This document shows, in pieces, positions 1 through 42,986 of a stretch of DNA of 42,986 nt (position 1 is the stretch's first letter; each line of letters begins with the position of its first letter). The notes beneath the pieces are model-generated. The model did no database searches, was not told the DNA's origin, and was given only the letters and a program-made list of their open reading frames with translations. The stretch is from Candidatus Hadarchaeota archaeon (GTDB taxonomy: Archaea; CAYQAE01; CAYVLA01): the NCBI GenBank assembly GCA_964621445.1, contig CAZUNO010000022.1, positions 4,013 through 46,998 of the forward strand. Reading direction: 5' to 3'. A program made the translations under genes and the position numbers.

Positions 1-848
1 AGCTCCAGGGAATCCCGGTCACCTAGCTCCAGCAACAGCCGGTAGAGATTGGGCTGGTCGGGTTCCCACAGAAGGGGATGCTCCACGGCAAGTTCCAGCT
101 CCAGTTCTTCCATGCCCCCTCCCTCGACCTGGACTGGAGCTCGGGAGTCAGCAACCAAGTCTCCCTCCAAGGCGTAAAGTCGTGCCGCTAGATCCAGACT
201 CATGTCCTTTTGGTATTGATTATGGACCTCCAGGGCAACCTTCACGGAGGCGGATCCATCTTCCGGCTCAGTGACCACTCTGGCCCTATCCACGTAGGCC
301 CTATCGGTCACCAGCAATGAGGTTGACCTGTACATGCCTCCATAGTTCCACCACCCGAACTCCCCACCCGGGCACCTCTCGGGCTTGGGTACGTTGTCCA
401 CGGAAACGGCCAGGGTATTAACCTCTCCGAACTCCAGGTACTCGTGTATGGGAATGGAAAAGGGCATGTACCCTCCCTCGTGCACCCCTGCCTTGCGTCC
501 GTTTATGTACAGCACCGTTCTGTAGTTGGAGGACTCGCAGGTGAACTCCACCCTCTTTTGGCTCCAGGAATCGGGGATTTCCACCCTTTTCCTATACCAT
601 CCGTAGCCCTCGTAGCTCCACAGGTCGGGCACGGCCTTGTTCCAGGTGTGGGGGACCGGGAAATCGATCCAGCCCGAATCATCAAAATCGGGCTCGATCC
701 ACCCAATATCCGGCCTGGACTCCTGGTCCGGACCGGGTCGGTCACCGTCGAAATCGGGGTCCATGAATCTCTGGTTTGCCTCCAGCTCCTTGAATGCCGG
801 ACAGAACTTCCAGGTTCCGTCCAGGCTCTTGTTTAGCCTCATCTCCAT
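1..848 (-). CDS. Glycoside hydrolase family 2 (beta-glucuronidase/galactosidase-like), N-terminal part; runs off the window
   Basis: Not in the ORF track. Manual translation gives MEMRLNKSLDGTWKF...PVPHTWN...YEGYGWYRK...VLYING...HEGGYMPF...WWNYGGMYR...PLLWEPDQPNLY, typical GH2 sugar-binding/Ig domains; open to position 1. Confidence 0.88.
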   Translation of the reverse strand, partial: MEMRLNKSLDGTWKFCPAFKELEANQRFMDPDFDGDRPGPDQESRPDIGWIEPDFDDSGWIDFPVPHTWNKAVPDLWSYEGYGWYRKRVEIPDSWSQKRVEFTCESSNYRTVLYINGRKAGVHEGGYMPFSIPIHEYLEFGEVNTLAVSVDNVPKPERCPGGEFGWWNYGGMYRSTSLLVTDRAYVDRARVVTEPEDGSASVKVALEVHNQYQKDMSLDLAARLYALEGDLVADSRAPVQVEGGGMEELELELAVEHPLLWEPDQPNLYRLLLELGDRDSLE

Positions 849-873
849 CCCCTCCCCGGAGCGAGACCTCGCC

Positions 874-882
874 GATAAATAT
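874..882 (-). promoter_or_regulatory. Probable archaeal TATA-box element (ATATTTATC on minus strand) for the GH2 gene
   Basis: Lies 26-34 nt upstream of ATG 848; the same 9-mer occurs at 4959-4967 upstream of the Gfo/Idh/MocA pair. Confidence 0.45.
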
Positions 883-931
883 ATTCCCGCCTCTCTCGAT
901 GCCGGGAAAACGGACTCTTTGCGATACGCAC

Positions 932-1252
932 ATGAAGGGGCCGGTCCCCGAGGTCAGATATAAGAGAAACCTGCGCTTATCTGGGGCCACCTTGGGAAGC
1001 GCTATACACACCTCCTTCAAAGTCCTTGCCTACCTGTCCATGATCTGCCTGGTGGTTACCGTTGGTGCGGTTCTGCTGGTGGTCGTTGGGCCCATTCTGC
1101 TGGACATCAACATCCTGGCCGAGCCAACCTACACCAGGATCGAGGATTTTCTAAGGAGAATGCTTCTCTATGTCGTCGTGTTTGCCGTGGCGTATATCGC
1201 CTCCAGCTGGCTGTGCAGGCTGACCATGTCCAAGCCCGAGCCCTCCACCTAG
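932..1252 (+). CDS. Small membrane protein with two hydrophobic segments
   Basis: ORF 794-1252, start trimmed to ATG 932 to avoid overlap with GH2; hydrophobic stretches VLAYLSMICLVVTVGAVLLVVVG and MLLYVVVFAVAYIASSWL. Confidence 0.65.
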   Translation: MKGPVPEVRYKRNLRLSGATLGSAIHTSFKVLAYLSMICLVVTVGAVLLVVVGPILLDINILAEPTYTRIEDFLRRMLLYVVVFAVAYIASSWLCRLTMSKPEPST

Positions 1253-1947
1253 TCTTTCCATTCCTCGTGGATCTTCCCCACTTCATCCTCTATCCCTCGG
1301 GCAAGGATGGGCTGCGCCCTCTGGTTGGTGTGGTAGCCGTCGGGAGGATTGAAGTAGGGGCCGGGATAGTCATCAACCATGTCCGGGAAGGATCTCCAGA
1401 AGTTGACCAATGGGACATCCAGCCTGGCGCAGACCCCTTCCAGAACCTCCACGTATCCGTCGAGGATCTTCATCTGGATGGACATCCTCCTCTCCCGGTT
1501 ATCCCAGGTTGGAACCGGTGGGGGCGTCCACACCACCGGCTCCGCACCGCTGGCTCTGGTGAGCTGGAACATGGCCCTCATGTTTCCCTCCATGCGGTGG
1601 GGAGTGCACTGAACTAGGTAGCTCGAGCTACACTCGTAATGCCTGATGTGGCTATCGTTGAGCAGGAAGCAGATCACCACGCAGTGTGGATCCATGGGCG
1701 TTACGTCCCTTCTCCACCTGTAAACCCCCAGGCTGGAGCTGGTTCCGCCCAGACCAGCGTTAATCACCGTGGCCTCCTCTCCCAGACTATCGCCCAGAAT
1801 CCCCGTCCATTTCTCCCACCTATCCATCGATGAAAACTCGGTAATAGAATCCCCCAGGGCCACCACCCGGAATAGATCTCTACTTGATCGGGAATCAAAC
1901 CCCGACACATCCACCGGGACCCTTATATCCTCATCCAGTTCTGTCAT
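1249..1947 (-). CDS. SGNH/GDSL hydrolase (esterase)
   Basis: Blocks GDSIT, NAGLGG, LLND and DGYH; start trimmed to ATG 1947. Confidence 0.88.
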   Translation of the reverse strand: MTELDEDIRVPVDVSGFDSRSSRDLFRVVALGDSITEFSSMDRWEKWTGILGDSLGEEATVINAGLGGTSSSLGVYRWRRDVTPMDPHCVVICFLLNDSHIRHYECSSSYLVQCTPHRMEGNMRAMFQLTRASGAEPVVWTPPPVPTWDNRERRMSIQMKILDGYVEVLEGVCARLDVPLVNFWRSFPDMVDDYPGPYFNPPDGYHTNQRAQPILARGIEDEVGKIHEEWKD

Positions 1948-2072
1948 CTCAAACAGCCTCGCCCGCAAGGGGAATTCCAAGTGATAAGGGTTTCCCGTCA
2001 CGTGGGAACCGCAGGGAGCTTAGAAAACAGATAAGAGGGCTCTGCCCCAGGAGGAGGCCACGGTGCTTCTCA

Positions 2073-2531
2073 TTGGGAATTCCTAAACCAGAGCCCCAAT
2101 CGAAGGAAAACAAGCTCCTTCGTGAATGGGGACCCACCATAGTGGCCATCATCGTTATCTACCTGCTGCTAAACGTCGTTTTTCCCGCCGTGCTGTCCAC
2201 GGAATCGCCGCTCATGGTGGTGGTGTCCGAGAGCATGACCCCCACCCTGAACGTGGGCGACATAATCATAGTGCAGGGAAAGGAATTCTACCGGGTTGAC
2301 GACATAGTTGTCTACGAGACGGACCTTTATTCGAAACCAATAGTCCACCGCATAATCGAGGTCAGAAACGGCAACTACGTCACCAAGGGTGACCATAATC
2401 GTTTCCCGGACCCCGGAACCATAGCCCCCCAGGATGGAGTATCCGAGGATGAAGTGCAGGGAAAGGTGGTATACGTCATACCCAAGCTGGGGTATCCCAA
2501 GTACCTGTTGACAAAACTGTTTACAAGTTGA
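2073..2531 (+). CDS. Signal peptidase I, archaeal/ER (S26B, Sec11-like) type
   Basis: N-terminal TM helix, VVSESMTPTL (catalytic Ser), PIVHRI (His), TKGDHN; start (TTG 2073) uncertain. Confidence 0.92.
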   Translation: MGIPKPEPQSKENKLLREWGPTIVAIIVIYLLLNVVFPAVLSTESPLMVVVSESMTPTLNVGDIIIVQGKEFYRVDDIVVYETDLYSKPIVHRIIEVRNGNYVTKGDHNRFPDPGTIAPQDGVSEDEVQGKVVYVIPKLGYPKYLLTKLFTS

Positions 2532-2535
2532 TATT

Positions 2536-2970
2536 TTGGACCAGAGAGAAAAGGAACCTGTCAAGGGGAAGGGCACCTACGCATTGCTTTTCGACATCGA
2601 GCCCGAGAGCCGTACCCTTCTGGGTTCCTTCCAGGGAACCTACTGCTACGTGGGCTCGGCCTTCGGTCCCGGCGGGGTCAGGGCCAGGGTGGGCCGCCAC
2701 CTATCCAGGAAGAAGGTCGTTACCTGGCATATTGACCACCTGACCATCAGCCCCGGCTTCACCCCCAAGGGGCTTTACGTCACGCCGGAGAGGGTGGAAT
2801 GCATAATTGCCTGTAAACTGGGGGAGGTGTTCAGCGGTCCCCGGGAATTCGGGTGCACCGACTGTCAATGCCAAACCCATCTATTCAGGATTGATGATAT
2901 GGCCGCCTTCCAGCGGCTGAGCCGTGAACTGGGTCTGAAAGAGGTTGGTTTCTCGGATATCGAGCCCTGA
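2536..2970 (+). CDS. GIY-YIG/Uri superfamily endonuclease (DUF123-like)
   Basis: GTYALL...YCYVGSAFGPGG...RVGRH...WHIDHL...FGCTDCQCQTHLF. Confidence 0.85.
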   Translation: MDQREKEPVKGKGTYALLFDIEPESRTLLGSFQGTYCYVGSAFGPGGVRARVGRHLSRKKVVTWHIDHLTISPGFTPKGLYVTPERVECIIACKLGEVFSGPREFGCTDCQCQTHLFRIDDMAAFQRLSRELGLKEVGFSDIEP

Positions 2971-2971
2971 G

Positions 2972-3961
2972 TTACTCCAGTGGTAGGTCCACCGGCTCGC
3001 CAGTTTCAATGCTCCTGTAGGCAGCCAGGGCGATCTCCAGGGCCAGAAGACCATCCCTGCCCACTGAACTCGGTTCCCGTCCCCCGGCACTGGACTCCAC
3101 CAGGTCCAGACAGGTGTAGTAATCCACGTTTGAACCGTAACCCATGAGCTGGTAGCGATCCCCCTGCCTGGTGATTGCCAGGTTCTGGCTGAAACCGTCC
3201 AATTCCACCGTTTTTTGGGATCCGAATATGCGCATGGTGACATCACCCCACATGGGATAGCCCTTGGGCCTGCTCCAGGAGGGATCGATCGAGCCCACCG
3301 TGTGACCATACTTCACCAACACGAAACCGGCATCGTCGATTCCCAGACCGGGGTGCAACCTCTCGCCACCCCTGGCAAACACCCTGGTGGCCCTGGCGTC
3401 CATGAACCAGTTCATGAGGTCCGCCACGTGAACGGTGTGGTCCATAATGGCCCCCCCGCCGCTCAGTTCCCGGTCGACAAACCATCCCCCGGGCATGGAC
3501 CCGTGGTTGGTACCGCTCATGGCAAGTATCTCCCCCACGGAACCGGATTCCAGGTCCTCCTTGGCAGCCTGGGCTATGGGGCTGTACCTCATCACAAACG
3601 CCACCTGGAGAAGAACCCCCTGCCGCCTGCATTTGTCTATTATCGCTCTCCCATCCTCCATGGAGGTGGCTATGGGTTTCTCGAGCATGATGTCCTTCCC
3701 GGCCTCGGCCGCCCGGAAGACATCGTCTCTATGCCTTGAATTGGCCGAGCATATGCATACCGCATCGATATCCGGGTTGTCCAGTAGCTCCTGGGCCCCC
3801 ATGTAGGCCGTGGAGTACCTCTTGGCCTTCCTTCTGCCCCGATTCTGGTCGGAATCGGCTATACCCACCAGCTCACAGGAATCGATCTCCTTAAAGCAGG
3901 AGGCATAGCTATCCGCATGCATGTGATCAAAGCTAATCATCCCTACGCCTACTTTCCCCAT
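2972..3961 (-). CDS. Gfo/Idh/MocA family oxidoreductase
   Basis: DIMLEKPIA, GGGAIMDHTVH; N-terminal Rossmann-like region. Confidence 0.92.
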   Translation of the reverse strand: MGKVGVGMISFDHMHADSYASCFKEIDSCELVGIADSDQNRGRRKAKRYSTAYMGAQELLDNPDIDAVCICSANSRHRDDVFRAAEAGKDIMLEKPIATSMEDGRAIIDKCRRQGVLLQVAFVMRYSPIAQAAKEDLESGSVGEILAMSGTNHGSMPGGWFVDRELSGGGAIMDHTVHVADLMNWFMDARATRVFARGGERLHPGLGIDDAGFVLVKYGHTVGSIDPSWSRPKGYPMWGDVTMRIFGSQKTVELDGFSQNLAITRQGDRYQLMGYGSNVDYYTCLDLVESSAGGREPSSVGRDGLLALEIALAAYRSIETGEPVDLPLE

Positions 3962-3964
3962 ACA

Positions 3965-4924
3965 TCACACCTCCACCGGCTGACCGAGGTCAGCGCTTCT
4001 GACCGCTGCCAGGGACACCCTAACCGTTTCCAGCCCCTCCGACAGGGGAACAGCAGGCTCCCGGTCATCCTTCACGCACTCAACGAAATGGCGGAGTTCG
4101 CGAACGTACCCGTCGCGGTGATAGGGGTCCATCCGGCTAACCTCCTGCTCCCCGAAAGAGCTGTAGGCCCGGTTTTCCCGGCTATCGATATGGGTCAACC
4201 CGTCGGTCCCCGCGACCTCCACATAGGTGGTGAAGGGGAAGGAGTCCGCCCCCAGCCAGCTGCACTCGCATAGGGCCTCCGCGGAGCCGAAGTCAAGAAC
4301 CACCTGGCCGTGGGCGTGGACCCCCGACCTGCGGAAAACCTGGGAGAAGATGCTTCTGGGTTCCCCCATCATCCATCTGATAAAGTCTATATCATGCAGC
4401 CCGAGATCGAAAATGACCCCGTTGCTCTTCTTCATATCCATGTACCAGTCGGCCCAGCCCGGGGAGGGCCCGACCCTGTAGGAGAGGACATGCCTAGGCC
4501 GTCCAATTTCCTCACCTATCACGCTCTCCCTCAGCTCGCTGTAGCCGGGCCAGAACCTTACCACGTGTCCGATCATGCTCATGCCAGAGCTTGAATCGGC
4601 GGCATTGACGATCCTTTCCCCCTCCTCGCAGTTTATGGCCAGGGGCTTTTCCAGGAACAGGTTGAATCCCTTATCCAGGGTTTTTACCGCGAACTCGGTG
4701 TGAAGACGTGTGGGCAGGCAGATGTCCACAACATCGATCTCCTTTGCAAGTAGATCCTCAAAATCAGCCAGGTACCGTGAACCCGACTCCTCGGCCAGGG
4801 GCTTTCCCTTGGACTCGTCTATATCGCATATGTAGGACACTTCGGCATCATCTATCTTGGAATAGGAATTGACGTGGGTCCGGCCCATGAACCCCGCGCC
4901 CACAACGCCAACCTCGATAACCAT
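3965..4924 (-). CDS. Gfo/Idh/MocA family oxidoreductase
   Basis: VGVVGAGFMG, LFLEKPLA, GVIFDLGLHDID; start trimmed to ATG 4924. Confidence 0.92.
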   Translation of the reverse strand: MVIEVGVVGAGFMGRTHVNSYSKIDDAEVSYICDIDESKGKPLAEESGSRYLADFEDLLAKEIDVVDICLPTRLHTEFAVKTLDKGFNLFLEKPLAINCEEGERIVNAADSSSGMSMIGHVVRFWPGYSELRESVIGEEIGRPRHVLSYRVGPSPGWADWYMDMKKSNGVIFDLGLHDIDFIRWMMGEPRSIFSQVFRRSGVHAHGQVVLDFGSAEALCECSWLGADSFPFTTYVEVAGTDGLTHIDSRENRAYSSFGEQEVSRMDPYHRDGYVRELRHFVECVKDDREPAVPLSEGLETVRVSLAAVRSADLGQPVEV

Positions 4925-5147
4925 GATCACTCCTCGTCCTGCCGGTGGTCCATTCGCAGATAAATATCTTGGGAGGCAAGCCCTGATCTGGGAGCAAATC
5001 CTCCCTCTCGAAAAAGCCCCGCATTCTGGAATCACGTGATCCCTGGCATATCGATAATGATGCCCTAGCCACCGGCCCAAGGTACCCGGTAGCTAAGAAA
5101 GATTAAATACCGAAAGGTGAGGTCCGAGAGAAGGGAGCGCCCAACTC

Positions 5148-5606
5148 TTGATGCGGTATAAGTACCGGTCAATCGACTGGAAGCTGATTCTGGCCGTGGT
5201 TGTAGTGGTCATCATCGTCCTGGCCCTGATGCTCAGCCGCTCCGCTCTGGTGGAGTTCACGGGGCCCAAGAGCCTAACCATGGACTCCGAGGTAAACGAA
5301 ACCCAGGTATTCAACGCCACCATCAAGTGTCAGCCGGGTTCCAAAGCATACCAAAATTACAGCTGGAGCGCCGATGGCCGGGACATATTCAGGGTCAGGG
5401 AGATCTCCAAGAACTTCCAGGGCAGATATTCGAGGTTCCCACTGGAAAGCGGGGAGTCACGAAGGCTCAAGTTCGAGGTGACCCTGATCAGGGAGGATCC
5501 TCCCGAGGGAAGATATTTCATAGATTTCCACCTGGAATCCGAGGTTGAGGGTCAGGTCAAGCGCATCTCCAATAAATACCGTCTGTGGATAGAACTGGTC
5601 ACCTAG
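5148..5606 (+). CDS. Membrane-anchored/secreted hypothetical protein
   Basis: Basic N-terminus, then LILAVVVVVIIVLALML, then a beta-rich soluble domain. Confidence 0.7.
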   Translation: MMRYKYRSIDWKLILAVVVVVIIVLALMLSRSALVEFTGPKSLTMDSEVNETQVFNATIKCQPGSKAYQNYSWSADGRDIFRVREISKNFQGRYSRFPLESGESRRLKFEVTLIREDPPEGRYFIDFHLESEVEGQVKRISNKYRLWIELVT

Positions 5607-5815
5607 TCAGGCTCATTGGCCCTTAGGGTTTTTCTCACGTAGAAGTAGAGACCCAGGGATATGAGAGAAACTCCCCCGAAATAGAAGGCGTTGAAGGTAT
5701 CCCCGTTTACCGCGGCGTAGATGGCCAGGGCCATGAGGACCACGAAAGCACCCAGGGCGAATAGCCTGGCCTGTCTCACCTTCTTGGCTCCCTCTTCCTG
5801 AGCGGACACGGACAA
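5603..5815 (-). CDS. Small two-TM membrane protein
   Basis: 70 aa with two hydrophobic helices and a basic C-terminus; convergent 4-nt overlap with the neighbouring gene. Confidence 0.7.
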   Translation of the reverse strand: MSVSAQEEGAKKVRQARLFALGAFVVLMALAIYAAVNGDTFNAFYFGGVSLISLGLYFYVRKTLRANEPD

Positions 5816-5892
5816 CCGTATCCTATTCGGGCTTAAAACTATTCCTAACTCGGGGAAAACAATATCAAAAGGGAGTCACGCCGTTCACTAAC

Positions 5893-8268
5893 ATGTCGCA
5901 ATCAGAACCCCCAGACAAGGAAGATATGGCCGTAGCCCTGGATCTGAGCGCACCGGATCGGATCCTGAGTGACCCAGCCGTGGAGGCCGGGGTCCGCGAG
6001 CTGGAGGCGGCCTCGAAAAAGATTTCCTCGATCAGGTATCCGGAGGGAATAAACATCGAGCTCCGGAAACGCGATCTGGAGACCGAGCTGCCCTCCGAGC
6101 TCACCCGGGAAGAGGAGGGAATGATACTCCAGAGCTCCCACGGGGCTGAGATCTCATCCGACGATGGTTCTATACTCATCACCGCCCAGGGCGAACTGGG
6201 ACTTGCATACGGACTGTTCCAGCTCTGCGACCATATCCGATCGGAGAGGGAGCTCCCCGCTGAGGGGGGCATAACCAGGCCCCAGCTGCCTTACCGGATT
6301 GCGGCCACCGGGGCTCCCCTCGGGGATTCCCTGGAGGGACCCCTGGTAAGCGACCAGAAGCTGGATCACACCAGGCAGGAGTTCCGTAAGAGGGTGAGAA
6401 AGGCCCTCAAATACGGCTATAACGTCCTGGTAATCAGCAGGACCGAGAACTACATACCCTGGGAACACCCCAAATGGGGGAAGAGAAGCGCCAGATACCG
6501 GAAACACCTGGAGGCCATGATAGATGTGGCCCACCAACACCACATGAAGATACTCCTCATGGGTGACGAGTTCCTCTATCTGGCCAATGCATTCGATGGA
6601 AAGCCGTCGGTCAAGGACGACCAGCTCTGGGAATACCTGGCAGCTAAATACCGCAGGCTGCTGGATGACTGTCCTGGTCTGGACGGGGTAGCCACCAGGA
6701 TAGGGGAGATCATACCCAGATACGACTTCCGGGCACTGGACCTCATCCACTCCCCCGAGGAGGAGCCCGACCCCCGGATCGAGGAGAGGTACAGGAAATA
6801 CATCCTGACCCTCCACCGGGTCGTGGTCCAGGAATACGGGAAGATATACCTGAACAGGACCTGGGTCACCAACACACATGAACAGCACTCCACGCCCCAG
6901 GTCTACGAGAAAACCTTCACACCCGAGGTCCCGGAGAAGGACCTTCTTCTGGCAATCAAGCTCACCACCGGGGACCAGTGGTACCACTGCGAGCCCTTCA
7001 ACCCAACGTTCGGGGTCACCGAACATACCACCATAGCCCAAGGCGAGCTTTACAGCGGCTACCAGGGGAGGGGGACCTACATAGACTACCCGGCCCGGTA
7101 TTTCCAGTCCGCTGTGGAGTCGGCCGTGGACCGTGGGGCCAAGGGCATATTCAACGGCGTGTCCTGGAGTCGGGGACTGGAAACCGGCATGACCGCTGAG
7201 GCCATTCTATACGTGTTCTCCCACCTGGGATGGAACCCCAGTTCCCTGGCCCAGGACCTTACCAAGAGGTGGGCATCATCCACCTTCGGGCCAGAAGTGG
7301 CCACCGAGATCGCGGAGATCTTCCTGCTGGGATCGGTTGCCGTCCGGGACGGGCTCTACCTAAGACAGGTCGGGCTCAGACATTGGCAGCCACTGCGTCA
7401 CATCAGGACGAATGATTACATACTGGAGGGAAACCCGGAATGGGACAACGGGAGAGCCCAGGACGAGTTCCTGAAGGATCTGTACCTGGAATGCAAGCCC
7501 TGGCTGGACCAGACCGAGGACGAGCTGGACCACGGGGTGGCCGTCGCCGAACGCATGATCCAGATATATCAGGGATGCAGGGACCAGATAGAGGATCAGG
7601 AGAGGTCAAGGACCCTGAAGTCCCTACTGGACCATGGGCTGGCCTCATTGACCCTAAATGCTAGCTATGTCAAGGCCTTCCTCCGTTATTTCCGCTACCG
7701 GGAGAAGCCGACCGATGAGAACCGGGAGGTACTCCAAACCAGGATCGAGAAACTTAAACAGGCGGTCGGCCACTACGACGCAAACTACGACTATTACCAG
7801 ACCCGGGCCATCCCCGCCTTCCTGGACCTAGCCGAAAAGGCCCTGGAGGACATTGAGAGATCGGAGAAGATATTGGAACAATCACCCACCGATGCCCAGG
7901 TAAAGGAGATGTTCCTGGAGGCCAGACGCGAGGAGGAGGAGATCCTTGAAAGGGAACCAGATGCCGAGCTGATAGCATCCTGGCAGGGAACCGTGGACGG
8001 GCGGGACATACTGATGATAAACGACCAGGGCTTCGAGATAGAGCACATCTCGGATGACCAGATAACGGGGCCCATGCTGGACATGATCAAACCTATACCC
8101 AAGGAGGAGGGGAAACGCCTGGTAATTGATAGGGTCAAGGTGCGAGGCTACGTCTACATCAAGGAGCAGCCAGGTCACGAGAACGACTTCACCCTGACCG
8201 TTTACCTCCAGGACAGGAAGCCGGGTCCCACTCCCTTCCATTTCGACATATACGCTGTCGACGAGTAA
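5893..8268 (+). CDS. Large uncharacterised glycoside hydrolase-like protein (GH20/GH67-type N-terminal domain plus probable TIM barrel)
   Basis: ILITAQGELGLAYGLFQL...PQLPYR is typical of the GH20/GH67 N-domain; LDGVATRIGE and AIKLTTGD...PFNPTFG; no signal peptide seen. Confidence 0.6.
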   Translation: MSQSEPPDKEDMAVALDLSAPDRILSDPAVEAGVRELEAASKKISSIRYPEGINIELRKRDLETELPSELTREEEGMILQSSHGAEISSDDGSILITAQGELGLAYGLFQLCDHIRSERELPAEGGITRPQLPYRIAATGAPLGDSLEGPLVSDQKLDHTRQEFRKRVRKALKYGYNVLVISRTENYIPWEHPKWGKRSARYRKHLEAMIDVAHQHHMKILLMGDEFLYLANAFDGKPSVKDDQLWEYLAAKYRRLLDDCPGLDGVATRIGEIIPRYDFRALDLIHSPEEEPDPRIEERYRKYILTLHRVVVQEYGKIYLNRTWVTNTHEQHSTPQVYEKTFTPEVPEKDLLLAIKLTTGDQWYHCEPFNPTFGVTEHTTIAQGELYSGYQGRGTYIDYPARYFQSAVESAVDRGAKGIFNGVSWSRGLETGMTAEAILYVFSHLGWNPSSLAQDLTKRWASSTFGPEVATEIAEIFLLGSVAVRDGLYLRQVGLRHWQPLRHIRTNDYILEGNPEWDNGRAQDEFLKDLYLECKPWLDQTEDELDHGVAVAERMIQIYQGCRDQIEDQERSRTLKSLLDHGLASLTLNASYVKAFLRYFRYREKPTDENREVLQTRIEKLKQAVGHYDANYDYYQTRAIPAFLDLAEKALEDIERSEKILEQSPTDAQVKEMFLEARREEEEILEREPDAELIASWQGTVDGRDILMINDQGFEIEHISDDQITGPMLDMIKPIPKEEGKRLVIDRVKVRGYVYIKEQPGHENDFTLTVYLQDRKPGPTPFHFDIYAVDE

Positions 8269-8284
8269 ATAGGCCGGATCGGGG

Positions 8285-10159
8285 TCACTCTTCCTCCAAT
8301 CTCTCGGAGATTGCCTGCTTCACGACCCGGCCCACCACGGCGCCATCTATCTTGCCCCTTACCCGCTTCATCACCAGGCCCATGACGGGCCCGAAGCTGC
8401 GGTCGCCCATATTTTGGATGAGGTCGGATTTCTCCTCCACGATGTGGTCAACCATTTTCCGGAGCTCCTGCTCCGAAACGGATTCCTCTGCCTTCAGGAT
8501 CTCCTGCAATGATTCTCCCTCGCACATCCGGCGAAGGACACCCTCGATGCGCTCCTTCACGATATCCCCCTCATTGACTCGGGAGAAGAACTTGACAAGG
8601 TCCCTCTCGGGAATATCGTCCACCGGGACCCCGTCCCTGCGCAGACTTCTGAAGGTGTTGACCAGGGTGGTGGCCAGCAGGGTGGCATCGATATCCACCT
8701 TGCTCCTTACCTTCTCGAATAGGGCCAAGTTACGATCCCTGATAAGCTGATCGGCAAGGTCGGAGCTCATTGCCAATGCTGTGAGCTTCTCCCTCTTCGC
8801 GCTGGGGGACTCCGGCAGCCTCTGGGCCACATCCTCAAGCCTCTCCCGTGATATGGGTATGGGGGGTATGTCGGTCTCTGGGTACATCCTTGATGATCCG
8901 GGTAGCGGTCTCTTGTAGCTGGTGGTAAAGTCCGGGTTGGGTTCCCGGGTCTCCTCCGGGACCCCCTCCATGGCCACCTTGCATCTTTTCCTGACCGCCT
9001 CCATGGCGTTCTCCACCTTCTCCCCTCTTCCCACCACGATTACAAGCGCGTCCTTATCACCGGCACCGAGCTCCTGGGCCAGGGAACTGAAAGACTCCTG
9101 CAGGCCCATCTTCTCCAGGTCCTCGTCGCTGTGTATTACCCCGCCGAGTCCGTAGGCCTTGGCGTGATCGGCCAGCTCGCGCCCGAAGGTCCTCCCTGGA
9201 CCTATCTCCTGGCCCAGGACGCCAGCGAACCCGGTAAGCTTGATACCAAGTACAGAACTGCCCTTGGAGACTGCCCTGGAAACGAAACCCTTTGGGGCGT
9301 CGCGGAAATGTTCGGTTACCTTTCTCCGAGGGCCCACCTCGGCCCCTTTACTGGAGAGCTGGTTCCTGATATCGACCAGGGCCTCCTGCCTGCGGGCCTC
9401 GTTCTCGATGAGTTCGCCCAGTTTTCCTATCTCCTGGAACCCCTTTATCTCCACCCGGGCTCCCTCGCGGATGGATACGTTCACGTCCTGTCGAATGGTT
9501 CCAATCCCTCTCTGGACCCTGCCCGTCATGCGGAGCATCATTCCTAGCTTCCGGGCTATATCCTGGACCTCCTGGGGGGTGTATCCCACCAGCAGGCCGG
9601 TGGCTATCTCCACCAGCGGTATACCTAGTCTATCCAGCCTGTACACCACCGACGAGTCCCTGTCACCGGCTATTCCAGCCGCCTCCTCCTCCAGGCAGAC
9701 GGTAAGGATCTCCACCCTGCCCTTGGGACCTTCCATCCACCCATCGAGGCCGATCATGGCAGTTCTCTGAAAGCCGCAGGTGTTGCTACCATCGATAACC
9801 GTCTTCCGCATCACGTGGATCTCATCCGGAACCCGGGTGTGGAGCATGAGGCTGACCTGTAGACCTATGTCCAGGGCCTCCTGGTTAAGGGGCATTGGAG
9901 GCTCCTCGTCCAGCTCCACAAGGCACGACTTGCCATCATATACCTGGTACAGGAAGCTGCGATCACGGAGGTACTCGTGCTGGGCGGCCCGGTCCACCTC
10001 ACCGAGCTCTCCCGCTACCGCCCGCAGCTTCCTCTCCACCTCTGATATAGGCTCCTCCTCGGCGAGATCGCTGGAACAGCCGCAGAACAGCTTGTGGGTA
10101 TCCAATCTCTGGTGTATCTCTATTCCGCATTTCAGGCCAAGGTCTTCTTCTCGTGACAA
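8285..10159 (-). CDS. gatE: Glu-tRNA(Gln) amidotransferase subunit E
   Basis: CGIEIHQRL, MRKTVIDGSNTCGFQRT, RLDRLGIPLVEIAT, RGIGTIRQDVNVSI, RPLPGSSRMYPETD; TTG start 10159 preceded by GGTGA. Confidence 0.97.
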   Translation of the reverse strand: MSREEDLGLKCGIEIHQRLDTHKLFCGCSSDLAEEEPISEVERKLRAVAGELGEVDRAAQHEYLRDRSFLYQVYDGKSCLVELDEEPPMPLNQEALDIGLQVSLMLHTRVPDEIHVMRKTVIDGSNTCGFQRTAMIGLDGWMEGPKGRVEILTVCLEEEAAGIAGDRDSSVVYRLDRLGIPLVEIATGLLVGYTPQEVQDIARKLGMMLRMTGRVQRGIGTIRQDVNVSIREGARVEIKGFQEIGKLGELIENEARRQEALVDIRNQLSSKGAEVGPRRKVTEHFRDAPKGFVSRAVSKGSSVLGIKLTGFAGVLGQEIGPGRTFGRELADHAKAYGLGGVIHSDEDLEKMGLQESFSSLAQELGAGDKDALVIVVGRGEKVENAMEAVRKRCKVAMEGVPEETREPNPDFTTSYKRPLPGSSRMYPETDIPPIPISRERLEDVAQRLPESPSAKREKLTALAMSSDLADQLIRDRNLALFEKVRSKVDIDATLLATTLVNTFRSLRRDGVPVDDIPERDLVKFFSRVNEGDIVKERIEGVLRRMCEGESLQEILKAEESVSEQELRKMVDHIVEEKSDLIQNMGDRSFGPVMGLVMKRVRGKIDGAVVGRVVKQAISERLEEE

Positions 10160-10167
10160 GTTATCAC

Positions 10168-11511
10168 CTAATTTAGGAACGCCCTGGGGTCCGAGGTCTC
10201 CGAGCACTCGCCGGCCATATCGGTAAGCATCATCTTTTTCGCCTCCTCGGGATCCGGGTCGTGGCCCAGAACCCATCCCAGCTTCACGTAGGCGGTCTCC
10301 GGTATCATGTCCCCGCAGTAGACCACCCCCAGGTCCCATACCTTCCTTCCCTCGCTGTAAACCAGGGGATTAGTTCTACCGTAGATCGTCTGGGCGGCCG
10401 CGGCCACCAAAACTCCCTCATCTATTGCCCTGGAAATCGAGGGCAAAAGGTTTCTCTCACTCTCGTCGGTGGCCAGATGACCCAGAGCCGTTACCTCCAG
10501 GAGTATTCCTCGATACCCTCTATCAACGAGGAAGTCGATGAGTTCGGGCTCCATTCCCGGGTAAAACTTGATGAGAGCTATCCTCTCCTCGAAAACGGCA
10601 TCTACCTCCACAGGACCCTTGCTCCTTTCCCGGTATTCGTTCCCCAGTTCCACTTTCCCGTCCGGCCAGGCCCTGCCCAGGGGTAGCTCGTCGATGGACC
10701 TGAAGGCATCCCTTCTCGAGGTGTGCATCTTCCTGACCCTGGTTCCTCTGTGTATGAAGCAGTATGTATCGTCCATCTCCCCGTGCATCACCAGGCATAC
10801 ATCGCCCATGGAGGATCGGCCGGCCACCGCGGCCGAACAGACCAGGTTCATTGAGGCGTCGCTGGAGCCCCTGTCCGTGGACCTCTGGGCCCCGGTGAAA
10901 ACAACCGGCCCGGTGAGTTCCCGGAGCATGAAACCCAGAGCGGCCGAGCTGTAATGCATGGTGTCGGTGCCGTGGGTAACCACCACCCCTCTGGCCCCGG
11001 AGTTTAGCTCCTCGGCCACGCCCTCTGCCATCCTCTTCCAGTGACTGGCGGACATGTTCTCGCTCCCCAGGGCAAAGGGACTCCTCACGTTCCTTATGGA
11101 AACCAGGTCCTTAAGCTCGGGGGCCATGAAGAACATCTGCCCCGGCTCCATAAGCCACTTCACGCCACCGGTCTCGTAGTCCAGCCTGGAGCTAATGGTG
11201 CCCCCGGTGGATATCACCGATATCTCGGGAACGTCCTCCGCGGGCTCCACGTCAACGCTGGGGAAGGCCTCCAGGGACCTGCCCCCTGAAAGCTTCCTGA
11301 GCCGGGTATCGGGGCCCAACTCAAGGCCCAGGTTGTACCCGTTATCCAGCTTGATTATCAGGGAATCCGGGTCCCCGCCGATCAGGGGGCGGGGAAGGAG
11401 AATGCCCCTGTAATGGTAATCATCCGATTGCAGCTCGATCCTGTCTCCCACATCGATTTCGGCCGCCTGCAATGCGTTACGGATTCTTTTAGAGTAATTC
11501 TCCAGCTGCAA
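10168..11511 (-). CDS. gatD: Glu-tRNA(Gln) amidotransferase subunit D
   Basis: GatD N-domain (IIKLDNGYNLG), asparaginase motifs TGGTISS and HGTDTM, KMHTSRRDAF; directly upstream of gatE. Confidence 0.97.
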   Translation of the reverse strand: MQLENYSKRIRNALQAAEIDVGDRIELQSDDYHYRGILLPRPLIGGDPDSLIIKLDNGYNLGLELGPDTRLRKLSGGRSLEAFPSVDVEPAEDVPEISVISTGGTISSRLDYETGGVKWLMEPGQMFFMAPELKDLVSIRNVRSPFALGSENMSASHWKRMAEGVAEELNSGARGVVVTHGTDTMHYSSAALGFMLRELTGPVVFTGAQRSTDRGSSDASMNLVCSAAVAGRSSMGDVCLVMHGEMDDTYCFIHRGTRVRKMHTSRRDAFRSIDELPLGRAWPDGKVELGNEYRERSKGPVEVDAVFEERIALIKFYPGMEPELIDFLVDRGYRGILLEVTALGHLATDESERNLLPSISRAIDEGVLVAAAAQTIYGRTNPLVYSEGRKVWDLGVVYCGDMIPETAYVKLGWVLGHDPDPEEAKKMMLTDMAGECSETSDPRAFLN

Positions 11512-11622
11512 CTACACACCGGGGCCATTGTTCCCTTCCAGGTTGAAAACTCTCATCGCCATCGGGGCAGGGATGAAGAAAACATATGTATTTGCGCCTG
11601 CTAGGTATATTTCGTCTGGGGA

Positions 11623-12240
11623 GTGACCAAGGTAACCAGGAGATTCAACGAACTTAAGAAGACCGCGCTCAGCATGCTGTCCGAGGGCAAGACCGACCTA
11701 CCGGAGAAGATAATGGATAGCATGATGGAGATCGTGCGTGAGAAGAAGAAATCCTACAAGAAGAAGAGGAGAGAGGTACTCCGAAAGAGGATGCAGAGGA
11801 AGATAAAGGAAGCCGAAGAAAAGGCGGAAGAGAAATTCAAGGCCAAGGAGGAGGGCCTCAAGGTCATACAATACCACATCAAGAAGAGGGAGTTCCGTGA
11901 GGCCAGGGCCCTTCTGGGTGGCTTCTATCTCACCCAAAAATCCAAGAGAAAGAGGATCAAGAGGGACATGGAAACCGAGGAGGAAACCGAGGAGAGGGAA
12001 ACGGTGAAGAAGGCCCTGGAACAGGATGTCCCCGACGACGTATTCCAGGAACTGGCCGACCTCATGTCCGTGGGTGAGGAGGAGGCACAGATGTACGCAC
12101 TTGAGCTGGCCCACGGCTTCAACAAGGCCACAAAACAGGAAATCAGCGCCGAGAAGGCCGCCGAGTGCTACCTTGAATTCAGGAACTGGGACTTCAGAAC
12201 AACCTGGCTCCCGGTCATAAAGGAATCGAGGAACAAGTAA
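11623..12240 (+). CDS. Hypothetical charged (K/E/R-rich), probably helical protein
   Basis: 205-aa ORF with host-like codon usage filling the gap between gatD and the deacetylase; no motif recognised. Confidence 0.7.
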   Translation: MTKVTRRFNELKKTALSMLSEGKTDLPEKIMDSMMEIVREKKKSYKKKRREVLRKRMQRKIKEAEEKAEEKFKAKEEGLKVIQYHIKKREFREARALLGGFYLTQKSKRKRIKRDMETEEETEERETVKKALEQDVPDDVFQELADLMSVGEEEAQMYALELAHGFNKATKQEISAEKAAECYLEFRNWDFRTTWLPVIKESRNK

Positions 12241-12243
12241 ACC

Positions 12244-12858
12244 TCAGTCTATCCTCAATAGCTGCCTGGCCACCTCGAAGGCCTCGGCGTACTTCACATG
12301 GGCCTGCCATCCCCTGAACTGGTTCAGCCCCCGTACTGATTTGGGACGCATGTAATACCTGTCGGCCTGGCTCTCGTGGGCAGCTATGGACTCCATTTTG
12401 ATATCCATGGTACTGGTAATATCCACGTAGGTGTAGGGCTCGAAACTGGACCAGGCGGACATCCCCTCGTACATGTATACCTCTTCCAGCATCCTGCTTG
12501 CGGACAGGGTTGCTAGGCTGCCGTTTCTGTGGTCCTGGTGCCTGTCCTTTTGGCTGCAACAGTAGACCCTATGGGGGTCGAAGTCCTTCATCAAATCCTC
12601 TATCAGGGAAACCGTATCTATTGAGTCCTGCACGTTCCCATCGGGAAGACCAAGGAACTCTATATCCTCACAACCCAGAATACGGATCGACTTCCTGGCC
12701 TCCCTCCTGCGGACATCTGCCTCACCCCCCCTTTCGCCGTCGGAAAGTACCACGATCTTTACCTCATGGCCCTTCCTTGAATGCAGGGCCATCGTACCTC
12801 CCACACAGAGGCAAAAGTCATCCGGATGCACCGAAACCACGAAAATCCTCATCTTCAT
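12244..12858 (-). CDS. PIG-L/LmbE family deacetylase
   Basis: HPDD...GG, SDGERG, RRREA, HQDH, YAEAF. Confidence 0.92.
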   Translation of the reverse strand: MKMRIFVVSVHPDDFCLCVGGTMALHSRKGHEVKIVVLSDGERGGEADVRRREARKSIRILGCEDIEFLGLPDGNVQDSIDTVSLIEDLMKDFDPHRVYCCSQKDRHQDHRNGSLATLSASRMLEEVYMYEGMSAWSSFEPYTYVDITSTMDIKMESIAAHESQADRYYMRPKSVRGLNQFRGWQAHVKYAEAFEVARQLLRID

Positions 12859-13865
12859 TCACCTATGTCGCTCACAATTATGTCGAATGGGGCCCTCACG
12901 AATCCCAGGCCAACCTCGTAATCGTCAATCCTATACACTTCCTGTCCCAGGGCAATCCTGGCCGTTATCTCGGGCAGATTAACACCGGCCACCGATGCCA
13001 GGTAGTTATAGCCAAACAGCCGGGGGTTTACCTCCATTAGCTTGTAGGAACCGTCCCTCTCGTCCAGCTTGATCTCAGGTGACGCCGGACCCATCCAGTC
13101 CAGACAGGAGACCAATCTCTCCCCCAGCTCGCGGAGTTCAGGTTCCTTCACGGTCATGCCGGCGACGGCAACGCCCCCCGAAGGAGGCGATTGCCTGGTC
13201 TTCCTCAGCACTATGCTGGCAGCGGCCTTTCCCTGTTGGTCGAATACCGCGCCCACGGTGAATACCGGACCGGGCACGTATTCCTGAACCATTACCACAC
13301 CCGGTTCACGGTCTGCCTTGTTCCAGGCCCTCTCCACCCCGGAAGCTCCATCAACGAAGCTTACCCCCCGAGCGCCCCTAGAACGGGAGGGTTTAACCAC
13401 CACGGGGAACCCCAGGTCCTCCGCGTCATCCTCGGCCCCCTGGGGGTCACCTACGATTCGTGTTTCGGGGACCGGAAAGCCGCACTTCTTGGCCTCGCTC
13501 ACTGTCAGCTCCTTATTCAAGGCCCTGGCTGCCGATTCTTCCCGGGGCAGCAGCACGTCGGTCAGCTCCCGTAATCGCGGAAGCCGCTGCTCGGTGCATA
13601 ATACCGCTATCTCCTCGTCCACGGTGGGTATCAAGACGTCGATATTTTCCCTCTTGATTATCCTGGCAAGGGACAGGAAGTAATCGTCCTCCTGGGCAGC
13701 CGGGACCACGTATGCAGAATCCGCGAAATGAAACAGCCCCGGAGCCTGCTTGTCCATATCCAGGGCCACTATCTTGGCCTCCAGGTCGGAGTGGTGCAGG
13801 CTCCTGATGGCGTTGTAACCCGCCGGTCCCCCGGCGCCGGTGACGCAGATAACCCGCTCGCTCAA
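12855..13865 (-). CDS. ATP-grasp domain protein (carbamoyl-phosphate synthase large-chain-like ligase)
   Basis: VTGAGGPAG, LIPTVDEE, FPVVVKPSRSRGARGV, VQEYVPG, LMEVNPR; 4-nt overlap with the deacetylase; start trimmed to TTG 13865. Confidence 0.88.
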   Translation of the reverse strand: MSERVICVTGAGGPAGYNAIRSLHHSDLEAKIVALDMDKQAPGLFHFADSAYVVPAAQEDDYFLSLARIIKRENIDVLIPTVDEEIAVLCTEQRLPRLRELTDVLLPREESAARALNKELTVSEAKKCGFPVPETRIVGDPQGAEDDAEDLGFPVVVKPSRSRGARGVSFVDGASGVERAWNKADREPGVVMVQEYVPGPVFTVGAVFDQQGKAAASIVLRKTRQSPPSGGVAVAGMTVKEPELRELGERLVSCLDWMGPASPEIKLDERDGSYKLMEVNPRLFGYNYLASVAGVNLPEITARIALGQEVYRIDDYEVGLGFVRAPFDIIVSDIGE

Positions 13866-13966
13866 GGTAACTGACCACCATGAGCTCGATCCAGTACAAT
13901 ATAACTCTTCCATCAACCGGGGACACACATATCTTCCACAACCCGCACCGCCTCCAGGTGCCAGGT

Positions 13967-15052
13967 ATGAACGCAAGGCAGACAAAGCTACTCAAAAGAT
14001 TGACCGAATCATTTGGCCCATCTGGGTTCGAGCGTGAGCCGGCTTCCATAGTCAAGGGGGAGATGGAGAGCTGGGGCGATTCCTCGGAGGTAAGTAAACT
14101 TGGCTCCGTGGTATTCAAGAGGAAGGGCACTTCCGAAAGTCCAAGGGTACTTCTTGCCGGGCACATCGACGAGGTTGGCTTCTGCGTGACCGGAATCCAC
14201 GAGACCGGCTTCCTGACCTTCACCCCCCTGGGGGGATGGTTTGACCAGGTGCTTCTAGGTCAGAGGGTTATAATCAGGACCAGGGAGGGAAAGCTCCAGG
14301 GAGTCATCGCCGCCACCCCGCCCCACCTGCTCCCTGAGGAGGAGCGCAAGAAGGTGATAAAGATCAAGGACATGTACATCGACATAGGGACCTCCTCCAA
14401 GGAGGAGAGTCAGGGGCTGGGGGTCAGGATCGGGGACCCGGTGATGCCCCTCTCCCCCTTCTCGGTACTCCGGGGCGGGGAGGTGGCCATGGGAAAGGCA
14501 TTCGACGACCGCATTGGGGCCTTTATCTCCATGGAGGTGGTCAGGGAACTGGGCCAGGGCGACATCTCTCATCCAAATCAGGTCATAGGGGCGGCCACCA
14601 CCCAGGAGGAGCTGGGTGCCAGAGGGGCGAAGACCGTGGCCAACCAGGTGAAGCCCGACGCTTGTCTGGTCGTGGAGGCCGATATATCCGGCGATGTCCC
14701 GGGCTGTTCGGAGAAGATAGCACCGGCCAAGATGGGCCAGGGACCGGCCATACTTACCTACGACAGGTCCATGGTTCCCAACCAAGCACTAAAGGAGTTC
14801 GTCATATCGGTGGCCGAGGAGGAGGATATTCCCCACCAGCTTTCGATTGTCACCAAGGGCGGCACCGATGCCGGGGTGATACACGTCTCGGGAGCGGGAT
14901 GCCCGAGCCTGGTAATCGGAATTCCCACCCGGCACATACACTCCCACGTGGGGCTGCTCTCGCTCAAGGACGCGGAGTCGGCCATTTCCCTGGTCACCCA
15001 GGTCGTCAACCGGCTTGACGCCAGGACGGTGGAGTCATTTACCTCCTTCTGA
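13967..15052 (+). CDS. M42 family metallo-aminopeptidase (TET-like)
   Basis: GPSGFE, AGHIDEVG, KAFDDRIG, TQEELGARGA, GGTDAG, RHIHS; start trimmed to ATG 13967. Confidence 0.94.
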   Translation: MNARQTKLLKRLTESFGPSGFEREPASIVKGEMESWGDSSEVSKLGSVVFKRKGTSESPRVLLAGHIDEVGFCVTGIHETGFLTFTPLGGWFDQVLLGQRVIIRTREGKLQGVIAATPPHLLPEEERKKVIKIKDMYIDIGTSSKEESQGLGVRIGDPVMPLSPFSVLRGGEVAMGKAFDDRIGAFISMEVVRELGQGDISHPNQVIGAATTQEELGARGAKTVANQVKPDACLVVEADISGDVPGCSEKIAPAKMGQGPAILTYDRSMVPNQALKEFVISVAEEEDIPHQLSIVTKGGTDAGVIHVSGAGCPSLVIGIPTRHIHSHVGLLSLKDAESAISLVTQVVNRLDARTVESFTSF

Positions 15053-15116
15053 AGGTAGGTATCCTCCCTTTCCATTTATAATATCCCGGCCCAACTGAAA
15101 ACACGGAGAAGACAAC

Positions 15117-15812
15117 ATGTTTGGTCTAAATGGAGATAAATTTGAGAGAGTCCTGGTCTTTGGCGCCCACCCCGATGACGAGATAATTGGCCCCGGGGGC
15201 ACCATCGCCAGACTGAGCGAGGAGGGGGCCAAGGTCACCGTGGTCACCTTCACCGCCGGGGAGACGGCCTACACCGAGTCCGACATGAAGGGGAAGATGG
15301 CCGATATCCGTATGGAGGAGTCCAAAAAGTGCGACGCCATTCTGGGAATAGACGAGCGCATCGTCCTCGGTCTGCCCTGCCAGGGAGTTACCAACGACAC
15401 CGATACCTACCAGCGCTGCGTGGGAATAATCAGGGATAAGATGCCGGACCTAATCCTCAGCCACTACACCCAAGACAAGCACCGCGATCACCGCACCGTG
15501 GCCGAGATAGTGGACGAGGTGAGGTGGAAGGCCTCGGAGAGCGTCCTCAGCGATTTCGGCGATCCCTGGTACTGCTCCCATATGATGTACTACGAGGTCC
15601 TGGAGCTGTTCACATATCCCTCCTTCGTGGTGGACATCAGCGACTATTACGAGAAAAAGTTGGAGGCCATGAAGTCCCAGTCGACCCAGGTGGATATGAT
15701 GACCGGGGTCCTCCGCCACGTCGAGGGTCTGGCCAAGGTAAGGGGGTTCATGGCCGGGTCCCAATACGCGGAGGCCTTCCAGGTTTCCAACAAGTTACCC
15801 GGTCGAATCTAA
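15117..15812 (+). CDS. PIG-L/LmbE family deacetylase
   Basis: GAHPDDE, FTAGE, HRDH, YAEAF. Confidence 0.92.
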   Translation: MFGLNGDKFERVLVFGAHPDDEIIGPGGTIARLSEEGAKVTVVTFTAGETAYTESDMKGKMADIRMEESKKCDAILGIDERIVLGLPCQGVTNDTDTYQRCVGIIRDKMPDLILSHYTQDKHRDHRTVAEIVDEVRWKASESVLSDFGDPWYCSHMMYYEVLELFTYPSFVVDISDYYEKKLEAMKSQSTQVDMMTGVLRHVEGLAKVRGFMAGSQYAEAFQVSNKLPGRI

Positions 15813-16682
15813 CTCCTCACAGGCAGCCCTAATGGACTCGGATTCCTCTTCGGTGAGCTTGCTCATTGGAGGCAAGGGCTCCCCGGTTTCAATCCCTTTC
15901 ATCCTCAGTATCTCCCTTATTATCGTGTTTTCCTTGCCCGGGGTTAATAGTGATACCTTCCTCAGAAGGTCCTGTTGAGCCGATCTTGCCCTCGCCACAT
16001 CTCCATCCTGGAAGGCTTTCCAGACCTCGACTACCTCGGCCGGGAAGCAGTTTGAGCTGCCCGAAACGTGTCCCGATGAGCCCGCCGAAAGCGAGGGGAG
16101 AATCATGCGGTCGTTACCGGCATAGAACCTCAAACGGTCCCCGTAGAGGGCTATGGCCTCCGACAGCCACACCATATCCCCGCTACTATCCTTCATGCCG
16201 TATATTCCATCCACCTCGGCCAGCCTGCCCAGCAATTGGTGGGAAACGTCATTGACCGCACACTGGGGTATCTTGTAAACTATGATGGGTGACTCCACTT
16301 CACTGGCAACCTTGACGTAATAATCGAATAGTGTCTCGTCCGGGAGATGGTAATACCAGGGGGTCACAACCACCACCGCCTCCACGCCGAGGTCGTCGCA
16401 GTACCTCCCCATCTCTATGGTCTCCTTGGTCGTTGAGCAGGCAATTCCCGGAGTGACTGGGACCCTACCGTCGACGGCCTCCACCACCGCGGAAGCCACC
16501 TCCTTCTTCTCGTCAAGGGAAAGAATTGGGCCCTCCCCGGCGCTGCCCGTGGGAAAGATCACGTCTATTCCCTCATCTATAAGGTAATCGACCAGCTCCT
16601 GAAGACCGTCAACGTTCAGGGAGCCGTCCTCATCATGTGGCGTTATCATAGCGCAGATAACCCCGCCAATTTCGCGGTTCAA
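15795..16682 (-). CDS. Dihydrodipicolinate synthase/N-acetylneuraminate lyase family aldolase
   Basis: AMITP, TGSAGE, VVTPWY, YKIPQ, GMKDSSGD (Schiff-base Lys); start trimmed to TTG 16682. Confidence 0.9.
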   Translation of the reverse strand: MNREIGGVICAMITPHDEDGSLNVDGLQELVDYLIDEGIDVIFPTGSAGEGPILSLDEKKEVASAVVEAVDGRVPVTPGIACSTTKETIEMGRYCDDLGVEAVVVVTPWYYHLPDETLFDYYVKVASEVESPIIVYKIPQCAVNDVSHQLLGRLAEVDGIYGMKDSSGDMVWLSEAIALYGDRLRFYAGNDRMILPSLSAGSSGHVSGSSNCFPAEVVEVWKAFQDGDVARARSAQQDLLRKVSLLTPGKENTIIREILRMKGIETGEPLPPMSKLTEEESESIRAACEELDSTG

Positions 16683-16747
16683 CTCGCTCGCACCACCCGC
16701 AGCTGAGCGGTGGGTATAAAAAATATTCCTTAGATAGCCCCGGTGAT

Positions 16748-17389
16748 TCACTCCACCAGCTTCCTGGCAACCCTCACCGCGGCCACCGCATCCTTGGCGT
16801 AGTCGTCCGCCCCCATCTCCATCGCGTACTTCCTGTTGACCGGCCTGCCCCCCAGGAGCACCTTCACCCTGTCCCTGACCCCCCTTTTCTCGAGCTCCCG
16901 GACTATCCCCTCCATGGCCGGCATGGTCGTGGTCAGCAGGGCCGACATGGCCACTATCACATTCTCGTCTCCGGCCTCCTTGACCGCCTCCACGAACCGT
17001 TCCTTATCAACGTCGACCCCTAGATCAACGATATTGAACCCGGCGGAGCGCATCATGGCTATCACCATGTTCTTGCCGATATCGTGGAGGTCGCCCTTAA
17101 CGGTCCCTATGATTAGGGTTCCAGGCGATCCCACCTCCCCGACTTCTATGTGGGGCTTGACTATCTCCATGCATTCCTGCATCACCTGTCCGGAGGCAAT
17201 CAGTTCGGCCTCGAAGTACTCCGAGGACTCGTAAAGCTCCCCGACCCTCTCCATACCCCTGGATAGGCCCTTGAGGATGATGTCCATGGGCGCAACACCC
17301 TTATCCAGTGCCTCTCTCACTAGCTCCTTGCTACCCTTGAAGTCGATGTCCACCACACTTTCTGAAATTCTCTTAAGGATGTCCGCCAT
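16748..17389 (-). CDS. Methyltransferase corrinoid (B12-binding) protein, MtbC/MttC-like
   Basis: Cap domain GLSRGMERVGELY, then GTVKGDLHDIGKN, DLGVDV, MSALLTTT, LGG. Confidence 0.93.
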   Translation of the reverse strand: MADILKRISESVVDIDFKGSKELVREALDKGVAPMDIILKGLSRGMERVGELYESSEYFEAELIASGQVMQECMEIVKPHIEVGEVGSPGTLIIGTVKGDLHDIGKNMVIAMMRSAGFNIVDLGVDVDKERFVEAVKEAGDENVIVAMSALLTTTMPAMEGIVRELEKRGVRDRVKVLLGGRPVNRKYAMEMGADDYAKDAVAAVRVARKLVE

Positions 17390-17507
17390 GCTGAATCTCC
17401 GTGACCCACCCGACTCCTGAACATCTTAAATCTCTTTCACCCTGACATCCACCTGAAAACACTAAATACCACCAGAAAAACCCGGTCCTCCAGAGGATTC
17501 GTTTCAC

Positions 17508-19535
17508 ATGTCCGAAAGGCATGCCATGGGCGAATGTTACCTGGAATGGGATGATGAAGCCATACAGATAGGTACCGGGAGGATGGAGAGGACCTGGGAT
17601 CTGGGGGGCGGCCTGTTGCATCCCTCCTCAATTCGCCGGGTTGATCTCGACCGGGAATGGTACTTCGGTGTATCCTCCGTACCGATTCCATATCCCCCGT
17701 TTCCGGTTGATACGGATCGGGATATCACGGTTTCCTTTCGGGAGGGCAGGATACTCCCCGCGGCCAGGAAATCCCTGGTGGTGAACGTGGAGTCGAGGGG
17801 CCGGTTTTCAAAGCTAGTATACAGGATGATGGCCTTCGAGGGTGCCCCGGGGCTATCGATGCAACTGGAGGCTTTTCCCCGGGGGAAGGGACATCCTGGT
17901 CCTTCTCCTGACCTCACCGGCGATGAAGATCTGCCCTTAATGGACTGCACCGAGGACCTGAACCTGGACCCCAGGCACGTCAGGGTTCGACAGGTAGAGC
18001 TCATGGATCAGACCGATAAGCACGACGAGCTGGTTTTCGAGAGGGAATGGCTTCTACAGCCAAATGAAGAGGACCTAGCTTTGAAAGGGAACCTTTTCGT
18101 GGTGGAGGATGTCATCTCTCAAGCCGGCCTGGTGTTCATGAAACATGCTCCTCTTCCATGGGCCAGGCCGGTCAAGTGTCCCTTCGACCTCAAGGTTCGT
18201 TCCAGGTCGGCTAGCTATCACCCATCGGAGGATGAGGACTCCAGGAGCAAGCACCTGCCCTACCGTTGCCGTTTTTTTGGACATGGGATTCCTCCCCGGG
18301 GTGGAAAGGGCTATTGGTATTCGCTTATCTCCTATGAGGGCGGAGATCCAGGTGTTACCGAGGCCCTGCAGACCTACCAGAGTTACTACCGTGCATATCT
18401 TCCGGGTAGAGATGGTCAATTCCTCAGCAACACCTGGGGGGACAGGTCCAGGGACCGCCGGCTAAATGAGGAGTTCATACTGAAAGAGATAGATGCCGGG
18501 AAGGAATTGGGTGTCGATGTGGTGCAGATAGATGACGGCTGGCAGAGGGGTATAAGCACCAATACCAGTTCCCAGGGGGTATGGCAGGGATTCTGGGATT
18601 TCGATGAGAATTACTGGGATCCGGACCCAGAAAAATTCCCTCGGGGACTGGGACCTCTGTGTGTCGCGGCCCAGGAGAGGGATATGGAGGTTGGACTATG
18701 GTTTGCCCCCGATTCCTTGAACCATTTTGAGGACTGGGAGCGGGATGCTGACAGGGTCCTGGAGATCTATGATGAGTTTGGGATCCGGTTCTTCAAGATC
18801 GATGGGGTAAAGGCCAGGACCAAGGAGGGTGAGAGGAACCTGCATCGCCTGTTCCGAAAGGTGCTCGATGGGTCCAGGGGAAGGGTTTCCTTCGATCTGG
18901 ATGTCACCGCCGAGGTCCGACCGGGATACCTGGGAAGCATTGGAACCGGCCCCGTGTTCGTGGAGAACAGGTACACCGATTACCATCGCTACTGGCCCCA
19001 CCAGACCCTGAGAAATCTATGGAAGCTGTCGCGTTATATCCATCCCTTCAGACTGCGGATGGAGTTCCTGAATAACCAGCGAAATCAGGACCTATATGCT
19101 GACGATCCACTGTCCCCCGCTCAGTACGACCCTGATTACCTTTTCGCGAGCGTGATGTTTTCAAACCCTTTGGGCTGGTTCGAGGTGTCGAACCTGCCGG
19201 AGGATTATTTCCGGGATATTCCGCCCCTGGTCAGTGTATGGAAGGAGAAAAGGGACGAGATCTACACTGGACGGGTATTACCCATAGGTAATCCGCCCGA
19301 TGGGAGGAGCTGGACGGGATTTCTTTCCCTGAACCCTGAAAGGGATTCCGCCCTTCTTCTGGTTTTCCGGGAGCTCTCACCAAGGCCGAAATGGGCCACG
19401 ATGCTAAGGATGCTGCCCCGACCTGATATGGATTGCCGTGTTTTGGCTGGCAATGGCCGTCTTGAGCTGCATGGTAAGCGTCTGGAAGTGATCATGGATA
19501 GCGAGCTCAGCTATTTATTCGCCGAGCTCAAGTAG
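17508..19535 (+). CDS. Alpha-galactosidase-like glycoside hydrolase (GH36/GH27 clan)
   Basis: NTWGDR, VQIDDGWQ, KFPRGL, GLWFAP, FFKIDG (nucleophile motif). Confidence 0.82.
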   Translation: MSERHAMGECYLEWDDEAIQIGTGRMERTWDLGGGLLHPSSIRRVDLDREWYFGVSSVPIPYPPFPVDTDRDITVSFREGRILPAARKSLVVNVESRGRFSKLVYRMMAFEGAPGLSMQLEAFPRGKGHPGPSPDLTGDEDLPLMDCTEDLNLDPRHVRVRQVELMDQTDKHDELVFEREWLLQPNEEDLALKGNLFVVEDVISQAGLVFMKHAPLPWARPVKCPFDLKVRSRSASYHPSEDEDSRSKHLPYRCRFFGHGIPPRGGKGYWYSLISYEGGDPGVTEALQTYQSYYRAYLPGRDGQFLSNTWGDRSRDRRLNEEFILKEIDAGKELGVDVVQIDDGWQRGISTNTSSQGVWQGFWDFDENYWDPDPEKFPRGLGPLCVAAQERDMEVGLWFAPDSLNHFEDWERDADRVLEIYDEFGIRFFKIDGVKARTKEGERNLHRLFRKVLDGSRGRVSFDLDVTAEVRPGYLGSIGTGPVFVENRYTDYHRYWPHQTLRNLWKLSRYIHPFRLRMEFLNNQRNQDLYADDPLSPAQYDPDYLFASVMFSNPLGWFEVSNLPEDYFRDIPPLVSVWKEKRDEIYTGRVLPIGNPPDGRSWTGFLSLNPERDSALLLVFRELSPRPKWATMLRMLPRPDMDCRVLAGNGRLELHGKRLEVIMDSELSYLFAELK

Positions 19536-19559
19536 CAGGATAAAGGTCCGGATGGATGA

Positions 19560-20108
19560 ATGGTCAAGGCCGGAAGAATACTGGACAGGTTTAGGGCCAA
19601 GGACGGCCGGGAGGTAGTGCTGAGATACCCGGCCTTTGAGGATGTCGATGACTACCTGGAACTCATAAACTCCCTGGCCGACGAGGACGCTCCCATTCTC
19701 CACACCAAGAGGCTTGAAAGGGATGAGGAGGTTCAATGGCTGGGGAAGGCGCTGATAGACCTGGAGAAGGGGAAGCGGGTCATGATCTGTGCCGAGGTGG
19801 AGGGCAAGGTGGTGGCAAACTGCGACCTGACCAGGAGAAGCGGGGCAAGGAGCCACACGGGTGAAGTTGGAATCGTGGTGAGACGGGGGTTCCGGGACCT
19901 CGGAATTGGGACTACCTTGCTGCGCCTGCTGGCGGATCAGGCCAGGGAGATGGGAGTGGAGCTATTGGTCCTGGGCGTTTTTGCGGGTAACGAGCGTGCC
20001 CGGCACGTCTATGAGAAGGTTGGATTCAGGGAGGTTGGCTGCATCCCACGGGAGTTTCTAAAGAACGGGAAGTACATCGATCACGTGAGAATGGTCCTTG
20101 AAATCTGA
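19560..20108 (+). CDS. GNAT family N-acetyltransferase
   Basis: VRRGFRDLGIGTTLL (motif A), NERARHVYEKVGF. Confidence 0.92.
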   Translation: MVKAGRILDRFRAKDGREVVLRYPAFEDVDDYLELINSLADEDAPILHTKRLERDEEVQWLGKALIDLEKGKRVMICAEVEGKVVANCDLTRRSGARSHTGEVGIVVRRGFRDLGIGTTLLRLLADQAREMGVELLVLGVFAGNERARHVYEKVGFREVGCIPREFLKNGKYIDHVRMVLEI

Positions 20109-20160
20109 GCCACGCGTTACCTTTATGTGGAGTGAGGTTTCGAGGATTCCGGTTGATTGA

Positions 20161-22662
20161 TTGACCTGCGAAGATGAATCTGCTGGACCGTTCGTGTCCG
20201 GAGTTCGGAGTCTGATCGTGGTTACATCCCGAGAACCGGGGATACACGAGTGCAGTGCCCTTGACATGCTGAAAAGCAGGCTGGAAAGGCGAAGCTCCCT
20301 TGACATCTCCGTCATTTCGGAAGGAGAGGAAGATATCGACGACCAGATTGACCAGGCGGATCTGGCCCTGGTTATGGGCATTCCGGACCGTCACCGGCTC
20401 CTCGATACCCTAATCCATGATCTCGACATGGATCTCCCCCGTATTCCAGGACCCGGAGATATGCATCCGGAGGGATTCAGCCTCAGAACGGGGGAGTTGG
20501 AGGGAAATCTATTCGCGGTACTCCCAGGAGTAGACGGGATGGGGATAGTATACGGAATTGGTGCCCTCCTGAGGGCCATAAACTACCTTCCCGGGGAGGT
20601 GGAGGTGGATAACCTGGACCTGGTGGAGCAACCGGCATTCAGGGTTCGGGGCGGTGGATCAACGGCCGTGGGGCCTGGCAGCAGGGCCAAGGAGAGGGGG
20701 AACATGCGGTCCCAGACTGAAGAGGAGAAGAGAAGAGGTCTCGAGGACCTGATACTGCTTGGAGGAAACGTATTCCGAGGCCAGGATCCGGCAAGGGATC
20801 TGGGCCTGGCAAAATTCTCTGGTTCGGCCATAAACTCCCTGGGCGAGGATTTTCCCGAGGTGTGGGCGGCAACTCCCTCTAATTCCCTGCACATCAAGGT
20901 CTGCAAGTACTACTACGATAGGTTCATATGCCCCTCGGTACCGGAGGCAAGAGAGGCACTTCTATCCCAATACGAGGCACGATTCAGGGAGGAGGATCCG
21001 GGGGAGTACTACTCCATGTCATCCGGAGACGTGGCTGGTTGTACCTGCGAGAAATGCATGCCATGGGGAGCAACCTTCGTCAGACTGGCGCATGACATAG
21101 CGGATATTTTACACCGCTATCATCCGGGGACCAAGGTCATCCTGACCATGCAGAACCTCACCGCCGAGGGAGGCAGGGCCGTCCTGGACTATGTTAAAGG
21201 GGAGGATAACCAGTGGTTCCACGGGATTCGATATTCTCCCGGCGGAAATGAGATGACCACCTATAACCGGGGAGATATCAATCCCAGGTGGTTCAAGTAC
21301 CAGGGATTTGGGAAGACCAGCAACTACCTGAAACACGTCCATCACGCATTGCCCGGGGATAAACCAGTATACCTATTCAGCGACATCACTCACTGGATCA
21401 GATCACAGTACGGCGTGGAGCGTCCCGACGTTTCATTGGCGGTTATCTACAACCGCCGTGCCTGGAATGCCCGTCCCCGAAGGTACCACGAGATTGCGAG
21501 GGATGTGTTCCACTACGGCATTGGTGAGGTCTTCTACAGCGAGGGAATGCACGATGACTTCAACAAGTGGCTTTGGTATAGGATGCTATGGGATCCCCAT
21601 CTCTCTTTCGAGGAGATAACCAGGGAGTACTGCAGGTACTGGTTTGGGCCCGAGGCCGCGGAGACCATGTCCAGGGTGATCTTCCTCATGGAGAGTACGC
21701 TGGAGAGGCCGGTGCTGGGGAATGGGGCGATTGCGGAGGCTGTTGACCTTCTCAGGAAGGCCAGGGCAAAGATACCCGAGAATCTCATGCAGAACGACTA
21801 CCGGTGGAGGATAATCACCCAGAAAGCACTCCTGGACAGGTATATTCAGCTTAAACTGGAGAGGGGCGAGGAGCTGAAGAGAAAGGCGTCCCGGGCACTG
21901 GAGGATCCTGACAATGGTCCCCAGAAGAGTCTGAGAGAGGCGCTCTCCATACTCGGGGAGTCCCTCCGGACTCCCGAGATGGAAGGGATAATGGAGGAGG
22001 TGGCCGAGCTTGGTGAGGAATCCAACTCCATGATCGGGTACAGGGAGCCTTCTTATTTCGACCTAGATGAATTCGATATAACGGAGATCGGTTGGTGGAA
22101 GGAGGTCCTTAGTGAGGCGGTGTCAAGCGGGGATGAGGGGAGGATGAGAAATGCTGCCATGATGGTCGTTAACTACGACGATCCTGGCAAGGGCGGCTTA
22201 CACGAGGAGCTGGGCTGGTTGGACGAGCCCGAGAACCTGGTCCGGAGGGAGACCATACTCGGGTACTTCCCGTTCAAGGGCCCGGCCCGGCGATCCAACT
22301 TTTCCCTCGCCTATTCCTGGAGAAAGCCCGACTGCAAGCTGGCCTTCAGATACCCGGACCTGGAGGCCGGAGCGAGGTACGTGGTGAGGATCTGCACCGG
22401 TTTCCACTGCGATGATCTTGAGGGACTGATGCCCAAGGAATGCCCACAGGTTCTCGAGGTGAACGGTGAGATCGTCGGGGAGGAGTTTCCCTTCACCCTA
22501 GGCCGGATAGGGCTTTACGAGTTCGAAATCCCCAGCTCCTTGACCGAAGGCGGGGAGATGGAACTGGTAATCCGCTCGGCTTCCCATGATTTTCCGGTAG
22601 TTGGGGCCTCTGAGATATGGGTCATGAAAAAAGAAGAGATGACTTGGACCGTGGAGGACTAG
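20161..22662 (+). CDS. Large uncharacterised glycoside hydrolase-like protein
   Basis: PEGFSL...GVDGMGIVYGIGALLR...PAFRVRG (GH20/GH67-type N-domain); ICPS and GDVAGCTCEKC Cys motifs; YSEGMHDDFNK; beta-sandwich-like C-terminus. Confidence 0.6.
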   Translation: MTCEDESAGPFVSGVRSLIVVTSREPGIHECSALDMLKSRLERRSSLDISVISEGEEDIDDQIDQADLALVMGIPDRHRLLDTLIHDLDMDLPRIPGPGDMHPEGFSLRTGELEGNLFAVLPGVDGMGIVYGIGALLRAINYLPGEVEVDNLDLVEQPAFRVRGGGSTAVGPGSRAKERGNMRSQTEEEKRRGLEDLILLGGNVFRGQDPARDLGLAKFSGSAINSLGEDFPEVWAATPSNSLHIKVCKYYYDRFICPSVPEAREALLSQYEARFREEDPGEYYSMSSGDVAGCTCEKCMPWGATFVRLAHDIADILHRYHPGTKVILTMQNLTAEGGRAVLDYVKGEDNQWFHGIRYSPGGNEMTTYNRGDINPRWFKYQGFGKTSNYLKHVHHALPGDKPVYLFSDITHWIRSQYGVERPDVSLAVIYNRRAWNARPRRYHEIARDVFHYGIGEVFYSEGMHDDFNKWLWYRMLWDPHLSFEEITREYCRYWFGPEAAETMSRVIFLMESTLERPVLGNGAIAEAVDLLRKARAKIPENLMQNDYRWRIITQKALLDRYIQLKLERGEELKRKASRALEDPDNGPQKSLREALSILGESLRTPEMEGIMEEVAELGEESNSMIGYREPSYFDLDEFDITEIGWWKEVLSEAVSSGDEGRMRNAAMMVVNYDDPGKGGLHEELGWLDEPENLVRRETILGYFPFKGPARRSNFSLAYSWRKPDCKLAFRYPDLEAGARYVVRICTGFHCDDLEGLMPKECPQVLEVNGEIVGEEFPFTLGRIGLYEFEIPSSLTEGGEMELVIRSASHDFPVVGASEIWVMKKEEMTWTVED

Positions 22663-22687
22663 ATGGGATCTACTGGGTGACCTGGTC

Positions 22688-23509
22688 TTGAAGATTAGCT
22701 GCCTCCCTCACGGGTGCCTTGGAGAGGGAGGGCTTGAACTGGTTGAGTGGTTCAGGAAGGCCTCGGAGTGGGGGCTGGACGGGGTGGAGGTCATGGACCG
22801 TTGGGTAATGGAGGGGTTGATGGGCCCCACCAACCATGGGCTCATGGAGAGCATCGAGGGGGAACTGGACCGTTTGGGTCTGGAGGTCTCAGCGGTCATC
22901 AACCACGGGCCTTACGTCTGGGAGTCGGACGAGCCGAACTCCCTGGAAATGAGGAAGGCCCGTTTCTTTTTGAGATGGGCTTGTAGACTGGATGCCGATA
23001 TCCTTAGGGTCACCACCGGGGTAAGGGAAGCTTCGGAGATAGCTGATGTAAGAGCAAGGTCGGTTTTTGGAGGGTATATACGTGAGCTGTTACCGCTTGC
23101 CAGGGACCGGGGGATTCGGATAGCGCTAGAGGAGCACCCGGGGTTCGCGGGAACGGTGAAAAAGTTGGGGCCCATTCTCCGTGATATCCCGGATCCCAAT
23201 TTCGGTCTTGCCTTCGATACCAAGAATACCATGAGGGAGGGGGAGGACCCCTTGGTGATCCTGGACCGGGAGGACGTTCTAGACAGGGTCATATACACCC
23301 ATATCGATAACTACTTCCCAGGTAATAGAGGCTGGAATCGATCGGTGACCCTTGACCAGGGATGGGTGGACATAGCGGCTCTGGTGGAGGGGCTACATGG
23401 CCATGGTTACGACGGCTGGCTGAGCGTGGAGTACGGAGGTAATGACCTGGAACAGGTTCATTATTCCATCGAATGGCTTCGATCAATCTGGCAGGATCTA
23501 GAAGGGTGA
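22688..23509 (+). CDS. Sugar-phosphate isomerase/epimerase (xylose isomerase-like TIM barrel)
   Basis: GLDGVE, IALEEH, LAFDTKN, YTHID, GYDGWLSVEY metal-ligand pattern. Confidence 0.85.
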   Translation: MKISCLPHGCLGEGGLELVEWFRKASEWGLDGVEVMDRWVMEGLMGPTNHGLMESIEGELDRLGLEVSAVINHGPYVWESDEPNSLEMRKARFFLRWACRLDADILRVTTGVREASEIADVRARSVFGGYIRELLPLARDRGIRIALEEHPGFAGTVKKLGPILRDIPDPNFGLAFDTKNTMREGEDPLVILDREDVLDRVIYTHIDNYFPGNRGWNRSVTLDQGWVDIAALVEGLHGHGYDGWLSVEYGGNDLEQVHYSIEWLRSIWQDLEG

Positions 23510-23515
23510 GGGATA

Positions 23516-25510
23516 TTGCCTAAAGTGGACCTAGGAAAGGAGATGATGTGGACCGTACCGGGCAGGGAGGACCCGGACTGGGGCTTCGCCAGGAACCGGC
23601 AAGTGATGCTCCGGGCATCCAGAGGGGAGTTCTCGGCCTCATCGTTCTCAACCTCCCTGGATGTCCAGGGCCGGCTTTTCGTGGGGGGCAACCGGGACTT
23701 TGGGTGGCAGGGTCTGACCATTGGCCCCCTGGGCAGATCGAGCTATCGGATTTTGGATGGCATTTATTTCTCGGTTGGCCAGGTGTTGGAACCTTTAGAT
23801 GTGAAGGTGGCCCCCAGAAGGGCAATCTACCGTTACAGGGATGGGGACGGAGACCCGGTTCGGATGGTTCTGGATCTGGAGGGTCAGCCCGGAAGGGTTG
23901 TGTTGCGTTCCGATGTGGGGAGGGCTTGTTGGTTCATGGCTCTCATGGATGTCAGGGAGTTGGATACGGGCCGGAAAATACCAACCGATCAACATAATTT
24001 GAAGGGGGAGCTGGTCTTGAGGGGAGAATTTCCCCTTTTGACAAGGGTCTCGGGTTTCGATGAGATACTGTCATCCGGTTTGAGTTTCCAGTGGGATTAT
24101 AAGCTGGATGATGGATTCCGTCGCCGTAATGACGGCGCGGTGGTTTTTCAGGATGAAAGGAGAACGATTGAGGGCATTGTTTTCCATTCTCGGCGAGGAC
24201 TTGTGGAGATAGAGGTGGAGATGCCCACCGAGAGCTCCCTTGCAGCCCCGGATTTAATTACTAGAAAGATATTCGGCAAAAGCAAGATTTCCCGTGCCCT
24301 GCGTCTGAGGCTTGCCAACCTAACCAGCTTTGATCTCTTTACCAGGGAGGGATGGATGCCGGAGGCCGGGGCCTGGTGGTTTAGAATGCCCTGGATTCGG
24401 GATACCCTGGAGGGGATTAGATGGAATCTCAAAACCTATATCCGCATTCTGGGGTGGAGGAAAAGACTGGCGAAAACGGTTAAGGGCCTTTTGGATGTCG
24501 CCCGACGGGAAAGAGGGCTGCCCATAATTCTCGATGGCGGCAAGTCCTTCACCAGCGATGGATTTCCCCAGCTGCTAAATGTGGGCTGCATGTTGGCCTC
24601 CATTACCGGGGACCGGGAGCTGTTGAGGGATGTCCTGGCAACGACAGACTGGATGGGTTCGAGACTTCTCCAGGGAAGGACCGTGTCCGGCTCCCTTCTC
24701 CGGGAGTCGGTGATATGTAGCCCGGCAAATTCGTCCTGGATAGACTCCGTGGTAGAGGTTGATGGGAAGAGATGGCCAACCAGGCTTCCCGGGGAGTGGA
24801 GGGGGGAGGGCATCGATCCTTTCAATCCCCATTACGGCCTAGTTGAGGTAAACGCCATGTATATCGAAGCACTCAATCGGATTGAAATTTATTGTGGCCG
24901 AATGAACCTGGAGGTTAGCCCCGAGATTCGGGATTTGAGGGAAATGCTGGAGGAGGGGTTCATGGAGCACTTCCACCACGAAGGATCGGTACCCGCATTA
25001 ACAACCAGCCCGGTATATGATCTCAGGGACCCGATGTGCAGCTCGGCGGGGGTTATTGCCCTGTCGGTATTGGCCGGCCATCTCTACACCAGGGGACGGA
25101 TTGAAGATTTCTGGAAACCAATTTCGGAACGGCTTCTGGTCCATAGGGAAATCAGGGAGCTGGGAACCGGCTCCGAGCCCTTCGGCTTGCTGGTGCGTGA
25201 CATGGAAAGAAGCCCTTACCTTGGGGATGGGGAATATCACGGGGCGGTGATATGGCCCAGAGACACCCCCTACCTGATAGGTTTGATGGAGAAGATGGGA
25301 ATGGAGGTGACCGGGTTGTTGTTGAATAATCTGGATCATTCCATATCCGAGGGGGCGATCGGCTTCGGGTCCGAGCTGTTCAGCCTGCCTGTGGGCGGAA
25401 ACCCCTGTCCCACATCCTCGAGTGAAAACCCAGTCCCCGTGAAGAACCCAGCCCAGTACTGGAGCCACTGGTGTGATCCTTTTCTAGGTCATTTCGATGA
25501 GTTGGAATAG
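23516..25510 (+). CDS. Glycogen debranching enzyme-like amylo-alpha-1,6-glucosidase (divergent)
   Basis: AGAWWF...WIRD, SWIDS, VEVNAMY, YHGAVIWP, SELF, QYWS match GDE C-terminal (alpha/alpha)6 motifs; heads the glycogen cluster. Confidence 0.75.
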   Translation: MPKVDLGKEMMWTVPGREDPDWGFARNRQVMLRASRGEFSASSFSTSLDVQGRLFVGGNRDFGWQGLTIGPLGRSSYRILDGIYFSVGQVLEPLDVKVAPRRAIYRYRDGDGDPVRMVLDLEGQPGRVVLRSDVGRACWFMALMDVRELDTGRKIPTDQHNLKGELVLRGEFPLLTRVSGFDEILSSGLSFQWDYKLDDGFRRRNDGAVVFQDERRTIEGIVFHSRRGLVEIEVEMPTESSLAAPDLITRKIFGKSKISRALRLRLANLTSFDLFTREGWMPEAGAWWFRMPWIRDTLEGIRWNLKTYIRILGWRKRLAKTVKGLLDVARRERGLPIILDGGKSFTSDGFPQLLNVGCMLASITGDRELLRDVLATTDWMGSRLLQGRTVSGSLLRESVICSPANSSWIDSVVEVDGKRWPTRLPGEWRGEGIDPFNPHYGLVEVNAMYIEALNRIEIYCGRMNLEVSPEIRDLREMLEEGFMEHFHHEGSVPALTTSPVYDLRDPMCSSAGVIALSVLAGHLYTRGRIEDFWKPISERLLVHREIRELGTGSEPFGLLVRDMERSPYLGDGEYHGAVIWPRDTPYLIGLMEKMGMEVTGLLLNNLDHSISEGAIGFGSELFSLPVGGNPCPTSSSENPVPVKNPAQYWSHWCDPFLGHFDELE

Positions 25511-25600
25511 CTTTGATTGCTTTTTCTTCCGTGTTTCGCGATATAATATTATAGGGCCGACTCTAAAGCGGTGCACAATGAAATTTTCGAGGTCGCTTCC

Positions 25601-26848
25601 ATGAGGATAGCATTCTTCGCCTGGGAATATCCGCCGGTAGTGGTCGGCGGTCTGGGTACCTACGCCACCTACATCACCAGAAAGTTCGTGGAGATGGGCC
25701 ATGACGTGTGCGTATTTTCCCTGAACCGTGGTGACCTACCAACCAGGGAGATAATTCAGGGGGTGGAGGTCCACAGACCCCTTATAGCCGATGCCTCCAG
25801 GGTTTTCCCACTTCTATCCCCGGACCTGGGAAGCTGGGGTGAAAATCTGGATTTTTTCAGCGATTTCTTCATATACAACGTTCTCTCCGCATCCAAGCTG
25901 TCCAATTATCTGGTCAAGAAGGAGAAATGCGAGTTTGACATGGTATGCTACCATGACTGGCTAAACAGCATAGCCGGGATAATGACCAACGAACAGCTGG
26001 ACGTGCCGACTGCCTTCCATGCCCACTCCACCGAATGGGGAAGGACCGGTAATGGGTCCCAGATTATCAAGAGTCTGGAAAGGGAGGCTGCCGCATCCGC
26101 GGATGGCACGATCACCGTGAGCCATGCCATGAAGGAGGACCTGGCCAGACACGGCTGGCCCGGGGACACCTTTGCGGTCTGGAACGGGGTGGACCCTGGT
26201 AAGTACGACCCCAACTCAATCTCCGAACAGGATGTCCTAGGCCTGAGGGACAGATACGGAATACATGAAAACGAGAACATGGTTCTCTTCGTGGGCAGAC
26301 TCACCTGGGTTAAGGGCGTGAGAAACCTGATACAGGCAATGCCCCACGTTCTGAGCGAGAACCCAAATACCAAGCTGGTAATTCTGGGGCAGGGAGAACA
26401 GCAGTGGGAGATAACCGACCTGGCCTCGGCACTCAACATATCGGACAGGATGTACTACCGGTTCGAGTTCGTTCCCGAGGATGAGAGGATACTTCACTAC
26501 GCCGCCGCGGATATGTGCGTCTTCCCGTCCATCTACGAGCCCTTTGGCATCGTGAGTCTGGAGGCCATGTCCATGGAGACCCCGCCCGTGGTCGGGGCCA
26601 AGGGCCTGGTCGGTTTCCGGGAACAGGTCATTTCCTCTGGACCCGACCAGTGCGGGATCCACGTGGATGGTAACAACCCCGGCGATATAGCATGGGGCAT
26701 CAATCAGGTACTCTCCAACCCCGACCGGGCCAGGGAATGGGGCAGAAATGCCAGGAAAAGGGTGATGAAGCACTTTACCTGGGACGATGCGGCGAACAAC
26801 ACCATGGGGTGCTACCAGGCCATCAGGGAGAGGGCGGGGTATACGTAG
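25601..26848 (+). CDS. GT4 family glycosyltransferase (glycogen-synthase-like by context)
   Basis: MRIAFFAWEYPPVVVGGLG, HDW, HSTE.GR, FVGRL...KG, YEPFGIVSLEAM. Confidence 0.92.
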   Translation: MRIAFFAWEYPPVVVGGLGTYATYITRKFVEMGHDVCVFSLNRGDLPTREIIQGVEVHRPLIADASRVFPLLSPDLGSWGENLDFFSDFFIYNVLSASKLSNYLVKKEKCEFDMVCYHDWLNSIAGIMTNEQLDVPTAFHAHSTEWGRTGNGSQIIKSLEREAAASADGTITVSHAMKEDLARHGWPGDTFAVWNGVDPGKYDPNSISEQDVLGLRDRYGIHENENMVLFVGRLTWVKGVRNLIQAMPHVLSENPNTKLVILGQGEQQWEITDLASALNISDRMYYRFEFVPEDERILHYAAADMCVFPSIYEPFGIVSLEAMSMETPPVVGAKGLVGFREQVISSGPDQCGIHVDGNNPGDIAWGINQVLSNPDRAREWGRNARKRVMKHFTWDDAANNTMGCYQAIRERAGYT

Positions 26849-26875
26849 GCCGTTTTGTGGATTGGAGGAATCAAG

Positions 26876-28417
26876 TTGGTAGATCTATGTCTTGGATTTG
26901 AGGTCCATCAGCCGTACAGGACGAAGGGAAACTTCCGACCCTCTCTGGCCCGGGAATTAAACCCGGACGAGCTACCGGAGGCCTATCTGGATCAAAAATT
27001 AGACCGGCGGATACTTGAGAGGGTGTGCAGGAAGTGCTACCTGCCGGCAAATCGGACCCTGCTGGAGAAAATTGATGAGTTCCAGGGAACTGGTTCGGAG
27101 TTCAAGGTGGTGTTCAGCATATCCGGGGTCCTGGTGGAGCAGTTGGAGAGATGGCAGCCGGACGTGCTTGACTCCTTTAGAAAACTCTCCCAGACCGGTA
27201 ACGTCGAGATGTTGGATCAGACCTATCATCACTCGTTGGCCAGTCTCTATTCCAGGGAAAGGACCGAGTTCAAAGACCAGGTCAAGCTTCACCGGGAGCT
27301 GGTGCATGACGTATTTCAGCAGACCCCCAAGGTTTTCGAAAACACCGAGTTTATATACAATGATTCCATCGCCGCCTCGGTGGCCGAAATGGGTTACCAG
27401 GCCATGTTCACCGAGGGTGCTGAAAAGGTTCTGGACTGGAGGTCGCCAAATCACATATACCGCGCCAGGCACGCCGACCTCTCCCTTCTCCTCAGGAACT
27501 ACCGCCTGTCCGATGACATTGCCTTTCGTTTCTCGACCCTTAACTGGCCCGGGTGGCCACTAACGGCGGAGAAGTATGCATCATGGCTGTCCGGCGCAGA
27601 CGGTGACTGCGTGACCGTTTTCATAGATTACGAGACGCTGGGTGAGCACCAATGGCCGGAGACCGGGATTCTCGACTTCCTGAAGTGGTTGCCGCGGGAG
27701 GCGATCAACAGGGGAGTGGAGTTCAGGACCGCTTCGGAGCTGGTGAATTCCCACCAGCCGGTAGGCAAGATCGAGGTCGGGGACTTTGACACCATCTCCT
27801 GGGCCGATGAGGACAGGAGTACCACCGCATGGCTGGGAAACGATATGCAGCGGACCTGTTTTGGGGCCCTCCGGAGCATGGAGAGTCAGGTTAAACTTAC
27901 GGATAACCAGGATCTGATGCGGATGTGGAGGGTGCTTCAGATATCGGACCATCTCTACTACATGTACACCGAGGAGGGTGCCTCGGGTATGGTTCATGGA
28001 TACTTCAGTGCCCAGCCCCCAGTGAAGTCCTTCTGGAGCTTCTCCCGCATACTATCGAATTTTCACGAGAAGATAGCCCGGGAACTGGATGAGCCCCAGA
28101 GGACGGCCGTATACCTGCTGCGAATTCTCCCCCCGGACCAGGCCTTCCATTTCCATGATTCGGATGGCTATTTGGGTCTCTCGGCCCACTCCTTGGAGGA
28201 GTTTCAGCGAGTTCTCAGCATGGCCCCGGAGTGGTCGGTGCAGCGTCACCAGGAGAGATCGGACATCTCCACCTGGATAGGGGATGTTGTAGGGGATTCG
28301 GAGCTGGCCCAGGCGCTTGGGAAAAGGGAGGCGGAAAATGCCACAGAGCTGAAGATAGAAATATTTAACGACGTCCAGTTCAGGATCGGGGAGCTAAGGG
28401 AATTACTGAGATCCTGA
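26876..28417 (+). CDS. GH57 alpha-amylase-like protein with C-terminal DUF5752-like domain
   Basis: FEVHQPYR, KCYLPAN, TYHHSL, NTEFIY, DYETLGEH, SDHLYYM; C-terminal AFHF...AHSLEEF...HQERSDISTWI. Confidence 0.9.
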   Translation: MVDLCLGFEVHQPYRTKGNFRPSLARELNPDELPEAYLDQKLDRRILERVCRKCYLPANRTLLEKIDEFQGTGSEFKVVFSISGVLVEQLERWQPDVLDSFRKLSQTGNVEMLDQTYHHSLASLYSRERTEFKDQVKLHRELVHDVFQQTPKVFENTEFIYNDSIAASVAEMGYQAMFTEGAEKVLDWRSPNHIYRARHADLSLLLRNYRLSDDIAFRFSTLNWPGWPLTAEKYASWLSGADGDCVTVFIDYETLGEHQWPETGILDFLKWLPREAINRGVEFRTASELVNSHQPVGKIEVGDFDTISWADEDRSTTAWLGNDMQRTCFGALRSMESQVKLTDNQDLMRMWRVLQISDHLYYMYTEEGASGMVHGYFSAQPPVKSFWSFSRILSNFHEKIARELDEPQRTAVYLLRILPPDQAFHFHDSDGYLGLSAHSLEEFQRVLSMAPEWSVQRHQERSDISTWIGDVVGDSELAQALGKREAENATELKIEIFNDVQFRIGELRELLRS

Positions 28418-28483
28418 AACGTGCTTTGCAGTGCATATCTATTTCTGTTGGCAGGATAACCTATAATCAGGGAGTGTTTCAAT

Positions 28484-29647
28484 TTGAGGATCGCGATGTT
28501 TTCCTGGGAATCGATGTATACCATACAGGTCGGGGGCTTGGGCGTTTCGGCCACCAGGCTGGCCGAGGAGCTTGCGGGTCGAGGACACCACGTTTCCTTC
28601 TTCACCCGCGGGGCAGCCGGTCAGCCCGAGCACATGTTCATTAACGGGGTTCACTACCATACACTTGAACTGGAACCCTGCTTTTCGAGCTATTCGCTGG
28701 CCTCCGGGCTTTCAAAGATGATAATAGACAGGCTGAAGAGGGTGGAGGGAGTCCTGGGCAAATTCGATATAGTGCACGGACACGACTGGCTGGTGATCGA
28801 CGCCCTCGAGAAAATGAAGAAGGAGGGAAGGAGGGCGGTCATGACCTATCACTCCACCGAGTACGGGAGAAACGGGGGGAAGATGGGCGACTGGAGGGAG
28901 TTCCACGAGATATCGGACCGTGAGAGGTACGCTGCCCGAATTGCCGACAGGGTGACCACCGTTTCCGCGCACATGGAGAGGGAACTGCAGTGGCTATATG
29001 ACGTACCAAAGGAAAAGATAGACGTCATCCCCAACGGGATCGACCCCTCAAGGTACAAGTCAGATGTGGATAGCCAGGAGGTGAAAAGGAGGCTGGGCAT
29101 GAACCCCAGTTCGCCCATGGTTCTTTTCGCCGGGAGGCTGGAATACCAGAAAGGGCCGGATATTCTTCTCCGATCAATTCCCGAGGTCCTTGATCTGCGG
29201 GAGGACGTGCAATTCGTGTTTCTGGGTCAGGGTGGCTTGAGAAGGGACCTGGAGGCCGAGGCCCGGAAGCTGGGGATTGCCTCCTCCACATCATTCCTGG
29301 GGTTCGTGCCCTTCTGGGAGTACCTGGAGAAACTTAACTCCTGCGATATGGTGTGCATTCCCAGCAGGAACGAGCCCTTCGGGCTGGTTCTCCTCGAGGC
29401 CTGGTCCGCGAGTAAGCCGGTTGTGGCATCCAGGGTTGGAGGGCTCCAGGAGAATATTGATTCAGGTGTTAATGGGCTGCTGGTTGGACCGGAGCCCTCG
29501 GCCTTGGCCAGGTCGATCAGTTACCTCGTGGACAACCCCGGGATTGGGGAGAGAATGGGCGCCAGTGGACGGGAGAAAGCATTTGAGTTCGGCTGGGACA
29601 AGGCGGTATCCCTGCTCCAGGACACCTACAGGAAGGCCCTGCCCTGA
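28484..29647 (+). CDS. GT4 family glycosyltransferase
   Basis: FSWES...VGGLG, HGHDW, HSTEYGR, AGRLEYQKG, NEPFGLVLLEAW. Confidence 0.92.
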   Translation: MRIAMFSWESMYTIQVGGLGVSATRLAEELAGRGHHVSFFTRGAAGQPEHMFINGVHYHTLELEPCFSSYSLASGLSKMIIDRLKRVEGVLGKFDIVHGHDWLVIDALEKMKKEGRRAVMTYHSTEYGRNGGKMGDWREFHEISDRERYAARIADRVTTVSAHMERELQWLYDVPKEKIDVIPNGIDPSRYKSDVDSQEVKRRLGMNPSSPMVLFAGRLEYQKGPDILLRSIPEVLDLREDVQFVFLGQGGLRRDLEAEARKLGIASSTSFLGFVPFWEYLEKLNSCDMVCIPSRNEPFGLVLLEAWSASKPVVASRVGGLQENIDSGVNGLLVGPEPSALARSISYLVDNPGIGERMGASGREKAFEFGWDKAVSLLQDTYRKALP

Positions 29648-29655
29648 ACGCTTTA

Positions 29656-31425
29656 CTAGAGATAGGCCTCGGTACCGTACCTCTGCATCATCCTGTGGCT
29701 GTTGAAGTAGTAGGCTATCTTCCCGATTGAGTTCTTCATCAGTTCTATCCACTCATTCCTTCTATCGTAGTAAGTGGGGGCTATGATGTATGAGAGCTTG
29801 TTGTAAAGATCATCCAATTCCCGCCTCTTCCTGGTTTCCAGATCCACCTTCTCCTCCGGCGGAGGCCCTATGCTCCATCCGGTGACCCCCTCGATGCAAC
29901 CCTCGATCCACCAGCCGTCGAGGACGCTGAAGTTTAGAACCCCATTATGTGCGGCCTTCATGCCGCTGGTCCCCGAGGCCTCCAGCGGGGGTAAAGGGGT
30001 GTTGACCCAGACATCGGAACCAGAGGTGAGGATCTTTGCCATGTCCATGTCGTAGTCGGGGAGGTACACGATCTTCATGACATCCGATAGCTCCCTGGAA
30101 TACTGGAATATCTTCTCGATCATATCTTTACCGGTGTCATCCCTGGGGTGGGCCTTGCCGGCAAAGACAACCTGGATCCGGTTCTTGTTCCCTATCTTCC
30201 TGAGCTTTTTGATGTCCGAGAACAGGAGGGTAGCCCTTTTGTACCCGGTAGCCCTCCTGGCATGGGCCAGGGTCAGTGCCTCCGGATCCATTTCCACCCC
30301 GGTTTCCCGGTTTACGAGATCGATGAGGTCGATTTTTGCCGCCTCGTGTGCCTTCCAAACCTCATCGTCCTGCAGGCAGTCGACCCTAACCAACAGGGAG
30401 GGTTCGTTGGCCCATCCGGGTAGGCATTCGTTGAAGAGCTTATGGAAGTGCTCGCATGTCCAGTAATATGAGTGAACGCCGTTGGTGATGGCCGATATGT
30501 GGTGACCGGGAAAGAGCTCCATCGATAGCTGCCTGTGCCTCTCGGCTACTCCATTCACGTACTTGCTCAGGTTTAGTGCCAGACGGGTCATATTGAGGGA
30601 GTTCTGGCCCGCGATCTCCTTGATGGTGTCCAGGGGAACTATCTCCCCCATGGTCTTGGTCACAAGGTCATAGGTAAACTTGTCGTGGCCTGCCTCCACT
30701 GGGGTGTGGGTTGTGAATAGACACAGGTCCCTCACCCTCTCCGGGGTCATGCCGTTGGCCCGGAGTAATTCCAGGGTCAGGAGGGCGGAGTGCCCCTCGT
30801 TCATGTGGTACCTGCTTATCTTAAAGTTCGATGCCTCCAATATTCTGGCCCCGCCGATTCCCAGCACTATCTCCTGTTTAAGGCGGTATGCGTCCCCACC
30901 GCCGTAGAGCTTGTCGGTTATTCGCCGGTCCTTCTCCTCATTCACCTCGAGGTCGGTGTCCAGAAAAAGCATGGAGATCAGCCCGCCGGTGGGGGAGATG
31001 TGATCGTAGAGCCACGCCTTTACGGTGACCTCCCTGCCCTCAATTTCCACCATCACCCTGTGAGGGAGCTCCACCATGAATTCTTCCGGGTTCCACTCGT
31101 CCGGGTGCTCCACCTGTTTGCCTTCCTTGGTGAGTTCCTGCTTGAGGTATCCCTTCCTGCTCACCAGTGTAACGGCCACCAAGGGGATCCTCATATCGGC
31201 GCTGGATCTAATCATGTCGCCGGCGAGAACCCCGAGTCCACCGCTGTAGCTCTTGATCTCGTTCTTAACACCTATTTCCATGGAGAAATAGGCCACCCTC
31301 TCCCCCTCCAGAAATGAGTGTTTGCAGTATTCACTGTCAAAATAGTAGGTTTTGCCCCTTATCTCTGCCTTGAAGGGTGCCTCTTCCTCTATGAGTGGGA
31401 CTCCGCATACTGGGTCTCGGACCAT
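29656..31425 (-). CDS. glgP: Alpha-glucan (glycogen) phosphorylase with N-terminal YHS/TRASH-like domain
   Basis: VAYFSMEIG, YSGGLGVLAGD, HMNEGH, ITNGVH, ARRATGYKR, EASGTSGMKAA (PLP Lys); N-terminus DPVCG...GKTYYFDSEYC. Confidence 0.93.
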   Translation of the reverse strand: MVRDPVCGVPLIEEEAPFKAEIRGKTYYFDSEYCKHSFLEGERVAYFSMEIGVKNEIKSYSGGLGVLAGDMIRSSADMRIPLVAVTLVSRKGYLKQELTKEGKQVEHPDEWNPEEFMVELPHRVMVEIEGREVTVKAWLYDHISPTGGLISMLFLDTDLEVNEEKDRRITDKLYGGGDAYRLKQEIVLGIGGARILEASNFKISRYHMNEGHSALLTLELLRANGMTPERVRDLCLFTTHTPVEAGHDKFTYDLVTKTMGEIVPLDTIKEIAGQNSLNMTRLALNLSKYVNGVAERHRQLSMELFPGHHISAITNGVHSYYWTCEHFHKLFNECLPGWANEPSLLVRVDCLQDDEVWKAHEAAKIDLIDLVNRETGVEMDPEALTLAHARRATGYKRATLLFSDIKKLRKIGNKNRIQVVFAGKAHPRDDTGKDMIEKIFQYSRELSDVMKIVYLPDYDMDMAKILTSGSDVWVNTPLPPLEASGTSGMKAAHNGVLNFSVLDGWWIEGCIEGVTGWSIGPPPEEKVDLETRKRRELDDLYNKLSYIIAPTYYDRRNEWIELMKNSIGKIAYYFNSHRMMQRYGTEAYL

Positions 31426-31585
31426 TCTTTTTAACCCCTAATTCTTGTGGTGCTAAAATCTGCATTTGTAAGGTTCTCTGCTCTATAATCCAGACCGGTC
31501 GTTCTTCTTTTAGGTGTTTTTAACCCATTCGCCGATCCAGTGTCGAATTTGACAATCGATGGTAGTTTTGGACGACATTTGAATT

Positions 31586-32662
31586 TTAGCATGGGAAACC
31601 CTGCCTTTCCAGCCTCTTGCCCACTTCCCGGAGGGTGGACCGGTCCTGCTCGTCAATTGATCCGTCACCATGGGGTCCGGTGTTAAGGAGCAGATTGTGA
31701 TCCCGAACAAGGGACTGGCCCAGCATATCCCAGACCTGGTCGGGTCCCTTGTGTTTTCCCTGGTGCTCTTTTGAGTGGCCCCAGGCAGAAGGTTGTAGGG
31801 TGTCACAAATCTCGTTGTGTTTCGACCGGTTCTTACTCCATGCACTATCGGCCAGCGGAGCCTTCTCGTCAGAGAGCCGGTGGGCAAGCGACCCGGCCTC
31901 GCGCTCGCAGGACGCGAAATCCTCGTTTCCAGTCGCCCCTTGTTTAAAACAGATCAGGGCCTGCGGTTGAAGGGAATGGATTAGTGAGTACGTCTCCTCA
32001 ATGGGAAACATGTCCGCCCGGATATAGTAGGGCAAGATGGGGTCGAACCATATGCCGGCTAGGGGTCCATATCCCGTTAGAAGCTCCCGGAGTTGGGCGT
32101 GTACGAAATCCAAGTAACATTGAAAGTCCTCCTCCTTGCTGTATTTATAGTGTGGTTCTGGATCAGGATAATCGGGCCTGGCAACTTCGGGGCCGGATTC
32201 CCGGGACATGTAGTATGGGTGTCTCCAATCGAGGGCGTAGCTGTAATAGAGGAAAAGGCCCAAGCCCCTCTCCTCGCAAGCCCGGGACAGTTCACGGATG
32301 AGATCGGTTCCACAGGGCGCCTGGACGCTGTTGAAGTCGGTCTCGTCGGTTTCGAATAGGCAGAAGCCATCGTGATGGCGCGTGGTGATGTTAACGTAGC
32401 TCATTCCAGAATCCAGGGCAAGATCGGCGATGGAACCGGCATCAAATGACTCCGCCGTGAACTCGTCTTTGAGTTCCTCGTACTCGGATACCGGGATTTT
32501 TTCCTCGAACATCACCCACTCCCCCCTCCCTAGGAGGCTATATAGGCCGTAGTGCATGAAAAGCCCGAAACGGGCCCCCTTGAACCACTCCAGCGTGGCC
32601 TGCCTGGGGTCCTCTTGGTATGTACTATGATGCTCTTCTAGAAAGCTCGGTGTCTTGCTCAA
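31586..32662 (-). CDS. Alpha-L-fucosidase (GH29)
   Basis: WFKGARFGLFMHYG, TTRHHDGFCLF, DWRHP, GIWFD, NLLLNTGP. Confidence 0.93.
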   Translation of the reverse strand: MSKTPSFLEEHHSTYQEDPRQATLEWFKGARFGLFMHYGLYSLLGRGEWVMFEEKIPVSEYEELKDEFTAESFDAGSIADLALDSGMSYVNITTRHHDGFCLFETDETDFNSVQAPCGTDLIRELSRACEERGLGLFLYYSYALDWRHPYYMSRESGPEVARPDYPDPEPHYKYSKEEDFQCYLDFVHAQLRELLTGYGPLAGIWFDPILPYYIRADMFPIEETYSLIHSLQPQALICFKQGATGNEDFASCEREAGSLAHRLSDEKAPLADSAWSKNRSKHNEICDTLQPSAWGHSKEHQGKHKGPDQVWDMLGQSLVRDHNLLLNTGPHGDGSIDEQDRSTLREVGKRLERQGFPC

Positions 32663-32701
32663 TCATATCATCTCTGGTATAGGTCCTGAACCTGCCCTTC
32701 A

Positions 32702-33199
32702 TCATTCGAAAAGGACTTTTCTGGTGAGGTTTATACCGCCTGAGGCAAGTTTGGATCTCTTCACCCACAGAAATGAGGATGACACCTCTAGATCACCCTG
32801 GACTTTCATGTCAATCTCTCCCATGGATCTTAGGTCCTCCATGGTGCCCTTTGTCAGGGTCGGTTGGGCCTCGAATTCCACTCTGCCTCCGGGCCGGATG
32901 CTGTCTTCAGGGGAGCCAAAGACGTTTCCCAGATTAAACCCATCCAATTTCAATTCCACATCCTCCAGTGAAACCTCTACCCGGTTAGAGGTCGAGTTTT
33001 CAAGGCTCATGTTGAGGCTGTAGATATAGCGATCGGGGTCTCCCGGTGGGATGGCGTTGGAGATCTCAAACTCCTGCAGCTGGGGAGTGTCCTCGACCGA
33101 TGAAATCGAATTCTGGACGGTGCTGGTGGCGTAAAGATGAAGCACCAGGATAAGTGCAGCTGCCAGAACTAATAAAATAAGGTATTTTGGCGGTCTCAA
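32702..33199 (-). CDS. Secreted/membrane-anchored protein, possibly LEA_2-like beta sandwich
   Basis: N-terminal hydrophobic helix; SLENSTSNRVEV...LDGFNLG...IRPG pattern. Confidence 0.6.
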   Translation of the reverse strand: MRPPKYLILLVLAAALILVLHLYATSTVQNSISSVEDTPQLQEFEISNAIPPGDPDRYIYSLNMSLENSTSNRVEVSLEDVELKLDGFNLGNVFGSPEDSIRPGGRVEFEAQPTLTKGTMEDLRSMGEIDMKVQGDLEVSSSFLWVKRSKLASGGINLTRKVLFE

Positions 33200-33359
33200 A
33201 AGGATTCCCGAATGATGGCAGGATGGTAGTCTGATAATGCTTTTGCAGATACCTCAAAATGACATCTTGACCGAGAGATGAGCAAACCGAGTTCGGTTTT
33301 TCTTCCCCGAACAGTGAGAATACTCATACTTAATAGCCCAATATGGAGGCCCTTAACTG

Positions 33360-34034
33360 ATGAAATTAGATGAAATTCTTGGTAAATCGGTTCTGAATAC
33401 CTCTGGAGTCGGTCTTGGTGAGGTATCGGACCTTATCATTGATAGTCGTAGTGGTGAGGTTACCTCCCTGAAGATCGAGCAGGCCTCAGAGGAGAGTTCC
33501 ACCGGTTTCCTTCCGACCGACCTCCTGAAAATTGAAAATGGAGATGTGGTATTGAAGGGGGAGACGGGGGTTGCCGAGTCACCCGAGGAAGGAGATTACG
33601 TCTATGGTGCCGGTCTCATCAAGGGGGAAGTCTTCGTAAAGCCCACCTGGCGAATAGGCCTCCTGGCGGATTTCGATATAGACGTTGATGATTGGGAGCT
33701 AACGAAGCTAACCATCGACGTTCATCCGGAATATGCTATTGACACCGACCTCCACGAGAAGCTAATGCCCACGGGGTATCCCCCGGTATTCCAGATGGAG
33801 GTTGACAGTGCCTGGGCCCAGTTCCATATCTCCAAGGAGCCCCCGGAGAAGAGCTCGCATACGGTTCTTGATATCATGGGGCAGGATCTTGAGGTCTCCA
33901 TCGCCAAGCACCTGGAAAGGGAGGGATTCCAGGAGGGCAAGACCAGGGCCGACCAGTCATTTGATGAGTCCTACCAGCAGAAAATGATCGATGCATTGCG
34001 TGATGCCATCAGCGAGGCATACCAATCAAGCTAA
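33360..34034 (+). CDS. PRC-barrel domain protein (probably tandem barrels)
   Basis: LDEILGKSVLNTSGVGLGEVSDLIIDSRSGEV and a second repeat IGLLADFDIDVDDWELTKL. Confidence 0.75.
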   Translation: MKLDEILGKSVLNTSGVGLGEVSDLIIDSRSGEVTSLKIEQASEESSTGFLPTDLLKIENGDVVLKGETGVAESPEEGDYVYGAGLIKGEVFVKPTWRIGLLADFDIDVDDWELTKLTIDVHPEYAIDTDLHEKLMPTGYPPVFQMEVDSAWAQFHISKEPPEKSSHTVLDIMGQDLEVSIAKHLEREGFQEGKTRADQSFDESYQQKMIDALRDAISEAYQSS

Positions 34035-34054
34035 ACCCGAATTGGCGAGAATCC

Positions 34055-34337
34055 TTAGGGGTTCATCGATCCCGTTGGGTCATTTCTGATAAGATGTGCC
34101 AGGATGCCAGTAGGGAAAAGGATGGCCCACAATAGTAGAAGGTCAAGAAATAGGGCTGAATAGTTCAGAGTTACTCCCTTATCATCAGTAACCAGCCAGC
34201 TCAGGGGGCCAGCCACGACCGGTGCGGAGTCCCTCCGGATTGTCACGCCTGCCAAGATTTCGAGAGATCATGAAAATGCCAAGTGTTATAGCAATTGCCG
34301 AAATTAAGGCAATTAAAGCGATCCCTCTTCGATTCAT
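34055..34337 (-). pseudogene. Small two-TM membrane protein gene with a +1 frameshift in a G5/C5 run
   Basis: ATG 34337 frame gives MNRRGIALIALISAIAITLGIF...RGWP; removing one base of ggggg (34204-34208) continues LSWLVTDDKGVTLNYSALFLDLLLLWAILF... to the stop at 34055. Confidence 0.7.
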
Positions 34338-34645
34338 GGAAGGGTGATGGAGCTACTTCAATATCAAACTATGGTTAATGGGTATGAAAGGTGCTCCAGG
34401 TCGGGGAGCTTGCTACTCCTCACACCTCTTAAAAAATCCGGTGGATAGTACGTTCCCCCTGAGAATGTAGATGTCACATCCTTTGCATGTGTAAATCCTT
34501 TAACTGTTCATGATAGTAGATCGGCGAGCTGAGGGTAACCTACTCCTGAGACATAAGGTTATCTGTTAAAGGGCTACGGGCAATGTTGGGGGATTGTTTG
34601 GGGAAATGACAACGCAGGATAATCGAGAAAATCAATAAAAAGACA

Positions 34646-34674
34646 TTGACGGGAGACAGGTAAAGCGATATCCT
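34646..34674 (+). promoter_or_regulatory. Bacterial sigma70-type promoter TTGACG-N17-TATCCT
   Basis: Exact 17-nt spacing, A-rich UP-like tract upstream and GGAG RBS at 34690-34693 before ATG 34704. Confidence 0.6.
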
Positions 34675-34703
34675 AGATTATGACTTATTGGAGAATAATT
34701 ATT

Positions 34704-35288
34704 ATGAAAAATAAATTTAATAAAAATATTTTCACATTTAGAAAGCTATTAAGGGATATTGCTTTTTTTACTGTTCATATACCACAGATTATTGGAGCAT
34801 TTAGAGACAAAGAAATCGATGAAGCTTTCACGGAAAAAATCATGTTCGTAACAACCGCCGTGAATGGCTGTGTCTATTGCGCCTGGTTCCATGCAAGAAG
34901 AGCAGTGGCAAGCGGTATGAGCGAGGAAGAGGTTAAGGACCTGCTTGATCTTCAATTTCAGGCACAGGCATCCGATTACGAGATAATGGCTTTACTGTAT
35001 GCCCAACATTACGCAGAAACAAATAGAGAACCAGACCCTGAGGTGACGGAAAAATTCAACGAATATTACGGAGAGAAGACGGCAAATCACATATTCATGC
35101 TTATACGCATGATATACTTCGGTAATCTGCTGGGCAATACGTGGGATGCCATAATAAGCAGGTTCGAAGGGAATCCGGTGGAAAATAGCAGCGTGATATT
35201 TGAGTTCTTCTTCTTTTCAGCTACTTTCTTGTTCATGGCCCCAACTATGTTTCAAATGAAAGAAAGGAAGGAATTACCAGTAGTTTAG
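34704..35288 (+). CDS. Carboxymuconolactone decarboxylase/AhpD family protein with C-terminal TM helix
   Basis: EKIMFVTTAVNGCVYCAWFH (CxxC...H), ALLYAQHYAE; visibly AT-rich relative to the host. Confidence 0.88.
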   Translation: MKNKFNKNIFTFRKLLRDIAFFTVHIPQIIGAFRDKEIDEAFTEKIMFVTTAVNGCVYCAWFHARRAVASGMSEEEVKDLLDLQFQAQASDYEIMALLYAQHYAETNREPDPEVTEKFNEYYGEKTANHIFMLIRMIYFGNLLGNTWDAIISRFEGNPVENSSVIFEFFFFSATFLFMAPTMFQMKERKELPVV

Positions 35289-35363
35289 CACCAGGAAAGA
35301 ACCAATGACCTCTGATTTTTGAGGGTATTGGAGGTTTGCACTACAAATCATATATGAAGTTTA

Positions 35364-35858
35364 TCAGATCGATCTTTGACTTCTAAGCTGGGTGGCGTAC
35401 CTTCTCCGAGCGAGTAAGAGTCCAGCTATGAACAGTGGGGGATAGATAAGGGCCCTAAGATCATATGGAGGGTACGGGAATGCATAGCCGGAGAGGGCGT
35501 CGATCAACAGTCTGGGCCAGAAAGCTAGCTCGATAACGACTGGCATGAGCCAGGTCAACCAATCTATGCCGCCGATGGTTCTATATGCGTGCACTAAGGC
35601 GACCACAGCCAGAAAGGGGCCAGTATACCATAGGTAGAAACAAGCAAGAAAGAAGACCATAGCTCCACCGGAGAAGACATATGGAGAAACACGGACATGG
35701 AAAAGCTCGCTGCGATGCCAAAGGTAGAATGATGCCAAAAAACCCATCGCAGCTACCCCGGAAAAGATGATGTAGGATTCTTCATGAATACCGAGATACC
35801 AGATATAGAGTGAGGTCAAGGAACACAGAATGGCCGCAACCATCCACATATTTTGCAT
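35364..35858 (-). CDS. Polytopic membrane protein with internally repeated TM helices
   Basis: SLYIWY / IIFSG..AMGFLASFYLWH / YVFSGGAMVFFLACFYLWY repeats. Confidence 0.7.
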   Translation of the reverse strand: MQNMWMVAAILCSLTSLYIWYLGIHEESYIIFSGVAAMGFLASFYLWHRSELFHVRVSPYVFSGGAMVFFLACFYLWYTGPFLAVVALVHAYRTIGGIDWLTWLMPVVIELAFWPRLLIDALSGYAFPYPPYDLRALIYPPLFIAGLLLARRRYATQLRSQRSI

Positions 35859-36138
35859 ACTGTATCCCGCTGGTCATTAGGAACGCTAGTAGGATGATAA
35901 ATTTGAGCACACTCCCCCGCCGAGTTCGGACATGAGGCTCAGATCACCATCACATATCATAACTTTAAAGTATCAAGAATGAAAGCCCTGTTCTCTGTCC
36001 TAATAGGGATTGTAACTAGTAAGAATTATTGTATTTTGGTTTCGTTCACTTTTCATGATTTGAAGTCCGCGTAAGTCATCTTCACCGTCTACCTGCATGC
36101 TCGAGTTGGTTAATAAGAGCTTCGAACCTGAGGTGGCA

Positions 36139-36160
36139 AGCCCCGGGCGAGATTCGAACC
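36139..36160 (-). other. tRNA 3'-end fragment (T-loop to discriminator; Thr-like), candidate att site
   Basis: Minus strand GG-TTCGAAT-CTCGC-CCGGGGC-T. A GGC-U 3' end is typical of archaeal tRNA-Thr/Cys; no matching 5' half upstream. Confidence 0.65.
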
Positions 36161-36235
36161 TCAAGTAGAAAAGCACCGGATAGAGCGCCCTGAATTTGCA
36201 TCCAATAAGCCCGTACCGGAGGTTGGGGAAGCCTA

Positions 36236-36251
36236 TGGCGCCGGGGGGAGG
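36236..36251 (-). other. Possible second tRNA 3'-end remnant (Ser-like CCCCGGC-G-CCA)
   Basis: Minus strand CCTCC-CCCCGGC-G-CCA; the T-loop is not preserved. Confidence 0.35.
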
Positions 36252-36348
36252 GGGGAAAGAGATTCTCATGGAGCTCACGAATGCCGGTTTCTTTAGAACT
36301 AAACTTTCCGGCAATATCCGTGACCGTCTGCCGTCCGAGTCCGTATCT

Positions 36349-36522
36349 GACCTAGAAGAAGGAGCAATGTCACACTACATCAGCGAATACGTCAACAAGG
36401 CACTCGAACACATAAAGGGATACGCAGACATCAAGATGGGCAAAAACCTACCCATATCAATCAGCAACACAGATCAAGACCACAAGCTAAACATACTCAT
36501 CGCACCCAAAATCGAAGAGTAA
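36349..36522 (+). pseudogene. C-terminal fragment of a PCNA sliding-clamp homolog
   Basis: DLEEGAMSHYISEYVNKAL...ADIKMGKNLPISI...KLNILIAPKIEE* follows the PCNA C-terminal pattern (S.Y..EY...; G...P; LAP[KR]IEE); upstream part of the ORF is unrelated. Confidence 0.72.
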
Positions 36523-36546
36523 TAAGAGGGAAGTATTGTGGTGGAT

Positions 36547-37008
36547 ATGACGAAGATAGTAGTCATAGTAGCTGTTCTTGCAGCAATCATGGCAACAGCC
36601 ATCATTGCCTTCTATGTGGGCAGACCAGAACTGCCAGAGATCAACCTGGTGCACCTCTATTTCAGCCACGCAAACCAGACCTACACCCAAGGCCAAACCA
36701 TATCCTACTGGGCGAGTTACGCCCTTCGATTCAGAGGGACATCGGTGAAATTCAGCACGGAAATCATCGTGAAAGACGAGAGCGGAAAAGAAGTCTACAG
36801 AGACCCGGTTGTGAGGAAGTGCTTGTCTGTCACCCCTGTACCTTCTACGCCGCGGAACCATGTCTGGGAGCGTACAGGCACGATCAGGAGTGGAACATTC
36901 ACGCTGCAGGAGCCCGGGGAATACGAGGCCTCGATCACTGCACGAGCCGGCGAAAGCTGCGACAAAGTGTTAGACACGTTGAGGATTGTCGCGAATCCAA
37001 TTAGGTGA
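36547..37008 (+). CDS. Membrane-anchored/secreted protein with Ig-like C-terminal region
   Basis: KIVVIVAVLAAIMATAIIAFYV N-terminal helix; FTLQEPGEYEASITA. Confidence 0.72.
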   Translation: MTKIVVIVAVLAAIMATAIIAFYVGRPELPEINLVHLYFSHANQTYTQGQTISYWASYALRFRGTSVKFSTEIIVKDESGKEVYRDPVVRKCLSVTPVPSTPRNHVWERTGTIRSGTFTLQEPGEYEASITARAGESCDKVLDTLRIVANPIR

Positions 37009-37064
37009 CTACTGGAAAGAGCGCCCGAGAAGCCTGAAGAGGTAGAGGACTGGTAGTGCGGGTA

Positions 37065-37115
37065 GCTTCCCTACTAGCTCGGAGAGGTCGGGGGGTTCAA
37101 CCCCGCCGGGGAGCA
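37065..37115 (+). pseudogene. Degenerate tRNA-like element lacking the anticodon arm
   Basis: GCTTCCC pairs with GGGGAGC (7 bp, one G-U) plus A discriminator; between them TAGCTC-GGAGAG-GTC and GGGGG-TTCAACC-CCGCC T-arm. Confidence 0.5.
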
Positions 37116-37162
37116 TCGGGAGTTCCGGTAGGAATAAAATGGAAGACGAAAAGATAAGCATA

Positions 37163-37184
37163 AACCCCAACCCCAACCCCAACC
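37163..37184 (+). repeat. Hexamer tandem repeat (AACCCC) x3.7
   Basis: aaccccaaccccaaccccaacc read directly. Confidence 0.9.
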
Positions 37185-37409
37185 GACGAAGAATAGAAGC
37201 CTTCTTCTGCCTGACACAAGATCTCCGCGGAGTATCTTCTCTGGATCGCCGGAGGTCCGGGGGGAAGCATTACCCACGCGGGTATTGTTTCCTTTTTCCT
37301 CGCCCTCCCACCGTGCTATGGTGCCAGACATAGCCCGTATTCTGCCCTTAGCCGCTTCACTCTTCCGGTTCATCTCGTACCGGCAGCTGCCTCGCCGCAA
37401 AAGACTGGG

Positions 37410-37574
37410 CTACCGGAGATCTGGCTCAGGCTGCTTCCTCGCCTGGTAATGGGCGATGAGGCTCTTTATGGCGGCGTCGAAGCTCTCCTTCTCCATCTCA
37501 TGCTTGACGTGGCGCAGCTCCCGGTGGGTGTCGAGGTGGATCCGTATCATCTTGGTTCTGGTCCCGCCCCCCAT
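37410..37574 (-). CDS. Small RHH/antitoxin-like DNA-binding protein (54 aa)
   Basis: TKMIRIHLDTHRELRHVKHEMEKESFDAAIKSLI resembles the archaeal T.I.I....H..L..K....S.D..I..LI beta-helix-helix pattern. Confidence 0.65.
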   Translation of the reverse strand: MGGGTRTKMIRIHLDTHRELRHVKHEMEKESFDAAIKSLIAHYQARKQPEPDLR

Positions 37575-37593
37575 GGTATCCCTCTTCACCGCT

Positions 37594-37797
37594 TTACCGC
37601 TCCCCCAGGCCTGCCACAGGCCCGGCGTTCCTGTTTTTGAGCATCCGGTCGAGCTGCTGGCGGAGAACGAGCAGCTTGATCGCTGCGGACACCGTTTTCT
37701 TTCTCTCCAAGAGGTCCAGGGCCTGCCGCACCTCATCCCGCACGGCCTCGACCACGTCCTCTATGCTTTGCTCTCCTTTCTTGCTTGTGTTGTCCAC
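37594..37797 (-). CDS. Small helical hypothetical protein (~67 aa)
   Basis: GTG start at 37797 behind GGAGGTTGGGAGA; amphipathic helices; 19 nt from the next gene. Confidence 0.55.
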   Translation of the reverse strand: MDNTSKKGEQSIEDVVEAVRDEVRQALDLLERKKTVSAAIKLLVLRQQLDRMLKNRNAGPVAGLGER

Positions 37798-37835
37798 TCT
37801 CCCAACCTCCGAGTGCATTTACGGGTTAGAGGTCT

Positions 37836-38010
37836 GAGAGAGCCTAGGGCCGCACTCGAGGCATGCGGCCAACATGCCTCTACCGTACCCTTTGGCCCTG
37901 TTCCCAACGTCGGGCAGGGGCCGGGCAGTGGGCGGCCCTTGAAAAATGGCTCTCTCGCCCCACTCGGATGAACAGGCAACGCCTCTTAAGGGTTGCCCTG
38001 TGTTGAGTGG
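37836..38010. ncRNA. Candidate structured RNA or ssDNA element (multibranch fold plus long hairpin)
   Basis: GAGAGAGCC/GGCTCTCTC (37836-44/37948-56), AGGGCCGC/GCGGCCCT (37846-53/37932-39), GAGGCATG/CATGCCTC (37858-65/37873-80), GGCCCTG../..CAGGGGCC, then hairpin 37960-38010. Confidence 0.55.
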
Positions 38011-38069
38011 ACGTGTGGAATGTGGGGGGTGTCGCGGTTCTCGCGGATACATGAGGCCGAGGCGTCAAG

Positions 38070-38194
38070 ACGGATTCTAACTCACTAACTCATTGGCAAG
38101 ACGGGGTGCAGAATACCCTGAGTCGCCGGAAACTAACTCGTTAACTCATTGGCTCAATGGGGGGGTAGACCGGCAACTAACTCACTAACTCATC
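38070..38194. repeat. Three ~25-bp direct repeats, each containing a doubled CTAACTCA octamer (iteron-like)
   Basis: acggattctaactcactaactcatt (38070), ccggaaactaactcgttaactcatt (38126), ccggcaactaactcactaactcatc (38170); periods 56 and 44 bp. Confidence 0.9.
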
Positions 38195-38349
38195 GAGTCT
38201 TGAGGGGTATGGCTCCGGTGATTCATCTCGTGGAGCGCGGCCCGGATATCTTTGAGATCCCCGTTCATGGTGGCCTGGGTACGCTTCAACTTGGTCGCTG
38301 CGTGGACCAGGGCACCGACCTTGGCGTCGACCTCTGCGAGGTTAGCCAT
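38185..38349 (-). CDS. Small coiled-coil-like protein (54 aa), below the ORF-track cutoff
   Basis: MANLAEVDAKVGALVHAATKLKRTQATMNGDLKDIRAALHEMNHRSHTPQDSMS*; strong RBS AGGTGAGGTGGAGA; stop lies inside repeat 3. Confidence 0.6.
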   Translation of the reverse strand: MANLAEVDAKVGALVHAATKLKRTQATMNGDLKDIRAALHEMNHRSHTPQDSMS

Positions 38350-38528
38350 TTCTCCACCTCACCTGGTCAGAAGACACCGGGGCCGAACGACCCGGGCGTG
38401 TGGACACCCTCCTGTGTCGGGGGCTCCGCCTGGGATCTATCTCAGTCTCGGTGGCAGAAGTGCCTGTCTTTCGGCGGGTCTTGACATTGCGGATAATTCG
38501 GAGGGGTGAGGCGTGCCTTGCTGTGTCT

Positions 38529-39524
38529 CTAGGGGTTGGCTGTCTGTGTTATTGTTTCTAGCAAACGTTCTGTATCGGTTTCTGCGGTGTGGACCAAATG
38601 GTTATCTACGGCTATCTCATCGGTCCCTATCCAGGTTCTTCTGCTTTTCACTGATCTGCCTAGTACGTCGGCGATTCGAGCTAGTGTTTTCTCCATGGTT
38701 CTTTCTCTGTCGGTGTTAAGCATATATTTGGTTGTATTTGCTGTTGCCAGGGCATGAAGGTTCTGGGAAACCTCGTCTATCGTTGATGTGGTTTGTCTTT
38801 CAGTTGAGGCTAGGATGTTTAGTAGGGTTGCTGCTTGATCCAGGTGGGCTTGGAGTTCCGCTGCCAGTCTGGAACGGTCCTCTGGGGTTACCGTGGGCCC
38901 GAGATGATTGAGGGTTCTCGCGGTTTGGGAAGCCTGAAGAAGAGTAGCTCTGGTATCGTTGACTATGCGCATCCAGATGAGTACTTCTCTAGACTGTTCG
39001 ACATGCCACAGCGCGTATCCGGCTTCTCCGATAATCATGAGAGCGACTAGAGATATGAAGAGGTTGTTTCGTTTTCTTTTCGAGAAACTGTAGAGGCCCC
39101 ATATACACAGAGCGAGATAGACCAGGGCAAGTAGGGGGCTTGACATACCGGCGATGACTAGAAGCGCAGTAGCCAGGGTGAAGAAGAGCACGAGCTTTGT
39201 CCCGTAGCTCACCTTCTCAAACCTACCCTCCACCGGGCGCATAAGGGTCTGTGCGAGGCGGTACTCGTGGAGTCTGGACTCTATCATCCCCGTGGAGTGC
39301 TCGAGGTAGTTCAGAGCGTTGCTCACTGACTTGTTGTCAGAGTCAATTCTGTCAGCTATTGTGGCCGGGGATAGATACTCGGGATAGGTCTTCTCCAGAA
39401 GATCTAGCATATCCTTCCTATCCTTAAGCGAGAACACCCTTACAACGCTTGGGTCCAAGGAGAGCAGTAACCGGGCAACAGTCGGCCTATCTTCCCCAAG
39501 AGTGAATACTTCTTTTCTACTCAT
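38529..39524 (-). CDS. Membrane-bound winged-helix protein (wHTH + TM helices + helical C-domain)
   Basis: RKDMLDLL...LSPATIADRIDSDNKSVSNALNYLEHSTGMIE...EYRL wHTH pattern, about 3 hydrophobic segments, then heptad-like helices; start trimmed to ATG 39524. Confidence 0.72.
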   Translation of the reverse strand: MSRKEVFTLGEDRPTVARLLLSLDPSVVRVFSLKDRKDMLDLLEKTYPEYLSPATIADRIDSDNKSVSNALNYLEHSTGMIESRLHEYRLAQTLMRPVEGRFEKVSYGTKLVLFFTLATALLVIAGMSSPLLALVYLALCIWGLYSFSKRKRNNLFISLVALMIIGEAGYALWHVEQSREVLIWMRIVNDTRATLLQASQTARTLNHLGPTVTPEDRSRLAAELQAHLDQAATLLNILASTERQTTSTIDEVSQNLHALATANTTKYMLNTDRERTMEKTLARIADVLGRSVKSRRTWIGTDEIAVDNHLVHTAETDTERLLETITQTANP

Positions 39525-39701
39525 AATCACCACCCAACCTGACTGACACATTCATTCTCCACATTGGAAACGATCGGCTACAAGATCTAGGTTTCTAACC
39601 TGACTCCAGGCCCTGATTTCGCTCTTTGATTCCCGGATCTTGATTCCCAGTGCAACTAGTTACACCCTAGGAGGTTGGTATCAGTGACCCGTTACCGTGG
39701 A

Positions 39702-40967
39702 TCACTCGTAGGTTACTCCTTCGAGCTTCCTCTCCCGGTACTTCTTTGCTGTCAGTGGTTGAGTTGGCTCCTGGTTTGTAGCCGTTCTCACCCGCCACTG
39801 GTGGGGTGGGTCACCGTACTCGCCGGGAAGTCCGTCCGACGTGACATACAGCAGAACCACGTAGTCGCCTGTTCCCAAGAGAATGCCGTGTTTCTCGTGG
39901 CTATCCCTCTCCAGGAGCTTAGCCTCCCTGCTCCAGCAACTTTCATCGCCTATGCCCCTCCGGGAGAACCAGATATCCGCTGTCTGTATCTCCCACACAT
40001 AGGGCTCCCCGCCAGCGCCTCGCAGCGCGGTTTCGGTGACGATGGGGGAGTACCTGTTGCTCTGCCAGGTCATGTATATCTGGTCTCCGACCTGGCCTAT
40101 TTCCGGAAAAGCTCCTGATCCAATTATCTCTTTTTTCGACCAGTTAGAGCCGAGATCACTGGATTCCATGACCCAAACACTTTCTCCAACCCCCGATAAT
40201 TCTGTTCCTGCGACCATAAGATCACCCTCAGATGTCTGGAGAAAGGCCTGATAGTGAGGAGAGTCCTCCACCAGAGAGGGCTTGCTCCAAGTAAAGCCGC
40301 CGTCTCGGGTCCCGGAGCGCCAGATCCAGCCTTTCTGATAGTTCTTATTAGATAGCCAGTACACGTACACTGTTCCGTTGGACTCGGCGAAGCCCGGGTT
40401 CCAACAATCATATATTCTTCTCGACGCCCCCTCTAGATACCAGTTCTCGGTTCCGGTAACCGGCCTGAACTCTGACCACGGCGCCGATGGGTCCTCCTTG
40501 ACCGACACAAAGATCTGGTGGGGCAAAGCAACTCTACTCCTAGGCATTATCGACCAGGCTATCCACATCCTCCCGGACTCGTCCTCGAATATGTAGATGC
40601 CATCACCGGTCCCAACGGCATCTATACCTAGACCAAGTTTCTCGGGCTCCGACCATTCGGCATCCTCTCTCTCCCTGACAACTATCACCGGATTTCCCCC
40701 GCTCTCGTCGTTAAGCTCGGTCCAGACAACATAAAGCCTACCATCCCGAGTCATCGTGGCGGCTATATCCCCGAAACCGGGTGACCACGAGCCAGGATCA
40801 CCCACCGGCTTGGAGAGGAACGGGCCAAGAGACCACCCCTCCAACACCCTATACTCAGAAACCTCGCTCTGACCGCCACCAATCACGATCACCACAAGCG
40901 ACAGGCCAGCGATGACCACAATCGGCCAACCCTTCCTAAACAACGACACAGACACATCCAGACCCAT
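39702..40967 (-). CDS. Secreted BNR/Asp-box (sialidase-like beta-propeller) protein
   Basis: N-terminal hydrophobic segment; Asp-boxes TRDGGFTWS and SSDLGSNWS; repeated G.[ILMV][YW][VI].W strands; start trimmed to ATG 40967. Confidence 0.78.
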   Translation of the reverse strand: MGLDVSVSLFRKGWPIVVIAGLSLVVIVIGGGQSEVSEYRVLEGWSLGPFLSKPVGDPGSWSPGFGDIAATMTRDGRLYVVWTELNDESGGNPVIVVREREDAEWSEPEKLGLGIDAVGTGDGIYIFEDESGRMWIAWSIMPRSRVALPHQIFVSVKEDPSAPWSEFRPVTGTENWYLEGASRRIYDCWNPGFAESNGTVYVYWLSNKNYQKGWIWRSGTRDGGFTWSKPSLVEDSPHYQAFLQTSEGDLMVAGTELSGVGESVWVMESSDLGSNWSKKEIIGSGAFPEIGQVGDQIYMTWQSNRYSPIVTETALRGAGGEPYVWEIQTADIWFSRRGIGDESCWSREAKLLERDSHEKHGILLGTGDYVVLLYVTSDGLPGEYGDPPHQWRVRTATNQEPTQPLTAKKYRERKLEGVTYE

Positions 40968-41187
40968 ATCTAAACACCTCCACCAACCCAGGCAATAAAC
41001 AGATGTTTCAATTACATCAATAAGATATGCAATAAGCATGTATATTAACTTTTCCGTCCTGAATTTTTCTGAAAATTACACTACCAAACCCCATCCCCCA
41101 AATCACATCCCCTCTGTTTCGTCAGGCCTCTGATTTCTTGCCCTTTAACGTGGGTTCGACCTCTCAATTCGGAACAGTACGAAATGT

Positions 41188-41253
41188 GAACTCGCTAAAC
41201 ACGCGGGAAGAAAAACAGTGAAGGCTGAAGACATCAAACTCGCAGTACGCTAA
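41188..41253 (+). pseudogene. 3' fragment of an archaeal histone (HMf-type) gene
   Basis: Translates ELAKHAGRKTVKAEDIKLAVR*; in-frame stop at 41146-41148 and no start codon upstream, so helices 1-2 are missing. Confidence 0.88.
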
Positions 41254-41992
41254 CAACCCCACAACCAGAACCCTGGCTCTCCACCGGTGATTGAAGAGAA
41301 CCGTCAAAGCCAAAACAACCCGAGGAAAAGAGGTGCCTACGTTATCCACCACGGTAGGGTGCCGAGTTGAGTATATTGCCTGGTTCTTGGAGACTAGGGT
41401 CGGGTAGGCATACAGCCCGGTATACTAGACCAGTTGAGGTATTTCCATAACAGGAATCTCGGTATTATGTGTTTTTCGTCGTTGTGGATAACACGTCTGA
41501 TACTATTTGTATTATAGGAGAAACGTTTGGGTAACACCCGATTTCTACAAAACCACTATATTTTCGTAACAATGGGGATATTCATGGGATCTCAAGGAAC
41601 TCGCGGTCGGCTTCAAAATGGATCAGGAAGGGGAAGATAGGGGATTCTCCATCGGGGTTCTAAACCTCTCTACCTGTTCGCCTTGAGATCTCTTATCCGA
41701 TCTGCAGGGATAACACAAAGATCACGCTCGGGTCTCCCTGCCTTGTTAGGTGCGGAGGTAACCGCGCCGAGGTGCTTTGTGATGTCAGGAGATCGTGGGC
41801 TTCACCTTAATCTTCATGGAACGATAACAGGGAGAATCGAGATAGGGAAGTCTCAGAGATCTTGGGATCTGATTTCACCGCGAGCGACATCGATATAAGA
41901 TCTATAAGAGTCCGTCTAGTTCAAGCCACTGTGCTTACGAGCCTTCTCTGGGGATCTCAGCGCAGGCTCCTTCTGAACGGACTGGTATCTGA

Positions 41993-42986
41993 ATGAATCG
42001 TGTATTATGGCTAATGATCCTCGTCTTGATCCTCCCAATCGGGATGGGTTCAGAGCCTCGAGTCGATCCGGAGACCCACGTTATTCGTCTGCTCCACCTG
42101 GGTAAGGCATGGTATCGAGGGAGTGCACCCGGACCGATCTTTCTTCAAGACCCTAAGATCGACTGGTTGCCAGTTCCAGCTTGTCAGGCTCACGGTGATG
42201 ACATGAAAGCTCTGCGCATCTTCCTTCCAAGAACCAGGGAGGCCCTTTTCCAGGAGTTTGACGTAGTACTCATAGACGGCATGGATGCGTATGACCTTAA
42301 ACCAGAGTTCCAGCATTGGTTGGTTGAGGGTATGAAAACATTGGGCATTAACTTCGTCATGGCAGATGATTCATCCTCTTTTGCGACAAGTGGAAGCCAC
42401 ACATCGTGGTACGATGTGCTTATAGGCGATATTCTTCCCGTTGACGATAAACCACTTCAAGGCTCTCCTTATGACGAACAGGAATCCTTTCACATCGTGC
42501 CGCAGATTCCGGGCCATGAATTCACACGAAGCATTCCCTGGGAGGATGTATGGATGTACGCTGCTAATCGTCCTTGGCCGAAAGTGGGGTCCACCATCGT
42601 GACGAGGATGTCTGGGGAACACTCCGTCAACAAGAACAAGGTTCAGATGGTCTACTGGGATCTGCTCCCGGCTGGAGGGAGGTCGGTAGCATGGATACAT
42701 CGTTGGGTGGGTTCAGGCGAGTTCTGGAGATGGAAGTACCATCCCGATGTTACGGCACACGTGATATACTTCACGGCAAAGGTTCCAATCCCCGAAGATA
42801 TATCGCTGCCAACCCCGCAGGAGATCAGGTCGCTCCGGTGGAAATCGACCCCCGTGATAAGAACTCTCAGCCATCAGACCCATCCCGAAGCTGTATTTCC
42901 CGCAACCCAGACCCGGCCTCGAGCACTGAGCCCGGGGCTGATCGTCAGCTCCAGCTCTCCGCGAACAGTTATCCCAAGTCTTACCT
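41993..42986 (+). CDS. Secreted hypothetical protein, partial (runs off window); possible class I glutamine-amidotransferase-like fold
   Basis: Not in the ORF track. MNRVLWLMILVLILPIGMGSEPRVDPET... signal peptide; FDVVLID, SWYDVLIGDILPV; open to the window end. Confidence 0.7.
   Translation, partial: MNRVLWLMILVLILPIGMGSEPRVDPETHVIRLLHLGKAWYRGSAPGPIFLQDPKIDWLPVPACQAHGDDMKALRIFLPRTREALFQEFDVVLIDGMDAYDLKPEFQHWLVEGMKTLGINFVMADDSSSFATSGSHTSWYDVLIGDILPVDDKPLQGSPYDEQESFHIVPQIPGHEFTRSIPWEDVWMYAANRPWPKVGSTIVTRMSGEHSVNKNKVQMVYWDLLPAGGRSVAWIHRWVGSGEFWRWKYHPDVTAHVIYFTAKVPIPEDISLPTPQEIRSLRWKSTPVIRTLSHQTHPEAVFPATQTRPRALSPGLIVSSSSPRTVIPSLT

Follow-up and report, generated by a model that had tools for sequence, protein, structure and literature searches.

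We describe a folded sequence block in front of a 67-aa gene on the chromosome of an archaeon of the Hadarchaeota. The block is kept beside the same gene in a second genus, suggesting that it is an undescribed RNA control element on this gene. We put at roughly 45% the probability that it is a not yet described cis-acting 5′ leader RNA through which translation of a family of predicted helical-hairpin proteins is gated. The window (the whole 42,986-nt stretch of DNA that was analyzed) carries the block within a cluster in which one old unit is combined with several additions private to this genome. The sequence-only reading had taken this cluster for the control core of a mobile element and named an RNA-based regulatory module as a secondary option. 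Because the folded block is kept in the second genus, we favor an RNA control element over a mobile-element core, and the secondary option agrees with what the evidence favors for the structured block.

Architecture and setting of the locus

The features of the locus are collected in Table 1. Three small ORFs exist on the minus strand, as had been noticed from the sequence, and all three look coding. GC at the three codon positions is 0.70/0.34/0.81 for the 67-aa ORF, 0.61/0.37/0.85 for the RHH-like ORF and 0.63/0.41/0.76 for the 54-aa orphan ORF; the codon-model scores of the first two are 0.208 and 0.157. The mean score of 1,098 chunks of real genes is 0.164, and at most 0.14% of 4,439 spurious ORFs of 50–80 aa reach the scores of the three. 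ORFs within the structured block show no codon periodicity (scores −0.05 to −0.15), and the upstream frame of the 67-aa ORF is interrupted by stops in both the window and the second genome, so the block is non-coding.

Table 1. Features of the locus, numbered from the first nucleotide of the window
Feature	Position	Strand	Basis or remark
Non-coding stretch, ~400 nt	37009–37409	.	3′ of RHH-like ORF; no coding signal
RHH-like/VapB-like ORF, 54 aa	37410–37574	-	19 nt after 67-aa ORF
67-aa ORF, GTG start (74 aa from upstream ATG)	37594–37797	-	coding score
Expression platform	37797–37835	-	helix predicted in window and G003
Three-way-junction RNA domain, conserved leader core	37836–37956	-	MFE fold
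P1	37948–37956/37836–37844	-	MFE fold
P2	37932–37939/37846–37853	-	MFE fold
P3	37918–37927/37886–37898, apical hairpin 37903–37914	-	MFE fold
P4 hairpin	37858–37880	-	MFE fold
Hairpin A, GC-rich stem-loop 5′ of junction domain	37957–38012	-	belongs to 178-nt fold
Direct repeat R3	38071–38106	-	family D1
Direct repeat R2	38127–38162	-	family D1
Direct repeat R1	38171–38206	-	overlaps stop codon of 54-aa ORF
54-aa orphan ORF	38185–38349	-	coding score 0.127
Spacer between winged-helix membrane protein gene and 54-aa ORF	38350–38528	-	no special structure
Winged-helix and membrane protein, 340 aa	38529–39551	-	chromosomal neighbor; other candidate binder of repeats

The cluster lies in chromosomal DNA and combines two units that differ in age. 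Its GC content is 0.54–0.59, and the window has the contents of an ordinary archaeal chromosome, including GatD/GatE, glycoside hydrolases and glycogen genes. The 340-aa protein matches PF22979 (HTH_69) with E 1.5e-5 and 25.2 bits, under the cut-off of 27. It has a homolog in a genome of the sister genus (G002; 59% over residues 10–100), where it lies beside the same BNR-repeat gene in synteny; as a query against genome contigs it gave no match. The neighbors at 35.3–37.0 kb are orphans, one of which has an 81%-identical pseudogene copy elsewhere in the second genome. Within the non-coding stretch, the ORF at 37074–37400 has codon-position GC values of 0.51/0.61/0.60, a coding score of 0.03 and no Pfam match, and TRF finds an (AACCCC)3.7 microsatellite at 37163–37184. 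A search of sequencing runs listed no RNA run with the locus and three DNA runs of one study, two of which carry the module on short, low-depth contigs that are identical to the window across it.

Rep, Orc1/Cdc6, integrase, ParA and tRNA genes are all absent from the window, whose 39 distinct ORFs were covered by the domain scan for initiators. Searches of 72,556 plasmid and 50,697 phage records with the module DNA and with two of the small proteins found no match, pattern and protein scans of IMG/VR found no relative of the module, and 0/6 proteins were matched by PHROGs and 0/6 by PADLOC. The chromosomal context, together with the absence of Rep or integrase and of plasmid or phage relatives, lends no support to the proposed mobile-element core, and the plasmid, phage and IMG/VR searches identify no known virus or plasmid replicon of which the cluster would be a piece.

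Fold of the structured block

The nearly full pairing that had been noticed over about 175 nt withstands comparison with shuffled sequence. On the gene strand, the 178 nt at 37835–38012 fold at −92.0 kcal/mol compared to a shuffle mean of −68.7 (z −5.54, with 0/200 shuffles as good), and a 252-nt frame around the block gives a z of −3.10. The opposite strand of the same 178 nt reaches z −5.12; both strands fold equally well in the window. The structure of Hairpin A is absent from the second genome, where 11 nt are deleted and the sequence folds differently, and Hairpin A is genome-specific or non-functional.

Other structural elements of the sequence-only reading did not hold up as well. A folded leader of about 100 nt before the 54-aa orphan ORF does not exceed chance (38350–38528, z −0.12, 84/200 shuffles; 38350–38485, z −0.28, 71/200), and the repeat region also folds at chance level (z −0.28). 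The inverted pair GTCAAGAC (38064)/GTCTTGAC (38478) does exist, but it stands at chance level: 23/100 shuffles of the window give at least two matches, and the pair is weaker than 21 other inverted pairs listed in the window.

Rfam 15 gave 0 matches in the window at the gathering threshold, and the best sub-threshold matches in 37000–38700 have E values of 1.6–4. A scan for sigma-70 promoters and terminators was uninformative in this archaeon. Neither a TATA/BRE promoter nor a transcription start could be placed. The AT-rich junction AUUUUUCA/AUAUUUAA is TATA-like, but we reason that it lies too near P3 to drive a transcript that contains P3.

Conservation of the proposed leader in a second genus

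A covariance model built from the window alone returned a single match, in a genome of a second genus (G003, contig C30; 35.2 bits, E 4.6e-7, or 2.2e-5 per genome). The matching leader lies at 1276–1434 on the same strand and stops at the start codon of a homolog of the 67-aa ORF, as window positions 37797–37956 do at that of the 67-aa ORF itself. The model found nothing more elsewhere: matches are confined to 2/5 genomes of the class and 2/41 relatives, with one leader copy in each of the two genomes. Structure adds little to this detection, with 35.2 bits compared to 32.5 bits from sequence only (a gain of 2.7 bits).

The junction architecture is predicted independently in G003. There the gene strand folds with z −3.27 (0/200) and the opposite strand with z −0.99 (28/200), a strand asymmetry of the kind that G-U pairs in RNA give, suggesting an RNA rather than a DNA palindrome. 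When the two sequences are aligned by fitting to the structure of the model itself, 9/49 pairs show compensatory changes and pairing is kept in 94.7% of cells, a count that 0/500 shuffles equal and for which slid controls give 0–1. RNAalifold alone finds 8/38 compensatory pairs and picks the helix that sequesters the Shine–Dalgarno (SD) sequence and start codon. In an unfitted MAFFT alignment, P4 shows two compensatory and three one-sided changes. As two full DNA sequences are compared, all these covariation counts are weak. P1 has no covariation support, as 7/9 of its pairs are invariant and one is broken in G003; it is not formed in the G003 MFE structure, and RNAalifold puts the start-codon helix in its place.

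Nucleotide identity between the two leaders is 57% (MAFFT) to 66% (fitted), and the 67-aa ORF is 49% identical in nucleotides and 34% in amino acids; on these figures, conservation of the leader equals or exceeds that of the protein. Among 40 shuffled controls (mean 46%, SD 4.9), the highest value is the same 57% that MAFFT gives for the leaders, so sequence conservation of the leader is patchy. The structured block and adjoining gene are the exception in a neighborhood that otherwise has no detectable similarity between the two genomes, which bears out the suggestion that the block is better preserved than its surroundings. The expected linkage of ORFs, repeats and structure survives in part: the structured block and the 67-aa ORF recur together at the G003 locus, the one homologous locus with DNA sequence, but the repeats, the 54-aa orphan ORF and the RHH-like ORF are missing there, and the module is not conserved as a whole. 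The repeats, the 54-aa ORF and this RHH-like gene are private to this genome, the last being a paralog of a chromosomal family.

A metagenomic protein call (P0006) suggests a third copy of the leader. Its 25-aa N-terminal over-extension matches the stop-containing upstream translation of the window in 15/26 columns, in which LSQTS corresponds to the invariant block and HSEV to the SD. Metagenomic contigs, the longest of 1.2–3.6 kb, encode P0006 and the proteins P0003, P0004 and P0005 (52 aa). Leader pattern scans of genome contigs returned the G003 contig each time and one Clostridia locus (L092), which we assume to be a chance match; the same pattern gave 0 matches among viral contigs.

The 67-aa protein

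According to its predicted structure, the 67-aa ORF product is a helical-hairpin protein of a rare, unnamed family. AF2, run on four sequences, places helices at residues 12–31 and 35–57 with a mean pLDDT of 76.7. A HMMER search of 1.84 billion representatives found two relatives (E 1.3e-5 and 1.6e-4), and G003 has two copies of the family, of which the second paralog lacks the leader. The protein has no match in Pfam, NCBIfam, PHROGs or PADLOC, and a word-indexed search of 5.8 billion proteins with the 74-aa form returned the window's own protein only. Foldseek found nothing at E ≤0.001, and its hits were generic helical hairpins (best E 4.8). Genome contigs scanned with the 67-aa alignment gave a single candidate, in an Anaerolineae locus (L087), which was rejected as a family member, its match being the N-terminal motif of a 542-aa protein.

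A proposed translational switch

The SD sequence GGAGGU (37804–37810) sits 7 nt upstream of the 67-aa ORF and is predicted to pair with ACCUCU (37828–37834). The adjoining GGGAGAG (37797–37803), the last base of which is the G of the GTG start codon, could form a helix with the 3′ strand of P1. The window and G003 are identical over the block CTCTCTCAGACCTCT. The placing of the SD in an alternative helix is a computational prediction in both genomes. The MFE structure of G003 is the long sequestering helix, with the SD at a probability of 0.001 of being unpaired and the start codon buried too; in the window, the corresponding probability is 0.32, and the alternative fold lies 4.4 kcal/mol above the MFE. 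SD-like motifs precede 19.0% of the ORFs of the genome compared to 6.9% in a control window (n = 2,223).

We hypothesize that the conserved unit consists of a structured leader of about 160 nt (37797–37956, minus strand) followed by the 67-aa helical-hairpin gene, and that the leader would be transcribed together with this gene and act in cis on its translation. A multi-helix junction (P2, P3 with its apical hairpin, and P4) would lead into the invariant pyrimidine-rich block CUCUCUCAGACCUCU, which could pair with the SD core GGAGG and the purine run at the start codon. In the default fold, ribosome-binding site and start codon would be buried. A signal on the junction would then move the CUCUCUC strand into the alternative helix P1, and the start region would open; candidate signals are a small ligand, the encoded protein itself and temperature. 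In this genome only, the RHH-like gene 19 nt further 3′ would be co-translated from the leader mRNA.

If true, this would be a compact and testable case of translational control in an SD-using archaeon, with a leader masking the ribosome-binding site of a small protein, and would give a first handle on an unnamed small-protein family. To our knowledge, very few cis-regulatory RNAs are known in archaea, and a literature search on small RNAs and riboswitches in Hadarchaeota found nothing on record.

The RHH-like ORF, the repeats and the 54-aa orphan ORF

The RHH-like ORF is probably co-transcribed with the 67-aa ORF. It belongs to a chromosomal family, with two paralogs on contig C68 (50% and 43% identity) and homologs in the genomes G001 and G003; the 67-aa locus in G003 has no RHH partner. 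Sequence comparison weakly supports the RHH identity of this 54-aa protein. The similarity to PF02697 (VapB_antitox) is weak and in register in hhalign against four true PF02697 proteins of the genome (probability 30%, E 5.5e-4), but the scores of 19.2 and 17.1 bits miss the cut-off of 27.9, and the AF2 monomer is a single helix (residues 14–47, pLDDT 77.5) with no beta-alpha-alpha arrangement. The C68 paralogs match PF23807 (E 0.0016) and PF24434 (E 0.0018), neither reaching the cut-off.

Used as a profile against the PDB, the RHH alignment returned noise only (glycogenin, E 0.25). The word-indexed search of 5.8 billion proteins returned the window's own protein, and genome contigs gave one weak match, in an Acetobacteraceae MAG, over residues 35–53. 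Downstream of the ORF, there is no Pfam match to a PIN (VapC) gene and no trace of a decayed form of the ~150-aa partner of the paralogs (best E 0.06). The protein shows no relationship to the CcdA-like antitoxin encoded close to the copy in G003 (E 0.08).

The three repeats of the sequence-only reading are real, are 36 nt long and are found nowhere else in the genome. They span 38071–38206, are 100, 78 and 67% identical to the reference copy and are spaced by 56 and 44 nt. At up to three mismatches, their core ATGAGTTARYGAGTTAG (gene strand) occurs three times in the 3,211,127-base genome, always here, and each core is a pair of abutting 8-mers in direct orientation. The motif was not found in G001–G003; in G004 it has three two-mismatch matches compared to one for a reversed-pattern control. 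In metagenomes, a two-copy repeat pattern hit 62 loci, none of which has the arrangement of the window on inspection; most are 8-nt microsatellites of the (GAGTTAGY)n type, and a few are short-period arrays (L025/L070, L061, L075, L083). Viral contigs contain 13 single-copy matches to the repeat 17-mer, about the chance number by a rough estimate. AT-rich segments of the 387-nt spacer are few and comprise the repeats and sites at 38054, 37949 and 37821.

The 54-aa orphan ORF, preceded by the SD-like GGTGAGGTGGAG, has no relative among 5.8 billion proteins, in its own genome, or among plasmids and phages. In the ESM Atlas, the best scores of the small ORFs are 0.88, for the 54-aa orphan, and 0.84, both under the lead level. 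The two orphan ORFs have no similarity to each other.

The private unit comprises the three repeats, each with two tandem 8-bp boxes, and the 54-aa orphan gene. Some RHH repressors, such as MetJ and omega, read tandem short boxes in direct orientation, and by analogy the repeats may be operators. On the simplest view, they would be binding sites for a DNA-binding protein, for which the RHH-like protein would be the leading candidate, followed by the winged-helix membrane protein. The repeats lie 270–400 nt upstream of the start codon of the operon, and binding there would put a second layer of control on transcription of the leader operon. In the full version of this scheme, which we regard as unlikely, the junction would be the sensor of a new archaeal riboswitch or protein-responsive class, confined to a barely sampled phylum and gating a new family of helical-hairpin proteins; in this genome, a duplicated RHH-type repressor, made from the same mRNA, would bind the three upstream tandem-box operators and close a feedback loop, yielding a two-layer circuit.

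Alternative explanations

The block could instead be a stand-alone sRNA gene, with a trans-acting or protein-binding product, or the RNA partner of the 67-aa protein in an RNA–protein pair, with no translational switch. We consider this somewhat unlikely. The fold is strong and compact in the window and strand-specific in G003, there is one copy per genome, and a T5 run lies inside the element; P2–P4 are separable from the SD helix, and the second G003 paralog lives without the element. Against these points stand the lack of an Rfam match up to E 10, an equally short distance between the end of the element and the start codon in both genomes, and the complementarity of the most conserved block to the SD and start region; because of the latter two, we favor action in cis. 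That the locus has no dedicated function, and consists of inherited GC-rich palindromic DNA, a local repeat duplication and young lineage-specific ORFs, seems improbable. Only two sequences are compared, their MAFFT identity is within the shuffle range, structure adds little score, the window folds equally well on both strands, and 2/3 ORFs are without close relatives. The rest of the neighborhood is dissimilar between the two genomes, yet the block is kept beside the same gene; its stems persist though the sequence differs, G003 shows a strand bias, and the third lineage keeps the upstream block.

An addiction module is very unlikely. In a type II version the RHH-like protein would be the antitoxin and the 67-aa or the 54-aa protein the toxin; in a type III-like version the repeats would give an RNA antitoxin. 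The best Pfam match of the RHH-like protein is indeed the VapB antitoxin family, the succession of 36-nt direct repeats, hairpins and an ORF resembles ToxIN, and the G003 homolog of the 67-aa ORF lies about 0.5 kb from a CcdA-like/PIN pair. However, the two genes of that pair run on the opposite strand and their antitoxin is unrelated, and the G003 homolog has no RHH partner; in the window, the RHH-like protein misses the PF02697 cut-off, there is neither a PIN or other toxin gene next to it nor a decayed one downstream, and a small ORF before the RHH gene is the reverse of the usual order. For type III, the repeats are interspersed (44, 56) rather than tandem, 67–78% alike and unfolded, the downstream proteins have 67 and 54 aa, and neither a ToxN-like protein nor a PADLOC match (0/6) was found. 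Least probable to us, and largely refuted by the test proposed with it, is the reading of an integrated archaeal plasmid or virus with its replication, copy-number or partition core here, the repeats acting as iterons, the block as an origin hairpin or single-strand origin and the RHH-like protein as a CopG-like regulator. The three repeats, the strongly folding block and the small RHH-like gene do lie within 1.1 kb, the GC3 of the three ORFs (0.76–0.85) is in the top 1–10% for the genome, and the orphan neighbors, one of them with a pseudogene copy in G003, would fit as well. The missing replication and integration genes, the failed plasmid, phage, IMG/VR and PHROGs searches, a spacer with only short AT-rich 8-mers and no long AT-rich stretch, and an upstream gene that is syntenic chromosome all weigh against such a core; the homologous locus retains structure and ORF only, and its strand-specific fold argues for RNA, not DNA. 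Dense repeats, stems and tiny ORFs resembled a mobile-element core, yet the region is chromosomal.

Comparison with known systems

Iteron-type plasmid origins with a CopG-like regulator and type III ToxIN loci resemble this locus in having hairpins and small ORFs next to direct repeats of about 36 nt. Here, however, there is no Rep or ToxN, the repeats are not tandem, the setting is chromosomal, and no plasmid, phage or defence-library match was found. The RHH-like protein resembles archaeal PF02697 VapB antitoxins in size and, weakly and in register, over a strand-helix-ESF-helix stretch; it differs from them in scoring 17–19 bits compared to 27.9 and in having no PIN partner, and its RHH-like paralogs pair with an unnamed protein of about 141–150 aa. 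MetJ reads 8-bp met boxes and omega reads 7-bp heptads. The arrangement here is similar, with two abutting direct 8-bp boxes per repeat, three sites and an RHH-like gene nearby, but the sites are far from the start codon of that gene and absent in relatives, and the RHH fold is putative.

Some mRNA leaders, of the ribosomal-protein-leader type, are bound by their own small protein product. As in such autoregulatory leaders, the gene directly after the structured leader encodes a very small, basic/acidic helical protein, and leader and gene are kept together; the 67-aa protein, unlike theirs, is not known to bind RNA, and Foldseek relates it to generic helical hairpins only. From the known translational riboswitches, riboregulators and RNA thermometers that mask the SD, the leader proposed here differs in having no Rfam match (E ≤10) and no known ligand, in its archaeal host from a five-genome phylum, in its small number of instances (2–3), and in its proposed target, an uncharacterized 67-aa protein. 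It resembles them in its predicted layout: a 5′ leader on the gene strand in which a junction is followed by a helix that would bury the SD and start codon, and in which the CUCUCUC strand has two mutually exclusive partners.

Setting and coding signal

The window (contig C22, 4013-46998) is ordinary archaeal chromosome, since its genes include GatD/GatE, many glycoside hydrolases and glycogen metabolism. The source genome bin is 3.2 Mb in 89 contigs (96% complete), the phylum comprises only five genomes in the taxonomy used, and related DNA is present in microbial-mat metagenome runs. No tRNA or Rfam family was matched across the whole window.

Order of features in the module and its surroundings
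Feature	Coordinates	Strand
Winged-helix plus membrane protein, 340 aa	39551-38529	minus
Spacer, 179 nt, between 340-aa gene and first 54-aa ORF		minus
First 54-aa ORF	38349-38185	minus
Three direct repeats (R1, R2, R3), 36 nt each	38206-38171, 38162-38127, 38106-38071	minus
GC-rich structured block	38012-37835	minus
67-aa ORF, GTG start; 19 nt before RHH-like ORF	37797-37594	minus
RHH-like ORF, 54 aa	37574-37410	minus
Stretch without coding signal, about 400 nt, downstream of RHH-like ORF		

The three small ORFs proposed in the sequence-only reading are present, and all score like real genes. A codon model trained on 1,098 long ORFs of the source genome gave 0.127 for the first 54-aa ORF, 0.208 for the 67-aa ORF and 0.157 for the RHH-like ORF (real-chunk mean 0.164); among the 4,439 spurious ORFs, no more than 0.14% reach these scores. 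Third-position GC is marked in all three (0.76-0.85), and a purine-rich Shine-Dalgarno (SD)-like motif lies 7-13 nt 5′ of each; such motifs are enriched before ORFs genome-wide (19.0% vs 6.9% in the control). ORFs within the structured block all lack codon periodicity. Searches for relatives of the first 54-aa ORF found none in its own genome, protein collections, the ESM Atlas, plasmids or phages. An (AACCCC)3.7 microsatellite (37163-37184) lies within the non-coding stretch downstream of the RHH-like ORF.

A conserved putative leader upstream of the 67-aa ORF

The 178-nt structured block is real (z -5.54; 0/200 shuffles fold as well), and in the window its opposite strand folds equally well (z -5.12). 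The folded leader claimed before the first 54-aa ORF was not borne out, the spacer there being at chance level (z -0.12 and -0.28).

In a second genus (genome G003, contig C30), the sequence directly upstream of a 67-aa ORF homolog resembles this block. A covariance model built from the window sequence alone found exactly one match in G003, at 35.2 bits, spanning the full model length and ending at the start codon, and no other match in the five genomes of the class or 41 relatives; a sequence-only model finds the same copy almost equally well (32.5 bits vs 35.2). MAFFT puts leader identity at 57%, and the model-fitted alignment puts it at 66% (shuffled controls: mean 46%, maximum 57%); the 67-aa ORFs are 49% identical in coding nucleotides and 34% in protein. 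Because leader identity is modest relative to the shuffled controls, conservation is patchy, and most of it falls in GGGAACAGGG, the loop of stem P4, CTCTCTCAGACCTCT and TCGGAGG.

Folded alone, the G003 leader adopts the same architecture from different stem sequences: P3 is long and bears a small apical hairpin, and P4 forms a hairpin whose loop is 5-7 nt. It folds on the gene strand only (z -3.27 vs -0.99 for the complement), which is a signature of G-U pairs and therefore of RNA. Between the window and G003 (n = 2, alignment fitted to the structure), 94.7% of cells are paired and 9/49 pairs are compensatory, counts exceeding 500/500 shuffles and all slid controls; RNAalifold on this same fitted two-sequence alignment gives 8/38. 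P4 alone, in the unfitted MAFFT alignment, carries two compensatory and three one-sided changes.

A putative third instance of the leader is implied at P0006, a metagenome protein related to the 67-aa ORF, because the 25 extra N-terminal residues of its over-extended call agree in 15/26 columns with the window's upstream translation, which contains stops; the invariant block and the SD are among the matched parts. The G003 locus is without the repeats, the first 54-aa ORF, hairpin A (37957-38012 in the window) and the RHH-like gene. Its neighbors are a truncated gene upstream and, downstream on the other strand, a zinc-ribbon ORF and a CcdA-like/PIN pair.

The encoded small proteins

A word-indexed protein search with the 67-aa ORF returned no relatives. 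HMMER over 1.84 billion representatives recovered two small ones (E 1.3e-5 and 1.6e-4), whose clusters add two further members, and a profile of these relatives identified two copies in G003. The second G003 paralog (L090, contig C32, 1396-1743) is longer, with a 115-aa frame (profile E 3.2e-6), and the covariance model finds no leader there. AlphaFold on four sequences predicts a helical hairpin, confidently in its core, and its structural neighbors were not informative.

No close relative of the RHH-like ORF turned up among 5.8 billion proteins; two paralogs lie on contig C68 and homologs occur in genomes G001 and G003. The RHH label itself is weak: Pfam scores of the ORF and its paralogs fall below cut-off, hhalign against true PF02697 members of the source genome gives a probability of 30%, and AlphaFold models the monomer as one helix. 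The paralogs and homologs are followed by the gene for a conserved protein of 141-150 aa that has no name and lies beside a transaldolase-like gene, and no remnant of this partner lies downstream of the RHH-like ORF in the window. The pair (L002, on C68 of the source genome, 1440-2425; L005 and L007 in G001; L006 in G003) adjoins the transaldolase-like gene in two genera and, in the source genome, on C68. The larger protein carries the motif RAxRAKVWH...HRATL. Neither Pfam nor NCBIfam has a family for the pair, which may be a two-gene unit, perhaps toxin-antitoxin-like, that is as yet undescribed. On C68, the second RHH paralog is placed divergently across an AT-rich promoter region.

Repeats and inverted pair

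The three direct repeats are real and not fortuitous: allowing ≤3 mismatches, their 17-nt core, two 8-mers in tandem, occurs three times genome-wide, always in the module. Folding of the repeat region is not above chance (z -0.28). The motif was not found in genomes G001-G003, and G004 has three two-mismatch matches vs one for the reversed control. MetJ-type RHH repressors read tandem 8-bp boxes in direct orientation, and for this reason the top-ranked reading, at about one chance in four, is that the repeats would serve the RHH-like protein as operators; alternatively, they may be bound by the winged-helix membrane protein encoded upstream.

Widespread microsatellites, (GAGTTAGT)n and (GAGTTAGC)n, are built from the same 8-mer pair; they occur at 62 metagenome loci (L025-L086), many at contig ends. 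L083 is a 58-nt-period array whose unit forms a hairpin; L025 and L070 are AT-rich arrays of 52-nt period with the same boxes.

The reported 8-bp inverted pair is present but without statistical weight. Within 38064-38485, the heptamer TCAAGAC/GTCTTGA occurs at 38478-38485, inside R1 and right after R3, and a 6-nt version precedes the R3 core. By a rough estimate this recurrence is not significant after word-choice correction; the heptamer could be a second binding motif.

Genomic context and the mobile-element reading

The module had been taken for the control core of an archaeal mobile element. The high GC3 of the three small ORFs, the orphan neighbor genes and an 81%-identical pseudogene of one neighbor (36538-37008) at a non-syntenic G003 site are in keeping with such an origin, and because of them the 35-38.5-kb stretch may be a variable region. 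However, an initiator, integrase, partition ATPase and tRNA are all missing from the window; searches of plasmid and phage collections with the module DNA and two of its small proteins gave no match, PHROGs and PADLOC matched 0/6 proteins, and IMG/VR scans returned nothing related. Further, the 340-aa gene and its BNR-repeat neighbor are syntenic in G002, whose contig ends inside the gene. The stretch is not a recognizable replicon core, and the mobile-element reading is not supported.

The neighbor at 36538-37008 (plus strand) encodes a 156-aa membrane-anchored orphan. Its G003 copy (contig C36; L024, 9813-10234) is 81.4% nucleotide-identical over 381 nt, with an internal TGA and a wholly different neighborhood. 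As the rest of 10 kb of the window has no other match to 18 kb of that contig, the comparison suggests that the gene recently moved. Two public runs yield contigs with a joint that jumps back by 843, from 36212 to 35370, and carries 37 added letters. They also contain a second haplotype at 35401-35545, distinguished by 19 differences. For the 35370-36212 stretch, this points to a strain-level rearrangement or diverged duplicate around a 164-aa membrane ORF. GC dips to 0.43-0.47 at 34001-36000 and 41001-42000 (0.53-0.60 elsewhere), flanking the orphan-gene stretch.

A possible translational switch

The sequence-only reading is confirmed in part: the repeats, structured block and three ORFs stand, and its suggestion of an RNA-based regulatory module is supported for the block. 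The finding reduces to a rare, undescribed and conserved putative leader RNA in front of a small-protein family that has no name, together with repeats private to the source genome.

In both genomes, ACCUCU is predicted to pair with the SD GGAGG(U). CUCUCUC, 5′ of it, has two predicted partners: GAGAGAG at the 5′ end of the junction (P1) or the start-codon GGGAGAG/GGGGAGA. In G003 the MFE structure is the long sequestering helix (SD unpaired probability 0.001). For the window, the MFE structure is the P1 form; the sequestered form lies 4.4 kcal/mol above it and the SD is 0.32 unpaired. The RNAalifold consensus favors the sequestered form, and P1 has no covariation support between window and G003 (n = 2). 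No promoter could be placed; the AT-rich strand of the junction resembles a TATA box but is too near P3. Confidence in a switch mechanism is limited because the sequences are few and the work is computational. We infer that the layout is that of a translational switch, which could be flipped by a ligand of the junction, by the small protein itself, or by temperature.
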